A stretch of 59,334 nucleotides of DNA, counting the filler, from Basidiobolus meristosporus CBS 931.73 (lineage: Eukaryota > Fungi > Basidiobolomycota), in NCBI GenBank assembly GCA_002104905.1. It is 3 parts of 3 records of this genome, joined end to end, with 100 filler letters (N's around TTAATTAATTAA, not from the genome) between each part and the next. Parts side by side here need not be neighbours in the genome. Positions count along the whole stretch, not along the records: positions 1 to 25,045 come from MCFE01000936.1; 2 more parts are not named here. The stretch is one strand, 5' to 3'. The notes below the pieces were generated by a model. It did not search any database. It worked only from the letters and a program-made list of their open reading frames with translations, and was not told where the DNA came from. Each line of letters starts with the position of its first letter. Position 1 is the first letter of the stretch. A program made the position numbers and the translations under genes. Of the stretch, positions 1 to 59,334 are shown piece after piece.

Positions 1-1929
1 CTACCACCATATCTCTCTTTAGAAAGCCAAAAGGTAAGCTTGCTCTACTTGATATGCAAGCTGTACCTATACTGACCCCCCCTCCCATACAGCCGTCAAA
101 AAAGATCCCCGTTCGTGTCGTTGTGAACTGTGCCAGAGAAAAGTGGCGAACTTGACTGTCAAGAAGAACACCAGTGTCGTCAGTAAAAGGTATGCTAAAC
201 CCGGACTCTTCTAAACTTCCCACCACTCAACCATATGTTATTTAGACTTGTGTTCGTTCTTCTCGGCTGGGTGTTGTTTGGCTTTCTAGCGTACAAAGCT
301 TCCACCACCAAAATTGAAACCAACATCTGGGATCCTTATGAAATCCTTGGTATTGACCCCGGAGCAACCACGAAGCAGGTCAAAAAGCACTACAAGAGAC
401 TCAGCTTGAAGTGGCATCCTGACAAGGTTAGCTCTGAGATGGCGGAGGAAGCTGAGAGCAAGTTTGTAGAGATCACCAAGGCTTATAAGGTGCTTACCGA
501 TGACGAGATAAGAAAGAATTACGAAGAGTTCGGCCATCCTGATGGTCGTCAATCCATGTCGCTTGGCATTGCTCTTCCCTCATGGCTGGTAGAGTCAGGC
601 AACTCCTTCTTCGTCCTAGCGATTTACGGAGGATTATTCGGGGTCCTACTTCCCCTTTATGTCGGACGCTGGTGGTACAAATCTCTTCGCTATACCAAGG
701 ACAGGATTCTTAATCAAACCATGGCCACGTACTTCAAACAACTAACCGACGACATCTCCCTCAGAGGAATGGTCGACCTTCTGTCAACGAGCGCCGAGTT
801 CAAGGAGGAGGTGCTATTAAAGCCAACGGACGCAGTTGAAGTACCCAAGCTTATCAGATCCATCGAGCAAACGCTTCAGGATCGCGGTGAGGTCTACTTG
901 AAATCCAAGAAATACAGTGCACCTTACTGCGTCAAGGCCCATGCTCTAATTACCGCGTATATAAACCGGGTCCCTGTTCAAGATGCCGGCCTTGCGGAGG
1001 ATCAGCAAGAGATTATCAAGAAGTCCATCCATCTGGTTTTGGGTATGCTTCAGATCTCTACCGCACACAGCTGGCTAGAGACTAGCTTACGCTGCATGGA
1101 GCTGTCTCAGATGTTAGTCCAAGCGCTTCACATCACCAAGCCACCGATCCTTCAGCTCCCATATATCGATGAAGAGACAGCACGAGCGTTCGCCAGAAAG
1201 AAGGTTCGCTCCGTCAAGCATTTTGTGGAATTCCCCAACGATGAAAGGAAGCTTGTACTTCGAGACATTTCGAATGAGAAGTATGAAAATCTTATGAATG
1301 TTGCCATGGATTACCCGTCGGTTCAGGTGCCTAAAGCATACTTCAAGGTCATCGGAGACGACGCTATCACCCCTGGTGCAATTGTTACCTGTGTTGTCAA
1401 GTTGAACTTGACCTCAGCTCGCTACAGAGCCGAACACCCCCAGAAGCCAAGCGATGAGAACGAAGGGGACGTATCCGACGACGAGGTGGATCGCTTCTTC
1501 GCCAAAAAAGATGCCGATAATCTAGCACCAACTCGGATCCATTCCCCTTACTTCCCATTAGACAAAAGACCTTTCTGGTGGGTTGTGATCTGTGATCCTA
1601 GAGGCAATCGTATCATTCTTCCACCCACCAAGGTTAGTAGCCTTGTCTTTGACAAGACTGAAACTGTCAAGTTCCAGTTCCAAGCACCACAGCGTCCCGG
1701 TCACTATCCTTTCACGGTATTCGTGAAGAGTGACTCTCAAGTAGGCACCGATATAAGACGGGATATCCAGCTTCACGTTCAGGATTCTTCGGTTCTTCCC
1801 CCTGAGGAGGAGATTGAGGATGATATTTCCGAGCCTGAGGAGGACTCCATTGCTGGTCAAATGGCACAACTTCGTGCTCAGCAACAAGGTCGAGGAAATA
1901 ACGGGGAGGACACCTCTGATGAAGAATAA
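1..1929 (+). CDS. SEC63: ER translocon J-domain protein Sec63, 5'-partial (exons 1-33, 93-189, 246-1929)
   Basis: TM segment followed by a J domain (WDPYEILG...HPDK...YKVLTD), then the Sec63/Brl domain and an acidic C-terminus. GT-AG introns 34-92 and 190-245 join an upstream CxCxxC exon in frame, so the ORF-track ATG at 235 lies inside an intron. Confidence 0.95.
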
Positions 1930-3557
1930 GCGCTGGGGAATCCCGCATGACCGGCGCCATCGAGGTGGGTTATTTCGCTCAGTTCTCACATTGTCTGCTA
2001 CAAAAAGTTGGGTATGACTTCACGAGTCTGTCGTGACTTCACTCCTTATATATGTTTCCATATAAGCTTTTACCTTTCGATATTCTTTGGATGGATTCAA
2101 CATGTCCCTGATTACACAACACAACGGTTCTCTTTTTTCACTTATTTCTTACCTTTCAACCAACATCGTGGAGGGATAATTGCCTAAAATACATGGTTTA
2201 ATAAATCCTTTGTTTGTATGGTCTGCACATCGACGGGGCTAGGTTGATCGTGGCTAACCTTTAGGTAAGCAATGCCATCAGATTTCAGGAATCTATTAGG
2301 GAACAAATCGTTGTTACACGATGAGATGGGTTCTTTTATATCAAAAAGCTGCCTCCATCTTGGATTATGGTCAGAGTATCTGAGTGCAAAGAGTTCCGAA
2401 CCAGCCCTTCCGGAATCATCAAGCTGATCTTTTAAAGGTTAGCCAGTTCCTAAACAAACCTAGGCTAGGTGCTGGGGAACAAGAGTCCAACCAACCACTC
2501 ACAAAGGCCGCATCGAGCAATTTAACTAATTCCATAATCTACAACATTGCAATCTAACCCGGCAGCAATTCCCCCAATCCTGCGCGCCAGTGGATTTATA
2601 ATCCTTACCAATCTTACCTAATTCCGAAGCGGATCTCGCACTCCCTTGGATCAGGTAAACAGATCCCAATGACGAAGAGAGCCATCACAGGCAGCCACTT
2701 GTTTCCATGCACATCTTCTCTGTGATACATAAAAATCTTGGTGATACAACCGCACACTGCATAGGGACCAGATCATGCTTTTATTGAAGATTGATGGGCC
2801 AAGGTTGGTGACCACTTAGAGATGCATGATTGGGACACAGTGATCTCTCACGTGCCCATGGTTCAACAATGTGTCATGATCGCCTTGGAATGGGAGTTGG
2901 CTCTAATGGGGATCGCATGAAGGGAGACACAGCCCAGGCTGCCAATCTCCCGATCACCGCGGTGATTCACGATGATGGACTGATGCTATGAAAACCTTGT
3001 CCTACCGGGATAGACTGGTTCTTAGTTGGATACTGGGCATAAATATTAAGTTCAGTTCACACTACGTCTTGGGGTTTGCTGAGTAACCAACATTCCTTTT
3101 CGGGTTTCTAGTCAAGTCTGGTGCGTGTGTTGACATTGAGCAGTCCGAGAAACATATCAGTCTACAGACAGATCTAGGCCCAGAATGTCATGGAATAGGG
3201 ATGCCCCTTTCAGGAAACACCCGACTGAACCGGATGACATGAATGCATCTCCCTCTTTATGGTGTAGATTCCGTATTGTAGTATTATTGAATGACTGTTT
3301 AGAGGTCACATGGCTCGGGAGGGGGGGGGGAGAATCAATCATGGTCAGTGTGCTCACATTCTTCATGAAGATAGTACTTAGTATGATACATGAGATATAT
3401 ACAAAACGTCAACAGATGCTTTCTTCCGAAAATCCACGCTTCAAAAAAATTGGGGGCTAATAAGGAAGCTATCGAGTTGATTCGAAATCATGCTAAATTG
3501 CCTTATGGAAAAACTGTTCTGGACATCTGCTCTCGATTGTGGACTGATTCGGTCACA

Positions 3558-5658
3558 TCACCCGAAGTACGAGGTGCGGCTTGGATCGTTGAAGGTGAGA
3601 GTGGTGTTTTGGCTGGGTGAAAAGGCAAAGTAATCCGCCCCAGATGGGGTCGAGGTGGGTGGCGATAACAGAGACAAACTGAGCTGTCTCCTTGAGCTGG
3701 ATTGGCTGGCGAGAACACCTTCCTTGGAAGTGGAAGGATCAAGTCGTTCGCACCCTGGCGCACCCATCAATCTCCATAACACAGCTTCGTAGCAGAAGAC
3801 AAACTGATGCAAAGTTTGCACCATTGAAAGGCGCTGGTCTCGGAACTGATCCACCGTTTCCGCAATCACGTCGTTTGCGGTGTCCACAGACTTCGCAGCC
3901 AGCGACTCGAGCACCGTGTCAATGGTGCAGAAAGCGCCCGTTCTTCCACATCCAGCGCTGCAGTGGACAACCATGGGCCCAGCTCTACTGGAATGCTGAA
4001 GGTCATGGGCAATGTCGCGCAAAGCCAGTACGCTTGTCGGGTCGGCGGGAATACCGAAGTCTGGCCATCCTATGAATTGGAGCTGATGGATTTTACGCTC
4101 CTCTCCCGTCGAGAGGTTGATTAGCACGAAATCACGTAAGAGGACGGTGCGGTCCGCTTCCAGTGGAAATTGCTCCGAAATCAGCTTCACCTGCATGCTT
4201 TCGCCGTACATCACACTAGATGAAGAGGGGTCTGGCCAATAACGATGACACTTGATACGACCGGCTTCCTCCTCCTTGGTGAGCATCACGATAACGCGAG
4301 AGTTCTGCTCCCAGATCATTTCCCAGAAGTCAGCAAAGGTCGAGGGCATTGGGCCCTGGGTAGCAATGTATTGCTTCTCGGAGTTTTTTCCGCATATGAA
4401 GCTAGCGTTGATGTAATCGGAGTCGGATACAACTGGGTGCTTGAGCCTCACTCTCGAATGCTCGTATGGCCAGATATTGTTGTAGCGATTCTTGGAGCCA
4501 CGTTCGACGCCGGCCGCAATGCTGTAAGGGTTAGCTTTACACACATGATGTGCCTGGGCTATGAGCAAGGACTGGAGTCGCTTCTGCTCTACCTTGTCGA
4601 GTCGCTGGAATAATACGTCAATACTTCACTGATATGGGATGGGATGGAGTCTAAGTTTGGAAGGGTACCTTGAATGTCTGCGACAGCTTGTATTTACCCT
4701 GCGGGTTGTAGGAGACATCGGAAAGGAAGTATGGAATTTCGATATTCAACTTGGATGCAGCATTTGGCGTGCGAACGGCTATGATTTCGCCAAGCTCGCA
4801 AGTGACCTCATGATGGGGCCGGATATTACTGAGGAATGGGTTGATCATGTTATCCATTGGAGTTGGGCAGACCAGAGGCGCTGCCAAGAAGCTCGAAGGG
4901 GATGGCAAAGGCTTGGGAACTAGCGTTTGAGTAGGCTGATCCCGATTGACCTCGCACATATTAGGAAATCTCGCTGTGAACGCACCAAACCCGCCTTTCA
5001 ACCAACCAACGGCCGCTGCCGAGGGTTTGCCAGTGAACTTTCTGGTAAAATATGCTATTGGTGACGTATCGACCACCGCCTCGGAAGATGCATCGCACAC
5101 CACAATGTTGGAGTACTTCTTCCAGTTCTGGAGCGCCTCCCGATCCTTCTCGGTCACTAGAGATTCGGCAATCTTTTCTAGGCCGAAGGACGCGCGCTTC
5201 AGCAGGGTGTTGGGGACACAGACATGAACCGAATTGCGGATGTGAGAGTGGGAATATTGAGCAGGGGATCTCATATCTATCACTAGTACTAGATTGTTTG
5301 TGGTTTGTCCCAGAAGATCAGCTAATGATTCAGGGGTTACCGCCCTAAGGCTGGCTGGTTCCAAGCCAGAATTTGCCGACGCCGAGGCTGCTTTCTCAGC
5401 TGACTTGGCCTTGGACGGCTGCATGCTAGGGAAATTAAACCGCGTAATGGATTCGGGCGCATGCGGTTGCTGGCTCCCGCCTGAGGGGAAGTAGCTTTTC
5501 ACTCCGGAGCCACATGGCGAGGAAGCCAAGGGTGAAATGATTGGCGCATCCAAGGGATTTGTTGAGTGTGACTTATTGGGAGATTTGGCGCTACGCGTAA
5601 AGAACGAGGAGTCCGGGAGTGCGATGTGGTTTGGTTTGTACGAAAAGCCTATGGTCAT
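3558..5658 (-). CDS. Classical protein-tyrosine phosphatase with N-terminal rhodanese/Cdc25-like domain (Ptp2/Ptp3/Pyp-like MAPK phosphatase), about 678 aa; exons 5658-4669 and 4604-3558
   Basis: KNRY, WPD loop (GWPDFG), VHCSAGCGRTG and Q loop (QTLHQF). Rhodanese-like IDMRS...HIRNSVH...WLKGGF. A 64-nt GT-AG intron (4605-4668) joins the two ORFs in frame. Confidence 0.92.
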
Positions 5659-6939
5659 AATCACAGCTTTACTTGATCAATAGGTTGAGTGGCTAATATT
5701 AACAGAGCAAGTACGAGCAAGTACGTACAGCGGTACTTCTCAAAGGAGGTGTTGGAGGAAGTAGGCTATGGATGTCGACGGGAGGGGTGGCAGCGCACTT
5801 TATAATGAGAATCAATCAAGGTCGAGGAGGCAGTGGAACGACGTACGACAAGTGCGATTAATGGAACAAATACGAGGAAAGATATAATATAGGTGACAAC
5901 TGGAGTTGGGGAGCAGCCATCGGGTTATTTATTCGAAACTCAGAGTGAGCGGCGAAGAAGATACGGTCCATAAATGGAGGGATGGATCATTAGAAAATCC
6001 CAAATCTTTCCTGAGGGATTTGTAGTCTCCCAACAAATGATCTAATGTCACCGGATCGAGGCACACCATTGGTGGGTGGGATTTATATATTCAATTAATT
6101 AGATGTGTAGTGTGTCCAAAAGCCATCATTTGAAACAGCTCCTTTTGATTGAATACCACTGTGGGTATTGCACAGTTATAGTATAATAAAATAATCTAGA
6201 GTCTCAGATTAGGATTCACGGCAATCAAGCTTCATCCACCCCAAAAGTTCTATTCTAGGCGGCATATAATGCACGCATTATTGCTCCACTGGACATATTC
6301 CAAGCAAATAACCACTCTTGCGACTTCCGCGTAATGACTGGGTCGCGAGCAACCATCCAGCGCACCTCGCATCGGTGAGACCGGCGGTGGAAAAGCAAGG
6401 GGCTTCATTTCAGCATGCAGAGGGAAGCATGATTATTTATGGTTTGTTGGGTCGATTGCTTTGGCGGATGAGGCGATGGCTATGAATGCGATAAATTGAA
6501 TGCTTTGGCTTCAGGCTGAATGGCCGTTGTCATTATAGACATCGTGTCGAACAATATGCATATTAGCTAATCATCGTGATGACAGGAGACAACAATCAAT
6601 GGTGAGCGGCCAAAAACACCAGGCGGACTGGATTAGGTAATTCCGACGTCACCCACCGTTTTTGGAATCGTTTTTTGAAGCATCCAGTTCGGGGTTTTAT
6701 GGTATCTGGCTGATCAGTATAATCCGAATATTCTAAGGGGCGATACAGCACCCAGCACCACCTCAGTTTCCTCGATTATCATTCACGGGTTGAGGACGGA
6801 TACAATTCAATCACTCAAAGTAAACGCACTCTTGGGCGGGAGCCGGTTGCTTCTTCAACACCCATAAGGTCAGTGTTTGAGATCTCCCCGGCTCTTGACG
6901 TCATAGGAGATGTTAAATCAGGGCTGTCTTGTCCACAGA

Positions 6940-8063
6940 TAGCAATCCTCGATCGATTGCTCCGGAATGTTCTATCGTACCATGTTCATTATGGAATTGG
7001 CATCACAGCAAATCCCCGTTGGAATGTTCGAGGATGAAGTTCCATATGTTTCCCATGTTCACCCATAACCTTGATGCGGCAATAGAGTCCTATGAATGGC
7101 CGTTCCGGCGCTATTCTTCGGCACCAAAGCTCCTTCCCTGTCTTGGAAACGCATGGCCCTGCTGACCCTCGATCGTTTCAATACGAATACCCGTCGCACA
7201 GCACGCAATGTGTGAAGGTGAGTCTTGGTGGTCAGTACCGAACCACACTTCTCAGCACATTGCGTACCTCTCATCGTCCAGTTCCATCCACCGAAAGGAT
7301 GATGGGAAGCCTGGTAAGGATGGAGCCTACGCCCATGGCTTAGAACACGCCGTTTGTTTATAGCCAATTTGGTTTGATGCCGATTAGATCAAGACGAAAA
7401 AGTGTATTCCCTTTTACGCACCACAGGCTTCAATATCAAGCATCACGTGCACCATCTGACCATCGATTAGTCCACTTTGGTTCATGCGAGGCCATATATA
7501 ATCTCAGATCTAGTTCTCTGGAACAGGCTGGGTACCCACCTTCTGATCTCCAACTGATCAGTCAGGGAATCATGCTCGCTGGCAGGATCAAGCACTCAAA
7601 GTTGGAATTCGCCACATGGCGCTTGAAGAGATGCCGCTTTGAGGGTGAAGGGGATGACATACAGCCATACAGAATGGGTGTGTAATTGGATCTCTCGATT
7701 CGTTACATTTCAGTAAACCGATCCCGTGTTCTAGCAAGCCTAGCCGAATTTTTGTCCCTTCCACATGACGCCAAGACAACTCAAACACATCAACAAGATG
7801 TTCTTTGTAGACCATTCACCAACTCAGCACCATCGCTCGCCTGAATGCTGCCTCGTGCTTGGGACAAGCCGCCTGAAGTGCAGGCGACCGGATGCGAGGT
7901 ACAGGCCTACCAGCACGTCTTGGCACTTGAGCCTTGCAACAGGATGGTGATCGAAAAGACGAGCACCGCCGACTTCAAGGCGGTTGAGGGTTATATAGAG
8001 GTCCGCCTAAACCCAAGCTCACGATTTAGCAAGGCTTATTGTCAGGGTCAAGACATCAAATAA
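6940..8063 (+). pseudogene. Probable decayed multi-exon gene of unidentified family
   Basis: Intron-like segments (gtgagt...ccag, gtaagg...tatag) separate coding-like frames broken by isolated TGA/TAG codons, e.g. RPFTNSAPSLA*MLPRAWDKPP...QDIK*. No family motif recognised. Confidence 0.3.
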
Positions 8064-8451
8064 ATGAAATTTCATGGTCACTTTGCTATATAGGGATATA
8101 TTGTAGGAATGTTATCCATACAAATGATAAAATCCAGTGTTCAAACCAGCTCAGATGTGGCTTCAACATGCTGATAGAAAACATCTGATTCGACTGTGGT
8201 GATCGCCTAATAGCATAAACCTCCTTGCATGCCTTCACTGGCTAGAGGATTCGAAGCAGGATTTCCTCAATCCCAGCCTGAATACTTTAAGGGATACATA
8301 AAACTACACGCTTATTAGCTACTTGCATCCTATCCTCTGGTTAAATACTTGCTCTGCCTCTTGAGCACTCGTACATATTCCCTTGAATTGATTTCAGATA
8401 CGATTGTGTTCGCCTTTCCCCCAAGCCTTCAACCACCTTGTTAAGTACGAC

Positions 8452-8984
8452 ATGAGCACCCCGACTAGCAATAAAGATCTGCTTCACCATTCGACCGACT
8501 TCACTCTAGAGCTGATTGCAGAGTTTGACAGCCAGCGCAAGAAAATGCACGAAGAAATCGAAGCACAACGCAGAGCCTTAGTTAGTTTACTCTTTGCTAC
8601 ACCAGTATTGTTTTGACGTACTAACCTGGCTGGTTGAACACTTAGAATGACGGCACCTTTCAAGAACCTGGTCAATTGGTGCAAGATATACCTGCCACAC
8701 CAACCGCTCCTGCTTTAACAGGAGATGTCCAGCCACAACACGGCAATCGTGCTTTCATAAAGTTCAAACATATCCGTAAGAATCTAATTCACTTTTGGAA
8801 GCAGCATACTAGTAAAACCGATGTTTGTCCGGTCAAGGAAACGGAGTTAAAGCGGGGGAAGACACTGACCAGAGAAATGTCCTTTCGTGTGGAGAAAACC
8901 CCGGCCAAATTCAACAGTTTAAGAGCGATTCCCTTCTTGAATCATACAAAGGAAGGTGGCTCAGTGATTTCTCTCCAGAGTTGA
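8452..8984 (+). CDS. Small hypothetical protein, about 155 aa; exons 8452-8580 and 8646-8984
   Basis: Intron 8581-8645 has a GTTAGT donor, a perfect TACTAAC branch site and a TTAG acceptor, and joins two ORF-track ORFs in frame. No recognised domain. Confidence 0.6.
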
Positions 8985-9678
8985 GAGCTTATTCTTGAAG
9001 CCTTCTAGTGTATTCAAGACTGGTGAGCGCCCTATTTTGACCAAGGAATTTTTAGTTCAACGTTAACCATACCTATACAACCTTTTTCATTGCATCAGCT
9101 TAAAACATAAATGTGTAACTTTAAATATAGATAAAATTCAGAATCCTACAGTTAATTCACGTTATTCCATTTATTTGTCAACCCTACCTCTAGTACTACA
9201 TTATAATAAATATTATTTCCGTATTAAAATGAGTTATCCAGCCGTGTTGGATTCTTCCTCTTCAGCATATTCCATAGGGCCCCTTGCAAGAGGTGCGTAT
9301 ACTGGTAGATCTTCCTTCGACTAGCACAACTGCAACATTTCAGCTTCAACACCGATATAATCTGTGATGTTCGTGGCTAATATACATACATATACCACCC
9401 CATACTTGAACAGATACAACGGCAACACTTGTAATTGCCATTCTTTTATTTTGGAATAAGCGTCGAGAAACACGTGCAATAATGTGGCCGAATGTTACGA
9501 GCCTAAATGACATCCGTTTGGACATAGCAGTGGCCCCAAAGTCACCCAACAATCAGGGGTAGACAAACATGTAGATCCAAACGAATTGCCCTAAAGTGCG
9601 AAGAATACATAACGAACATCAGCATTTTCACAGAATTCATATGTGCAGTAGTCGAGAACTGTGACGGGCGTTGCCCAA

Positions 9679-11050
9679 CTATTGCATTGGTCGCAGGATT
9701 ATTTTTCCAGAAAAGCAATCGTTGATCGGCTCATCATCAACAATCTCCTGTCGGACCAAACCCTCAGGCTCAAATACCAATCTGGTCTCGTGGTCTGCTT
9801 CGAAAGACACCCAATCAGGGCTAGGAACCCCGTTGCTAGCGAAGCCCATCTGGTAGCTGGAAATCGTTCGGGCCACCTTTTGCTCAGATTCGTTTAGGTG
9901 TTGGACCTGGTTGAATACAAAATAAATCTCGTTGGCGTGGTGAACACCAAGGGAGAACCGGGCGTTCTTTTCCATGGGTGAGTTGAACAGGTAGAAATAT
10001 ATTCTTCGTGACGGTTGAAGGAGATCCTCATTGCGAGATAATGCTCGAGCAGTTTCACGAGCTGGGCCAGAAAAATGTTGGCCAGCGATAATACTGGATA
10101 AAGCACACTTGGTAGACCCATCAAGCGCATCAATAGGATAAACCTCCTGTAATGTGGCGGCAATCTAGGAAGAAAAGAGCCTTTATTATATGTTGCCATA
10201 GTCTTCGAGTTCTCGCGCAGGATAATCGCGTAGAAAAAGGGACCCCTCATCCATAGTTTCACCGATTATGATCTCCTTTACGCATGGGTTAATGCTTTTT
10301 TGGACGCTCATAGAGATCCTTCAGGCTTTGCTCGATGGTAAAACCATCAATGGTTCCTGTCCATGAACTGCTTTTCTTTAGCATGTCGACTAGAGTCTGC
10401 CTGAGCTTTTCCCCAGGGATCTCTCGCAGTTGCGCCACCTTGTCGCTCCCTTTAATATCCAGACTTCGACAGAGTTCATCGAACATCCGTTGCTGCCTCT
10501 CTACAGGTTTGGGTGCTATTGTATCGAAGCCTCCGGACTGTTAAGTTGCCAACAGGCGGCTTGGAATAGCTACAAGTTAATACCGATTCACACACATTGT
10601 GAACATCAGGAGAAAAGAACCGAACTGACCATAGGGAATGTTCAAGAAAGAACGATGGGCTACGGAGGAGCTGTCTTTGTACGTCCCCTGCTGGAGTTGA
10701 GCTGTTGAGTCGTTCTGAATCGTCATGGTGGATGGTTGAGTTCTGAGTTTGCATTGTTGGGTGATGGTCTTTTTATACCGTATGAAGCTCAAGAATTCGG
10801 TGCACCTGAGTGGGACATACGACTCACCGGACTTTACCAATAGTACTCATTGCTAGCTGGCCCATTCAAACATTAGTCACACGAGGCGGAGATTGCTACA
10901 ACGCTCGGGATTACCTTCTTGGCCGCACGGGTAGCAGATGGAAAGATCCTGGCACCAATGCTTTCGACCATTGATCGCTGACGGTATCAGGAATCTATTT
11001 CAAGCCATAATTCTCCGGATTCCTCCTGTGGAACTGCATAAACCGGATAT
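9679..11050 (-). pseudogene. Type-B carboxylesterase/lipase pseudogene
   Basis: IIIGETMDEG (catalytic acid motif), GVHHANEIYFVF (catalytic His motif), and remnants ENYGLK and GNPER. In-frame stops at 10183-10188 (TAA TAA) and 10165-10167 (TAG), plus a frameshift near 10290. The upstream boundary is approximate. Confidence 0.75.
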
Positions 11051-13418
11051 TTCAGGGAAATGTAACTGCTCTTTCCAAAGGATCCTCTAGCGTAAGCAGA
11101 TTTAGATGGACCGACATCTCGTACACATCCAAATATCTAGGTTTATCTACCAATCTACGAAGCGATCATTACCAATAGGCCATCTCTGATCTGACATGCT
11201 AACTGGATTGAAGTAAACATATTGCACCCAAAACTGATTGGATCATGATTATGCAGGTCATAGAAGCGGCCCAAGAACTTGAATCCTTCAGTGAGAGAAG
11301 GCACTGCATGTTATTCAATGCTCGTGCACCACCTGGAGTGGCTTTCTCCGCAGCCAAGATCGCCCATGTCGAATGCCCAAAACCGGCCAAAACGCTATCC
11401 AAGCATCTAGTGAAGAGTGCCACAAGTTTCCTCGGAAGCTGAGCTTTTCGACCAGAAACCCTAGCGTATGCACGTTGACCATTAGGAGGGATATGGCTTT
11501 CAAAGACAGCTCTGTTCAATCAACTCCATTTCGAGGAATCAAACGAAGTCTCGAGAATTCGCCACGCGTGCCCATCAACTTCACGTGCTAAACCCGCGAT
11601 GACTGTCACTCTGTTTTGAAGCAGGCCAACTAGGCGGGATTGGAGAGCATAATAGTGCGAATCCGCTGGAATGAATTGTTCGGTAAATATAATTGCCATG
11701 ATACCTAGGAGGCTAAATGCATTTATCGTGTTACTGATCCCTAGTGGCTGCAGTGCACTGGCGTCACTTGCGACAAACTGCTACGTGACCACAACGCTCA
11801 ATGTGCACTCAAGGCTCGCGCGATCGCCCTTCCACAACCCGTCTCTTCCCGCTCGTTGGGTCCTAATCAGGACACATCGAAATGGGCCATCGGTTTGTGT
11901 TCATCATTGAGCTGCAAACCCGGGATGATCAACTCCAAGATTGTAATGAATGCTTGGAAGGGAGGGGCATTTCCATTCCGATATCTTACCAGCGTACATT
12001 GCGTGTACATGCAGCCTGGTCGAGTGTCGGAGCCTAGAGCGGAACGTATAGCCGGAAAAATGCTGCGCTGGATGTGGATTATTATTCGAGATTTCGATAT
12101 GAGCATCCATTCTATTCAGGATGTTCTGCAAGGCTCAAGGTTCTGCAGCATGGAATTTGATTCAGCTCCGGACTCCGAGTCATAGACGCTTGCTTCCTCA
12201 TGATCAACTCTTCCCCGAACCCAATGCCAATTATCGGCTCAGTGCTATAGTGGGAACATGTTGATATGGCGTGGGCCTGGGTAATTGTTTATTTGTTCCG
12301 AGGGAAGTTGAATATATATGGCTAATTATGGAATGCGCTTGGTTACATTGATTGTATCGTCATGAATCGCAATATAGCAAGCGGGTTTTTCATGTTGCAG
12401 GTTTCGGATAGGGTATTTAATCAGCCAGCCCTTGTTTGTTGTTAGCTCTCGTGAACAGAAATACTAAAGTTGTATGGCTAAATGCTGCATTGTAGGTCAC
12501 CCAACGGATTTGTAAGCAAGGTTACCATTCTTCAAGCTGTAGATATCACCAAAGTGCTCTAATATAGAATAATTACCAAGACCAATATATACAGTATAAT
12601 ATGACATTTGGTATGATTCCTGGTGATTCAGACAAGTGGGCATACGAAACCGCTCTACGTTGGAAAAGCTGCCGATTCACATATATATAGCAACCACTAA
12701 CCCACCTCCATTTCAAAAAACAGTCCCCAAATGTACACTTCAAGAGCAGTAACAAAACCCTGGAAACACGCATTGTACCATCGTCAATTCTTTGCTATGA
12801 GCAGAAGTGAACTCTATATCCGTATAGTACTAAAATCATTGGTATATTATAACTTGCACTTGGTCAATTTTTGGATGTTGGCCTAGATTTGGAATTCACT
12901 TCAAATAATCGTGTTGCTTTCTATCCAGAATAGTGAAAATGCAGGCAATACTTCGAAAGCTATCCAAAAGACTTCATAGTTGGTCCACACTTTTCCATTG
13001 TAGCATATTGGAAACCTTCATACCCAACCTAGCCATATTTTCTCCAGTAAATAAACTCCTTACTCTTACTCCACCTGCTTGCAAGTGAAGACATCTTTCA
13101 CACTCTATTCACTTACAATTTACTTTAGTAAACTTGCAACTTATAGCCCAACTAAAATAATATCTATTATCCAGTTTAGGCAGATGTTGACCATAACTTG
13201 CCTTATACTTGCAATATCACAAGTGAGCCTTGGGCTTTGGAGGATTTTGGCTCCCATATTACTACTTTAGTGTGATATTGCTAGTAGGATTTGCAAGCCA
13301 TCAAGGTCCAAGCTAGGCTAACTATGGAGCTTTTGGAATCATGTTCTGGCTATGCTAGTATAGTGTCCACAAATGACCCCTTGTATGGGAAGTCTAAAGC
13401 CAGATATCACCTTCTATC

Positions 13419-13762
13419 TGTTGTAAGAGTCTTGGAGTTATTGGAAGTAATTAGGAGAACAAGTAGATTATGTGGTTCTCACATAATGATTTATTCAATG
13501 TAAAATAGTATTTATACTTTTGCTTGGTCTTGGCATAATAGACACTCAGAATAGGTTGAGGTAGGTCCCATGAACATGTGTGCAAAGTTCGGGGCTGTTT
13601 GGATAACTTATCTAATTTTCATGTTCTGGGTACCTGATATTTTGGTGAACATATTCCAAGTCCCAACAAGGAACTTGGTCAGTAGTCTCTAGGATTTGAA
13701 GGTAATGATTAAAGTGACTAAGTTAGGTGAATATTTAGGTGGAATTCCGAATTTTTGCAACA
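13419..13762 (-). repeat. Copia family-1 3' LTR (344 bp)
   Basis: TGTTG...CAACA inverted termini, adjacent PPT, and homology to four other copies in the window. Confidence 0.9.
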
Positions 13763-13936
13763 CTCCCACCCAACTAAATGTTCATACTGACTAGTCCTAG
13801 TTTTGACCTAAGATATTCAAACTTGTCTCTAGTTAATGGCTTGGTGAATATGGCTGCAATCATTTCATCTGTAGGACAGTAAGCTAAGTTGACCAAGTTA
13901 CTCTCAATAACTTCATGTATGAAATGATGTCTAATA

Positions 13937-14285
13937 TGCTGTAAGAGTCTTGGAGATATTGGAAGTGATTTGGAGAACAAGTAGATTATGTGGTTTTCAC
14001 TTAATGATTTATTGAGTGTAAGAGTAGTATCTATACTTTTACCTGGTCTTGGCATAGCAAGCACTTAGAATAGGTTAAGAAAGTTCCCAAGAACATGTGT
14101 GCAAAGTTTGGGGCTGTTTGAACAACTTATCTAATTTTCATGTTCTGGGTACCTGGTATTTTGGTGAAAATATTCTAAGTAAATCCCAACAAGGAATTTG
14201 GTCAGTATTCTCTAGGATATGAAGGTAATGATCTAAGTGACAAAGTTAGGTGAATATTTAGGTGGAAATACAAATTTCTACAACA
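13937..14285 (-). mobile_element. Solo LTR of Copia family-1 inserted into the RNaseH of its own family
   Basis: TG...CA termini and a 5-bp TSD TAATA (13932-13936 and 14286-14290). It splits the KHMDI-RHHF motif. Confidence 0.92.
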
Positions 14286-15782
14286 TAATATCCATGTGCT
14301 TACTTCTATCATGAAAAGTTGGATATCTACCAAATTGTATTCATTATTAATTATCTTGAAATAAAATAATAGGCATTTTTTGACATAAGTCTAAATCTTT
14401 AAAAAGCTTCCTTAACCACACTACTTTACTTGTAGCTTCACAGGCTGCCATATACTCTGTCTTTGTGGTGGAGAGTGCTACATTTGGCTGCTTTCTTGAA
14501 TTCCATGAATTTGCTCCCCTACAGTAAAGAAAGGTGTATCCTGTGGTGGATCTTCTGTCTTCCAAATTTTGTACCCAATCAGCATCTGTGTATACCACAA
14601 GAACTTGTTCTGAGTCCTTGCAGGTGTACTTTATGCAGAAATTAGTAGTTCCATTTAGGTATCTAAAAATCCACCTAACTGCTGCAATATGATCAGATCC
14701 ACAGTTCTGATTTTGCTGGCTGACAACTCCCACTGAATATGAGATGTCTGGACATGTTCCAAGCACGATAAACAGCAGACCGCCAACCTTAGATTGACAA
14801 GGAAAGTTAGGGCTTTCAGATGGCATCAAGCTCTCTTGATTTGGTTGAGTTTTGACTAATTTGAGATTTGTCTCCAATGGGGTAGCTGCCAGTTTATAAT
14901 CTTCTATTTGATACTTCTTTAGTATATCTTGAATATACTTGGAGTGGCTTAAGGTGATAGTCTGGGTACTTCTGTCTATGGAGAACTTAGTCCCTAAGTA
15001 GTAACTGAGTTGTCTTAGATTGGACATCTTGAACTCGTTAGATAGGCTGGATTTTAGTCTCTACCAATGTTTCTAGGTTATTGATGGCTACAATAAGCTC
15101 ATCCACATATAGAGCTAATAGAACTGGATTTGCTCTATCTGGCTTATAGTGTATGCTATAGTCAGCATTACTCCTTTTGAAACTCAGAGATTTGAAATAA
15201 GAATCCATCTTGCAATTCCAGGCTCTTAGTGATTGTCTGAGTTCATATAGCTATCTTTCAAGCTTGCAGACCAAATGGGGCTTATCTTGGTCCGCAAACC
15301 CATCAAGTTGGTAGATATACACATCCTTATCAAGTTCTCCATTCAAAAGTGCAGTTTTTACATCCATTTGATGAATAAAAAACTTATATTTGGCTGCAAT
15401 AGCCATTACTAATCTGATGGAATTAAACTTGGCTACTGGTACAAAGGTCTCAGTATAGCCAAGTCCTTTTGTTTGTAAGTATCCTTTGGCCACAAGTCTT
15501 GCTTTGTATCTCTCAAGTGTATCATTAGCCTTGTCTTTGTCTTAAAGAGCTATCTGCAGCCAGTTGGTTTTTGGTTGATTGGTAATTTGACTAAGTCCCA
15601 AGTTTGATTTTCCATTAGGGCCTGATATTCCTCAGTCATTGCAGATCCCCAATACTCTGTCTGAGGGCTACTTAGGGCCTCTTTTACAGTCTGGGGCTCA
15701 TCAATATGGACTGAATAGGCAAAGGCTAAGTTTGTACCCTCATTGATATAGTAATTTGGGATATTTCTTTTCTGGTTGGATC

Positions 15783-16327
15783 TGTTGTAGGAGTCTTGGG
15801 GATATTGGAAGTGAATGGGCAGACAGGTGGATTATGTGGTTTTCACTTAATGATTTACTGAATGTAAAAGTAGTATTTATACTTTTACATGGTCTTGGCA
15901 TAACAAACACGTAGAATAGATTAAGAAAGGTCCCAAGAACATGTGTGCAAAGTTTGGTGCTGTTTGGGCACCTTATCTAATTTTCATGTTCTGGGTACCT
16001 GATATTTTGGTGAGCATATTCCAAGTCCCAACAAGGAATTTGGTCAGTATTCTCTAAGATCTGAAGGTAATGATCTAAGTGACTAAGTTAAGCCAATATT
16101 TAGGTGGATTTGCAAATTTTTACGACACTAAGAACATGTTTGCCAAGTTTAGGCTGTTTGGACAACTTTGACAATTTTGATGTTATGAGTACCTGATATC
16201 TTGGTGAGCATATTCTATGTAAATCCCAACAAGGAATATGGTCATATTCGCTAGGATTTGGAGGTAATGATCCAAGTGGCTAAGTTAGGTGAATAATTAA
16301 TAGGTAGAATTACAAATCTTTACAACA
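15783..16327 (-). repeat. One full (15783-16127) and one partial (16128-16327) Copia family-1 LTR in tandem
   Basis: Clear homology to 13419-13762. No matching TSD, consistent with deletion or recombination. Confidence 0.85.
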
Positions 16328-17625
16328 CTATTAAGTAAAAGATTAATACTTCATACTCTAAGTAGTCCAAATATCATCTGAGTGGCATTGAGCTCAGTTC
16401 AGACAAAATGTTAGATTGTTTTTTGGGCCATTGAAGCCTTGAAAGATGTTCAAGCTCTTGGAGAAGCCCAAAGGCTTAATACTTGCAATATCTCCTCCTA
16501 GGCTGGTGGCTTGGCGAATCATCTTCATTACTCACCAGAATCTTGCTAATAGCATCATCTTGTTCAAATAAATCTCATGGCTTTTAGAGTTCCTGTTGCT
16601 TATACTACTTTGTCAATATCAGAATGCATATATGCTAATCCTGTTGAGGTTGAGTTGCTAATAATAGCAGTAAGGTAGTAATATATTTGCACAAATAGAT
16701 ACTCATTGAACTATTAGTATCAAAATTTACCCTTTGAGAGCTGTGTATTTTTGCACCTAAATGGTACCAATGGTAGAAGTAACTAAAGCTGAAGCACATG
16801 TAGTGGTACACATGTTGCTATATCTTCCTACAGATGGAAGATCCCCTGACTTTATATCAGGACTCAGAGTATTGGGCACTTTACACAAGTAATCCGCAAT
16901 AATTCACAGGTCCAATTTCAACTCAACTGGATGAGCTTATTACACTAGAAACTCCACAATTCTGATGATGAATAAATATAACTCATTAGAGCCAACTGCA
17001 AAGCCAAGAGTACCAGGTGATAGACTGAGCGGTATACTGGCGTGACAAAAATTATCACAATCACCTATAAAGCAAAATCCATCTGTCCATTAATAGTACA
17101 TATATTGTGTAGGAGTTTCCGAGATACAATCTTGAATTTCATGCCCATATTACACCATTAGCCCGTGCATAGTTTCAGAGCCAATGGGATACACTGTGGG
17201 TGCTGATATTCAATCACCATAATTATGCAGTTTATCCGGGACAGTATTGGTAGAAACAAGAATCAAGCCTTCCATCACAACTGGTTTGGTGCAAAGTTGA
17301 GGTATCACACGCAACAGCCCAAGAACTCTCTTCATCCATCCCAAAATGGAACTCTCTCACCCCTATATCACTGATATACTCCGTAGATCTCCCATCCAAG
17401 AGATTGGCAGGTTAGTCAAGAGTGAAGGCTTATTCTGGGTACCGTATATCGTGGGCAGGTGGGTGAGAACCAGGCCATGACCAGAAATGCCTTGATGAGT
17501 CATATCCTTCATCCGCCTATTCGGAGCGTCGTAAATCCCCAGCTTTATGGATGCCACCTGGGTCGAAACCAATTAGGCTGAATTGGGGTGTGTATTGAAT
17601 AGAATGTGCACAGTTGGTTTTAGAT

Positions 17626-17730
17626 ATCCCAATCCCAATCCCAATCCCAATCCCAATCCCAATCCCAATCCCAATCCCAATCCCAATCCCAATCCCAATC
17701 CCAATCCCAATCCCAATCCCAATCCCAATC
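17626..17730. repeat. Perfect hexanucleotide microsatellite (ATCCCA)17.5, i.e. (GGGATT)n on the minus strand
   Basis: Read directly from the sequence. Confidence 0.98.
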
Positions 17731-17956
17731 TGTAGCTCAATGCTATCAAGAAATGCTGGGTTCTTCGAATTACTCGATAAATCAGTTGGTATCGTAGTCA
17801 TCCTTCTACGAGCAAGGAATACGTTGAGAGGATACTGGCTTCAAGGTGATTTGCACTTTACTAACGTTGCAACAAGGATATCATCAAGTTATATATACTG
17901 ATGGGTATTCATAGAAATTAGGTGTATAAAGAGTTGGGGTTGGTGTTGAGTCAGGG

Positions 17957-20900
17957 CTAGCTTGAATTGGATTCGCTCTTGGATGACCGGGACTCCCCAT
18001 GACGGCGCAAATCCCGTAACTTAGGGTTGTTGACCAGAGTGTATGCCAAATGCCATCTGTTGCGGGCAACCAATCTGCGGCTCTCAAGTCTAGCCGTCAT
18101 GATGGTGATGGATTTCATTTCCTCGACCACATCCTCTTTGTCGCCCACAAGGGCGAATGGTGATCTGATCAGCTTACGCCAGCTGTTGGACTCAATCTTT
18201 AAGGGAGCCTCATGGTGAGACTTGCCCAGCATCAAACAGAGGAACACCATGTTGATTGGATTGTAGTAGTAATGTTCAGAGAGAAGCTAGGAATAAGATC
18301 TGCGTTATCATCCGCACTAACAGGAGCCATTGGGCAAGAAGAATACATACCAATCCCAGGTAGGCGTTGTAGCCGCTATCACTAGATCTGAGGTTGACAT
18401 GTAACACGTTACGATCCACTCTTGAACTGAACATGAAGATCGTGAAGAACGCCTTGATCATTCGTCCAACCCAGCCAGTGATACCGCTGGGAATATGCAC
18501 GAATATGGCCAGGAAAGACCAGTGCATGAATCCATTGCGGCGTCTGAGCCAGAATTTTGTCCCAGGAATGATGAAGATGAGTGTGGTGATCAGCCCGACC
18601 AACTTACTGATGACCCACGAGATAAAGATGGGGAGGAGGAAGGAGAGCAGTAGCCAGCGAACAATGAAGTTTCGAACCGGAATGATCAGAACGATAGCTG
18701 AGATCAGGATCAGGATCAAGAAGAGCTGAATGATCACCACAAGGGAGGCAAAAAAGGCATTTCCGATCGCTGCGCCGTAAAACTTCAGGAAGTCGTTCAT
18801 GCTGATATCGTTGCCCTTCCGATGATGAAACAAAGAATAGTTTCCCAGGCGAAGTTGCACCAGATCGCGTTGGAAGCGATACTTGACTCCAGATGTGAAG
18901 AGGATAATCCCTGGTGCGCAAATCTGTTAGTCACATTCTCGGAAACTACGGCATCAATCTCCATACCAAATCCGCCCACCAAAACACTAAGGAAAGTGGA
19001 GGCTTTCATGGCCAAAAGAACCTTCCCTGCGGTATCCATATCTTCCCCTAATACTCCACCCATCTCGTTGCCAAAAGCAACAGCCTCTGTGACAACACAG
19101 GCCACTGAACTTTGAACAAAATAGTACAGCCGAACCACGAGATATATCATTACTTGCATGATGATGAGTGTGATAGTGGCGAGGGTAAAGTGGATCATAT
19201 CGGGAATTCTGGAAAAAGAACGGCTGAGTCGTTTTGGGATTAGATGCCTGCAAGCTGTCATTACTTACTCGACATAACGGACGATGTCGCGCTTGTATCT
19301 ACGATAACTAAGGACCTCTCCGGGATGACGGATCGTAGCGAAAAATCCAGGTGGGGATTTGTCATCCTGGAACTCCATTTTCCTAGCAACTAGCATACTT
19401 TTGACATACTGAAAGTCAGAAGAATAGGCAAGTACCGCCTCTTGAGATCTGGAAGCTCTTGCGGAGAACATGCAGGCCAGGAAATAGATGATCAAAATGA
19501 AAGTAAACAGCACAACCGGAACGTTGGACATAATCGTTGTGATTCTTCCAAAGCCCAATTCCCGGTAATAGGCTTCCACAATATTACCAATGTACTGGAG
19601 AAACAACGCAGCGGACACGATGACACCCAGGATGCTTCCAAGTAGTTTGTGCGACTGCTCGTAGCACAGGAAGAGTGGATAGAGAAGTAACCCGTTCCAG
19701 AGCAGCAAGAGGATCAAGAAGAGACCTTTGGTGTACTTCGCAACTGTGGGGTCCATGTTTAACATTATCTGAAAGCGATTTTGACCACTCGCAATCTCCA
19801 TTGCGGATACAAAAACCAACTGTGCTACGATCCCGAAAAGGACGATGGATATGCGATTATCTTTTCGACGTTTCAGCAAGTTGATTGGGCTGGGAATACA
19901 CCCGAGTTAGTCGAATCGTACACGGCAAAGCATCATTGTTCTCTCAACTTACATGGGAAAGGGAATATTGTTGCGTCCGAAAATGAGGATTAGAAAGGGA
20001 ACAACTATGATGGCTCCCATTGATACACACATGGCAGCGACCGAAACTGCAGAGCATGATTAGCGGAGTTGGGTGACTTCATTAGATGTAGTTACAGCTT
20101 ACTGTTCTCGAAGTGCTTCACTATATAGGCATCATAGTAGGCTTGTTCAAGGTATAGCACGAATCCATTAAAGCACTTCACGCCATGGCTTGATGCTTGT
20201 AGGATGAGATCAATGGAGCGGGTGTTCGGAGGCACCTCGAAGGGTTGATAAGACTCGATGGGCCACGAATCACGATTCAACCCTTGTACTTGATCAATAA
20301 CGGCGTTGTTAGCATCGTAGAAGGCCAGGGTTAGGTTCGTGTCCTTAAAGCTATATGCAGTGCTAATGGCAATGATCGATTCAGAAGAGTAGCGGATTTT
20401 AGCCACCTATTAGTGTAATTAGTATCGAGAGAATCTCAACGATCGCCACAGGATGCACCTACCATGAGCCCTTTATCTATCTTTGAGATGAACGGAGCTA
20501 TTTTTTCTTTACCGACTGTTTGTTTCAGCTCGATCAAGCTCTCCTGTGCAGGCGGATTTGGCCGAATTGCTGTTGCAGAGCAGCAGACTATTCAGGGCGA
20601 AGATCCTATTTAGCGTACTCGTGGGGCGAATATGAGTTATGAGCACAACACTTACGGCCATTCAACATTATCCATTCATCATTTTTGAACACCCACGGTG
20701 TATTCGGAGCGTCTAAATCGCAACGATCAGAGGGAAGCATGTTCTTTATCCTTGACATCAATACAGTTAATACTATACTCGCAACTGACGATCTACGGGT
20801 GCTTACCCCTCAGAGTTCACTTGGCATTGCATTAAGAAAAGGTCTACAGGGAATTCAAGGCTACTTAATGGACAGTTCAAAAACGGGTCTTTTTCATAAG

Positions 20901-20995
20901 CAATGCGTACCTGCTTCAACCAACGGTGCTAAAACAACACAGAATACAATCGAAAGCCAGAGCAGCAACGACATCTTTTCAGTCATATTTCTCAT
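17957..20995 (-). CDS. STRA6/RBP-receptor-like polytopic membrane protein with signal peptide and an extra N-terminal ectodomain, about 830 aa; exons 20995-20911, 20843-20807, 20750-20656, 20587-20463, 20406-20103, 20046-19953, 19889-19269, 19208-18967, 18910-18351, 18286-17957
   Basis: Nine GT-AG introns (56-68 nt) with consistent phases give one open frame of 2493 nt. STRA6-like motifs: PIPINLL...RISIVLFG, QLRLGN, SRVDRNVL...DSGYNAYLGL..EHYYYNP, ARNRWHLAYTLVNNPKL. Many hydrophobic helices. Confidence 0.85.
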
Positions 20996-22419
20996 CTACA
21001 GTAGGGCCAAGTAGCCTGTGTTCTCTGCAGGTAGGCAAACCGTCTGAAAACTGTCAACAACATCAACGCTCCCGGTGTTTTATATCCCCAGCTTCTGATA
21101 AATCTGGCTGAAAGTTGTATTTGCATCATGATGTTAATCCAGTATCGATTCATATATGGTAGTAATGCAAGTGTTGTTTCCTAAACCAAATGTCTTTAGA
21201 GTTTGAGTAGCGTAGAAATACTGGACTACTGCTATGAGTAGCCTGCTTAAAACCCGGCTCTGCACAAGATACTTGCAGAATACAGTTACTCAACCCATCA
21301 GTATCGCCGCATCTTCCAAATAATGCCCCATGTTAGCGCTTCAATGTTACCTTAACCTTAATTTCTGCTCAGTGTGATTGGTAATCTCAGCTTAATGGGC
21401 TTCAGCCTAACACCAGGTCGCACAATCCTTGTAGTAGAAATAATATTTGCTTAATTGTTTCCCACATAATAACTCACGGATTCTGGGATGTATGAATCTA
21501 GCGCTTCCGGCACAGCAATTTGTCCCCAACACCTAATTTTGGAAATTGGGCCTTGTGGTGAAGCCAGACTTTGCCAGGATATAGGCTTCATCATTGGTTT
21601 GTTGGGATCCGTGTTTGTAGCAAATATAGTAGTAATTCTAACCCCCCCATGATCCACCACCTTACCAAGGTCTTGATTATTGATCCCCTCAGACAGATCC
21701 TGCAGAACCTTCTTTGATCACAACAGTTTGACCAAACCAACCGTGGAGATGTAAGCAATATAGAATGTGTCTGTCTATGATAAGCCCATCCAACAATTTT
21801 GTCTGCGCGGTCATGGTGACAAATCAGCTGATGTTCAAACCCTCAGAGATGCAGCAATAAAAGTCAGTTCAGTACGTTTCAAGTTTCTTGAGTCACACGA
21901 GTGCTTTATCCTCTTTCATGACCAAGGCGGGTCATGATGAGTGACAACTATCAGGATGACTTCTCGTACCAGTAGGTGTATTAGATGCGTCGATGTTGCG
22001 GGTATACATCCAAATTAGGAGAATGACGCTCTTGTGCAAGAGCAATTACTGATATGTAGCCAACTGACTCGCAGTTACCGATTATTTACCACCCAATTTT
22101 CATTTGCATCCAGATGGTCAGGCGAAGGCACATGTGCTAAACACACGTAACTTCTTACGGTGAATAAAGCGGATGTGTCCGCTAATTAATTCGTTCTTTG
22201 CTGCCGCAAGGGACAATCTAAGTAGTATCGCCAGATTCTTTTTCACCTAGTAATTATATGAGAATATGTTGGATGTCGCCTCAGAGAGAAAAAGAAAATA
22301 TATTGTCTGTAAATTGTCGCCACGGTACATAAACGAGACTAAGCTACTGCTGCTAAGGGACCTCTAGTGTATTGAAATCATTACGAAGTCAAATGGTTGC
22401 TTGCGCTAGGCACGAGCCT

Positions 22420-22923
22420 CAGCCTTTAATGGGGCTTCGTTATGAGACTATCCCAACATCTAGCAGGAGGGCACCATATTGTTTGGGTTGCAGTTGAAAT
22501 ATTCAGAGAAGCCGGAAATAGAATCTGTGCTATCGTCCGCACTAACTGGAATCTTTGAACTCAAAGAATACGTACCAATCCCAGGTAGGCATTGGAACCG
22601 CTTGGCATTAGATCTGGGTTTGGCATGTAGCACGTTGTGATCCGCTCAGGAGCCATGCCAGGAGGATGTGAAGATAATCTGGTGCATATGTCCAACACAA
22701 CCAATAAAACTACTGACGATACTTCATAATCTCAAGAAGAAAGAGAAGTATACGGGTTCCGTTCGGTGTTTGAGCCATATTTCTGCCCCAGGAGTGATGA
22801 GGAGCATGGTTGTGATAACCAGGGCCACCTTACTGACAACCCACGAAGTGAGGAGGAGGTGGAAAGTGAGGAGAGTAGTAAACGGCAATTATTGAGGCTT
22901 CGTACCCGTAAAATTCTAACCAA
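22420..22923 (-). pseudogene. Degenerate tandem duplicate of exons 9-10 of the STRA6-like gene
   Basis: Translates as WVVSKVALVITTMLLITPGAEIWLK...DHNVLH...NAYLGL followed by an intron at the same position, then EYFNCNPNNMV. Colinear with 18190-18690. Contains stops and a frameshift. Confidence 0.75.
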
Positions 22924-23579
22924 TTAAGTAGCGTAGCAGTAGTTCAAGACCAGTCTTTTCAAGTAATACTGTTAATATCTAGCTACTTGATGCTCTAGCA
23001 TTGCCTTACCTTTCCAATGATGACCCAGGAGAGCGTTCCAGTGTCACCTTGATCCAACATTAAATCCACTACAATTGGTGTTTGATAGCAACTGACCTCG
23101 GCCTAATGCAAAGTGACACAATTGCTTAGTGAAACTTTTAATGCTTTGAGTAACATCATCCGGCATATTGCTTGCACTATTTCGTCCACTATCCTGATGT
23201 ACTTACTGACATCTCTAATCTTATGAAGGCTTGTCACAAAGTGTATATACCTAGCTTCATGGTATCTGCCATTCCATACACGGAATAGCTCTTGCCAATG
23301 TTATACTTTTCCACTACATGGAGGTTGCGTTATCCCAAGGACATAAATCTCCAACTCTTGATTGACCGTTTCAATGAATTTAGGCATTGATTTGTATCAT
23401 TATCAACACTACTAGAAATACTTGCTACAAAGTAACATGTAAATACAGTGCATTTAAATTTGATACAAAATGAAATATCTCATTTTAATACAAAAGCTTG
23501 ATTGATTTTGCCAAGTTACTGGAGCAGAAGGGTAATCTACTGCTTGCAGTAATATACTTATCTGTAAACCTCATATATT

Positions 23580-23922
23580 GGTTGTGAATCTTGTAACTAC
23601 ACCTAAACATCCACCTAACTTAGTTACTTAGATCATTGTCTACAAATCTTAGTGGACTCAGGTCAAATTCCTTATTAGGATTTAAAAATTATTTTCACCA
23701 AAATATCAGATACCAAGAACATGAGAAATCAATAAGTTGCCCCAACAGCCCCAAAACAAGCACATATGCTCTTGGGACCTTCCTAAAAATACTCAAGCAT
23801 TTATTTTGCCAAGACCACATAAAGGTAGAAATACTACTTTTGCATCCAATGGATCATTGAGTTGAAATTTCATAATCTATTTGTTCTCCCAATTACTTCA
23901 AATATCTCCAAAAATCAAACAA
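23580..23922 (+). repeat. Diverged Copia family-1 LTR in the opposite orientation
   Basis: Reverse-complement homology to 13419-13762. Followed by a degenerate GGTTATAAGCAC PBS-like motif. Confidence 0.8.
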
Positions 23923-25045
23923 TAGGTTATAAGCACCAAGCTGTCACCCTCTGGATTATTTATTACTGCTGTTCCTAGAATCTGTCCCTCTGCCAAGAAG
24001 CTGGATGGATCTAACTGCCAGGTCTCAAAGGTTGAGATGAGAATGCCATTGCTAGGGGTTAGGGGGAAGGAAAGTCACCATGTAGTGAAGTCTTTGTTTT
24101 GCCAAGTGGCTCCACAAAGTCACCAAAGCAAACAGATAAAGAAGCCAGTCAAGTGTTTACATCCTTAAGTAAATAATCTCCCTTAAATATGGTGCCTTAA
24201 GTAAGACTGCACTCAGCTAAATGAAGCTGTTATAGCAAGAAGAGAAGGTTGAGGGGTTTTGGGGGAATCACAAGTTGAAGATGATGCCTGTCTATATAGT
24301 AAGCATTGCAGCAAAGACCTGGAAGCAAGAAGGTGATCTAGAGCCACATCCTTTGCTTTCCTGTTTCCAGCAACTTTCAAGCTAGACCAGTCACTCCAGG
24401 AGACTTAACAAGAATATGCCAACAGGAAGACTTGTGAGAGTGTTGCTGATAGTGCCATTGTTGAACTAGTGAACTATTGGACTGTTGAAGCTTCACCAAG
24501 AAAGATTTTCTAACAAGATTCATCTGGGTTTGATATAGGTTGAATGCAAAAATCTTAATTAGTGCATGCAGATCAAGAGAATCAGGCAAATCAGGGTCTT
24601 ATTTCAAGGATTTCAGCCAATCAGAGCCTTTACTTTGCCCAATGGTTGATCAAGCCATCTCCCAATGAGCACACATCAATTTATTAGTAAAATTTTGCTG
24701 GATCCAGGATTTGAACCCACAACCATGGGTATGGAAGGGTTAGGGATAATCACAAGGGTTAGGGGGGAGACAGTCACCAACAGGTGAAATCTTTATTTCA
24801 GTTGAAACAAAGAAGCCAGCGCTACTGTTGTAGCTTTGATACAAGAGTGTGTAGCTGAGGGGAATTTGTAGGTAAGTTAATAAGAAGTGATGATAGTTCT
24901 TCAGTGCTCAAGACACTGTTCAGTGGGAAGGGGGGTAGCAAGAGAGGTAAGAATGACTTGTGAACAACATTAATGAGGGGAATGTGATAAGGATTGATAT
25001 TCATCATAAAGGGAGTGTGCTGCTGCAGATATTGCTGCCAAAGGT

Positions 25046-25145
25046 NNNNNNNNNNNNNNNNNNNNNNNNNNNNNNNNNNNNNNNNNNNNTTAATTAATTA
25101 ANNNNNNNNNNNNNNNNNNNNNNNNNNNNNNNNNNNNNNNNNNNN
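25046..25145. other. Assembly gap (100 positions of N with a TTAATTAATTAA spacer)
   Basis: N run with the same central spacer as the gap at 44580-44679. Confidence 0.95.
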
Positions 25146-25617
25146 AACATCAGATCCAAATCAAAACGTAAGTTGGATTGTTTACTTAAGCAAGTTTGAG
25201 TTTCTTAGCTGGTTTCTGTATTTTAGTAGCTTTTTCTCATTTAGTAAGTAGAAATACGGACATCACCAATGTGGCAACTTTCCCTCCCCTTAAGTGATGT
25301 GGAATTAACATCATCAAGCGATATTCAATTCTGGATATATTACTATGGATATGCTAAGAATAATTCAGTATCCTAATGTAGCTTAACAGTGCCTTTGTAC
25401 CATTGCTTGGCTTTGATTTATTTAATGTTGAGGAAACGCATAACACGCCGCGCTTGCTTTATTACACCAAATTTCGCTGTATCATAATGAAGTAGGAGCT
25501 TTTAATAGTTAATACTACCTTCGTCACTTTAGTAATAACAGTTTATTGAATGCTTCGTTGAAAATTAGTTTTGGTGTAGATACTAGATGTTTGTGAGTAT
25601 GATTGAATTAACTTTCT

Positions 25618-27532
25618 TCATTGTTTGGAGACCTTTCCGTCATCTGACTGAAAGCCTAGGAATCCACGAATTCCCTTAGATGTACAACGCTCGGGCTCAT
25701 CACCTGCATCAATAGTAAAATTAATATTTCGTGAATATTAAGTATGTATACATAAATACGTACCCAGCCTGTCGCTCAACTTATATGGAACAATAAACCA
25801 ACTGCAAATGTATCCAAGAGCAACTAATCCGATTCCGTAACCTGCCATGACTCTGATGATATCAGTCCACGCGGCTTTCAAAATACTTGCCATTGCTGGA
25901 TCTAGCGTCTTGGTATCAAGTACGAACTTAGCAGCAGCGAAGGTTTCAGCGGGTGTGCCAGGAGGAAAATATTGTGTGAAATACTTGGTCTGCACCGCAT
26001 TGAATGTGGCACCAGTAATTGAACTGAATAATGAACCAACAATTCCAACACAAAAGCCGAATACCATGACAGCCTGTGCAGTATCTGTAAAATAGGACGT
26101 TAGCATGATTCGGATATTCTCAAATCGCTGTAAAATGGGTTACCTCTGCTTGGATGGCATGCCTGGGTGGAAAGAACCAAAGACAAGTATTGGGAACCAG
26201 CGCCAAATCCAGCAAGACCCATGGACAGGTAGATCATGTAAGGCGAGCTTTCGGTGTATGCATAGGTGATAGCTATGCCAGCGATAGTGAACAACGGGGC
26301 AATAATTAAGAATGGTCTGTACACTCCGTATTTGGTGAGTAGCAAGCCCTCTAATATCCCTGAGAGCGCCTGAAAGGCGACATAGGGCAATTGTAAGTGG
26401 CCACGTTGAGTGTCATCCAAACCCATTACTACACCGCCATAAAATGTGAGATACATCATCCAACCAAAGAGACCAGCGCTTTGCAGAATTTGAGATGCAA
26501 TCGCCCAAACCATGTTAGTCTTCCTGAATAGTCTGGTCTCAACAACGGGGTTTTTAACCTTCGAGAGCTTGGTGATATAGAAGTAGAACAGCACATAGAG
26601 TAGAAATCCGAACACGAGGCAGCAGATAATAGTAGCGCTCTTCCAAGGATATTTGACTCCTCCCCAAATTGGAGGCAGTGTAATCAGAACAGTAGCAGCG
26701 ATCACGATAGCAAACCCAATGAAATCAACCTGTCGAATTCTTTCACGCCAAGGTGCACGAGTTGTTTGAGGAACGCGAAGTTTTAGAATCAGAGGAGCAA
26801 CGACGAGCACGCCAATAGGAATATAAATGTAGTAAACAATTCTCCAATCTCCTCGCTTGATCAAAGCTCCAGCGATCACAGGAGCAACTCCAACAGTGAT
26901 CAGATACACCAAGTTGACTACAGAACTCCACAATCCACGCTTTCTAAGAGGAAGCGAAGCTACAACCGCGTTAGTGATTTGGTTTAGAAATAGCCTAAAG
27001 TAAATGCACTTACTTGCAATGATGATATTTCCGGCAAGAGACAATCCTTGATGGCCAATGGTACGAACGCAAGAACCACCAACAAACATATTCCAGTCTT
27101 TTGCCGTACCATTCAAGACACAACCAAGAATGAAAAGCGTAAGGAAGATGAAGTAACTCTTTTTGTACCCAATGATATCACCGCAGGTAGTAACAACTGG
27201 TGGCATGATCGCCTGAATAATACCACTAGAAGTGGACAAAATGGCATAGCTGGATAGGGCATTGAATGCACTCACATATGCCACACTCAAGGAACCATCC
27301 GAATACATAATGAATCCGAGCATTAAATCAGCAGCGCAAATACTACATACAACCCGTTAGCTTTGGAATAGTGGAATATTTCAGCTATATGAACACTTTA
27401 CCCCAAGAAACCAACCAAAAAGGTAGAGAACGGTACCTGAGAGGCCACGCTCTCCGCTGATTCCTCTGTGTGGATGGCTTCTGGCTCTTTGCTTGCGAGA
27501 GCGATGTCATTCTTCTCCTGTAAATCGGTCAT
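25618..27532 (-). CDS. 14-TMS MFS transporter of the DHA2/SIT (ARN) type, probably a siderophore-iron transporter; 5 exons
   Basis: Hydrophobic helices; ILSTSSGIIQAIMPP...GDIIG; SLPLRKRGL (compare SIT-family TSLRNR); GDWRIVY; GGVKYPWKS. Four GT-AG introns join the ORF-track pieces and add a last exon ending in TGA at 25618-25620. Confidence 0.85.
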
Positions 27533-27649
27533 TTTATCTTTGTTTTCTGTAGACAGCAAATGAGACAAGAGTGAGTTATGGAGTAGCGCGTTCGTACTAT
27601 TTATATCATCGATAAGATTTTTTTCCATTGATTAATCAGATTCGATGAC

Positions 27650-27658
27650 TTATCAGAT
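27650..27658 (-). promoter_or_regulatory. ATCTGATAA iron-responsive GATA box (SreA/Fep1 type); further exact copies at 28325-28333 and 30072-30080
   Basis: Exact match to the extended consensus ATCWGATAA, 118 bp upstream of the transporter ATG. Confidence 0.6.
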
Positions 27659-30330
27659 GATTCCTCTATATCCACTGATACTCTACACTGAATTGTGTAA
27701 AGGTGTACCACATCGGATTCTAAATTCCCAATATAGCTGAAATGCTCCGTCTCTTCCAAATTTGTATGAGAACCAAACCAATCTCGTTTACCTACAGCGT
27801 CGTATTTACAATTGTACTTCAGAATATAAGCAGTATCTGAATAGGTATACTGGCAAGTTTTGCGTCAATATATATATATGGGTTATGAATCTTTCGCAAT
27901 TACCAAACAAGAATCTGAATATGAAGGGTCGCTTTTGATATTATTAGCTCAGTAAAACACTTTTTTAAAATCGATGGTTCAATCCAAAGACATGCTAACA
28001 CTCACAAGGGTCTATCCGCGCTGAATTGGAGAAATAGGTGGAATTTCAATGATAAATAAAGGCGGGCACTTGGTAGACTGACTAACATTCGTAAAATGAT
28101 TCAGGATTGTGACATCCAACGGTGAAGACATTACCATAACCAACGCCATACTTGCCGACTGTCCAAAGCTAGACCCAAAATGCAAATTCGGAATGTTCGC
28201 TACTCTCAAACGCGGCCTGAATTTGGGGCTGTGCCACCACGAAACCCGGCGTAATACAGAAATATATGATAAATGGATAAATATATCTGATCATCAGATT
28301 GACCTCCATACGTAGATCAAGTGGTTATCAGATTCGTATAATACTTTCAGGTCCTTCTCAATAATATGATTCCAGATTTGATAAGCTTAAATCAAATTCA
28401 ATCCAAAACCAGAAATTGGTTCTATTCTAATTGGCAAATGAAACAACTCGACGATTGATGGGTAGTAAAATCCGTCAGATTTGCCAAACATCGTCTACCT
28501 AGAGTATTAGTTTGCCTCTTGGATTTAAATCACTACGATCCATCATTAATCTAATATACACTACTGTTTCCAATCCATGAAACTACCTTTCAGATACCTA
28601 AACATGGATATGGTCCTTTCGTTTATACTCCATTTGTAGTCAATCGAACTACCGGTGGCTTAAAACTAGTTGCTGTATACTTCATAGCGGATTTCACCAA
28701 ATGATGTTCTATCCGTTTTGATTCAAATTAAAAGTAACACATGTGCCGAATCGGATGTGCTGTACTTGAGCAAGAATGATTTGTAAATACCGAGCTCCAC
28801 AAGCTAACCGGTTTTATGTTGTATTTGTAAATGTGATTCAGACTTTCATTGCACGCTACCTTATGGCCTCTGTTAGAGTGTTGATTGTTGGCAGAAATTT
28901 CTAGACATGCTTACTTCTAGCAACCAGCGATACTAGACTTCTAGTTGCTCATAAAACAAATGTATCGGTGTGTTTATTTATCATATGAAGATGTCACTTA
29001 AAAGGTGGAATTGCACCTCAATCTATTGGCAATATCCCAACACAATACTTTGGCATGATCATTTGCCGGTGTCAGATATGTATTAACCAAATGGAGACAA
29101 GTGTTTGTTGGCTTTGAATCTACCTGAACACGATCATAGTTGACGGGCTAGATTACTCTATCACCATAAACCCTGACTCGATATCTTCTTTCTGGACATC
29201 CTGATGGTGACCAACAAAATATAAATCTGAAGATCTATACCCAATTGTTAATATTACTTATATGCAGTTCGCATCATCATACTGATTCTATGAAGCCGAA
29301 TGTCCGCATGCACAAGATGCTTTTACATGAAAAGGTGCCGTCTAATTCGTGGGTCTGACCCTTTCAGACATTTACGATAGGAAACAAGTGGTATGCGCCA
29401 AATTGGTAGTGGTTTTGCGTGTTGATTCTGGTTACACCAGAACACTTAGTGCTTGTACATTTTGCCATTTATCTGATCTTACTTCATTGCTAATTAGATA
29501 ATATGCAGCTGAATCCGATCTATTTTGGAGATGGCTTGATTATTGTGTGCAAGTCAGCGGCGGATAATAACCCCAACGCCCATTAGAACCAGGGATTCTC
29601 CATGGCAATGAGCTAATGTTGGGGCGGATGGGGAGGAGATGCTGTTGTCATAATCAGCTGTATAGACTCAACCAGACGGTTCTATGTGTACTGATCTAGA
29701 TACGAGCGCCCCAATTTAGAAGCGACCCTACCATTTGAAGAAAATATGAAATTTCACTTGCTAATCAGATTCTTTCATGTCACTTTTTATCATTGTCATG
29801 CATTACCAATGTGTAGAGTCGGTCAGCTGTTTGGATTAATGCATAAATCATGGTAACCTTCGTTCTACTACAACTGTAGTGATATGAATAGTCTACCATA
29901 TATCAGCGAAACTAGTAATTGAATGGCTATGTTGAATCTAATCAAGCCAGTGGTATTGTACAGATGTCCAGCATCCTAACCTCTCGTGTGTCCATTTATA
30001 GTCACCATATCGTTCGAGTTACGTGCAAAATAACTGAAGATAGTTTGAGTAGGGAGATGCATTTCTAGCGGTTATCAGATTTTTCCATCTTGATCATCAC
30101 TAAAATAGTATATTGGCAGGGTTTATAGGATTCAAAATCTGCACTGGGAAGATCAGGATTCCTGAATTTCCGACGCAATTGGGACACTGGGAGGATCCAG
30201 GCTTTTCGGGGCATGATACATGATGGTGTTGTACAGCTGATAAAATCTAGGTGATCCCGGCAAATTGTTGCTGGATCATGGTTATTTATTTAATCAAAGT
30301 TGACAGCTTCCTGTGTAGGCGCATTGCTAT

Positions 30331-31131
30331 TTATTTCCAAGGTGCTTGAATGAACCTTTGCAAGCGTGCAAGATATTGCTCAAGTGTATCGTCTTCCGTA
30401 CCATCCTCAAGGGCCACAAAAATTTCCCGGAAAAGCCCAGGTTTTGCATAGTTGGCCAAATTCAGAGCACCCGCTAGGTAGAAATCGGCGTGACCAGCGT
30501 TATTCTTATCGCCAAGATAACCACCACTCTTCTTGATGGATTCCCTGTACGGGATAATTAGTTGGCGTAGTTTACTAATACAGACCGCCTGCTCCTCAGT
30601 TGTTGTGGCCACAATTTCCTCCAGTTTTTTTCCAAATGCCTTTTCACGCTTAGCTCGGAAATATTCTGCACTGGGCTGATCGAACTTGTTTAATACACCG
30701 CTAAGGATCAATGGTAATTCATTTAAGCATAGCTCTCTAGTGATCAAATCATGAACGAAAAGTTGCAAATACGGCTGATTGTGGAGGATTGGTTTTTGGG
30801 GATAGGTGTCTTCGAGGTATTCGGCAATACGCCAGGAGTCCTGAACTACTGTATCTGTGTTTAGGTCATGAATAACTGGCACAGTGGCTACGACTCCTGA
30901 AGAAAGGCCGAGTACTTTGGATGTGGACTTGAAGACCTCTGAAATGGTCTGAGGAACTTCGGCTAGTGTTAAGGGAACTACTTTAAAGGGAATACCTTTA
31001 TAGCCCAGGGCCAAGTGGGTTTTGTAGGTATTTATGGAGAAAAGTTCAGTGGAATCTTTATGGCCTATAAGTTCATAGAACACAATGGGCTTGAAGGAGG
31101 GCGAAGTGATGTTCAAGTGTGGAGTAGCCAT
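30331..31131 (-). CDS. Glutathione S-transferase, LigE beta-etherase-like/GSTFuA-like class, about 266 aa, intronless
   Basis: FSINTYKTHLALGYKGIPF, TVPVIHD (cis-Pro loop), QDSWRIAEYLEDTYP, and the N-cap GHADFYLAG. Confidence 0.88.
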   Translation of the reverse strand: MATPHLNITSPSFKPIVFYELIGHKDSTELFSINTYKTHLALGYKGIPFKVVPLTLAEVPQTISEVFKSTSKVLGLSSGVVATVPVIHDLNTDTVVQDSWRIAEYLEDTYPQKPILHNQPYLQLFVHDLITRELCLNELPLILSGVLNKFDQPSAEYFRAKREKAFGKKLEEIVATTTEEQAVCISKLRQLIIPYRESIKKSGGYLGDKNNAGHADFYLAGALNLANYAKPGLFREIFVALEDGTEDDTLEQYLARLQRFIQAPWK

Positions 31132-34100
31132 TTTCGTGTACGGCACTTAATGGGTGGTCTTTAAATACGTGAGGAAATTTCCCTTTATGACTTTCCGTAG
31201 CTCTTCGTGTAGGAAGAAAATTTTGTTTCAGATGCAATGAACTGGTTTGCGGGTAATCTATTTAAACTCAGCATTGCTGACCTTAGCGAATGATTCGTAA
31301 CATCATACCACCCTGGTTGGAAACCAATCCCTATCAAGTGGCCCGGTTGATGGCCCGGTCTGGAGATACACAATACTTGGCTCTTGATTGATTATCAAGG
31401 GTTTTTGTAAGTGAAGCCATTATAAGAGTGATCATCAGTATCGACTGTCACTGCGATCTCTAAGATCTACCGAGATGGTTGATCAGCTTTGCACACAATA
31501 CAGATCAGTTCCAATTATGCACCTTCATTGAATGGCGAGGGCTGAGGTTAGAGAGGCCCTGAAAAATCTCTGAGGTGCTTAGTAATTTTCATTTTACCAC
31601 AATAGTCGATCACCCAAACGCCCTTGATTTACAGGCCAATGATTTTGTCCAATAATCTAACATTTTGGGGATACTATTTAAAGCCAGATTTGAAGCAAGT
31701 ACTCTACCCAATCAGAGAAGGGAAGAGGCTGATGGTTTTCTTGATACAGAATGACGCTCCATGCGAATACCGTCCGCCAGAATGAAGAAATAGCGTTTGG
31801 GGTTATCCGGCCCTGTTGTGTGCTTTGGGTTCTATAGAGCATTATGGTATATTGTTGGGTAGCTTTGACTGCTGATATCATTACATGCAACGAATCACCC
31901 TTTGACAATGAATACTATGAATCAATGGATGCGGTATTTTCATCAGTCTCATTCTGCCGACTTCGTCCTTTTCCTAGTTTTTAGTATTAAGTCCATTACG
32001 AACTATCTCCTCTACTGATAGCAGATAGGCCACCATGTACGTAATAGCTGGCGAGACCCCGATGCAAACGGTATCAATTGATCTTGACAATATACGTCAT
32101 GCTTTCTATTGGGTTGAAGCATTCAAGCTGCAATACTCATTAGTGTGTGCAGCGTGACTGAATCAGGCAAATTTGATTGTTAGATAACGAAGCATTATTA
32201 CCACTGTTATTGGCTTTGTTTCACTGAGTCAGTGGTGATCAATCCTTGGGTAAGTGCACCTATGAAGAGTCTGAGACACATGATGAAAGAGCATGGTGCT
32301 ATATCACCCAATTAGTTCGGTTGATTTACTGATGGATTGTGAACATCGATGTGGCCACCAGCTACGCTGGATTCCTTGTACTTGGGGTGGAGTGGTGGTT
32401 ATGCAGTATTGGGTAGGGCTACACACGATATATTTTGGGATTGCAACGCTGGCAAAATTCCCTATGCCGATTAAGGCGAGGCACATTTCTCTTACCGATA
32501 ATGCCAGTGTGGATACTGAGGCTCCTGGTCTTTCCAGAGAGGATGATACAGGGAGAATTCAGGTTGGATGGCTCGAGTTATGAAATATATTGGCTTTGTA
32601 TTCTAGATAGAAGGGGCATTCAGATTCAAACGTACAACAGTATTCTTGGTGGTGACTGACTCGTTGTATTGACAATAATGGCTATTCCCGTGAGCCGTGG
32701 AATTACACAGCGGATACTTAGCTTCCGGATGACCTATCTTTACCACCCCAATAATAATATGCAGCTACCTACTTCGGCCGGTTTCCATGAACCAACAAAT
32801 GTCTCAGTTTGGACCGGGTTATTGCAGATGTCTATTGTTTATTCAACCCAGTGTGACGCAAAATCAATGATATCATGTTTAGGTTTCGTTGTAGATGTTA
32901 CTCATTAAGCAATGTATAGATTTCACTGGTGAATAATATTTAGGTTGATTTCCAAAGCCACCATGCAGAAAACGGCCTTCACTATGGTTTCGGCAGTTGT
33001 TAATACTGTTGTTACTCCGGGTGCTCTGGCTTTGGCAGTCGGTGTAAGATGGTGGGAATTGAATGAATTAAGTAAACTAGAATTTGTTAGCTGTATGAAT
33101 TAAATTTTTGGCATAACCGGAGCTTTCCAGGCCATGGGAAAAGGAGTGAACACGTTACATCCATGATGTAAATTCAAATATTCAGCGAAGGTTCATTTAT
33201 GGGTAATATATATCCGCCCATTAATCAATTTCAGGTTGCGACAATCAACATATTTTAAATAGTAATGGATTCATGCTTTAGGTGACAAAGAGAAGCTCAA
33301 TGTTCTGATTAGGATATATCATGTAGACCTAGAGCGTGTACAATAATTAGTGAGGTATTTGGATAAGTAGAAGAATTGCGAAGAATCGATGAAAAAAACA
33401 AACTTGTTTACTCTCCATGATGTTGACCAAGTGTGTAAGCAGAATATATAGATATGTAAGCAATGTGATGAAATACCCTTTATTTACAAGTGTAACTAGA
33501 AATAGTTGGAAGTGATGATGGAAACTGGGCAGTGACTTGAAGTATTAGAAGTATGGCTTTCACCTGTTGATGAGTTGGGATAAAGCATCTTGCTTTAAAA
33601 CGAAAAATTTGTCAAGGTAATGACAGCGATCTCTTCACAAAGGCCCTAGGAAGTTGTGTGGAAGGTCTTTTGAATGTGCTTTGCTTTACCTCCCGTCTAG
33701 TGCTCATTCATTTTGAATAAATTTCTGTGATATTCATTAATTCCAAGTTTATAAACCAATTTACACTCAGATAACACTGCTAAATATACGGAAAATTAAA
33801 TGACAAATGAATATTTGCTGCTCAAATTGGGCGCTTGAAGTTAGAAGCAAGCATGTTTGTCACATGTGAATTTATGGGGGAGGAATTGAGTTTCATCGGA
33901 GAGTATTATGTTCTATCCAGAAATATGTGAATGGGTGCTCATATTTTTGACAACTTCATAACATGGGCAATTGATGTAGATATTTTGAATAAAATCCAAG
34001 TCAATACTAATTTCATGAGATTGGCCAAGTTTGAAACCATTGTGTATAAGCATTTAGGTGCAATTCCAGCTAGTGACTGTATGGTTTCCTTGTCTATGGG

Positions 34101-36643
34101 TGAAGCATCGGTATTGTGATGCTCATATATTAAGCCAAATAATCTCATTTGAGATACTAGTGCAGTAATAATTCTACCCTTACATGTTCTCGTCCGCATT
34201 AAACGATTTAGTTACAATCGACCCTTCTGGGATGGTAATTCGTCCATGGGGTAACTAGTCCTATTAGTTCACTATAACTGAATTCAATAGTATTCCTTGT
34301 TCATAACTGACAATCGGTGACTGACATGGTCTATTTTGCGTCTGTGATGGTAACTATCATATGGGTATTCAGATTAAAGGAATATTCAATTGATCTTATA
34401 TCCAAAGTTATACTACAATGAAAAAACACCATGGTACCAAGCACCCGAAAAAAGTCCTGTGGTTACATGTGCAGAATCGAATGCTAATCTGGAGGTCTTG
34501 GTCAACGCAGCGAAAGAGTGTTCAGCAAGATACTCCAGCACAATAAGTCAAATCATAAAATACTGAACTCTTCCATATTTTTTAACCACTGCAGTTACAT
34601 GGGAAACTGGGTATAAAGCCTTACAGGTACATAAGTCACTGTTTTGCATTTATTGGTAATACAGCTCATGAGTATTATAATTAGAATATGAACTACTGTC
34701 ATACAATAATAGATCTATGTATAAGATGAGACATCTGCCGAACGCATTTGCGTGGTGGAGCAATATTCATAAGTCTAAGGTGAAATGGAAACAACAGGTA
34801 AGTTTCGCCAAAAGCATTTTATGTTTGGAGAAATAAATGTGACTGAAGTTCCTGATATAGCAAAGGGTTAGGTTTATGGAAAATCCCGGAAAGCTACATA
34901 CGATTAATTCAATCGGGGAGTCCAGATTGATTTATACCACCTAAACCAGACATAAAATCAAGATTTATGAATGGTTGGACAATAGTGGACTATATGCAAT
35001 TGGAGGTCTATGACCGCGGCTGGACAAGTGGCAAGTTGTATCTTTCAATTGAATGCATTAATTCATAGAATATATGAACCATGTCTATGCTGCAGCACCA
35101 CTTGTGTGAATCATGGAGGGGGTCTTGCTTTGAAATTTGGCAACCATCAGCCCTCGAAATTTCCCACGCGCTGGAAGGAATCAACTGATGCGATGTGCTC
35201 GTTATGCTGAATCCAAATGAAAACGGTCGTATTTGCTGCATTGAGGAATCGGATCAATTATTTTGCACCAAAGTGATTCGCTCAATGCCTAATTATGAAT
35301 ATTGCATCACCTCAATTAGTATCTGTGCATGAATTTCAGCTAAAAGTATCTCTTTACTTCTATTTGATGATTCTCTGGGCACGGCTGACGCCAATTTGAG
35401 CCATTGAAATGCGGATTTTCCTACAGCCGTAAATATGCATGTTCGCTTGCGAGATAGCCAAATACTTGATGTAGATCATACTCCCTATCCACATGACTCT
35501 ATGTGGGGTTTGTTCTTCAAGGTATCAGCATATTATTGTCTACAATGAAGGCTAAGAGGGTGGATATTCCCAAAGAACTTCTCCGCTCAAGAGTTGGTAT
35601 GAAATGACGGCGATCATCCTAGATGCATGTCAATTTATACAAGCTAATACGTGACTCAGATGTGCATCAAGTATGATAGTGGCAATCTATTCCAAGCAAT
35701 ATTTAAGGAGTGTGAATCTAGCCAGACGCTAATAAAAAACTTTATGAACTATAATACTGCTATGTGATTGATGACCAGTGATTAATTCGGCTGAACCAAT
35801 GAAGCATGGAATGCGCTTGTAGCTGGTTTGTTCGTCTGGTGACATAGGGTATCATGGTGTGGTGGCTAAACAGACTATCCAAGAGACTACGATATTTTCG
35901 ATATGAGAGGTGAATCTACTCCAAGTCTCAGAGGGCTGATATACCTTCTTGGCCCGTTACGAAGGAATTACCCAATTGGTTGGGCTCACATGGAGATTTG
36001 GTTGATGCTTCAATAATCACTAGATAGTTGGTACACCCGTACCTTTCTGATGAAGAAATCAATTGATCTGACTTGTGAATTGCCTATTGATTGATCTCCA
36101 TGCCATTAACAACGCACAAATCAGCACCATGCACACGAGCTCAGATATCCAGCTTCCTTGAAGAGTACCATACCATCTTTAGTTAAATGAAATTGATGCC
36201 ATTCCCATAAAAGGTAACAAGTTCATATGAACACAATGCACAATTAAAAATAAGTTGGAGTAAATGGACATGAATATCTTACCTCAGATCTATTTTTGTT
36301 CCAGCACTGGAGGGATGGGCCAACTAAGCTAAAAGATGGGCAGCAATCCTCTGTGGAGTATGCAAGCCAATAAATTAATTAGTAAAGTGATCGATAAGTT
36401 GGTTAATATTTACGCTCAAGCACAGCCAATCTCTAGCCTAACTAAAAATGAATCCAAAAATAACTGAATCAGGTTTTAATTGGGGAGGTCTTTACCGAGC
36501 ATTACTCTAGAATAGACAATTACGATATCCATTTCCTTGTATTTGCTTCTACAGTAACCAGTCTGTACTGATGATGGCTATATAAGTCGCTTGATGGAAG
36601 GGCGTAATAGTACTTACTAACCAAACATCCCCTCTTGACCACC

Positions 36644-38155
36644 ATGCATCTTCATTTTATTCTATCAGTTTTACCACTAGTCGCTTTCGTCAGAGCGCAG
36701 GAAGCCGAGTCTACTACTCTGGCCACTATTGATTCTGCTTGGATCAAGGAGTATGACCTCTCCAGCATTCCTGACACCGCCCCAAGACCTGTAGGATCTG
36801 GTACTTGCCCCAAGTCCCAGTGTGCTCCTGAGGACTGCCAGAATTGCTGGGAAACCTGTGGTAATTGCCCATTGCCTGATGATATTTATGGTTGTCCAGC
36901 TGGGAAGTGGGCCCTTACTTTTGACGATGGCCCATCTCAGTATACTTCTCAGTTGCTGGATATCCTTGCTGCAGCCAATGTCAAGGCTACTTTCCAAATG
37001 ATTGGCTCCAACATCATTCAATATCCTGACGTAGTCAAGAGAGCGTATGATGAGGGTCACCAGATCGCCTCTCATACATGGTCCCATCCGCATCTAATGT
37101 CGCTCTCGACTGACCAGATCGTTGCTGAGGTTAAAGCCACGGAGAATGTGATTCTCAACATCACTGGGGTGAAGCCTGCCTATATCAGACCCCCATATGG
37201 TGAGGCAGACGACCGAGTCAAAGCTATCTTCAAGGCGATGGGCTATCATACATTGTTGTGGAATATGGACACCCTTGACTGGGACATTGCAGAGAAGAAC
37301 GAAAGTGCCTCTCTGATTTTGGATGCATTCAAGTCGGCACTGGTCAATGGGACTGATCTTAATGCACACAACAACCCCGGGTATATCTCATTGCAGCATG
37401 ACATTTACATTGATACCGTTAAACAGACCCCGAATATTGAAACTCTTCTCGGGAAATATAAGTTTAAGCTTGTCCTGGCCCACGAGTGTACCAACATTCC
37501 TCCGTACCAAGGAATGAGCCAGAACTCCACAACTCCTGCAGGCACGGTTTCCTCTAGGGGAGATGGTACCACAGTTCCTGCATCCAATACTGGTAGTGGT
37601 GATGATGATTCCAGTAACGATGGCAATGCCGACTCTGGTGACGATGATAGTTCCGACGACTCTCCTGATGATAGTGGCGATGATGACTCCTCTGACAATA
37701 GTGGGGATTCTATTGACACTGGTGATGATGATGGCTCCGGTGATTCTGAAGAGGCTGGTGCTGATGATTCTGGTGATCTTTTCGGCTCTGGTAGTGACGA
37801 TGCCTCCAACGATGGCAGCTCCAACGATACAGGAGACGATACTGGTAATGATGCTGACTCCAGTGGCGACAACACCACTGATGATAATAGTAATGTTGCC
37901 AACTCTGGTAGTGATGGCACATCCAATGATAATAGCGACGACTCTTCAGGTGATACTGCAGATGGCACCGGTTCTGGTAGCGACGGTGGTTCAGACGACT
38001 CCAACACCGGTGGCCAGACAAGTAACGTGGTATCATTTGAGAAGAGACAGTACAACGAATTCCAGAAACGCGCATCCAGCGCCCCTGCCTACGGTACATT
38101 CTTCAACGCAGGCTTGCCTTTGACTGTCTATGCAGTATACCATCTCCTGGCTTAA
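36644..38155 (+). CDS. Secreted, probably GPI-anchored CE4 polysaccharide (chitin) deacetylase with an Asp/Ser/Gly-rich tail, about 503 aa
   Basis: Signal peptide and all five NodB motifs (TFDDGP, HTWSHP, RPPYG, DTLDW, LQHD). Hydrophobic C-terminus. Confidence 0.93.
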   Translation: MHLHFILSVLPLVAFVRAQEAESTTLATIDSAWIKEYDLSSIPDTAPRPVGSGTCPKSQCAPEDCQNCWETCGNCPLPDDIYGCPAGKWALTFDDGPSQYTSQLLDILAAANVKATFQMIGSNIIQYPDVVKRAYDEGHQIASHTWSHPHLMSLSTDQIVAEVKATENVILNITGVKPAYIRPPYGEADDRVKAIFKAMGYHTLLWNMDTLDWDIAEKNESASLILDAFKSALVNGTDLNAHNNPGYISLQHDIYIDTVKQTPNIETLLGKYKFKLVLAHECTNIPPYQGMSQNSTTPAGTVSSRGDGTTVPASNTGSGDDDSSNDGNADSGDDDSSDDSPDDSGDDDSSDNSGDSIDTGDDDGSGDSEEAGADDSGDLFGSGSDDASNDGSSNDTGDDTGNDADSSGDNTTDDNSNVANSGSDGTSNDNSDDSSGDTADGTGSGSDGGSDDSNTGGQTSNVVSFEKRQYNEFQKRASSAPAYGTFFNAGLPLTVYAVYHLLA

Positions 38156-38760
38156 GTACCTTTTTGTTTATCTGATGAATGCTCAACCAATAAATTTTAT
38201 TTGATGTCTTGGATATTTGTGCCGGTTCTCATGGGGATTATTATCAAGACCTGTCGAGGTAATTGAATAGAATCCATGAAATTTGAGTCTTTTTATTCCA
38301 ACAAGGATCACTAGGACTCGGGATTTTTACCTCTAGGTTTCATGGAATTTTCATGTATTGACGTTTCCTGATGTCCTCCACTTCTTAAAGGGATCCTAAA
38401 AATATGATCTATTCAACCGGCCAAAGAACGAGCACTAGTCCTCGAGTTTGCAAGGTTATTCAAGATTTATTCTATGTATAGAACTCTGTATCATCGATTA
38501 GTGCTTATGAGGGATAAAGATAAAAGACACAATTCAAACTGGAGAGTAGTATCTAACACTAATGGAGAGTGACCACAAAACACTACCATCTTTCCGAAAG
38601 GTTGGAAAATGAAAGAGCGTGAAAAAGATCCAACGGAAGAGCCGATTGAATATTGTTCATGGGCAATGGAAGGATTAAAGGATATTCTTACAATTGATTC
38701 CGAATACACATCGCTGATTACGAAATTCATTTACCAACATTAAGCTCGTGCCTTGCCTTA

Positions 38761-40527
38761 TTAAATGGCCTTGACTGCCTCCTCAGTGGCTGGTTGTTCT
38801 TGGGGAGTTTCCAAAATTGGTTCCTCTGATAGTTGGGTAGTGGCTGGAGCAGCAGCTTCGGTACTGGTGGGTGCAGCCTCCTTAGAAGCAGTGTTGGATC
38901 GAACCATTAGACTTAATCGTTTGAACAAAGTTTGTTTCTTCGGCTTATCAGCAGCTTCTTCAATGGGAGCAGGCTCTTCAGCAGCAACTTCAGGAGTTGG
39001 TTCAGGCGAGGCGGCGTCAGCAGGGGCAGCGGTGGTCGTCTCTGCATCAACTTTAGAGTTGTCGACAATATCCAGTGGCTTTTCTAAGTTACCGGCCTCA
39101 GCGGCAGGAGGATGAACATCTACATCAGCAGCGTGTTCTGGCTGCTTGTTCTTCTTCAGATGAAGGAAATTGGATAGCGTACGCTTGAATGGTGAGGAGG
39201 GACGAGCAGGCTCAGCTGAGTGATCGGGTACAGCATCAGGAGTCTCAGCTGCCTCTGCTTCTGCCCCAGTAACGGCATGAGCACCTTCAGCAACCTCGGT
39301 ATTGGCTGCATCTTCGGCATGTTGTTCTGTGGTGGCTTCTTCGTGTACCTCAGCGACAGCTTCATGCTTCTCCTCCTTCTTTGGGGCTTTGAAGAACTTG
39401 GGGAGATGGAACGACAGTGGGCGAGATGGATGCTCATCTTTCTTGGCATCAGCAGCAGGAGATTCTGCAGTTTCTGCATGCTCCTCGGCAGTTTCAGGTG
39501 CGGCCGCTTCCTGCACTTCTTGTTGGGCTTCGGTTGCGTTTTCGGCCTCAGCTTGTGTAGCAGCCTCGGGTGAGTGAGCAGCCGCGTCTGCGGGCTTGTC
39601 CGCCTTCTTATTGATGAATGATTTAAAGTTGCCAAACATAGATTTACGCTTAGGAGAGTCTGATTGGACTTCACTTGAAACCTCAGCGATTGCTGGGGTT
39701 TCCTCGGCTACAGCATCTTCTTGCGGAGCAGTAACATCCTCTTTCTGCACCTCTGCTGCTTGGGATTCACCAGAACGGTGCTCATTCTCATTGTCCGAGC
39801 CAGAAAGTACTTCGGTGTCAGACAAAATACCAGTGGGAATGGGAGGAGTAGTCTTGGGATTGAAAGCCTGGCGGCTCACCAAGGCCTCGTAGGTATCTTT
39901 ATATTGCTGACTCTCTGCAGGGTTGGTAAGGGTGGAGAGCGAATCCAGCTTTCCTTGGATGCTCTGAACCCAGGACTTAGCCTCATCAGAAGTAGGAGCC
40001 GCCAAAGTGTATTCTCTAGCATTGGTCTTGATTAAGAAGGAGTGAGGTCTGCTAGTTTTGGTTGGAGCAACAGATTCAATGTCACTGAGATTGAGAATGC
40101 CCAATGGAACCTCGACATGATCAGGATTCGAAGATTTATAATAGAATAATAGACCTTCACCCGAAACAGTGGCAGAGGCGATACTGTGGAACAGCGATCG
40201 ATTCACCTTTTCGAATTCCTCCTTATTGGCCGAAACGGCCTTGGTATACTTCTTTGAGACTAGACGGAGCTGAGCAAGGGGGATGGGATCAGGATGAAAA
40301 GCAAAATAACGATGCTTCCACAATCGGAGAGGTCTTGGACCACGCTTGTAAAGAAATCCATTGTCGATATCTTGGACTTCTTCAGATTCAGCAGGTGCCT
40401 CAGCAGGGGTAGCATCAGTAGTATGAACTAGCTCTTCGGCTGGCGCTTCGGCCTCAACAACGGGTGCATTTTCCTCCTGCTCAGTGCGAAGTTCTACGGG
40501 AGCAGCGTTCTCGGTAGCGGTGGCCAT
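38761..40527 (-). CDS. PH-domain protein (Meu6-like) with a long Ala/Glu/Pro-rich disordered region, 588 aa
   Basis: GFLYKRG...WKHRYF and GLLFYYKS...PLGILNL...HSFLI...EYTLAAPTSDEAKSWVQSI form a PH fold with an insert. A 5'-UTR intron (gtaagt...ctaac...ttcag) lies at about 40552-40627. Confidence 0.85.
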   Translation of the reverse strand: MATATENAAPVELRTEQEENAPVVEAEAPAEELVHTTDATPAEAPAESEEVQDIDNGFLYKRGPRPLRLWKHRYFAFHPDPIPLAQLRLVSKKYTKAVSANKEEFEKVNRSLFHSIASATVSGEGLLFYYKSSNPDHVEVPLGILNLSDIESVAPTKTSRPHSFLIKTNAREYTLAAPTSDEAKSWVQSIQGKLDSLSTLTNPAESQQYKDTYEALVSRQAFNPKTTPPIPTGILSDTEVLSGSDNENEHRSGESQAAEVQKEDVTAPQEDAVAEETPAIAEVSSEVQSDSPKRKSMFGNFKSFINKKADKPADAAAHSPEAATQAEAENATEAQQEVQEAAAPETAEEHAETAESPAADAKKDEHPSRPLSFHLPKFFKAPKKEEKHEAVAEVHEEATTEQHAEDAANTEVAEGAHAVTGAEAEAAETPDAVPDHSAEPARPSSPFKRTLSNFLHLKKNKQPEHAADVDVHPPAAEAGNLEKPLDIVDNSKVDAETTTAAPADAASPEPTPEVAAEEPAPIEEAADKPKKQTLFKRLSLMVRSNTASKEAAPTSTEAAAPATTQLSEEPILETPQEQPATEEAVKAI

Positions 40528-43287
40528 AATATTAGCAAATCAACGAAATACTGAAATAGGAAAGTGTTAGATGAATTGAACCATAAAGGCAGCCGAAGAA
40601 AGATAAATCCAACGAAACCACACTTACCAAAAGCGAGGGTAGTTGAGAAGGCAAAGGGTAGTGTATGAAGAAAATTTTCAAGGAAGTCGAAACAAAGACA
40701 ATAGGTCAGACAAAATGAAGGGATGGCTTAGATCGTTAGTGGTGCTCTCTCTCAGTACTAGTAGTTTTATAGCTTTTAAGCCCAAGATTGGACTGCAATC
40801 ATATGACTTCATATAGGGGCCCCAAGAGGGGGTTAGGGTAATATCATTGCATCCCAATGAACAATCAGCAAACAAGTATATAGTAATTTGAGAAACCCAT
40901 ACATATCTGATGTACAGGTTCCATTGAATATTCCTAACTTTTGCTTGACTTACATTAGTCATTAATTCCTGCGATTCTTAAATTGCAGACCCGCTGCGTG
41001 CGTATTATATTAACTCAATAAATCTCCTTAACTAACAGGAATCTCTGCCGGAAGCACACGAAAACAATATCTGCAGCGTAGGCAGACAGCGGAGTTGCTG
41101 AGGGTTCACGAAGTGTACAGAATACATTTATTCAAATCCCCAGGAGCAGTATTGCAGGATGAAATAAGCGTAGCCGATCGAGCTTCAGTATGAGTGGGTT
41201 GTGCTAAGGACGTGTATATGGTAACAAGTACCACATGGGGTGCAGGCAGCATCTCTATTGCCCATTCTTAATCCACTGAACAAAGGACAAGAGAGCGCGC
41301 ACTGCACCCGATCAAGACCAACAGAACCCGTGACGCGGCCATTTTCACAGCAGTCACATCTGCCCTATTTCGACATCGTAAGGGAGGGATTGCTCATGGA
41401 GGCAAATATTCCAACTGTGTTCCATTCGCCTAGTTGAATGCTAGTCAATCCTCGTTTCTGAAACAAGCTGCATGCAGAGAGTAGGAACCCGGGAGAGAAA
41501 TCCTAGTCCATTCTCGTCAAGACATCTCATGGGATAAATTAAACCTCACCACATCTGTGAATCAGAACTAGAATCAAAATCAAAATCGAAACCAAAACCA
41601 CACATGACATTGCAAGGTGCTGACCTCATAAGCTCGCCCATCCGACACCAAGCTAAATCCCGTTCTCTCCCCCGAGTGTATACCAGGCTGCCTTAAAGCG
41701 AGACACCCACTGATGACTGATTCCAGGGATCATTAGTGATACGCTGCACCATCGCCCCCTCTGACCCATTGTCATCGAAGCTTTGAATGGTTCAATCCTA
41801 TTCTCCTATTGATGTGCTTGCCTCAATTCCAGATATGGCCACCAGTGGGGCTTACCCTCAAAGTCTTATACTTTCGCCATGGCGCAGTTGATCATTTGAT
41901 TCCTCCAAACATGACGCGTCTAAGAAATGTACACAGTTCGGTGGTACAAGATTTGCGTCAATCTGCGACCAGCAATGCAAGTCTCACCATAGCCTCGGAT
42001 TAAAGTAGGTGTCCAGAAGTGGGGAGGCCAGAATCAAGTCATTAGGTGGGCAGAACAGAGTATCGCAGTGCAGTTACAGTGAATCCGCACCGCACGAAAC
42101 TCTAGACGCATGTTGCCAAAAACGGCCGTACAGCTAGTCTCTGTTTGGTAGTCATGTGGAAGAGTACTGCTTAACTGCAAATATTCACCCGCGATTTGTG
42201 GCCCAGCCTTGAGAGGCCCAGGTTTTGAACTTGTTTGAATTTCATTAATGTGTGCGTCCACGGTTCTTGACATCGTTGGCTAAGAATGGCCCATAGCTTC
42301 GGCCTGCCTCTATCCTATATCCGTTTTCTGCGTGGTCTTGTACGCTCTTCAAGCGCGACATTAGAAACAGATAGCAAATGAGATCTTAAAATGTTTATTA
42401 ATCAATAATGCCGATAATAGAGCAGATGGGATGGTAGATGGTTCAGTAAAGATAGGAACTTGGATCCCTATCCAGATTCGTACACTTACCACTTTGATGA
42501 GAATTGCACGTGAAAGGTGACCCAAAAGCACACAGCTCACATTTATTAAATTGTTACTCACAAAGGTATATCTTTGAGCCATGGATGCACTAATGGAAAC
42601 GAATTGTTTGTTATATCACTTTTCTTGCCTGCGGGTACATATTGTTCAAATTTAAATCGCATGCCAAGACTTAAATATTTGTTCACCCAAGCATACCAGC
42701 AATCTCTCAACTGGATACTCAGGTCTTGGCCTATACTACGACTACGCGCCACATAACTCCTTCCTTAGAAGGGCTTTTCAGAAGTCAGACTAATACTGGC
42801 ACCCGTCACGACCACTTCGACCATTCTCTAGCGTATATATATTGGAGATGGGGTGGATTTCCCGGGACTAGTCGTCTGGCAATAATACTTTAAATTAGGC
42901 AATCATCAAAAACTCCACCAATCTGAACGTCTAGGGGTAATAACTCCAGCCTAAATAAATTAGCAGATGTATCTGTGATAAGCCTTTTTTTCCACCAATC
43001 AAGTACCCATTTGAATGTAGTGGCATCCCATGGATTTCATCGTGTAGTTTATTTAATTGACACAATGTCGCTTGCACGAAGAGCAATTTCCAATTTTGGG
43101 TGATCTTTTCGGGATCAACCAGCCCCGAGTCATCCGACACAAGTCGAACCCCAACTTTGTTGCGGGATTTTTTCACCATACAAGAGCGTTGGTCCTCTTC
43201 ACGAGCAGCTTGTCTCTTAATTTAGATCCGTTCTGTATTTCTTTTTTATACAAGTCACTACATTTTCTTCTAATCTTAATTGTCTAA

Positions 43288-44257
<970 letters not shown>

Positions 44258-44579
44258 ACCCATCATACCACTCATTTCCCCATCCTTACTCAACGGAACT
44301 TCCCACTCATTGGTCGTGGCTGGAAGCAGAGTTGAAACTCTAAATTACCATCTCCTGGCCATGTACCACCCATTGACGTATATAAATGTTTCGGGCACTT
44401 TAATCTTGGCCTATCGGTCATCTCCAAAATCATTCTGGCCTGCTCACGTTCCATCAGGGTTTTGATGGATTAAGTTGCTGCCAATGGTTTCGGTCCTGCG
44501 TTGACCATGCCGGAGATTCATTTGTCACTTTAATATACATGCCTCCAGTGTAGGAGACTTGTTCATTGGGGGATAGGCC

Positions 44580-44679
44580 NNNNNNNNNNNNNNNNNNNNN
44601 NNNNNNNNNNNNNNNNNNNNNNNTTAATTAATTAANNNNNNNNNNNNNNNNNNNNNNNNNNNNNNNNNNNNNNNNNNNN
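44580..44679. other. Assembly gap (100 positions of N with a TTAATTAATTAA spacer)
   Basis: N run. Confidence 0.95.
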
Positions 44680-44918
44680 CCTCCTAGTTGATGAGTGCAA
44701 TGCTACAGCTTGGCTGTGCTGAATTGCTCCGACTGAACCAACTGAACCGGCCTGTAGTGCCACACGCTGATGAGTTCTCTTACTTGCCAAGGCTCCGGTG
44801 GTTGAGGCACTTCATGTTGGTCATCATCAGTCAGTTCACCAGAAGTAACTCGCTGATGGTCCGGCAAAACAGCACGTGCAGGCGCGCCTTGACGCGTTGA
44901 GATGGCCCTTGGCTGAGT

Positions 44919-45794
44919 TCAATGTGATGCTGCAAGTTGACGCGACTTGGTCCGCTCCAAAGGACTTGTGTCTAAATGAGCAGTTTGGCAAGTTCTTGTA
45001 GTTTTGCTCTGAAGCGTGCGCATTGACCTGATGCGCGTTGACTTGATGCGGGGCGTTCTGTTAAAGGGTGTTGGCGTACTCTGGACTGATGTGCGCCGGC
45101 GCACTGTGGTTGCAAGAGATGGTAGGGAATCCAGCAAGGCGTGCTGGCGCAATCTGGATGATGTTGCTTGCGGTCTGTATTCTTCCTCCTGAAGCTCACC
45201 ATCTGATTCCTCAAGGTATTCACTTACCCTCTGTCTGATACTTTGGAGCTGTTGCCTGGATGAGTCCTGTGTATATTGCTCTTAGAAGCCACTTAGCTCT
45301 ACTAATATATCATGTAGTACATTAGTCATTTGAGGCAAAAACTCATTCAAAATCTCTTTGGTTCCCAAAGTTGAGGCACAAACGGACGCGTCCAGCCTGT
45401 ACTGTGCAAATTGCGCGCAAAATTGCTCCCGCACAGCTTCTTTGTCAAATCCCCTCACTCTCAGCTCATTCTTGATTTCAATACTTGTCTTGTTATATAT
45501 CTTTTTACATACATTGGCTGGCATCTTGATGTAGAACTCATGCCACAGCTTTCTATTCAAATTCTTCCATCTTTGTTGACTCTCTGAGGTATCTAGTTCT
45601 GCTAGATTAATCAGTAGTGCCCAAATATCTGTATGAAGGCTCATCATAGACACTTGGGCCATACTAAAATCATTTGGCAAGAACTTGAACGTATCCAACA
45701 TTGACTTTTCCGGTTCAGACCGCGCTTGTGAGCTGGGGGATGGGTTTTGTCTGGGTTGTACAAAAGATGAGTTGAGGCTTGGTATGGGGACCAT
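44919..45794 (-). pseudogene. Unknown ORF of about 291 codons with one internal TAA (45282-45284), head-to-head with the transposase; likely the second gene of the transposon
   Basis: ORF-track ORFs 45282..45794 and 44919..45152 are in the same frame, separated by a single stop (GF*EQYTQDSSRQQ...). Confidence 0.55.
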
Positions 45795-46153
45795 AGCAAC
45801 GGATTTGGATACTTATACAGCAGTATATTGGCATCAACCTGGTCTTATATGAAATAAATATGAAAACTAATGTGATTGTTGAATTTTCCATATATTATGC
45901 ATGATGCATCTCGGATCGCATTGACACGGATCAGATCACATCAATTGCAGATTTCCTATTTGATTATAGACCTATGATTAAAGCATCAATAAAAGTACCA
46001 AGGCATTGTTTGCGGATGATTTTTGCGACATAATGATGGGATACATGGCAATTGATGGAGATTTAACCATAATGTATTAAAAATCAGATAAATAAGGCGG
46101 ATCACGCCAAATCAATTCAAACCGCCTTAATACAATCATCCACCAATTTTAAT

Positions 46154-47038
46154 ATGACTTACTCATCTGAATGGTCTTTTCTCATCAATCCCATCACTAC
46201 CACTGGATTTCCTTTTGACACACTAGAGGAGATCTATTCCAAGTACTGTGGACCATCAACCCCAATCTACTCAAGGAGATCCCTTATCAAGCTTCTCTGC
46301 TATTACAAGAACTATTGCTCTACAAGGTTTCATCCCACCATCCATGGTGACAAAAGTCCTAGAAGCTTTCATTCCCAGCTGACAGCAATGGAGAACCACC
46401 TTGCAGAGGGTATGAATGACTTAGAGCAAGCTTGGAATACTAGGTTCAGAAGCTCCAATAGACTTCCCTATCCCAGAGTGTTCAGCAACAGGTTCCATAT
46501 CAGGAGTATTTTGGATACCTTCCCAGTGAGGATTAACAGACCTTCTAGAGGGCAGAGGCACTTTTATTCTGGCAAGTACAAGGCACACTGTGTGAAGTTT
46601 CAAGCACAGTCTGACATTGAGGGTAACATCATCTGGTTTAGTAGGCCATTTGCTGGAAGTAGGCATGACAAAGCACTCTGGGTAGAGAATCATCCTGAGT
46701 TCAGTAGAGGGGAGAAATATATGGCAGACTTAGCTTATATAGGAGAGGATTGTCAGAGATTAGGATGTATTACAGCTTATAGGAAGCCAAGGAATGGTGT
46801 ACTTAGCAGGAAGCAGAAGCTCTACAATGAGATATTTAATCATTTCAGAGTAAGGGTAGAGCACACATTTGGATATCTGAAGAGATTCAGCATATTGGCA
46901 GGTAAATACAGAGGAAAGTCATATATAGGAGAAAACAGCAGAATAGGTAAAATAGTTAAGATACTTATCATTACACAATATATTTATACAAGAAGACATC
47001 CACTGAGAGAAATATGTCTGGAGCATTATGAAGAGTAA
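46154..47038 (+). CDS. DDE transposase, DDE_Tnp_4 type (PIF/Harbinger, ISL2EU or IS5-like), intact 294-aa ORF
   Basis: ILDTFPVRINRP (D), FYSGKYKAH, GSRHD, MADLAYIG (D), YN...RVRVEHTFGYLKRF (E). Confidence 0.92.
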   Translation: MTYSSEWSFLINPITTTGFPFDTLEEIYSKYCGPSTPIYSRRSLIKLLCYYKNYCSTRFHPTIHGDKSPRSFHSQLTAMENHLAEGMNDLEQAWNTRFRSSNRLPYPRVFSNRFHIRSILDTFPVRINRPSRGQRHFYSGKYKAHCVKFQAQSDIEGNIIWFSRPFAGSRHDKALWVENHPEFSRGEKYMADLAYIGEDCQRLGCITAYRKPRNGVLSRKQKLYNEIFNHFRVRVEHTFGYLKRFSILAGKYRGKSYIGENSRIGKIVKILIITQYIYTRRHPLREICLEHYEE

Positions 47039-47219
47039 ATAAAGCAAGGAAAGCACTATTCTGAGCAACATAAGTAAGATTGAGTAAAATTACCGGTAGC
47101 TGTATCATACCACAGGCATCATGGTAGAAATTATAGTGCCAGATAGTGCTGTAGGGTGCCAGATCAATCCGGCACCATAAACAGGCTGGCACTATGTGGC
47201 ACTATCCAATGGAACAAGT

Positions 47220-50200
47220 TTATTATGTACTAACCCTGAAACTGTTACAGAATGCTCCTGAATGTTGAGAAACCTCCTTACTTAGTGTTACAGCTGTATT
47301 ACTTCTACAAAGGTACAAATACTAACCCTCTTTATGAATAAACAACAGCTCATCTATTAGCAATATTTCTTGATTAGTTCCATATATCCAAGTCACTTCT
47401 TAAATTGTGACAGGTTATGAGCCCCAATTTCCTTAGTTTACTCTAAAGAGGACTTCAACCAGCAAATCAAACAATACAAACATCTTCCCTTTAAAGGAGA
47501 AGTCTGATGGGAAGAACTACGGACTATGGAGAATTACAATGCATATCTACCTTGAGGAAAGAATGCTTTTGACTATAGTAACAGGAAAAGAAGTTGAGCC
47601 CAAGGGAACAGCAGAAGAAGTGGAGTAGTTTTAAGAGAAAGAGAAAAGATCTTTAATGCCATATGTATCAATTTGCAAGATTCCTTCATTGGACAAATCC
47701 ATGCTTCAAATACTGCCAAAGCAGCATGGGAATCCTCAGAGAAGATCTTTACAGCAAAGTCAGTATCAAGTAAGCATTATTTGAAGCAAAAGTTATTTAA
47801 CATAGGGAAGAAGCCAGATGATGACATGCTACAACTTATTACCACCATGGAGACACTTGCAGAAGAGCTTCACAGTATTAATGCTGGTGTAGATAAGAAA
47901 GAAAAGATACACTGTCTGCAGCCTACCAGAGCAGTATGAGCCACTCATGCTTTCTTTTGAAAACAAGGAAGACAACTTGACTATGTACATCATGAGCAGA
48001 TGCCTTACAACAGCACTGTGTGATTCTACACCTCTAGAAGCATATACAGGCAAAAACCATACCTCCAGCACCTCAGGATCTTTGGCAGTGGTGTCTTTTG
48101 TCACATCACTGACAAAAAACACTCAAAGCTGGAACCAAAGAGTAGAAAAGGGATCTTTCTTGTGTATTATAATGATGCTAAAGGTTACAGAGTGTATGAT
48201 GGCAAAATTCAGAAGCTGATCAAGAGCAGGGATGTTTTATTTCAGGGGAATGCAGATCAAGAAGCCTCTGAAGTTATTGGCCAGATGTAATTAGCACTAA
48301 AGAAGAAGATACATACCTAATTCAGCCATGTATGGAAGATAATTCTGCCGGCTCCAGATCAGAACAGATTATCCCTGTTAGTAAATCTACAAGAATAATA
48401 AATGCCCCTAGATCCTGGTCGCAGACATCCAATGATCATGAAGAAGCTTATCTTGCCTTATGTGCCAAACCTCAGAATCTGGAGCAAGCAATGCAAGCTC
48501 CAGATGCTACTATGTGGCAGCAAGTCTTGGAGGAGGAATATCCATCACTCATCAAGGCAAAGACATGGGAACTGGCAGACTTACCAAATGGGAGAAAGCC
48601 AGAAGGATGTAGATTGGTCTAAAATACCAGCATAACCTCAAATGGTACTGATGAGAAGCATAAGGCTAGATTAGTGCTAATGGCTGTTCCCAGATCCAGG
48701 GACCAGACTTTAAGGCAACATTTGCTCTGGTTGCCTAGTTTAGCTCTGTTAGGACAACTCTAGCCCTGACAGCTATACAGTCTAGATCTACACCAAATAG
48801 ACATCAAAACAGCTTTCCCAAATGGGAATTTGCAGGAAACTATGTATACATAGAGCAGTAAGAATGTTATACCAATCCAAAAGGCCCCCATAAAGTGTGC
48901 AAACTTAGGCAGTTGTTGTATTGGCTTAAGCAGGTACCTAGAGCATGGTGCAATAAGATTAACACATATCTAGAGGAGATTGCATTCATTTGCAGCACTG
49001 CAGATTTCAATATATATGAGAAACAGCTCAAAAAGGGTGTGATCATCCTAGTTCTCTATGTGGACAGCCTAATAATTGCTACAAGGGACCAGCAGGCACT
49101 TAAACAGACAAAATCAGATATCTTCAGCAAGTTTGAGAGGAAAGATCTCAGATAATTGAGCTATTTTCATGGAATTGAAGTCAAATTTGACATACCTACC
49201 CAGAAAATTGCTGCTGGTTGATCAAAGTGCATCAGTGATACTATTAGACCCTTCAAAATGAAAAATTGCAGACCTGCAACTACCGCTAGGGACAAAAATC
49301 TAAAATTAAGTAAATCACAGCCAGTTTTAGGTAAAAATGGCTTAAATATGGACCAAGACTTCCCCTATCAATCAATGATTGGTAGCCTGATGTACTTGAT
49401 GGTGTCTACACATCCTGACACTGCAGTGGCAGTAGGAATGGTCAGACAATTCAAGCCAAATTATGAATCTGATCAAATTACAGTAAATAAGTGGATTTAC
49501 AGATATCTACAAGGTATCTTAAATACGGTACTGGAATACTCTGGAGAAGCTAATAGGCTAGAATTTGATGGTTATAGTGACTCAGATTGGGGTAAGGATC
49601 CAATTGACAGATGCTCTACCGCTGGGTATGTAGTCCTTTATGATGGTGAAGCTATTACTTGAATTGCAAGCAAGAACCAACTGTGGCCCTATCTTCAACT
49701 GCCACTTTGAGAGGGAAGGTGCAGGAGATAGCTTAGTAGTGTTAGTTTACTGTCCAACTGACAAAATGGTAGCAGATATACTGACAAAACCACTAGCTAG
49801 ATCATGATTTGAGAATCTCAGAAAGGAATTAGGATTAAGAAATTATTCAGATGAGGAGAAGAAATATTAGAATATTGGACTATTGGATATCATTCAGCAG
49901 ACAAAAATTTACTCAACCACTCTAGACTAGTTTTGGTCACTGTAGATCTAAGTTACAGCCCAAACTTTGTTGGTTTCCAAAGGTATTTGATCCTATGACT
50001 ATTCCCCTATAGTCAAGAACAAATTAGCACTTTTTACCAAACATTATGTACTTACCCTGAAACTATACCAGAATGCTCCCAAATATTAAGAAACCCTCCT
50101 TACTTAGTGTTACAGCTGTATTACTTCTACAAAGGTATAAATACTAACCCTCTTTGTGAATTAACAATAGCTCAACTATTATCACTATTTCTGGATTAGT

Positions 50201-50234
50201 TCCTTACATCCAAATCACATATTAAATTGCAACA
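47220..50234 (+). mobile_element. Degenerate, internally deleted Ty1/Copia family-2 element: partial 5'LTR (to 47412), PBS, gag, IN C-terminal remnant, RT, RNaseH, PPT, 3'LTR (49865-50234)
   Basis: Shared LTR sequence at 47220-47412 and about 50040-50234. Gag (LKQKLFN), KLEPKSRKGIF, HKARLV, LYVDSLII, YSDSDWG...STAGY, PTDKMVADILTKPL. Purine tract before 49865. Confidence 0.9.
47413..47424 (+). other. Primer-binding site GGTTATGAGCCC, complementary to the anticodon arm of initiator tRNA-Met
   Basis: Starts immediately after the LTR-terminal CA. Matches the Ty5/copia-type half-tRNA PBS. Confidence 0.8.
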
Positions 50235-50351
50235 CCCTATCCACTCCCTACTCCATCTTACTTGTTTTGAGGAGAATTTTGGATCTTGTTTCATTTTGTG
50301 AGAGTTTTCATTGTGCAGTGTGGTAGGGTTAGCATACCTTATGCAGACTAG

Positions 50352-53300
50352 TATTGCAAGTCTTGGTATAAGAGTTTTAAAAGAATAGAGAGTTAGCTAG
50401 TATTGTATTCACTAAAAACTGAACTGATTTTTATTGAGGTTCCAGCAGCTCCTTATATACATTTTGCCAGATCAATTGCTGACTAATTGTATTTTGTAAT
50501 GTAGGCTGTGGCTGATGACTCATTTGATTTCATCATCATCAACCAAAAAGATCCTACTTGATAAATCTATTTCTATCTGATAAGGATCTGCTGATTCATT
50601 TTCTGACTTATGCTACTGTTTTGATAGATAGCACTGATATACCAATAGGCTAAACGTATACCTAGTTGATTTGACTAAACACTGATCCAACTTAAAGAAT
50701 CAAGCAGTAGATCATAAAATTCTCCCCTACTAATGGTGAGAGGGTTATCCTGAATATCTCTTCTGATGATACCAATATCTTGATTGTTGAGTATTGCTGG
50801 CAAGTCTTGCAAGCTTGAGTCTGTCTCTATGAACTAAATTGTCCCAGATATTCCCTAGTTTGTGCACTACTTGGTGAGTTGCAAAGGACATTCTCTGATG
50901 ATCTTAAAAGGTCCTGTTCATTGTGGCTCAAATTTCTTCTAAGTATTGTTTCTCAGCAATACCTAGTTCCTAACTATCAATGATTCTGGTGATATAGTCT
51001 TATCAAATCTCTGCTTCATCTTTCATGCAAGCTGAGATACTCTGGCCTGTGCCTCTTGACATCTTTGTTCCAGCTGCTGGTCTCTACTTGGCTGACTGAA
51101 TTCATCTTCTAAGGTGACTGTAAGCTTTGGTTGTGTGAGATATCCTGAAATCCTTGGTTCACATCAATACACTAAGTAAATTGGCAATTGTTGGGTGATT
51201 TTGTGTACTCTAACTCTGCATTCAAAAGGTGTTTGGTCTATATACTCATCCCATACACTGACAGCTCCATTGGCATACTTGGTCAGCATTTTTCCAAATA
51301 ATCCAATAAACTGCTCAATGACTCCATTAGTTCTGGGGTGATATGCCAAGGTTTTCATGGGTCAGATGTGCTGCATTTTCAGGTCAGCTTCCAATGTTTT
51401 TGCCATAAAGCTTGCTCCTCTATCAGATAGAAACTCTACAGGGCACCCAAGGTTCAAAAGGATCTCATGGTAGATGAAACTTGCAACTTCTTGTTCAATG
51501 GCTACAGGTACTGCTTTAGCCACTTGCCAATTAGTGGCATGGACAATTGCTACTAGGATCCAAAGGTTGCATTTACTGGTAGTTGGCAGTCTTCTAATCA
51601 AGTCAATTCCCCATCTTTCAAATGGTCTCACAGACTCCAAGGGAAAGAGTTTGGCAATTCTCTGTGGTTGGTGTTGGTTGATTTGGCAATTTGGGCATGT
51701 CTTTACTAGCTTCTCAATGTCTTGTTTCATTCTGGGTCATCATGCTCTGGCTCTTACAAGGCTATAGGTTCCTTCAATTCTAAGATGTCCATATGCATTA
51801 TGTAGCCTATGTATCAAATCCAGGCAAGCAACATAAGGGCAATAGGCAATAGGGCTTCCATCAACAATTTGGCAGAGTATTTCATCCTGTACCACAGATT
51901 TGCTGGCTTCATCCTGGATTATCTTCTTGATCTCTTCATCCACCTCATAAGGAATGGCTTGGTCCTTCAGGAAATTTGGAGATAGGCTAAGCTAATCTGA
52001 CTCAGGCACCAAGTTGAGTTGTGCAACTTGTTCTGATTTTGACCAGGCATCAGCAACTGTGGGGTTTTTCCCATGGCAGTAGACAATCCGCAAATCAAAT
52101 TGCTGAGTGTATTCACTCCATCTTGTCATTCCGCTAGAGAGCACCTTCTGAGTAGATATATACCTGAGATGGGTATCATTAGTCTTCATGGTGCATTTGA
52201 CTCCTTCAGTATAGTATTATCATGCCTTCAAACAGTGTATTATAGCAAGCATCTCCTTCTCATACACTAGACAGTTTGTTCTGCTGAGTTCAGTTTCTTG
52301 GATTCAAAGGCAACTGGGTAGTCCTTTTGCTTGTGTTCTTGGCTCAACACTCCACCAATTGCATAATCTGAAACATCTGTACGCAGAGTAAGCACTTTTC
52401 TGAAGTCAGGTATTTTTAAGCTTGGCAGCTTAGGAAGTTCATTGTTGAGCATCTGAAAGGCAGTCTCACATGCTATATCCCACTTGTAGGCATTGTCTTT
52501 CTTGCAGATATCAGTTAAAAGGGCTGCAATACTTGCAAAGGACTTGACAAATCTCCAATAATAGGAAACCATTCTAAGGAATGATCTGAGTTCTGATATC
52601 CTCTGGGGCTGCTTCAGATTCTTGATAACTTCAACCTTCTTAGGGTCTAAGGTCACTCCTGTGCTAGTGACTATGTGTCCTGGATATTAAACATGCTTCT
52701 TGAAGAATTCACACTTGAGTAGCTTGTCATATAGCTTGTTCTCTCTGTGCTTCTTCAAGACCTTTTCAATGCGTTGTGGTGGTGTATAAGTCCAAGGGAG
52801 AGATACGTCCAACACTTCTCAAGTGTTTTGTGTGTGGGGTGTTCACTGGGTGGAATAACCTCTGGCAAAAGCTTGCTAGGAATACTTGGGTTCTGTCTCT
52901 AATCTAATGTGAAGGGGAATAAAGCCACAAGCTTGTCAAGGGAAAACTATTGAGCTACAATCCCCAACTTAGTTGGCGTCTTAACAAAAGTATGTGCTGG
53001 GTTCAGCGTCCTTTGAGATGACAATGTACTAAAGCTTCCAAAGTCAAAACAACTGTAAACTCCACCAGCAGGGACTTGATAAGAATGCAGCTGTGGTCAA
53101 TAGTTACAAAGACAGAAAAGTATCTTTGCCTGTAAAAGAACAAACTTGGGAAAGAATCAAATATAATAAAAGATACCTACTCTGAGTATTCCTCACAAGT
53201 AGTGCCTCCAAGGTCAGTTGGCTGTCAGCGCGGTTTCCTGGGAGTGTCCTGTGGTCTGGGGTTGGAAGTTCAGGTAGCAGTGATCACACTAATCAACAAG

Positions 53301-54774
53301 TTGGTATATTGATAAAAGGGATGATGATTTATTGTTGAGGGATAGCCCCCCTTATATACTTTTTTTCACTGGCTAAGTGATTACTAATCATGGTGTTCCA
53401 GAAGGTTCTGGAGATCAATAGAAATCTTAATGACATCAGAATGACCTAAGAATATTCTAAGTAGGTGCTGGAAGGTTCTAAGAGGCACAGCACATCCAAC
53501 CAATCAGGAATCAGTATTCTGAAACCTGTGTAACATGGGGATACCATATTTGGTACAGAAATGGTAGGGATGGTGTCACGGGTTGATCATGTGTCACGGG
53601 TACTGGCGTGGGTACTTGCCTAATATAGAAGTACTTATAGCTAGTAATCTTACATAAAGTGAGGGGTAACTTATGCAATAAGGTAAGCAGGTGTGATAGT
53701 CAACCGGCTTATGGGATAGTACTGATTGGGTAAGACAAATGGGATAAAACTAAAATAAGTGTAGTAGAGATATAGGGAAGTAGATAATAAGGGAATGAGC
53801 ACATCTGTCAGTGGGTGTCACTGTCACCCCACTACAGCGTACCAAGTGATCCTCTTCTGTCTTGCTGTGTATCAATATGTCATCTAGGTTGATTATCACA
53901 AACTTTCCTAAGTACTCCTGGAAGACAGTCTGCATCAGGGTCATGAATGTTGCAAGGGCATTGGTGAGGCAAAAGCTCATGACTAAGTACTTGTAATATC
54001 CATATCTGATCCTGAATGCTGTCTTAGGGATGTCTTCTGGCTTCACCTTAATCTGGTTGTATCCTGAGATGAGGTCAATCTTGCTGAAAATAGTGGCTCC
54101 ATTGAGTTGGTCCAAGAGCTCATCAATCAAAGGTATGGGGTACTTATTCTTCAGAGTAACTGAGTTGAGGGCACTGTAGTCAGTGCACATCCTAAGTGTT
54201 CCATCCTTCTTCTTCACAAAAAGTACTGGTGCTCCCCAAGGTGACTTGCTGGGTCTGATATATTCTTGCTCCAGTAACTGATCTATTTGTCTCTTCATCT
54301 CTTCCAACTCCAATAGACTCATTCTGTAAGGTGTCTTACTCACTGGAGGGCTATCTCCTGTTTCAATGGCATGACCCATGTCTCTGACTGCTGGTAGGCT
54401 TGCAAGCTCATCTGGAAATATGTCTGAATACTCCTTCAAAAGAGTCTTGACCTTCTGGGGTACTGGAGTAGAGGAATCCTCCAGTAATACTGCCATGAGG
54501 AACATCTGGGTGCCTTTTCTTAGTGCTCTGCAGAACTGTGTCTTACTAAGTTCACTTGTTTCACACACACTGGAGTTGACCAAGTTAAAATCTAGTCTGG
54601 CAGGTAATAGCTCATAGGTCTTGTTGTCCTTCAGGATCTGAGTAGCTTGGGTTCTCCAGTTGATTGAGGGATTACAACAAAATAGCCAGGTTTTCCCAAG
54701 TACCAGGACAAACTTGCAGTTCCCAAATATATAGGCCTGTAGATCTTCTTCATTATCATTGATATTCATCCTTA
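50352..54774 (-). mobile_element. Ty3/Gypsy 3' half (protease C-terminus, RT, RNaseH, IN, PPT, 3'LTR 50352-50719), degenerate
   Basis: [79 protein letters not shown] next to the LTR. Many stops and frameshifts. Confidence 0.93.
52775..53836. mobile_element. 1062-bp probable solo LTR of a third family, inserted in the Gypsy RT
   Basis: TGTGGTGG...CCACTACA inverted termini and a 4-bp TSD GCGT (52771-52774 and 53837-53840). Removing it restores HLVRIEKVL. Confidence 0.85.
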
Positions 54775-56356
54775 TGTTATGATCTGCTGCTTAAATGTTT
54801 AAGTTAGATCAGCTTTTAGTCAAAGCAATTAGTTATATGCTTAGCTTATCAGTATATCAATATTATCTATCAAATCAGTAGCATTAGTCAGTAAATGAAT
54901 CAGCAGATTCTTATCAGACAGAAATAGATATATTAAGTAGGATCTTATCGGGTGATGATGAGCAATCAAATGAGTCATCAGCCACAGCCTACATTAGGAA
55001 ATACAATTAGTCAGCAATTGATCTGGCAAAATGTATATAAGGAGCTGCTGGAATCTCAATAAAGATCAGTTCATGTTTTAGTGAATACAATACTAGCTAT
55101 ACTCCCTATTCCTCTACAACTCCTATACCAAGACTTGTAACATTGGTAGCAGCAATAACCAGAAACATCCCTCCTGAAGAAAGAAAAAGCCTTGCTTAAG
55201 ATGTCCAAAAATCAAGAATGGAAGAATGCTATGCAATAAATCCTAGCCTAGCAGCAACAGTTACTCCAGATCCTTAGCCAGCAGCAACAAGGAATGACTA
55301 CCATGGCCCAAAGCCAGCAAAACCCTGTCAAGAGCAACTTTAGTGTGAAGGTTAATGGGTACCATGGTAGAGTCAATGAAATCCTGGGAACTTGGCTCTT
55401 CCAGATTGAAGCAGCTTTCAAGGCTAAGGGAATTGCTCCAGAATGCAAGTTACATTATGCAGCCTCTTACCTGGCAGATGCAGCTTTACAGTGGTACCAC
55501 AACAAGATCAGGTCAGCCACCATGATGGGATGCTCTATAATCTCTACCTGAGATGAGTTTGTGTCAGAGATTCAGGATGCCTTTGAGCCCCCACACCATC
55601 AGACACTACTAAGAAGAAAGTTGAAGACACTCAGACAGAAAGGAATGATCCAAGAGTACATCTATGAATATAGATGTCAACTTGAACAAATTGAAAGAAT
55701 GGACCCTCTGGATCAAGTTGAATACTTTATTGATGGGTTGAACGAAAGAACTTGTAAGGAAGTGAAATATTGAAGACCCCAGACTATTGAAGAAGCCATC
55801 AAGATTGCCATCAACTATGACTCAGCTATGTTTGGAGTTTGGAAGCCCACAATGACTAATTGGAAAGGCTACAATCACTACAAAGAAGACAATCAGAAGC
55901 AGTGCCAATGGAAATAGATGCTATGTAGAAAACTCCTACCTCAGAAGAATGTAAGAAGAAAGGACCTTGCTTCAATTGCCACCAGCAGGGGCATATTGCA
56001 AAGTACAGCCCTCAGAGAAGAAATGGACACCAGCCATCAAGAATCTTTAACCTTATTGAGGTCATGGAGCATAGTAACATGGAGGATGAACTTGAAGAAG
56101 ACATAGAACTCACCTTCTGTATGACAGAGGAATACCTATCCCAGATGATCTCAAACTCAGGAAAGCTATTATACTTGAATGGAGTGATCAATGGACTACC
56201 TGCCAAGATCATGAATGACTCAGGAGCATTGCATGAGTACATGTCAGAGCAATTTGCTTTGAAAGCTGGAATCAACTTGGAACCCACCAAATCAACTTCA
56301 GTCTCAACAACTGATGGGAACTCTCACATAGTTAACCGTATTACTCAGCCAGTAAG
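54775..56356 (+). mobile_element. Ty3/Gypsy 5' half (5'LTR 54775-55142, PBS TGGTAGCAG, gag with a degraded zinc knuckle, protease N-terminus), degenerate
   Basis: TG...CA LTR of 368 bp. PBS at 55144-55152 complementary to the tRNA-iMet 3' end. Gag (WLFQIE, YLADAALQWY, FIDGL) and protease (IMNDSGA). Confidence 0.9.
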
Positions 56357-59334
56357 TGTACAAGTCTTGGTATAAGAGTTGTAGAGGAATAGGGAGTATA
56401 GCTAGTATTGTATTCACTAAAACTTGAACTGATCTTTATTGAGATTCCAGCAGCTTCTTATATACATTTTGCCAGATCAATTGCTGACTAATTGTATTTT
56501 CTAATGTAGGCTGTGGCTGATGACTCATTTGATTCATCATTATCACCCTATAAGATCCTACCTAATATATCTATTTCTGTCTGATAAGGATCTGCTGATT
56601 AATTTGCTGACTAATGCCACTGATTTGATAGATCATACTGATATACTGATAAGCTAAGCATATAACTAATTGATTTGACTAAAAACTGATTTTACTTAAA
56701 CATTTAAGCAGCAGATCATAACATTCTCCCCTGCTAAAGTTGAGAGGGTTCTCCTGAATCTCTTTTCTTGTGATACCAATATCTTGATGGTTCAATATTA
56801 TCAGCAAGTCTTGCAAGCTTGAGTCTGTCCCTATGCACTAAGTCTTCCCCAATATTGCCTTGTTTGTCCAATAGTTGGTAAGTTGCAAATGGACATTCTC
56901 TGATGATCTTCAATGGTCCTGTCCATTGTGGCTCAAACTTCTTCCAAGTGTTGTTTCTTAGCAATACAAAGATCTTGACTGTCAATGCTTCTGGTGCTAT
57001 AGTCTTATCAATTCTCTGCTTCATCTTTTCTGCCCTTTGAGATACTTTGGTCTGTGCCTCTTGATGTCTTTGTTCCAGCTGCTGGTGTCTACTTGACTGA
57101 CTGAGTTCATCTTCTAAGGTGTCTGTAAGCTTTTGTTGTGTGAGATCTTCTGGAATCCTTGGTTCATATCCATACACCAAGTAAAATGGCAATTGCTGGG
57201 TGGAGTTGTGTACTCTGACTCTGCATGCAAAGAGTGCTTGGTCTATATACTCATCCCATCTACTGACAACTCCATTTGCATACTTGGTCAGCATTTTTCC
57301 AAATAATCCATTAAACTGCTCAGTGACTCCATTAGTTCTGGGGTGAAATGCCAAGGTTTTCAAGTGTTTGATATGCTGCATTTCCAGGAAAGCTTCCAAT
57401 GTCTTTGCCATAAAGTTTGCACCTCTATCAGATAGAATCTCTACAGCGCATCCAAACTTCATAAGGATCTCATGGTTGATGAAACTTGCAACTTCTTGTT
57501 CACTGGCTATAGGTACAGCTTTAGCCATTGGCCATTTAGTGGCATGGTCAATTGCTACTAGGATCCAATGATTGCATTTACTGGTAGTTGGCAGTCTTCC
57601 AATAAAGTCAATTCCCCATCTTTCAAATGGTCTTACAGGCTCCAAGAGTAAGAGTTCAGCAATTCTCTGTGGTTGGTGTTGGTTGATTTGGCAACTTGGG
57701 CATGTTTTCACTAGCTTCTCAATGTCATGTCTCATTCTGGGCCACCATGCTCTGGCTTTGACAAGGCTATAGGTTCCTTCAGTTCCAAGATGTCCATATC
57801 CATTGTGTAGCTTATGTATTAGATCCAGGCAAGAAACATTAGGGCAATAGGCAATAGGGCTTCCATCAACAATTTGGTAGAGCGTTTCATCATGTACTAC
57901 AGATTTGCTAGCTTCATCCTGGATTATCTTTTTGGTATCTTCATCCACCTCATTAGGAATGGCTTGGTCATCTAAGTACTTTGGTAAAAGGCTAGGCCAA
58001 TCTGATTCATGCACTAAGTTGAGTTGTGCAACTTGATCTAATCTTGATAAGGTGTCAGCAACTGTGTTGCTTTTACCAGGGCAGTAGACAATTTCCAAGT
58101 CATATTGCTGAATGTACTCACTCCATCTTGGCATTCTTCTAGAGAGTACCTTCTGAGTAAATATATACTTGAGGGAGGCATGATCAGTCTTCACAGTGCA
58201 TTTGACTCCCTCAATGTAGCATCTCCATGTCTTTAAACAGTGTATTATAGCAAGCATCTCCTTCTCATGCACTGGATAGTTTTGTTCTGCTGAGTTCAGC
58301 TTCTTGGATTCAAAGGGAACTGGGTAGTTCTTTCCCTTGTGTTTTTGGCTCAACAATCCACCAATTGCACAATCTGAAGCATCTGTGCACAGAGTAAACT
58401 CTTTCCTGAAGTCAGGTATACTTAAGCTTGGCAGCTTAGCAAGTTCATTCTTGAGCATCTGGAAGGCAGTCTCACAAGCTATGTCCCACTTGTACATATT
58501 GTCTTTCCTAAGGATATTAGTTAAAGGGGCTGCAATACTTGCAAAGGACTTGACAGATCACCAATAATAGGAAACTGTTCCAAGGAATGATCTGAGCTCT
58601 GATATCCTCTGGGGCTGCTTCAGATTCTTGATAACTTCAACCTTCTTAGGGTCTAAGGTCACTCCTGTGCTAGTGACTATGTGTCCTGGATATTCAATGT
58701 GTTCCTTGAAGAATTCACACTTGGGTAGCTTGCCATAGATCTTGTTCTCTCTTAGCTTCCTCAAGACCTTTTCAATGTGCACCAAGTGATCCTCTTCTGT
58801 TTTGCTGTATATCAATATATCATCTAGGTAGATTATGACAAGGTTGTCTAAGTACTCCTGGAAGACAATCTGCATCAGGGTCATGAATGTTGCAGGGGCA
58901 TTGGTGAGGCAAAAGCTCATGACTAAGTACTTGTAATGTCCATATCTGGCCCTGAATGCTGTCCTAGGGTTGTCTTCTGGCTTCACCCTAATCTGGTTGT
59001 ATCCTGACATGAGGTCAATCTTGCTGAAAATAGTGGCTCCATTGAGTTGGTCCAACAGCTCATCAATCAAAGGTATGGGGTACTTATTCTTCAGAGTAAC
59101 TGAGTTGAGGGCACTGTAGTCAGTGCACATCTTAAGTGTTCCATCCTTCTTCTTCACAAAAAGTACTGGTGCTCCACAAGGTGACTTGCTGGGTCTGATA
59201 TATTCTTGCTCCAGTAACTGATCTATTTGTCTCTTCATCTCTTCCAACTCCAATAGACTCATTCTGTAAGGTGTCTTACTCACTGGAGGGCTATCTCCTG
59301 TTTCAATGGCATGACCCATGTCTCTGACTGCTGG
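56357..59334 (-). mobile_element. Ty3/Gypsy element of the same family (3'LTR 56357-56723, PPT, IN-RNaseH-RT), nearly intact pol, runs off the window
   Basis: ORFs 58558..59319 and 56734..58497 are in one frame separated by one [26 protein letters not shown] zinc motif, DDE core, GP module. No chromodomain seen. Confidence 0.95.

Follow-up and report, generated by a model that had tools for sequence, protein, structure and literature searches.

Described STRA6 systems

STRA6, the receptor by which animals take up retinol (vitamin A), has been treated as specific to animals, or even as a vertebrate invention tied to RBP4 (PMC5977736, PMC3184775). The structural features against which any new relative can be set come from two sources (PMC5954442 and PMC8595884): in zebrafish STRA6, a conserved inter-subunit salt bridge, R511'-D539, joins the intramembrane helix to the juxtamembrane loop (PMC5954442); in human STRA6, Y643 and T644 lie in the tail (PMC8595884). 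Amphioxus homologues group with Stra6l, not with Stra6 (PMC3184775).

In fungi, what was already known is a set of automatic database labels on relatives, as a preliminary description of the present locus had supposed: a precomputed PF14752 match on the deposited protein, and the name of a Paraphysoderma protein. That description knew of no functional account in fungi, and none was found in the literature searched; nor did the search for fungal STRA6 or RBP_receptor relatives turn up a paper describing one. Described here is a STRA6-like fungal gene, with its ectodomain and its transcripts. The gene, from Basidiobolus meristosporus CBS 931.73 (scaffold MCFE01000936.1), occupies positions 17957-20995, minus strand, of the 59,334-nucleotide stretch of DNA analysed here, referred to as the window.

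Gene structure and transcripts

The spliced frame comprises 10 exons and 2493 nt, is open throughout and encodes 830 aa; a stop codon stands in frame immediately 5' of the ATG at 20995. Exon count, protein length and coordinates are exactly those first proposed. The orthologue in B. ranarum is K7432_011062 (P0001), 60% identical over the largest exon. The features are as follows.

17957..20995, minus strand: complete coding sequence of the STRA6-like gene, stop codon included (spliced model, colinear with B. ranarum orthologue P0001)
20995-20911, 20843-20807, 20750-20656, 20587-20463, 20406-20103, minus strand: exons 1-5
20046-19953, 19889-19269, 19208-18967, 18910-18351, 18286-17957, minus strand: exons 6-10
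20996..21034, minus strand: 5' UTR, minimum extent (an X3 transcript contig extends to 21034)
18287-18350, 18911-18966, 19209-19268, 19890-19952, minus strand: introns with X3 support, first four
20407-20462, 20588-20655, 20751-20806, 20844-20910, minus strand: introns with X3 support, other four

The nine introns, 56-68 nt in length, all have GT-AG ends. Transcript contigs from X3, a public run labelled 'DNA?' whose contigs proved spliced, skip eight of the nine with base precision; the gaps have CT..AC ends when read on the plus strand. The genomic runs X1 and X2 are continuous over 18040-21200, with the introns present. X3 contig cover is absent across intron 5 (20047-20102) and below about 18043, at the end of the coding sequence. 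Transcripts thus bear out the junctions of the preliminary description at eight introns, intron 5 being the one that no X3 contig crosses. Intron 5 is supported in another way, because the deposited model, the B. ranarum orthologue and three paralogous loci all have the identical junction. The gene of B. meristosporus is intact, it is transcribed, and its transcripts are correctly spliced.

Membership of the family

Judged by profile homology, the 830-aa protein is a member of the STRA6 / RBP_receptor family. Three separate exon pieces of the window match Pfam RBP_receptor colinearly (E 1e-10, 0.0056 and 1.9e-7; 41.4, 15.9 and 30.7 bits), the curated cut-off of this profile (PF14752, length 605) being 25 bits; such a series of matches is not due to chance. 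Whole proteins score far above that cut-off: the deposited model (P0007) reaches 92.3 bits, the B. ranarum orthologue 106.8 and the Paraphysoderma protein (P0004) 145.7. The match of the orthologue spans profile positions 43-605 of 605, starting at its residue ~269. A profile built from fungal proteins and run against the PDB has a sole match, zebrafish STRA6 (5sy1_A; E 1.5e-24, chain residues 50-636).

The fold evidence comes from predicted models of a protein about 58% identical, the B. ranarum orthologue, not of the window's protein. The full-length AF2 model, made from a seven-sequence alignment, is too poor (pLDDT 47, pTM 0.36) to show a cleft, its lateral opening or the position of the ectodomain; Foldseek with it gave 5sy1_A as the only significant PDB match (E 5e-6), at an identity to zebrafish STRA6 of only about 16%. 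For orthologue residues 243-858, the Atlas model matches a STRA6-like cluster with TM 0.68/0.71 over 490 residues, the next best reaching 0.24; feature similarity is 0.95, with 224/256 features in common. The original identification of a STRA6 homologue in a fungus is borne out by the Pfam match, by the PDB profile match to 5SY1 only and by the fold match of the orthologue.

The Atlas clusters nearest to the fungal cores bear the names 'stimulated by retinoic acid gene 6 protein-like' and 'receptor for retinol uptake stra6-like'. Taken with the amphioxus grouping, these names fit the view that a STRA6L-type protein is the older form.

Membrane core and cytosolic tail

With vertebrate STRA6 (5SY1) the fungal protein has in common the Pfam family, homology in core and tail, nine-TM hydropathy, the R/D pair and the calmodulin-binding helix. 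The STRA6-type motif blocks of the preliminary description are present, every one, and in the order given there.

18170..20103, minus strand: predicted membrane core, RBP_receptor/STRA6 type, residues 216-760 (Pfam, 5sy1_A profile match, hydropathy, Atlas fold of the orthologue)
Residues 246-265: motif PIPINLL..R..FG
Around residues 553-559: motif LRLG, inside QLRLGNY
18245..18488, minus strand: most conserved block, intramembrane helix plus juxtamembrane loop, residues 676-735 (intron 9 inside)
Residues 698-731: motif RVD...DSGYNAYLG..E...NP
18462-18464, minus strand: R684
18378-18380, minus strand: D712
17999..18067, minus strand: C-terminal amphipathic helix ARNRWHLAYTLVNNPKLRDLRRH, putative calmodulin-binding helix motif, residues 795-817 (phmmer)
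Residues 795-809: motif ARNRWHLAYTLVNNP

By hydropathy, the 830-aa model has nine peaks of TM length downstream of the signal peptide, TM1 beginning near residue 220, and the core also includes an intramembrane-helix region; this fits a predicted core of nine TM helices with an additional intramembrane helix. In the alignment of the fungal profile with 5sy1_A, zebrafish R511 and D539 are the counterparts of R684 and D712, and both positions are invariant in all four full-length fungal proteins. Conservation of this inter-subunit pair is suggestive of a fungal homodimer.

A phmmer search with the last exon finds 5sy1_A, at residues 604-639 with E 0.0022, and the peptide 5k8q_B, a chain of 29 residues, with E 0.028. 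5K8Q is a calmodulin complex, and the zebrafish structure 5SY1 was solved with calmodulin bound. On this homology, the cytosolic tail carries the STRA6 calmodulin-binding helix. Within the helix a Y-T-L-V-N-N-P stretch is strongly conserved between the fungal protein and STRA6; presumably Y643 and T644 of human STRA6 belong in it, a cross-species mapping that we infer. Since the stretch is kept in fungi, where we know of no JAK/STAT pathway, its conservation cannot stem from JAK/STAT signalling. In vertebrate STRA6 the RBP4-binding region lies between TM6 and TM7; in the fungal protein this region shows scant conservation, and the TM6-TM7 loop (about residues 494-517) is variable even among fungal paralogues, with few identities to zebrafish STRA6.

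The N-terminal ectodomain

The strict STRA6 trait of a short N-terminus leading straight into TM1 is not found here. In contrast to vertebrate STRA6, the fungal protein adds a cleavable-looking signal peptide and a predicted beta-sandwich ectodomain of ~190 aa before TM1. Neither element has a counterpart in the PF14752 model, whose basis is mainly animal proteins, and STRA6L/RBPR2 (vertebrates, invertebrate deuterostomes), unlike the fungal proteins, is without the ectodomain.

20912..20995, minus strand: putative signal peptide, residues 1-28, exon 1 (hydrophobic peak at residues 8-26)
20104..20911, minus strand: N-terminal ectodomain, residues 29-215, from the last base of exon 1 to exon 5, introns 1-4 included

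Equivalent N-termini are present in P0001, P0008 and P0004. The ectodomain has five Cys (35, 51, 74, 75, 192) and one N-glycosylation sequon, and is homologous to that of Paraphysoderma (BLASTP 2e-10). The AF2 model of the orthologous ectodomain is a beta-sandwich (pLDDT 68.9, pTM 0.67), with which Foldseek retrieves CBM/lectin-like modules (E 2e-4 to 5e-3): the predicted fold resembles CBM22, CBM61, CBM16, the Fbs1/FBA sugar-binding domain and the Nictaba/PP2 lectins, whereas the sequence matches nothing in Pfam or the PDB. Against AFDB clusters the matches are at E 1.5e-6 and weaker, with Atlas TM 0.59-0.66; language-model features give DUF642/CBM_4_9/FBA. The fold matches are moderate overall (TM about 0.4-0.66, E 1e-6 to 5e-3); they bear on the predicted lectin/CBM-like beta-sandwich fold and not on sugar binding. 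No sugar-binding residues were identifiable in the ectodomain model; a ligand other than carbohydrate is therefore equally possible.

What the protein may do

One way to understand the protein, and by analogy with STRA6 the probable one, is as a calmodulin-bound channel in which a hydrophobic ligand moves between a donor outside the cell and the membrane. It would form a homodimer, partly held by the R684-D712 pair, with calmodulin on the tail; a hydrophobic cleft would face outward, with a lateral opening into the bilayer; a small molecule of low solubility would pass between extracellular donor and membrane with no energy input, Ca2+/calmodulin biasing the direction of flow. The built-in lectin/CBM-like ectodomain would replace the docking role of the vertebrate RBP4-binding loops: as we know of no RBP4 in fungi, docking is most likely by the ectodomain, whose target might be a carrier, a particle or a surface that bears glycans. 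The added domain, if the predicted fold is right, suggests another way of engaging an extracellular donor. As to cargo, our rough apportionment gives one third to a retinoid or apocarotenoid and two thirds to a sterol or other lipid. The wider proposal of the preliminary description, that the system transports or detects a hydrophobic ligand, is a reasonable one. Ancestral cargo and docking mode are questions that could be answered in a culturable fungus.

A second perspective supposes that the STRA6-type fold is here mainly a sensor or signalling receptor: the ectodomain would detect a glycan or surface cue and pass the signal on via bound calmodulin. The likeness of the ectodomain to sugar-binding modules speaks for it, as does the calmodulin-binding helix, the most strongly conserved cytosolic element; signalling by vertebrate STRA6 has also been reported (PMC8595884). 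However, conservation overall is highest in the intramembrane helix and loop region, which frames the putative retinol site in STRA6, and this suggests that handling of a membrane ligand is the conserved function; moreover, the JAK/STAT partners of vertebrate STRA6 signalling are not known from fungi. We think a primary role in sensing possible, though unlikely.

A further scenario specifies the cargo. The STRA6 fold would be an ancient means by which opisthokonts pass hydrophobic molecules into membranes; fitted in fungi with a docking domain that replaces a soluble carrier protein, it would allow early-diverging fungi, Basidiobolus and the alga parasite Paraphysoderma among them, to import retinal, retinol or carotenoid-derived compounds from their hosts or food, chromophore supply for light sensing being one possible use. 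We consider it distinctly improbable in this specific form; were it true, the retinoid handling of the family would be older than animals and RBP4.

Fungal relatives and origin

Other fungal proteins with the RBP_receptor domain are KAI9136378.1 of Paraphysoderma sedebokerense, K7432_002594 of B. ranarum and the B. meristosporus paralogues. The homologue in Paraphysoderma (Blastocladiomycota) is named 'retinol binding protein receptor-domain-containing protein'. All the fungal relatives have the signal peptide, the Cys-containing ectodomain, the STRA6-like core and the calmodulin-binding helix. The genes differ in structure: those of Basidiobolus consist of ten exons, that of Paraphysoderma has no introns. 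When the orthologue, a seven-sequence profile or the Paraphysoderma core was used as query in word-index protein searches, the matches listed were all from Basidiobolus and Paraphysoderma; the 8000 candidates that such a search compares were probably taken up by unrelated membrane proteins. An exhaustive phmmer search with a 204-aa exon returned six proteins at E <= 0.001, a figure that is not the range of the family, as this exon is the one least conserved with animals. A metagenome scan with a four-sequence alignment gave 141 pattern matches, of which none was confirmed as a relative.

Another idea is that Basidiobolus recently acquired the gene from an animal host and uses it as a receptor for host RBP4, scavenging retinol. 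Basidiobolus lives with vertebrate hosts, as a gut associate of amphibians and reptiles. The family has moreover been called animal-specific (PMC5977736). Against this, the identity to zebrafish STRA6 is only about 16% (Foldseek); the extra ectodomain is common to Paraphysoderma, a blastocladiomycete parasitic on algae; the nine short introns are of fungal type and conserved at four paralogous loci; the GC content of the coding sequence (0.467) resembles that of the remaining window (0.438); and the RBP4-binding loop region is poorly conserved. We regard such a host-fed receptor as very improbable, and a recent transfer from an animal host as probably not the source of the gene. Introns, GC content, low identity and a blastocladiomycete homologue of the same architecture together argue, at the level of sequence, for a native gene and for vertical descent.

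The STRA6 family is then probably old in opisthokonts and kept in a few early-diverging fungal lineages. As the B. meristosporus gene is real, expressed and a STRA6 relative, the STRA6 membrane fold is not confined to animals. Fold and calmodulin partnership both probably predate animals as well as RBP4, since this gene is intact, expressed and multi-copy, with the R/D pair and the calmodulin-binding helix kept, and stands in fungi from which no RBP4 is known.

Deposited models, paralogues and neighbours

The public B. meristosporus gene models of the STRA6-like family are wrong, being truncated or carrying false introns, and need correction. The deposited model of the present gene, K493DRAFT_363692, has 715 aa against 830 aa: it is N-truncated, and three exon stretches retained in transcripts have been removed. 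It is 58% identical to the B. ranarum orthologue in alignment. The notion that the locus is a decaying, non-functional copy or an artefact of gene prediction, which the faulty deposited model and a decayed partial copy nearby might encourage, is largely refuted and next to impossible: 830 codons are open after splicing, the gene yields transcripts that are spliced where predicted, and it is colinear with orthologue and paralogues, with the family-invariant residues kept.

SDR, ALDH and CRAL-TRIO genes near paralogue loci were considered as a retinoid gene cluster. This was rejected, because such genes are very abundant and the neighbours vary between loci; no SDR, ALDH or CRAL-TRIO neighbour was found in the window itself or at the Paraphysoderma locus.

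The STRA6-like gene is multi-copy in B. meristosporus, with short introns conserved across four paralogous loci. The paralogues have diverged too far for synonymous rates between them to be dependable. A decayed partial copy, a pseudogene fragment, lies 1.4 kb upstream of it; this fragment, the paralogues and the N-terminal beta-sandwich ectodomain are additions to the preliminary description.

Gene structure and expression

The STRA6-like gene, on scaffold MCFE01000936.1 (25,045 bp) of Basidiobolus meristosporus CBS 931.73, gives a single open frame of 830 codons when ten exons are spliced along the minus strand from 20995 to 17957; a stop codon lies in frame immediately 5' of the ATG, and all nine introns are GT-AG, of 56-68 nt each.

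Exons of the STRA6-like gene (window positions)
20995-20911, 20843-20807, 20750-20656, 20587-20463, 20406-20103, minus strand: exons 1-5
20046-19953, 19889-19269, 19208-18967, 18910-18351, 18286-17957, minus strand: exons 6-10

The preliminary description had reported the gene in this ten-exon form, and both the observation and the model are confirmed: the 37-nt exon 2 is backed by the Basidiobolus ranarum orthologue (K7432_011062), which reads DLFLMQCQ there, and the four motif blocks quoted at that stage all occur in the 830-aa model, in the order stated.

Contigs of run X3 omit eight of the nine predicted introns to the base (CT..AC ends on the plus strand), and the genomic runs X1 and X2 are unbroken across the introns; X3 is therefore cDNA-derived. 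X3 cover is lacking at intron 5 and over the final ~86 nt of the CDS; upstream, one contig reaches 21034, so that the 5' UTR extends at least this far. Intron 5 finds support in the deposited model, the orthologue and three paralogous loci, all of which have this junction. At position 19832, 39 letters from a contig end, one X3 contig has G and the genome C, perhaps through allelic variation, a read from a paralogue or a sequence error.

The deposited model (K493DRAFT_363692, 715 aa) starts 44 residues late and lacks residues 274-298, 399-421 and 473-495 of the 830-aa model. As X3 contigs run unbroken over the three stretches concerned (19571-19889, 19269-19453 and 18966-19208), these three ‘introns’ are false.

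Membership of the STRA6 family

That the protein belongs to the STRA6/RBP_receptor family is well supported, by Pfam, PDB-profile, Foldseek, Atlas and hydropathy results. Three exon pieces match Pfam RBP_receptor (PF14752) colinearly; against a cut-off of 25 bits, the deposited model scores 92.3, the B. ranarum orthologue 106.8 (profile 43-605 of 605), another fungal member (P0008) 105.9 and the Paraphysoderma sedebokerense homologue (KAI9136378.1) 145.7. A profile of the fungal proteins has a single match among PDB sequences, zebrafish STRA6 (5sy1_A; E 1.5e-24, chain residues 50-636). The AF2 model of the full-length orthologue is poor (pLDDT 47; seven-sequence input), and 5sy1_A is its sole significant PDB match in Foldseek (E 5e-6). 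The Atlas model of orthologue residues 243-858 superposes on a STRA6-like cluster with TM 0.68/0.71 over 490 residues (next best 0.24); the feature similarity of this core is 0.95 (224 of 256 features in common). The Paraphysoderma core has the same feature similarity, the structural values listed with it being those of the hit's own model. In the 830-aa model, hydropathy shows nine peaks of TM length in addition to a signal peptide. The homology to STRA6 first proposed from sequence thus stands, on the PF14752, 5sy1_A profile and Atlas fold matches.

The strongest conserved block, residues 676-735, comprises the intramembrane helix and juxtamembrane loop. Within it R684 and D712, invariant in all four full-length fungal proteins, align with zebrafish R511 and D539 (fungal profile against 5sy1_A). 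According to PMC5954442, these two residues form a conserved salt bridge between subunits; the bridge stabilises the putative retinol site, and Matthew-Wood syndrome mutations affect it. The TM6-TM7 loop, to which RBP binding maps in vertebrates, is variable.

In the last exon there is a match to residues 604-639 of 5sy1_A, and one to the 29-residue peptide of 5K8Q, a crystal structure of that peptide with calmodulin. Fungal and zebrafish tails have in common the stretch W-x-L-x-Y-T-L-V-N-N-P ... R-[KR]-H. Fungi are not known to have JAK/STAT, so calmodulin binding is the better explanation for the conservation of this C-terminal helix. By a constant numbering offset, the stretch appears to cover the equivalents of Y643, T644 and R655 of human STRA6, discussed in PMC8595884.

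The N-terminal ectodomain

What is new here is an architectural variant; the family itself is already known. A signal peptide and ~190 residues precede TM1, with cysteines at five conserved positions (35, 51, 74, 75 and 192). This fungus-specific ectodomain, left uncovered by the PF14752 profile, is common to B. meristosporus, B. ranarum and Paraphysoderma (BLASTP E 2e-10 between the window and Paraphysoderma sequences); searches of Pfam families and of PDB sequences gave no match to it. AF2 predicts a beta-sandwich for the orthologous ectodomain (pLDDT 68.9, pTM 0.67, core blocks 80-93), and the structures that the model retrieves in fold searches are sandwiches of carbohydrate-binding or lectin type: phage tailspike accessory domains, CBM22/61/16, the Fbs1 sugar-binding domain and Nictaba/PP2 lectins (E 2e-4 to 5e-3), with accessory domains of secreted bacterial enzymes as further matches. 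Assignment to this fold class, made on a predicted structure, is reasonably supported. Residues 36-244 of AlphaFold DB A0A433PJK5 (908 aa; ‘Retinol binding protein receptor-domain-containing protein’ in UniProt) match the model structurally (E 1.2e-4); at least one more deposited protein thus combines ectodomain and receptor.

Paralogues, homologues and probable origin

With the largest exon as query, an exhaustive phmmer run picked out three representatives from Basidiobolus and one from Paraphysoderma sedebokerense (Blastocladiomycota), besides two fragments, one metagenomic and the other from a sea urchin. Beyond the window gene, at least three full-length loci of B. meristosporus have its exon structure, the first two listed being near-identical:

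L002, 4616-7650, MCFE01000003.1: paralogue
L003, 4136-7170, MCFE01001316.1: paralogue
L004, 4382-7417, MCFE01000736.1: paralogue

Their deposited models are N-truncated (485 aa, ‘partial’, and 411 aa) and lack the ectodomain exons, part of which is annotated as a separate 119-aa gene. In B. ranarum there are two copies or more. The Paraphysoderma gene (L007 7290-9788, JAHLJZ010000129.1; 832 codons) is intronless, against ten exons in Basidiobolus.

STRA6 has been termed animal-specific (PMC5977736); amphioxus has Stra6l-type genes only (PMC3184775), and a stra6 homologue is expressed in sponges (PMC7743902). The preliminary description expected automatic labels without functional description, and so it proved: databases already label the protein, and the literature searched, on the STRA6 family with fungi or holozoans and on Basidiobolus with retinoids, yielded no published study or description of a fungal member.

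The gene can be argued to be an old fungal, probably opisthokont, one and not a recent capture from a vertebrate host, since identity to zebrafish STRA6 is ~16% (Foldseek), its introns are of fungal type, its GC is similar to that of the surrounding DNA, and the ectodomain occurs in two deep fungal lineages.

A decayed partial copy of the 3' part lies ~1.4 kb upstream of the ATG (22382-22846, minus strand). It aligns to residues 632-768 (36% identity, E 1.4e-19) with five in-frame stops and a gap at the place of intron 9; its appearance is that of a pseudogene left by a partial tandem duplication.

Possible function

The analysis shows that the gene is expressed, that its product belongs to the family and has a predicted STRA6-type fold, and that the R/D pair and calmodulin helix are kept. 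Most likely the protein would act as a dimer with calmodulin bound, in which an outward-facing hydrophobic cleft would let a hydrophobic ligand pass into or out of the bilayer passively; the ectodomain would take the place of RBP4 docking. A role as a sensor is the chief alternative, and we consider it rather unlikely. Recent transfer with RBP4-receptor function kept is highly improbable; a dead gene, with spliced transcripts in hand, is essentially excluded.

Genomic neighbours

Other genes on the scaffold, none with an obvious connection in function to the STRA6-like one, are:

235-1929, plus strand: Sec63/DnaJ protein
3558-5664, minus strand: tyrosine phosphatase ORF and an adjacent rhodanese-domain ORF, both likely to be exons of a single gene
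about 9679-10726: carboxylesterase-family model (deposited annotation)

Short-chain dehydrogenases, aldehyde dehydrogenases and CRAL-TRIO proteins are families used in animal retinoid handling, and all three are abundant. No neighbour of this kind was seen on the scaffold of the STRA6-like gene or at the Paraphysoderma locus. Near other copies they do occur, as a lead only: a short-chain dehydrogenase 0.7 kb from two paralogues (L002 8384-8884; L003 7903-8402), an aldehyde dehydrogenase 3.6 kb from a third (L004 11006-12469), and, in B. ranarum, a CRAL-TRIO protein 2 kb from K7432_002594 (L006 7171-8028).

A long (CCCAAT)n microsatellite (17583-17735, plus strand) starts ~220 nt downstream of the stop codon; this hexamer accounts for the PNPNPN, GIGIGI and GLGLGL pseudo-ORFs in the ORF list.

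Follow-up and report, generated by a model that had tools for sequence, protein, structure and literature searches.

Animal STRA6 relies on a separate soluble lipocalin, RBP4, and we know of no RBP4-type lipocalin partner in fungi. STRA6 has been called animal-specific, and the literature describes it as a receptor that requires a separate carrier protein (PMC5977736). Here we ask what stands in front of the STRA6-like core encoded at a locus of Basidiobolus meristosporus CBS 931.73, and whether it could serve in place of a carrier. The window is the whole stretch of DNA analyzed, 59,334 nucleotides in which parts of three records of this genome are joined end to end, and all positions are counted along it. 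A sequence-only reading had proposed that exons 1-5 encode a signal peptide and a soluble segment with five Cys before the first transmembrane helix (TM1), and that the fungal protein may unite carrier and channel. The account that we consider probable, if far from certain, is that positions 20103-20986 are the first five exons of a ten-exon fungal STRA6-family gene, and that the ectodomain they encode is a tethered extracellular binding module.

Gene model and STRA6-like core

The gene occupies 20986..17957 on the minus strand; its ten exons are separated by introns of 56-68 nt, GT-AG throughout, and the spliced frame is open over 827 codons. A look for RNA runs listed none, and the splice junctions and the 5′ end are therefore placed by comparative evidence and by the public models of the gene. 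Exon 1 (20986..20911) contains the start codon and, as judged from hydropathy and from a paralog in the same genome, a signal peptide of ~25 residues, and it ends in phase 1. Exon 2 (20843..20807) is a 37-nt micro-exon with GT-AG flanks that supplies C32, the first of the conserved Cys. Over its 11 whole codons the encoded protein does not differ from that of the paralog, the DNA is 86% identical, and the B. ranarum protein P0001 also matches. The sequence-only reading had the features of these exons where we find them, while its start Met needed correction: the conserved ATG is that at 20986, four codons upstream of that Met, the ATG at 20995 is not kept in the paralog, and the micro-exon is required. 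An alternative N-terminal model of four exons (model B), in which exon 1 is joined to an acceptor at 20784, was rejected because it requires a 126-nt intron and drops the micro-exon, which the paralog has in identical form and P0001 has as well.

The next three exons encode the remainder of the ectodomain. Exon 3 (20750..20656), which is included in the public model of this gene, carries the second conserved Cys (C48) and the invariant W57 and W64, and exon 4 (20587..20463) the Cys-Cys pair C71/C72 followed by the first strand and helix of a predicted sandwich, with AlphaFold pLDDT of 70-85 there. Exon 5 (20406..20103), a 101-codon open frame, contains the bulk of the predicted beta-sandwich, along with C189, the last of the five Cys, and a sequon for N-glycosylation; its strands, as placed by alignment, have predicted pLDDT of 70-92 in two AlphaFold models.

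Exon 6 (20046..19953) contains TM1 of the STRA6-like core, seen as a hydropathy peak at residues 217-235. Exon 7 (19889..19269) covers the TM2-TM5 region, is 60% identical to P0001 and on its own matches PF14752 (RBP_receptor) with E 1e-10, scoring 41.4 bits where the cut-off is 25. Exon 8 (19208..18967) is core sequence collinear with P0001, P0002 and P0008, and exon 9 (18910..18351) corresponds to PF14752 profile positions 388-525 and aligns to zebrafish STRA6 (5sy1). Exon 10 (18286..17957) encodes the C-terminal cytosolic part, with a calmodulin-binding-type helix, up to the stop, and matches profile positions 537-605 (E 1.9e-07, 30.7 bits). The relatives score higher (P0001, 106.8 bits; P0003, 55.1; P0004, 145.7). 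Hydropathy suggests ~nine hydrophobic segments after residue 216; the zebrafish structure 5SY1 has nine TM helices and an intramembrane helix, and the sequence of its CaMBP2 peptide has also been quoted (PMC7154012). The family profile aligns to the zebrafish stretch that yields this peptide, with several identical residues, so that the C-terminal helix appears to be conserved at the level of sequence.

The core as a whole matches PF14752 over profile positions 43-605, and the match begins at positions 43-47, which correspond to fungal residues 244-269. Against zebrafish STRA6 the family profile gave E 2e-17 over residues 120-635, with zebrafish residue 120 falling at family-profile position 307. 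Since the zebrafish protein thus aligns ~187 residues later, the N-terminal domain is an addition to the animal plan; animal STRA6 lacks the ~190-residue domain, as the sequence-only reading had supposed.

The ectodomain and its predicted fold

The product starts with a cleavable-type signal peptide, followed by a conserved 189-residue hydrophilic domain that runs straight into TM1. By hydropathy there is a single N-terminal hydrophobic stretch, at residues 5-23, and residues 26-214 nowhere exceed 0.86 on the Kyte-Doolittle 19-residue scale, indicating that they contain no membrane helix. Together with the open spliced frame, this bears out the proposal of a signal peptide and a soluble segment before TM1. 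The five Cys that had been noted in this segment are all among the sixteen positions that are invariant in a six-sequence alignment, and the domain also contains two N-x-S/T sites. From topology, given the signal peptide, the invariant Cys, the sequons and a basic cluster directly after TM1, we infer that the ectodomain lies outside the cell, above the outer face of the STRA6-like core. In animal STRA6, the outer face is the docking site of retinol-binding protein.

Two independent AlphaFold models, of members that are just 22% identical within the domain, gave the same strand-helix-sandwich arrangement, in which the C-terminal two thirds form a beta-sandwich with pLDDT of 70-92 and the first 65 residues fall below 50 (mean pLDDT for the ectodomain models, 57-60). 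The second model was of the most divergent member and was built from a larger alignment, and its Cys-rich first 65-70 residues were still not resolved. Foldseek returned lectins, carbohydrate-binding modules (CBMs) and Fbs1 at borderline E-values of 1e-4 to 1e-2, with Fbs1/FBA at 8e-4 to 1e-2 for models whose first 65 residues are unreliable. VIA-align matched Fbs1 (2e33) with Z 8.9 and 8.0 over 119 and 144 aligned residues in the two models, Fbs2 (8zuh) with Z 8.2 and 7.9, and many entries of CBM4/15/22/28/61 with Z 6-7.6; a Z of ~8 is described as common in this method for models without a true match. Language-model features of two divergent members ranked FBA first among named clusters (0.88 and 0.84), followed by DUF642, CBM_4_9 and GalBD_like.

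With E allowed up to 10, no Pfam profile, the FBA profile PF04300 included, matched exons 3, 4 and 5 of this gene or the ectodomains of its relatives P0001, P0003 and P0004, and an ectodomain profile found nothing among PDB sequences at the same limit. Lipocalins are eight-stranded beta-barrels with a central ligand cavity. Both models are two-sheet sandwiches rather than eight-stranded barrels, and no lipocalin, NPC2 or START-type fold was among the 50 matches listed in each of four PDB searches. The AlphaFold and Foldseek comparison that the sequence-only reading had suggested yielded a sandwich with lectin, CBM and Fbs1 matches, while the scores are borderline, no lipocalin appeared among the matches listed and the first ~65 residues gave no fold. 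With moderate support, we predict for the C-terminal two thirds a strand-helix-beta-sandwich that resembles galactose-binding domains; the matches behind this are of borderline strength, and may be read as a galactose-binding-like or FBA-like lectin or as a seipin-like sandwich, not as an RBP4-type lipocalin.

A binding role for the ectodomain is plausible on these models. The signal peptide would route the protein into the secretory pathway, so that the domain would face outward above the core as a tethered binding module. Its target would most likely be a glycan or glycoconjugate displayed by the cell wall, by a host or by a food surface; alternatively, the domain may hold a ligand beside the transporter's entry cleft. 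In either case it would do in cis the job of the separate soluble partner of animal STRA6. The fungal protein may thus combine carrier and channel in one chain, which, given fold evidence that is borderline and non-lipocalin, we regard as an idea rather than a finding.

Among the other explanations, the one that survives best, which we nonetheless consider unlikely, follows the carrier idea of the sequence-only reading: the domain would be a sandwich that handles lipid while tethered to the core, taking up a hydrophobic ligand (a retinoid, a carotenoid product or a sterol) and passing it to the outer cleft. The lumenal domains of seipin, a sandwich that handles lipid beside the membrane in a comparable way, were the top VIA-align match of both models (6mlu_B; Z 9.1, rmsd 3.4, 120 aligned residues, and Z 9.4, rmsd 2.5, 111 aligned residues), and 9c8d_A (Z 7.5 and 8.8), yeast Sei1 (7oxp; Z 7.9) and GOLD domains (Z ~7) were matched as well. 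Moreover, the predicted sandwich ends ~20 residues ahead of TM1, which would place it at the membrane surface. However, the seipin matches have sequence identities of 6-13%, their scores tie with those of lectin-type sandwiches and lie near the VIA-align background, and the language-model features favor galactose-binding-like families over lipid binders; the absence of lipocalin, NPC2 and START-type folds from the PDB matches listed above also counts against it.

It is less likely again that the domain binds no ligand and is a structural cap for dimerization, gating, folding or trafficking. Most invariant residues are Cys, Trp, Pro or hydrophobics of the core, as is typical of fold maintenance, and no conserved polar cluster of the kind that marks a binding site was recognized in the alignment of members. 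A word-based search of 5.8 billion proteins with the ectodomain alignment recovered only a 119-aa fragment of the paralog, with no free-standing or shuffled copy, so that the domain is seen in this family only; the same kind of search returned P0001 alone for the P0001 ectodomain, and, among a set of candidates limited to 8000, P0001 and P0008 alone for the full-length family alignment. Against a purely structural role, such a search works by shared words and is therefore of limited sensitivity, conservation among members just 22-25% identical suggests a selected surface, and the great majority of such sandwiches serve in binding. A tethered binding module remains our preferred reading.

Domain and core in the paralog and in other fungi

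The paralog (L001/L002) is collinear with this gene and retains the six N-terminal exons and all splice sites; at the junction of exons 5 and 6, donor, acceptor and phase are all conserved. Its exon 1, at L001 4622-4697, is conserved together with the start codon, and the public 119-aa model P0009 starts there too. Between this gene and the L001 paralog, identity is 64-86% in exons and 52-70% in introns, indels are confined to introns, and mismatches amount to 0.26, 0.18 and 0.42 at the first, second and third codon positions; the coding signal of the N-terminal exons exceeds chance.

Public annotations capture this architecture in part. The public model of our gene, P0008 (715 aa, annotated with PF14752), already joins exons 3-5 to the core, while it omits the signal-peptide exons and removes three in-frame pieces. 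In the paralog, the region is split into two genes, with a 119-aa one built from exons 1-4 and exons 5-7 in neither. Family surveys built on such defective annotations would miss the architecture.

The domain also stands ahead of the core in two B. ranarum paralogs, in Paraphysoderma sedebokerense and in two environmental contigs, which with the two B. meristosporus paralogs make up the relatives found. Domain and core are in one protein in P0001, P0003/P0007 and P0004, and independent public models in three species join the two. The environmental contig L003 holds the end of the domain and TM1 within a single open frame (1111-1461), and L004 has the Cys/Trp pattern and the sandwich exon upstream of the core; the metagenome scan used the core alignment, and L006, a short weak core match, was left out. 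That other fungal homologs share the domain, one of the checks suggested for this locus, is thus answered in the affirmative, and the arrangement of domain and core is common to every fungal-type relative found.

It is consequently very improbable that exons 1-5 are a separate upstream gene for a small secreted protein wrongly fused to the STRA6-like gene: readthrough past the exon 5 donor does stop after three codons, the paralog annotation does contain a separate gene, and the exon junctions are placed from comparison and public models, but the conserved junction and phase, the models of three species and the uninterrupted frame of L003 all argue for one chain, the 119-aa model assigns exon 5 to no gene, and a core without exons 1-5 would have no route to an N-out TM1 that fits the family pattern. 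The evidence from the paralog, P0008, P0001 and L003 accords with the earlier claim of a fusion in front of the core and supports the view that the N-terminal segment is a genuine secretory-pathway domain, conserved and carried on one chain with the STRA6-like core.

Implications and comparison with known systems

Our results point to a small fungal clade of STRA6 relatives, all with a conserved secreted-type, predicted N-terminal beta-sandwich that lies outside Pfam, which raises the question of what a STRA6-type channel carries in organisms without RBP. If the domain presents ligand, these proteins would offer a simpler, single-chain system for the handover of a hydrophobic ligand from a protein partner to a STRA6 core. 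A bolder and doubtful proposal is that some early-diverging fungi (Basidiobolus, Blastocladiomycota and environmental relatives) own a self-contained uptake device, in which a lectin-fold ectodomain fused to a STRA6-type channel might pick up from a host, an alga or gut contents either a glycoconjugate or a particle that bears a retinoid or carotenoid, and feed its lipid directly into the channel, replacing soluble RBP. If true, STRA6 would go back to an ancestral opisthokont role in acquiring chromophores or lipids that predates the animal RBP system.

Four known systems invite comparison. The predicted multi-pass core resembles animal STRA6 in fitting PF14752 and in aligning to 5SY1 up to and including the C-terminal helix, whereas the fungal proteins add a signal peptide and ~190 residues before TM1, and the animal protein begins ~45 profile positions ahead of the shared match point. 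The FBA or sugar-binding domain of the F-box proteins Fbs1/Fbs2 (PF04300; 2E33, 1UMH, 8ZUH), a ten-stranded antiparallel sandwich, is similar in size to the predicted beta-sandwich and may share its fold. However, FBA is cytosolic and to our knowledge has no conserved disulfide-type Cys pattern, while the ectodomain described here is a secretory-pathway domain in which five Cys are invariant. Seipin's lumenal sandwich (6MLU, 6DS5, 9C8D, 7OXP) may share the membrane-proximal combination of sandwich and helix and gave the highest VIA-align Z; it is flanked by two TM helices, lies in the ER lumen and assembles into rings, and it differs from the ectodomain in having no sequence similarity to it in the PDB search and scores not above those of unrelated sandwiches. 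Finally, CBMs and DUF642, of the galactose-binding-domain-like clan, provide VIA-align matches and the nearest feature clusters, yet they give no profile match and are usually attached to enzymes rather than, as here, to a transporter.

Gene model and genomic neighbourhood

Reading of the minus strand, together with a listing of GT donors and AG acceptors, gave a gene model of ten exons whose joined frame is open in the window: E1 (20986..20911), E2 (20843..20807), E3 (20750..20656), E4 (20587..20463), E5 (20406..20103), E6 (20046..19953), E7 (19889..19269), E8 (19208..18967), E9 (18910..18351) and E10 (18286..17957), all on the minus strand. The introns are 56-68 nt long and GT-AG throughout. 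The range in which the sequence-only reading had seen a signal peptide and an ectodomain ahead of a STRA6 core, 20103-20995, is exactly that of exons 1-5, and we could confirm the observation. Because E7, E9 and E10, each searched alone, matched the Pfam family RBP_receptor (PF14752), we consider the STRA6-like core to be real. Coordinates, hydropathy and local tblastn comparisons with retrieved loci were based on the joined translation. The queries in database, fold and family searches were single exons or public proteins.

A search with the family alignment recovered the public protein of this gene, P0008 (hypothetical protein K493DRAFT_363692, B. meristosporus CBS 931.73). It equals model residues 42-827 minus three in-frame excisions, so that exons 3-5 are already connected to the core in the public model, which lacks exons 1 and 2. 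Its start inside exon 3 leaves out 20751-20986, the signal-peptide exons, and the excisions, of 23-25 codons each and in frame, lie at 19736-19810, 19367-19435 and 19085-19153. The excised pieces are kept in the Basidiobolus ranarum protein P0001 and in P0002, a public model of the B. meristosporus paralog. Both the excisions and the missing exons are probably annotation artefacts. Proteins of this family have public database entries already, and part of their annotation is faulty.

Part of a second STRA6-like copy, now decayed, lies at 22382-22846 (minus strand), ~1.4 kb upstream of the gene start. It corresponds to model residues 629-765 at 36% identity, is interrupted by several in-frame stops and was probably left behind by a tandem duplication. 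A perfect hexanucleotide microsatellite, 17.5 copies of ATCCCA as read on the plus strand (17626-17730), lies some 230 nt past the stop codon. Copies of a dispersed repeat of ~100 nt, which may be a small mobile element, sit downstream of the gene, in a stretch rich in AT and poor in ORFs (13596-13661, 14080-14189, 15924-16026 and 16155-16229), with one copy upstream (23691-23786); the repeat also occurs on the paralog contigs, at 940-1053 of L001 and in L002. Neighbouring open frames match Sec63/DnaJ (235-1929, plus strand), protein-tyrosine phosphatase (3558-4568, minus) and a rhodanese domain (4651-5664, minus), of which the last two may form one gene. These are unremarkable housekeeping neighbours, without an obvious connection to the STRA6-like gene.

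Ectodomain and core in relatives

An exhaustive HMMER search with exon 7 returned only six relatives, three of them full-length: P0001 and P0003 (isoform P0007) of B. ranarum, and P0004 of Paraphysoderma sedebokerense. In these three the exon-7 match begins at residues 254-279, so their N-terminal parts are of comparable length. All three start with a hydrophobic leader, and their N-terminal parts can be aligned with window exons 2-5.

The paralog, found on two contigs (L001 4622-7650 and L002 4142-7170), is collinear with the window across all six N-terminal exons, with every splice site and phase preserved and the joined frame open. Identity is 64-86% in exons and 52-70% in introns, gaps are confined to introns, and mismatch rates at codon positions 1, 2 and 3 are 0.26, 0.18 and 0.42, a pattern characteristic of a reading frame under selection. 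Of the window positions 20995, 20986 and 20974, it is the ATG at 20986 that aligns with the paralog start codon, and the public model P0009 begins at the equivalent ATG. Public annotation divides this locus between two genes, P0009 (119 aa, exons 1-4) and P0002 (485 aa, partial), neither of which includes exons 5-7; some 700 nt further downstream is an adh_short (short-chain dehydrogenase) gene on the other strand.

Two AT-rich, intron-bearing eukaryotic contigs from environmental samples, L003 (JGI sample 3300013307) and L004 (Ga0209960_1003678), also carry an ectodomain-plus-core gene, which extends the family beyond named fungi. In L003 an ectodomain 34% identical to that of Paraphysoderma (279 columns) precedes the core; one uninterrupted frame, 1111-1461, holds both the closing part of the domain and TM1, with a leader-like frame upstream. 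In L004 the same Cys, Trp and paired-Cys pattern and a sandwich-type exon occur 300-900 nt upstream of the core. Both are deeper branches of the family.

Taken together, the relatives, the paralog and the environmental contigs make it very unlikely, judging from sequence, that exons 1-5 are a separate upstream gene. Sharing of the domain among other fungal homologues, a point the sequence-only reading had left to be checked, was found in B. ranarum, Paraphysoderma and the paralog, in each case ahead of the core. The predicted proteins show a leader, a conserved disulfide-type ectodomain and a STRA6-like core in one chain, in lineages only 22-37% identical. Word-based searches of limited sensitivity, with the P0001 ectodomain and with the ectodomain alignment, found no such domain outside the STRA6-like family.

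Topology, fold and possible function of the ectodomain

By hydropathy, residues 5-23 are the sole hydrophobic stretch ahead of TM1 (217-235). The segment in between, residues 26-214, is hydrophilic and contains five Cys as well as two N-x-S/T sequons; beyond TM1 lies a basic cluster. An alignment of six sequences has sixteen invariant positions, which include each of the five Cys, two Trp and, at the helix, a Pro-x4-Ile-Asp element. These features, and the leader in every member, would place the ectodomain on the exoplasmic side. Such placement agrees with the N-out topology that Kawaguchi 2008 and Chen 2016 reportedly described for STRA6.

AlphaFold models were made for P0001 and the divergent P0004 (22% identical in the ectodomain) from alignments with just seven and eleven rows, of which many were single-exon fragments. 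The models have a mean pLDDT of 60 and 57 and share a confident element (pLDDT 70-92), in which one strand and a helix precede a two-sheet arrangement of six or seven strands; the Cys-rich first 65-70 residues fall below 50 in both. No stand-out fold match emerged for either model from VIA-align, Foldseek or the ESM Atlas. Against 48,161 chains, VIA-align, for which a best Z of 7-8 is usual without a clear match, gave the seipin lumenal domain (Z 9.1 and 9.4), the Fbs1 sugar-binding domain (8.9 and 8.0) and Fbs2 (8.2 and 7.9), and then many CBMs, GOLD domains and phage/viral jelly rolls (Z 6-8). Foldseek listed lectins, CBMs, Fbs1 and seipin (E 1e-4 to 1e-2), and ESM Atlas shape searches gave sandwich modules from proteins of bacteria and phages (TM 0.5-0.76). 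Among the named clusters, FBA came first by language-model features in both members (0.88 and 0.84), followed by DUF642, CBM_4_9 and GalBD_like, all below 0.9 and so leads only. The ectodomain had no sequence-level match in Pfam or PDB sequences. A galactose-binding-like sandwich, closest to FBA and CBMs and with seipin tied, is moderately supported.

The ectodomain is probably a tethered extracellular binding module, more likely for glycans or glycoconjugates than as a lipid carrier; a purely structural role is conceivable. The sequence-only reading had suggested that the protein may combine carrier and channel in one chain; the carrier half of this idea finds no support in an RBP-like fold. 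Lipocalins were absent from the matches listed in every fold search.

Comparison with animal STRA6

The Pfam RBP_receptor profile is built on animal proteins, and its positions 43-47 fall opposite fungal residues 244-269. Position 307 of the fungal family profile falls opposite residue 120 of the zebrafish STRA6 chain 5sy1, an offset of ~187 residues. STRA6 has been called animal-specific (PMC5977736), and our literature search found no paper in which fungal homologues, or these fungal groups, are linked to STRA6 or the RBP receptor. The gene described here encodes a member of the STRA6 family whose N-terminus carries an extra, predicted sandwich ectodomain, a domain with no family entry. At the other end of the protein, the C-terminal helix encoded by exon 10 (17957-18286) aligns closely with the stretch of the 5sy1 C-terminal helix that yielded the calmodulin-binding peptide CaMBP2 (PMC7154012), and calmodulin regulation may thus be older than animals.
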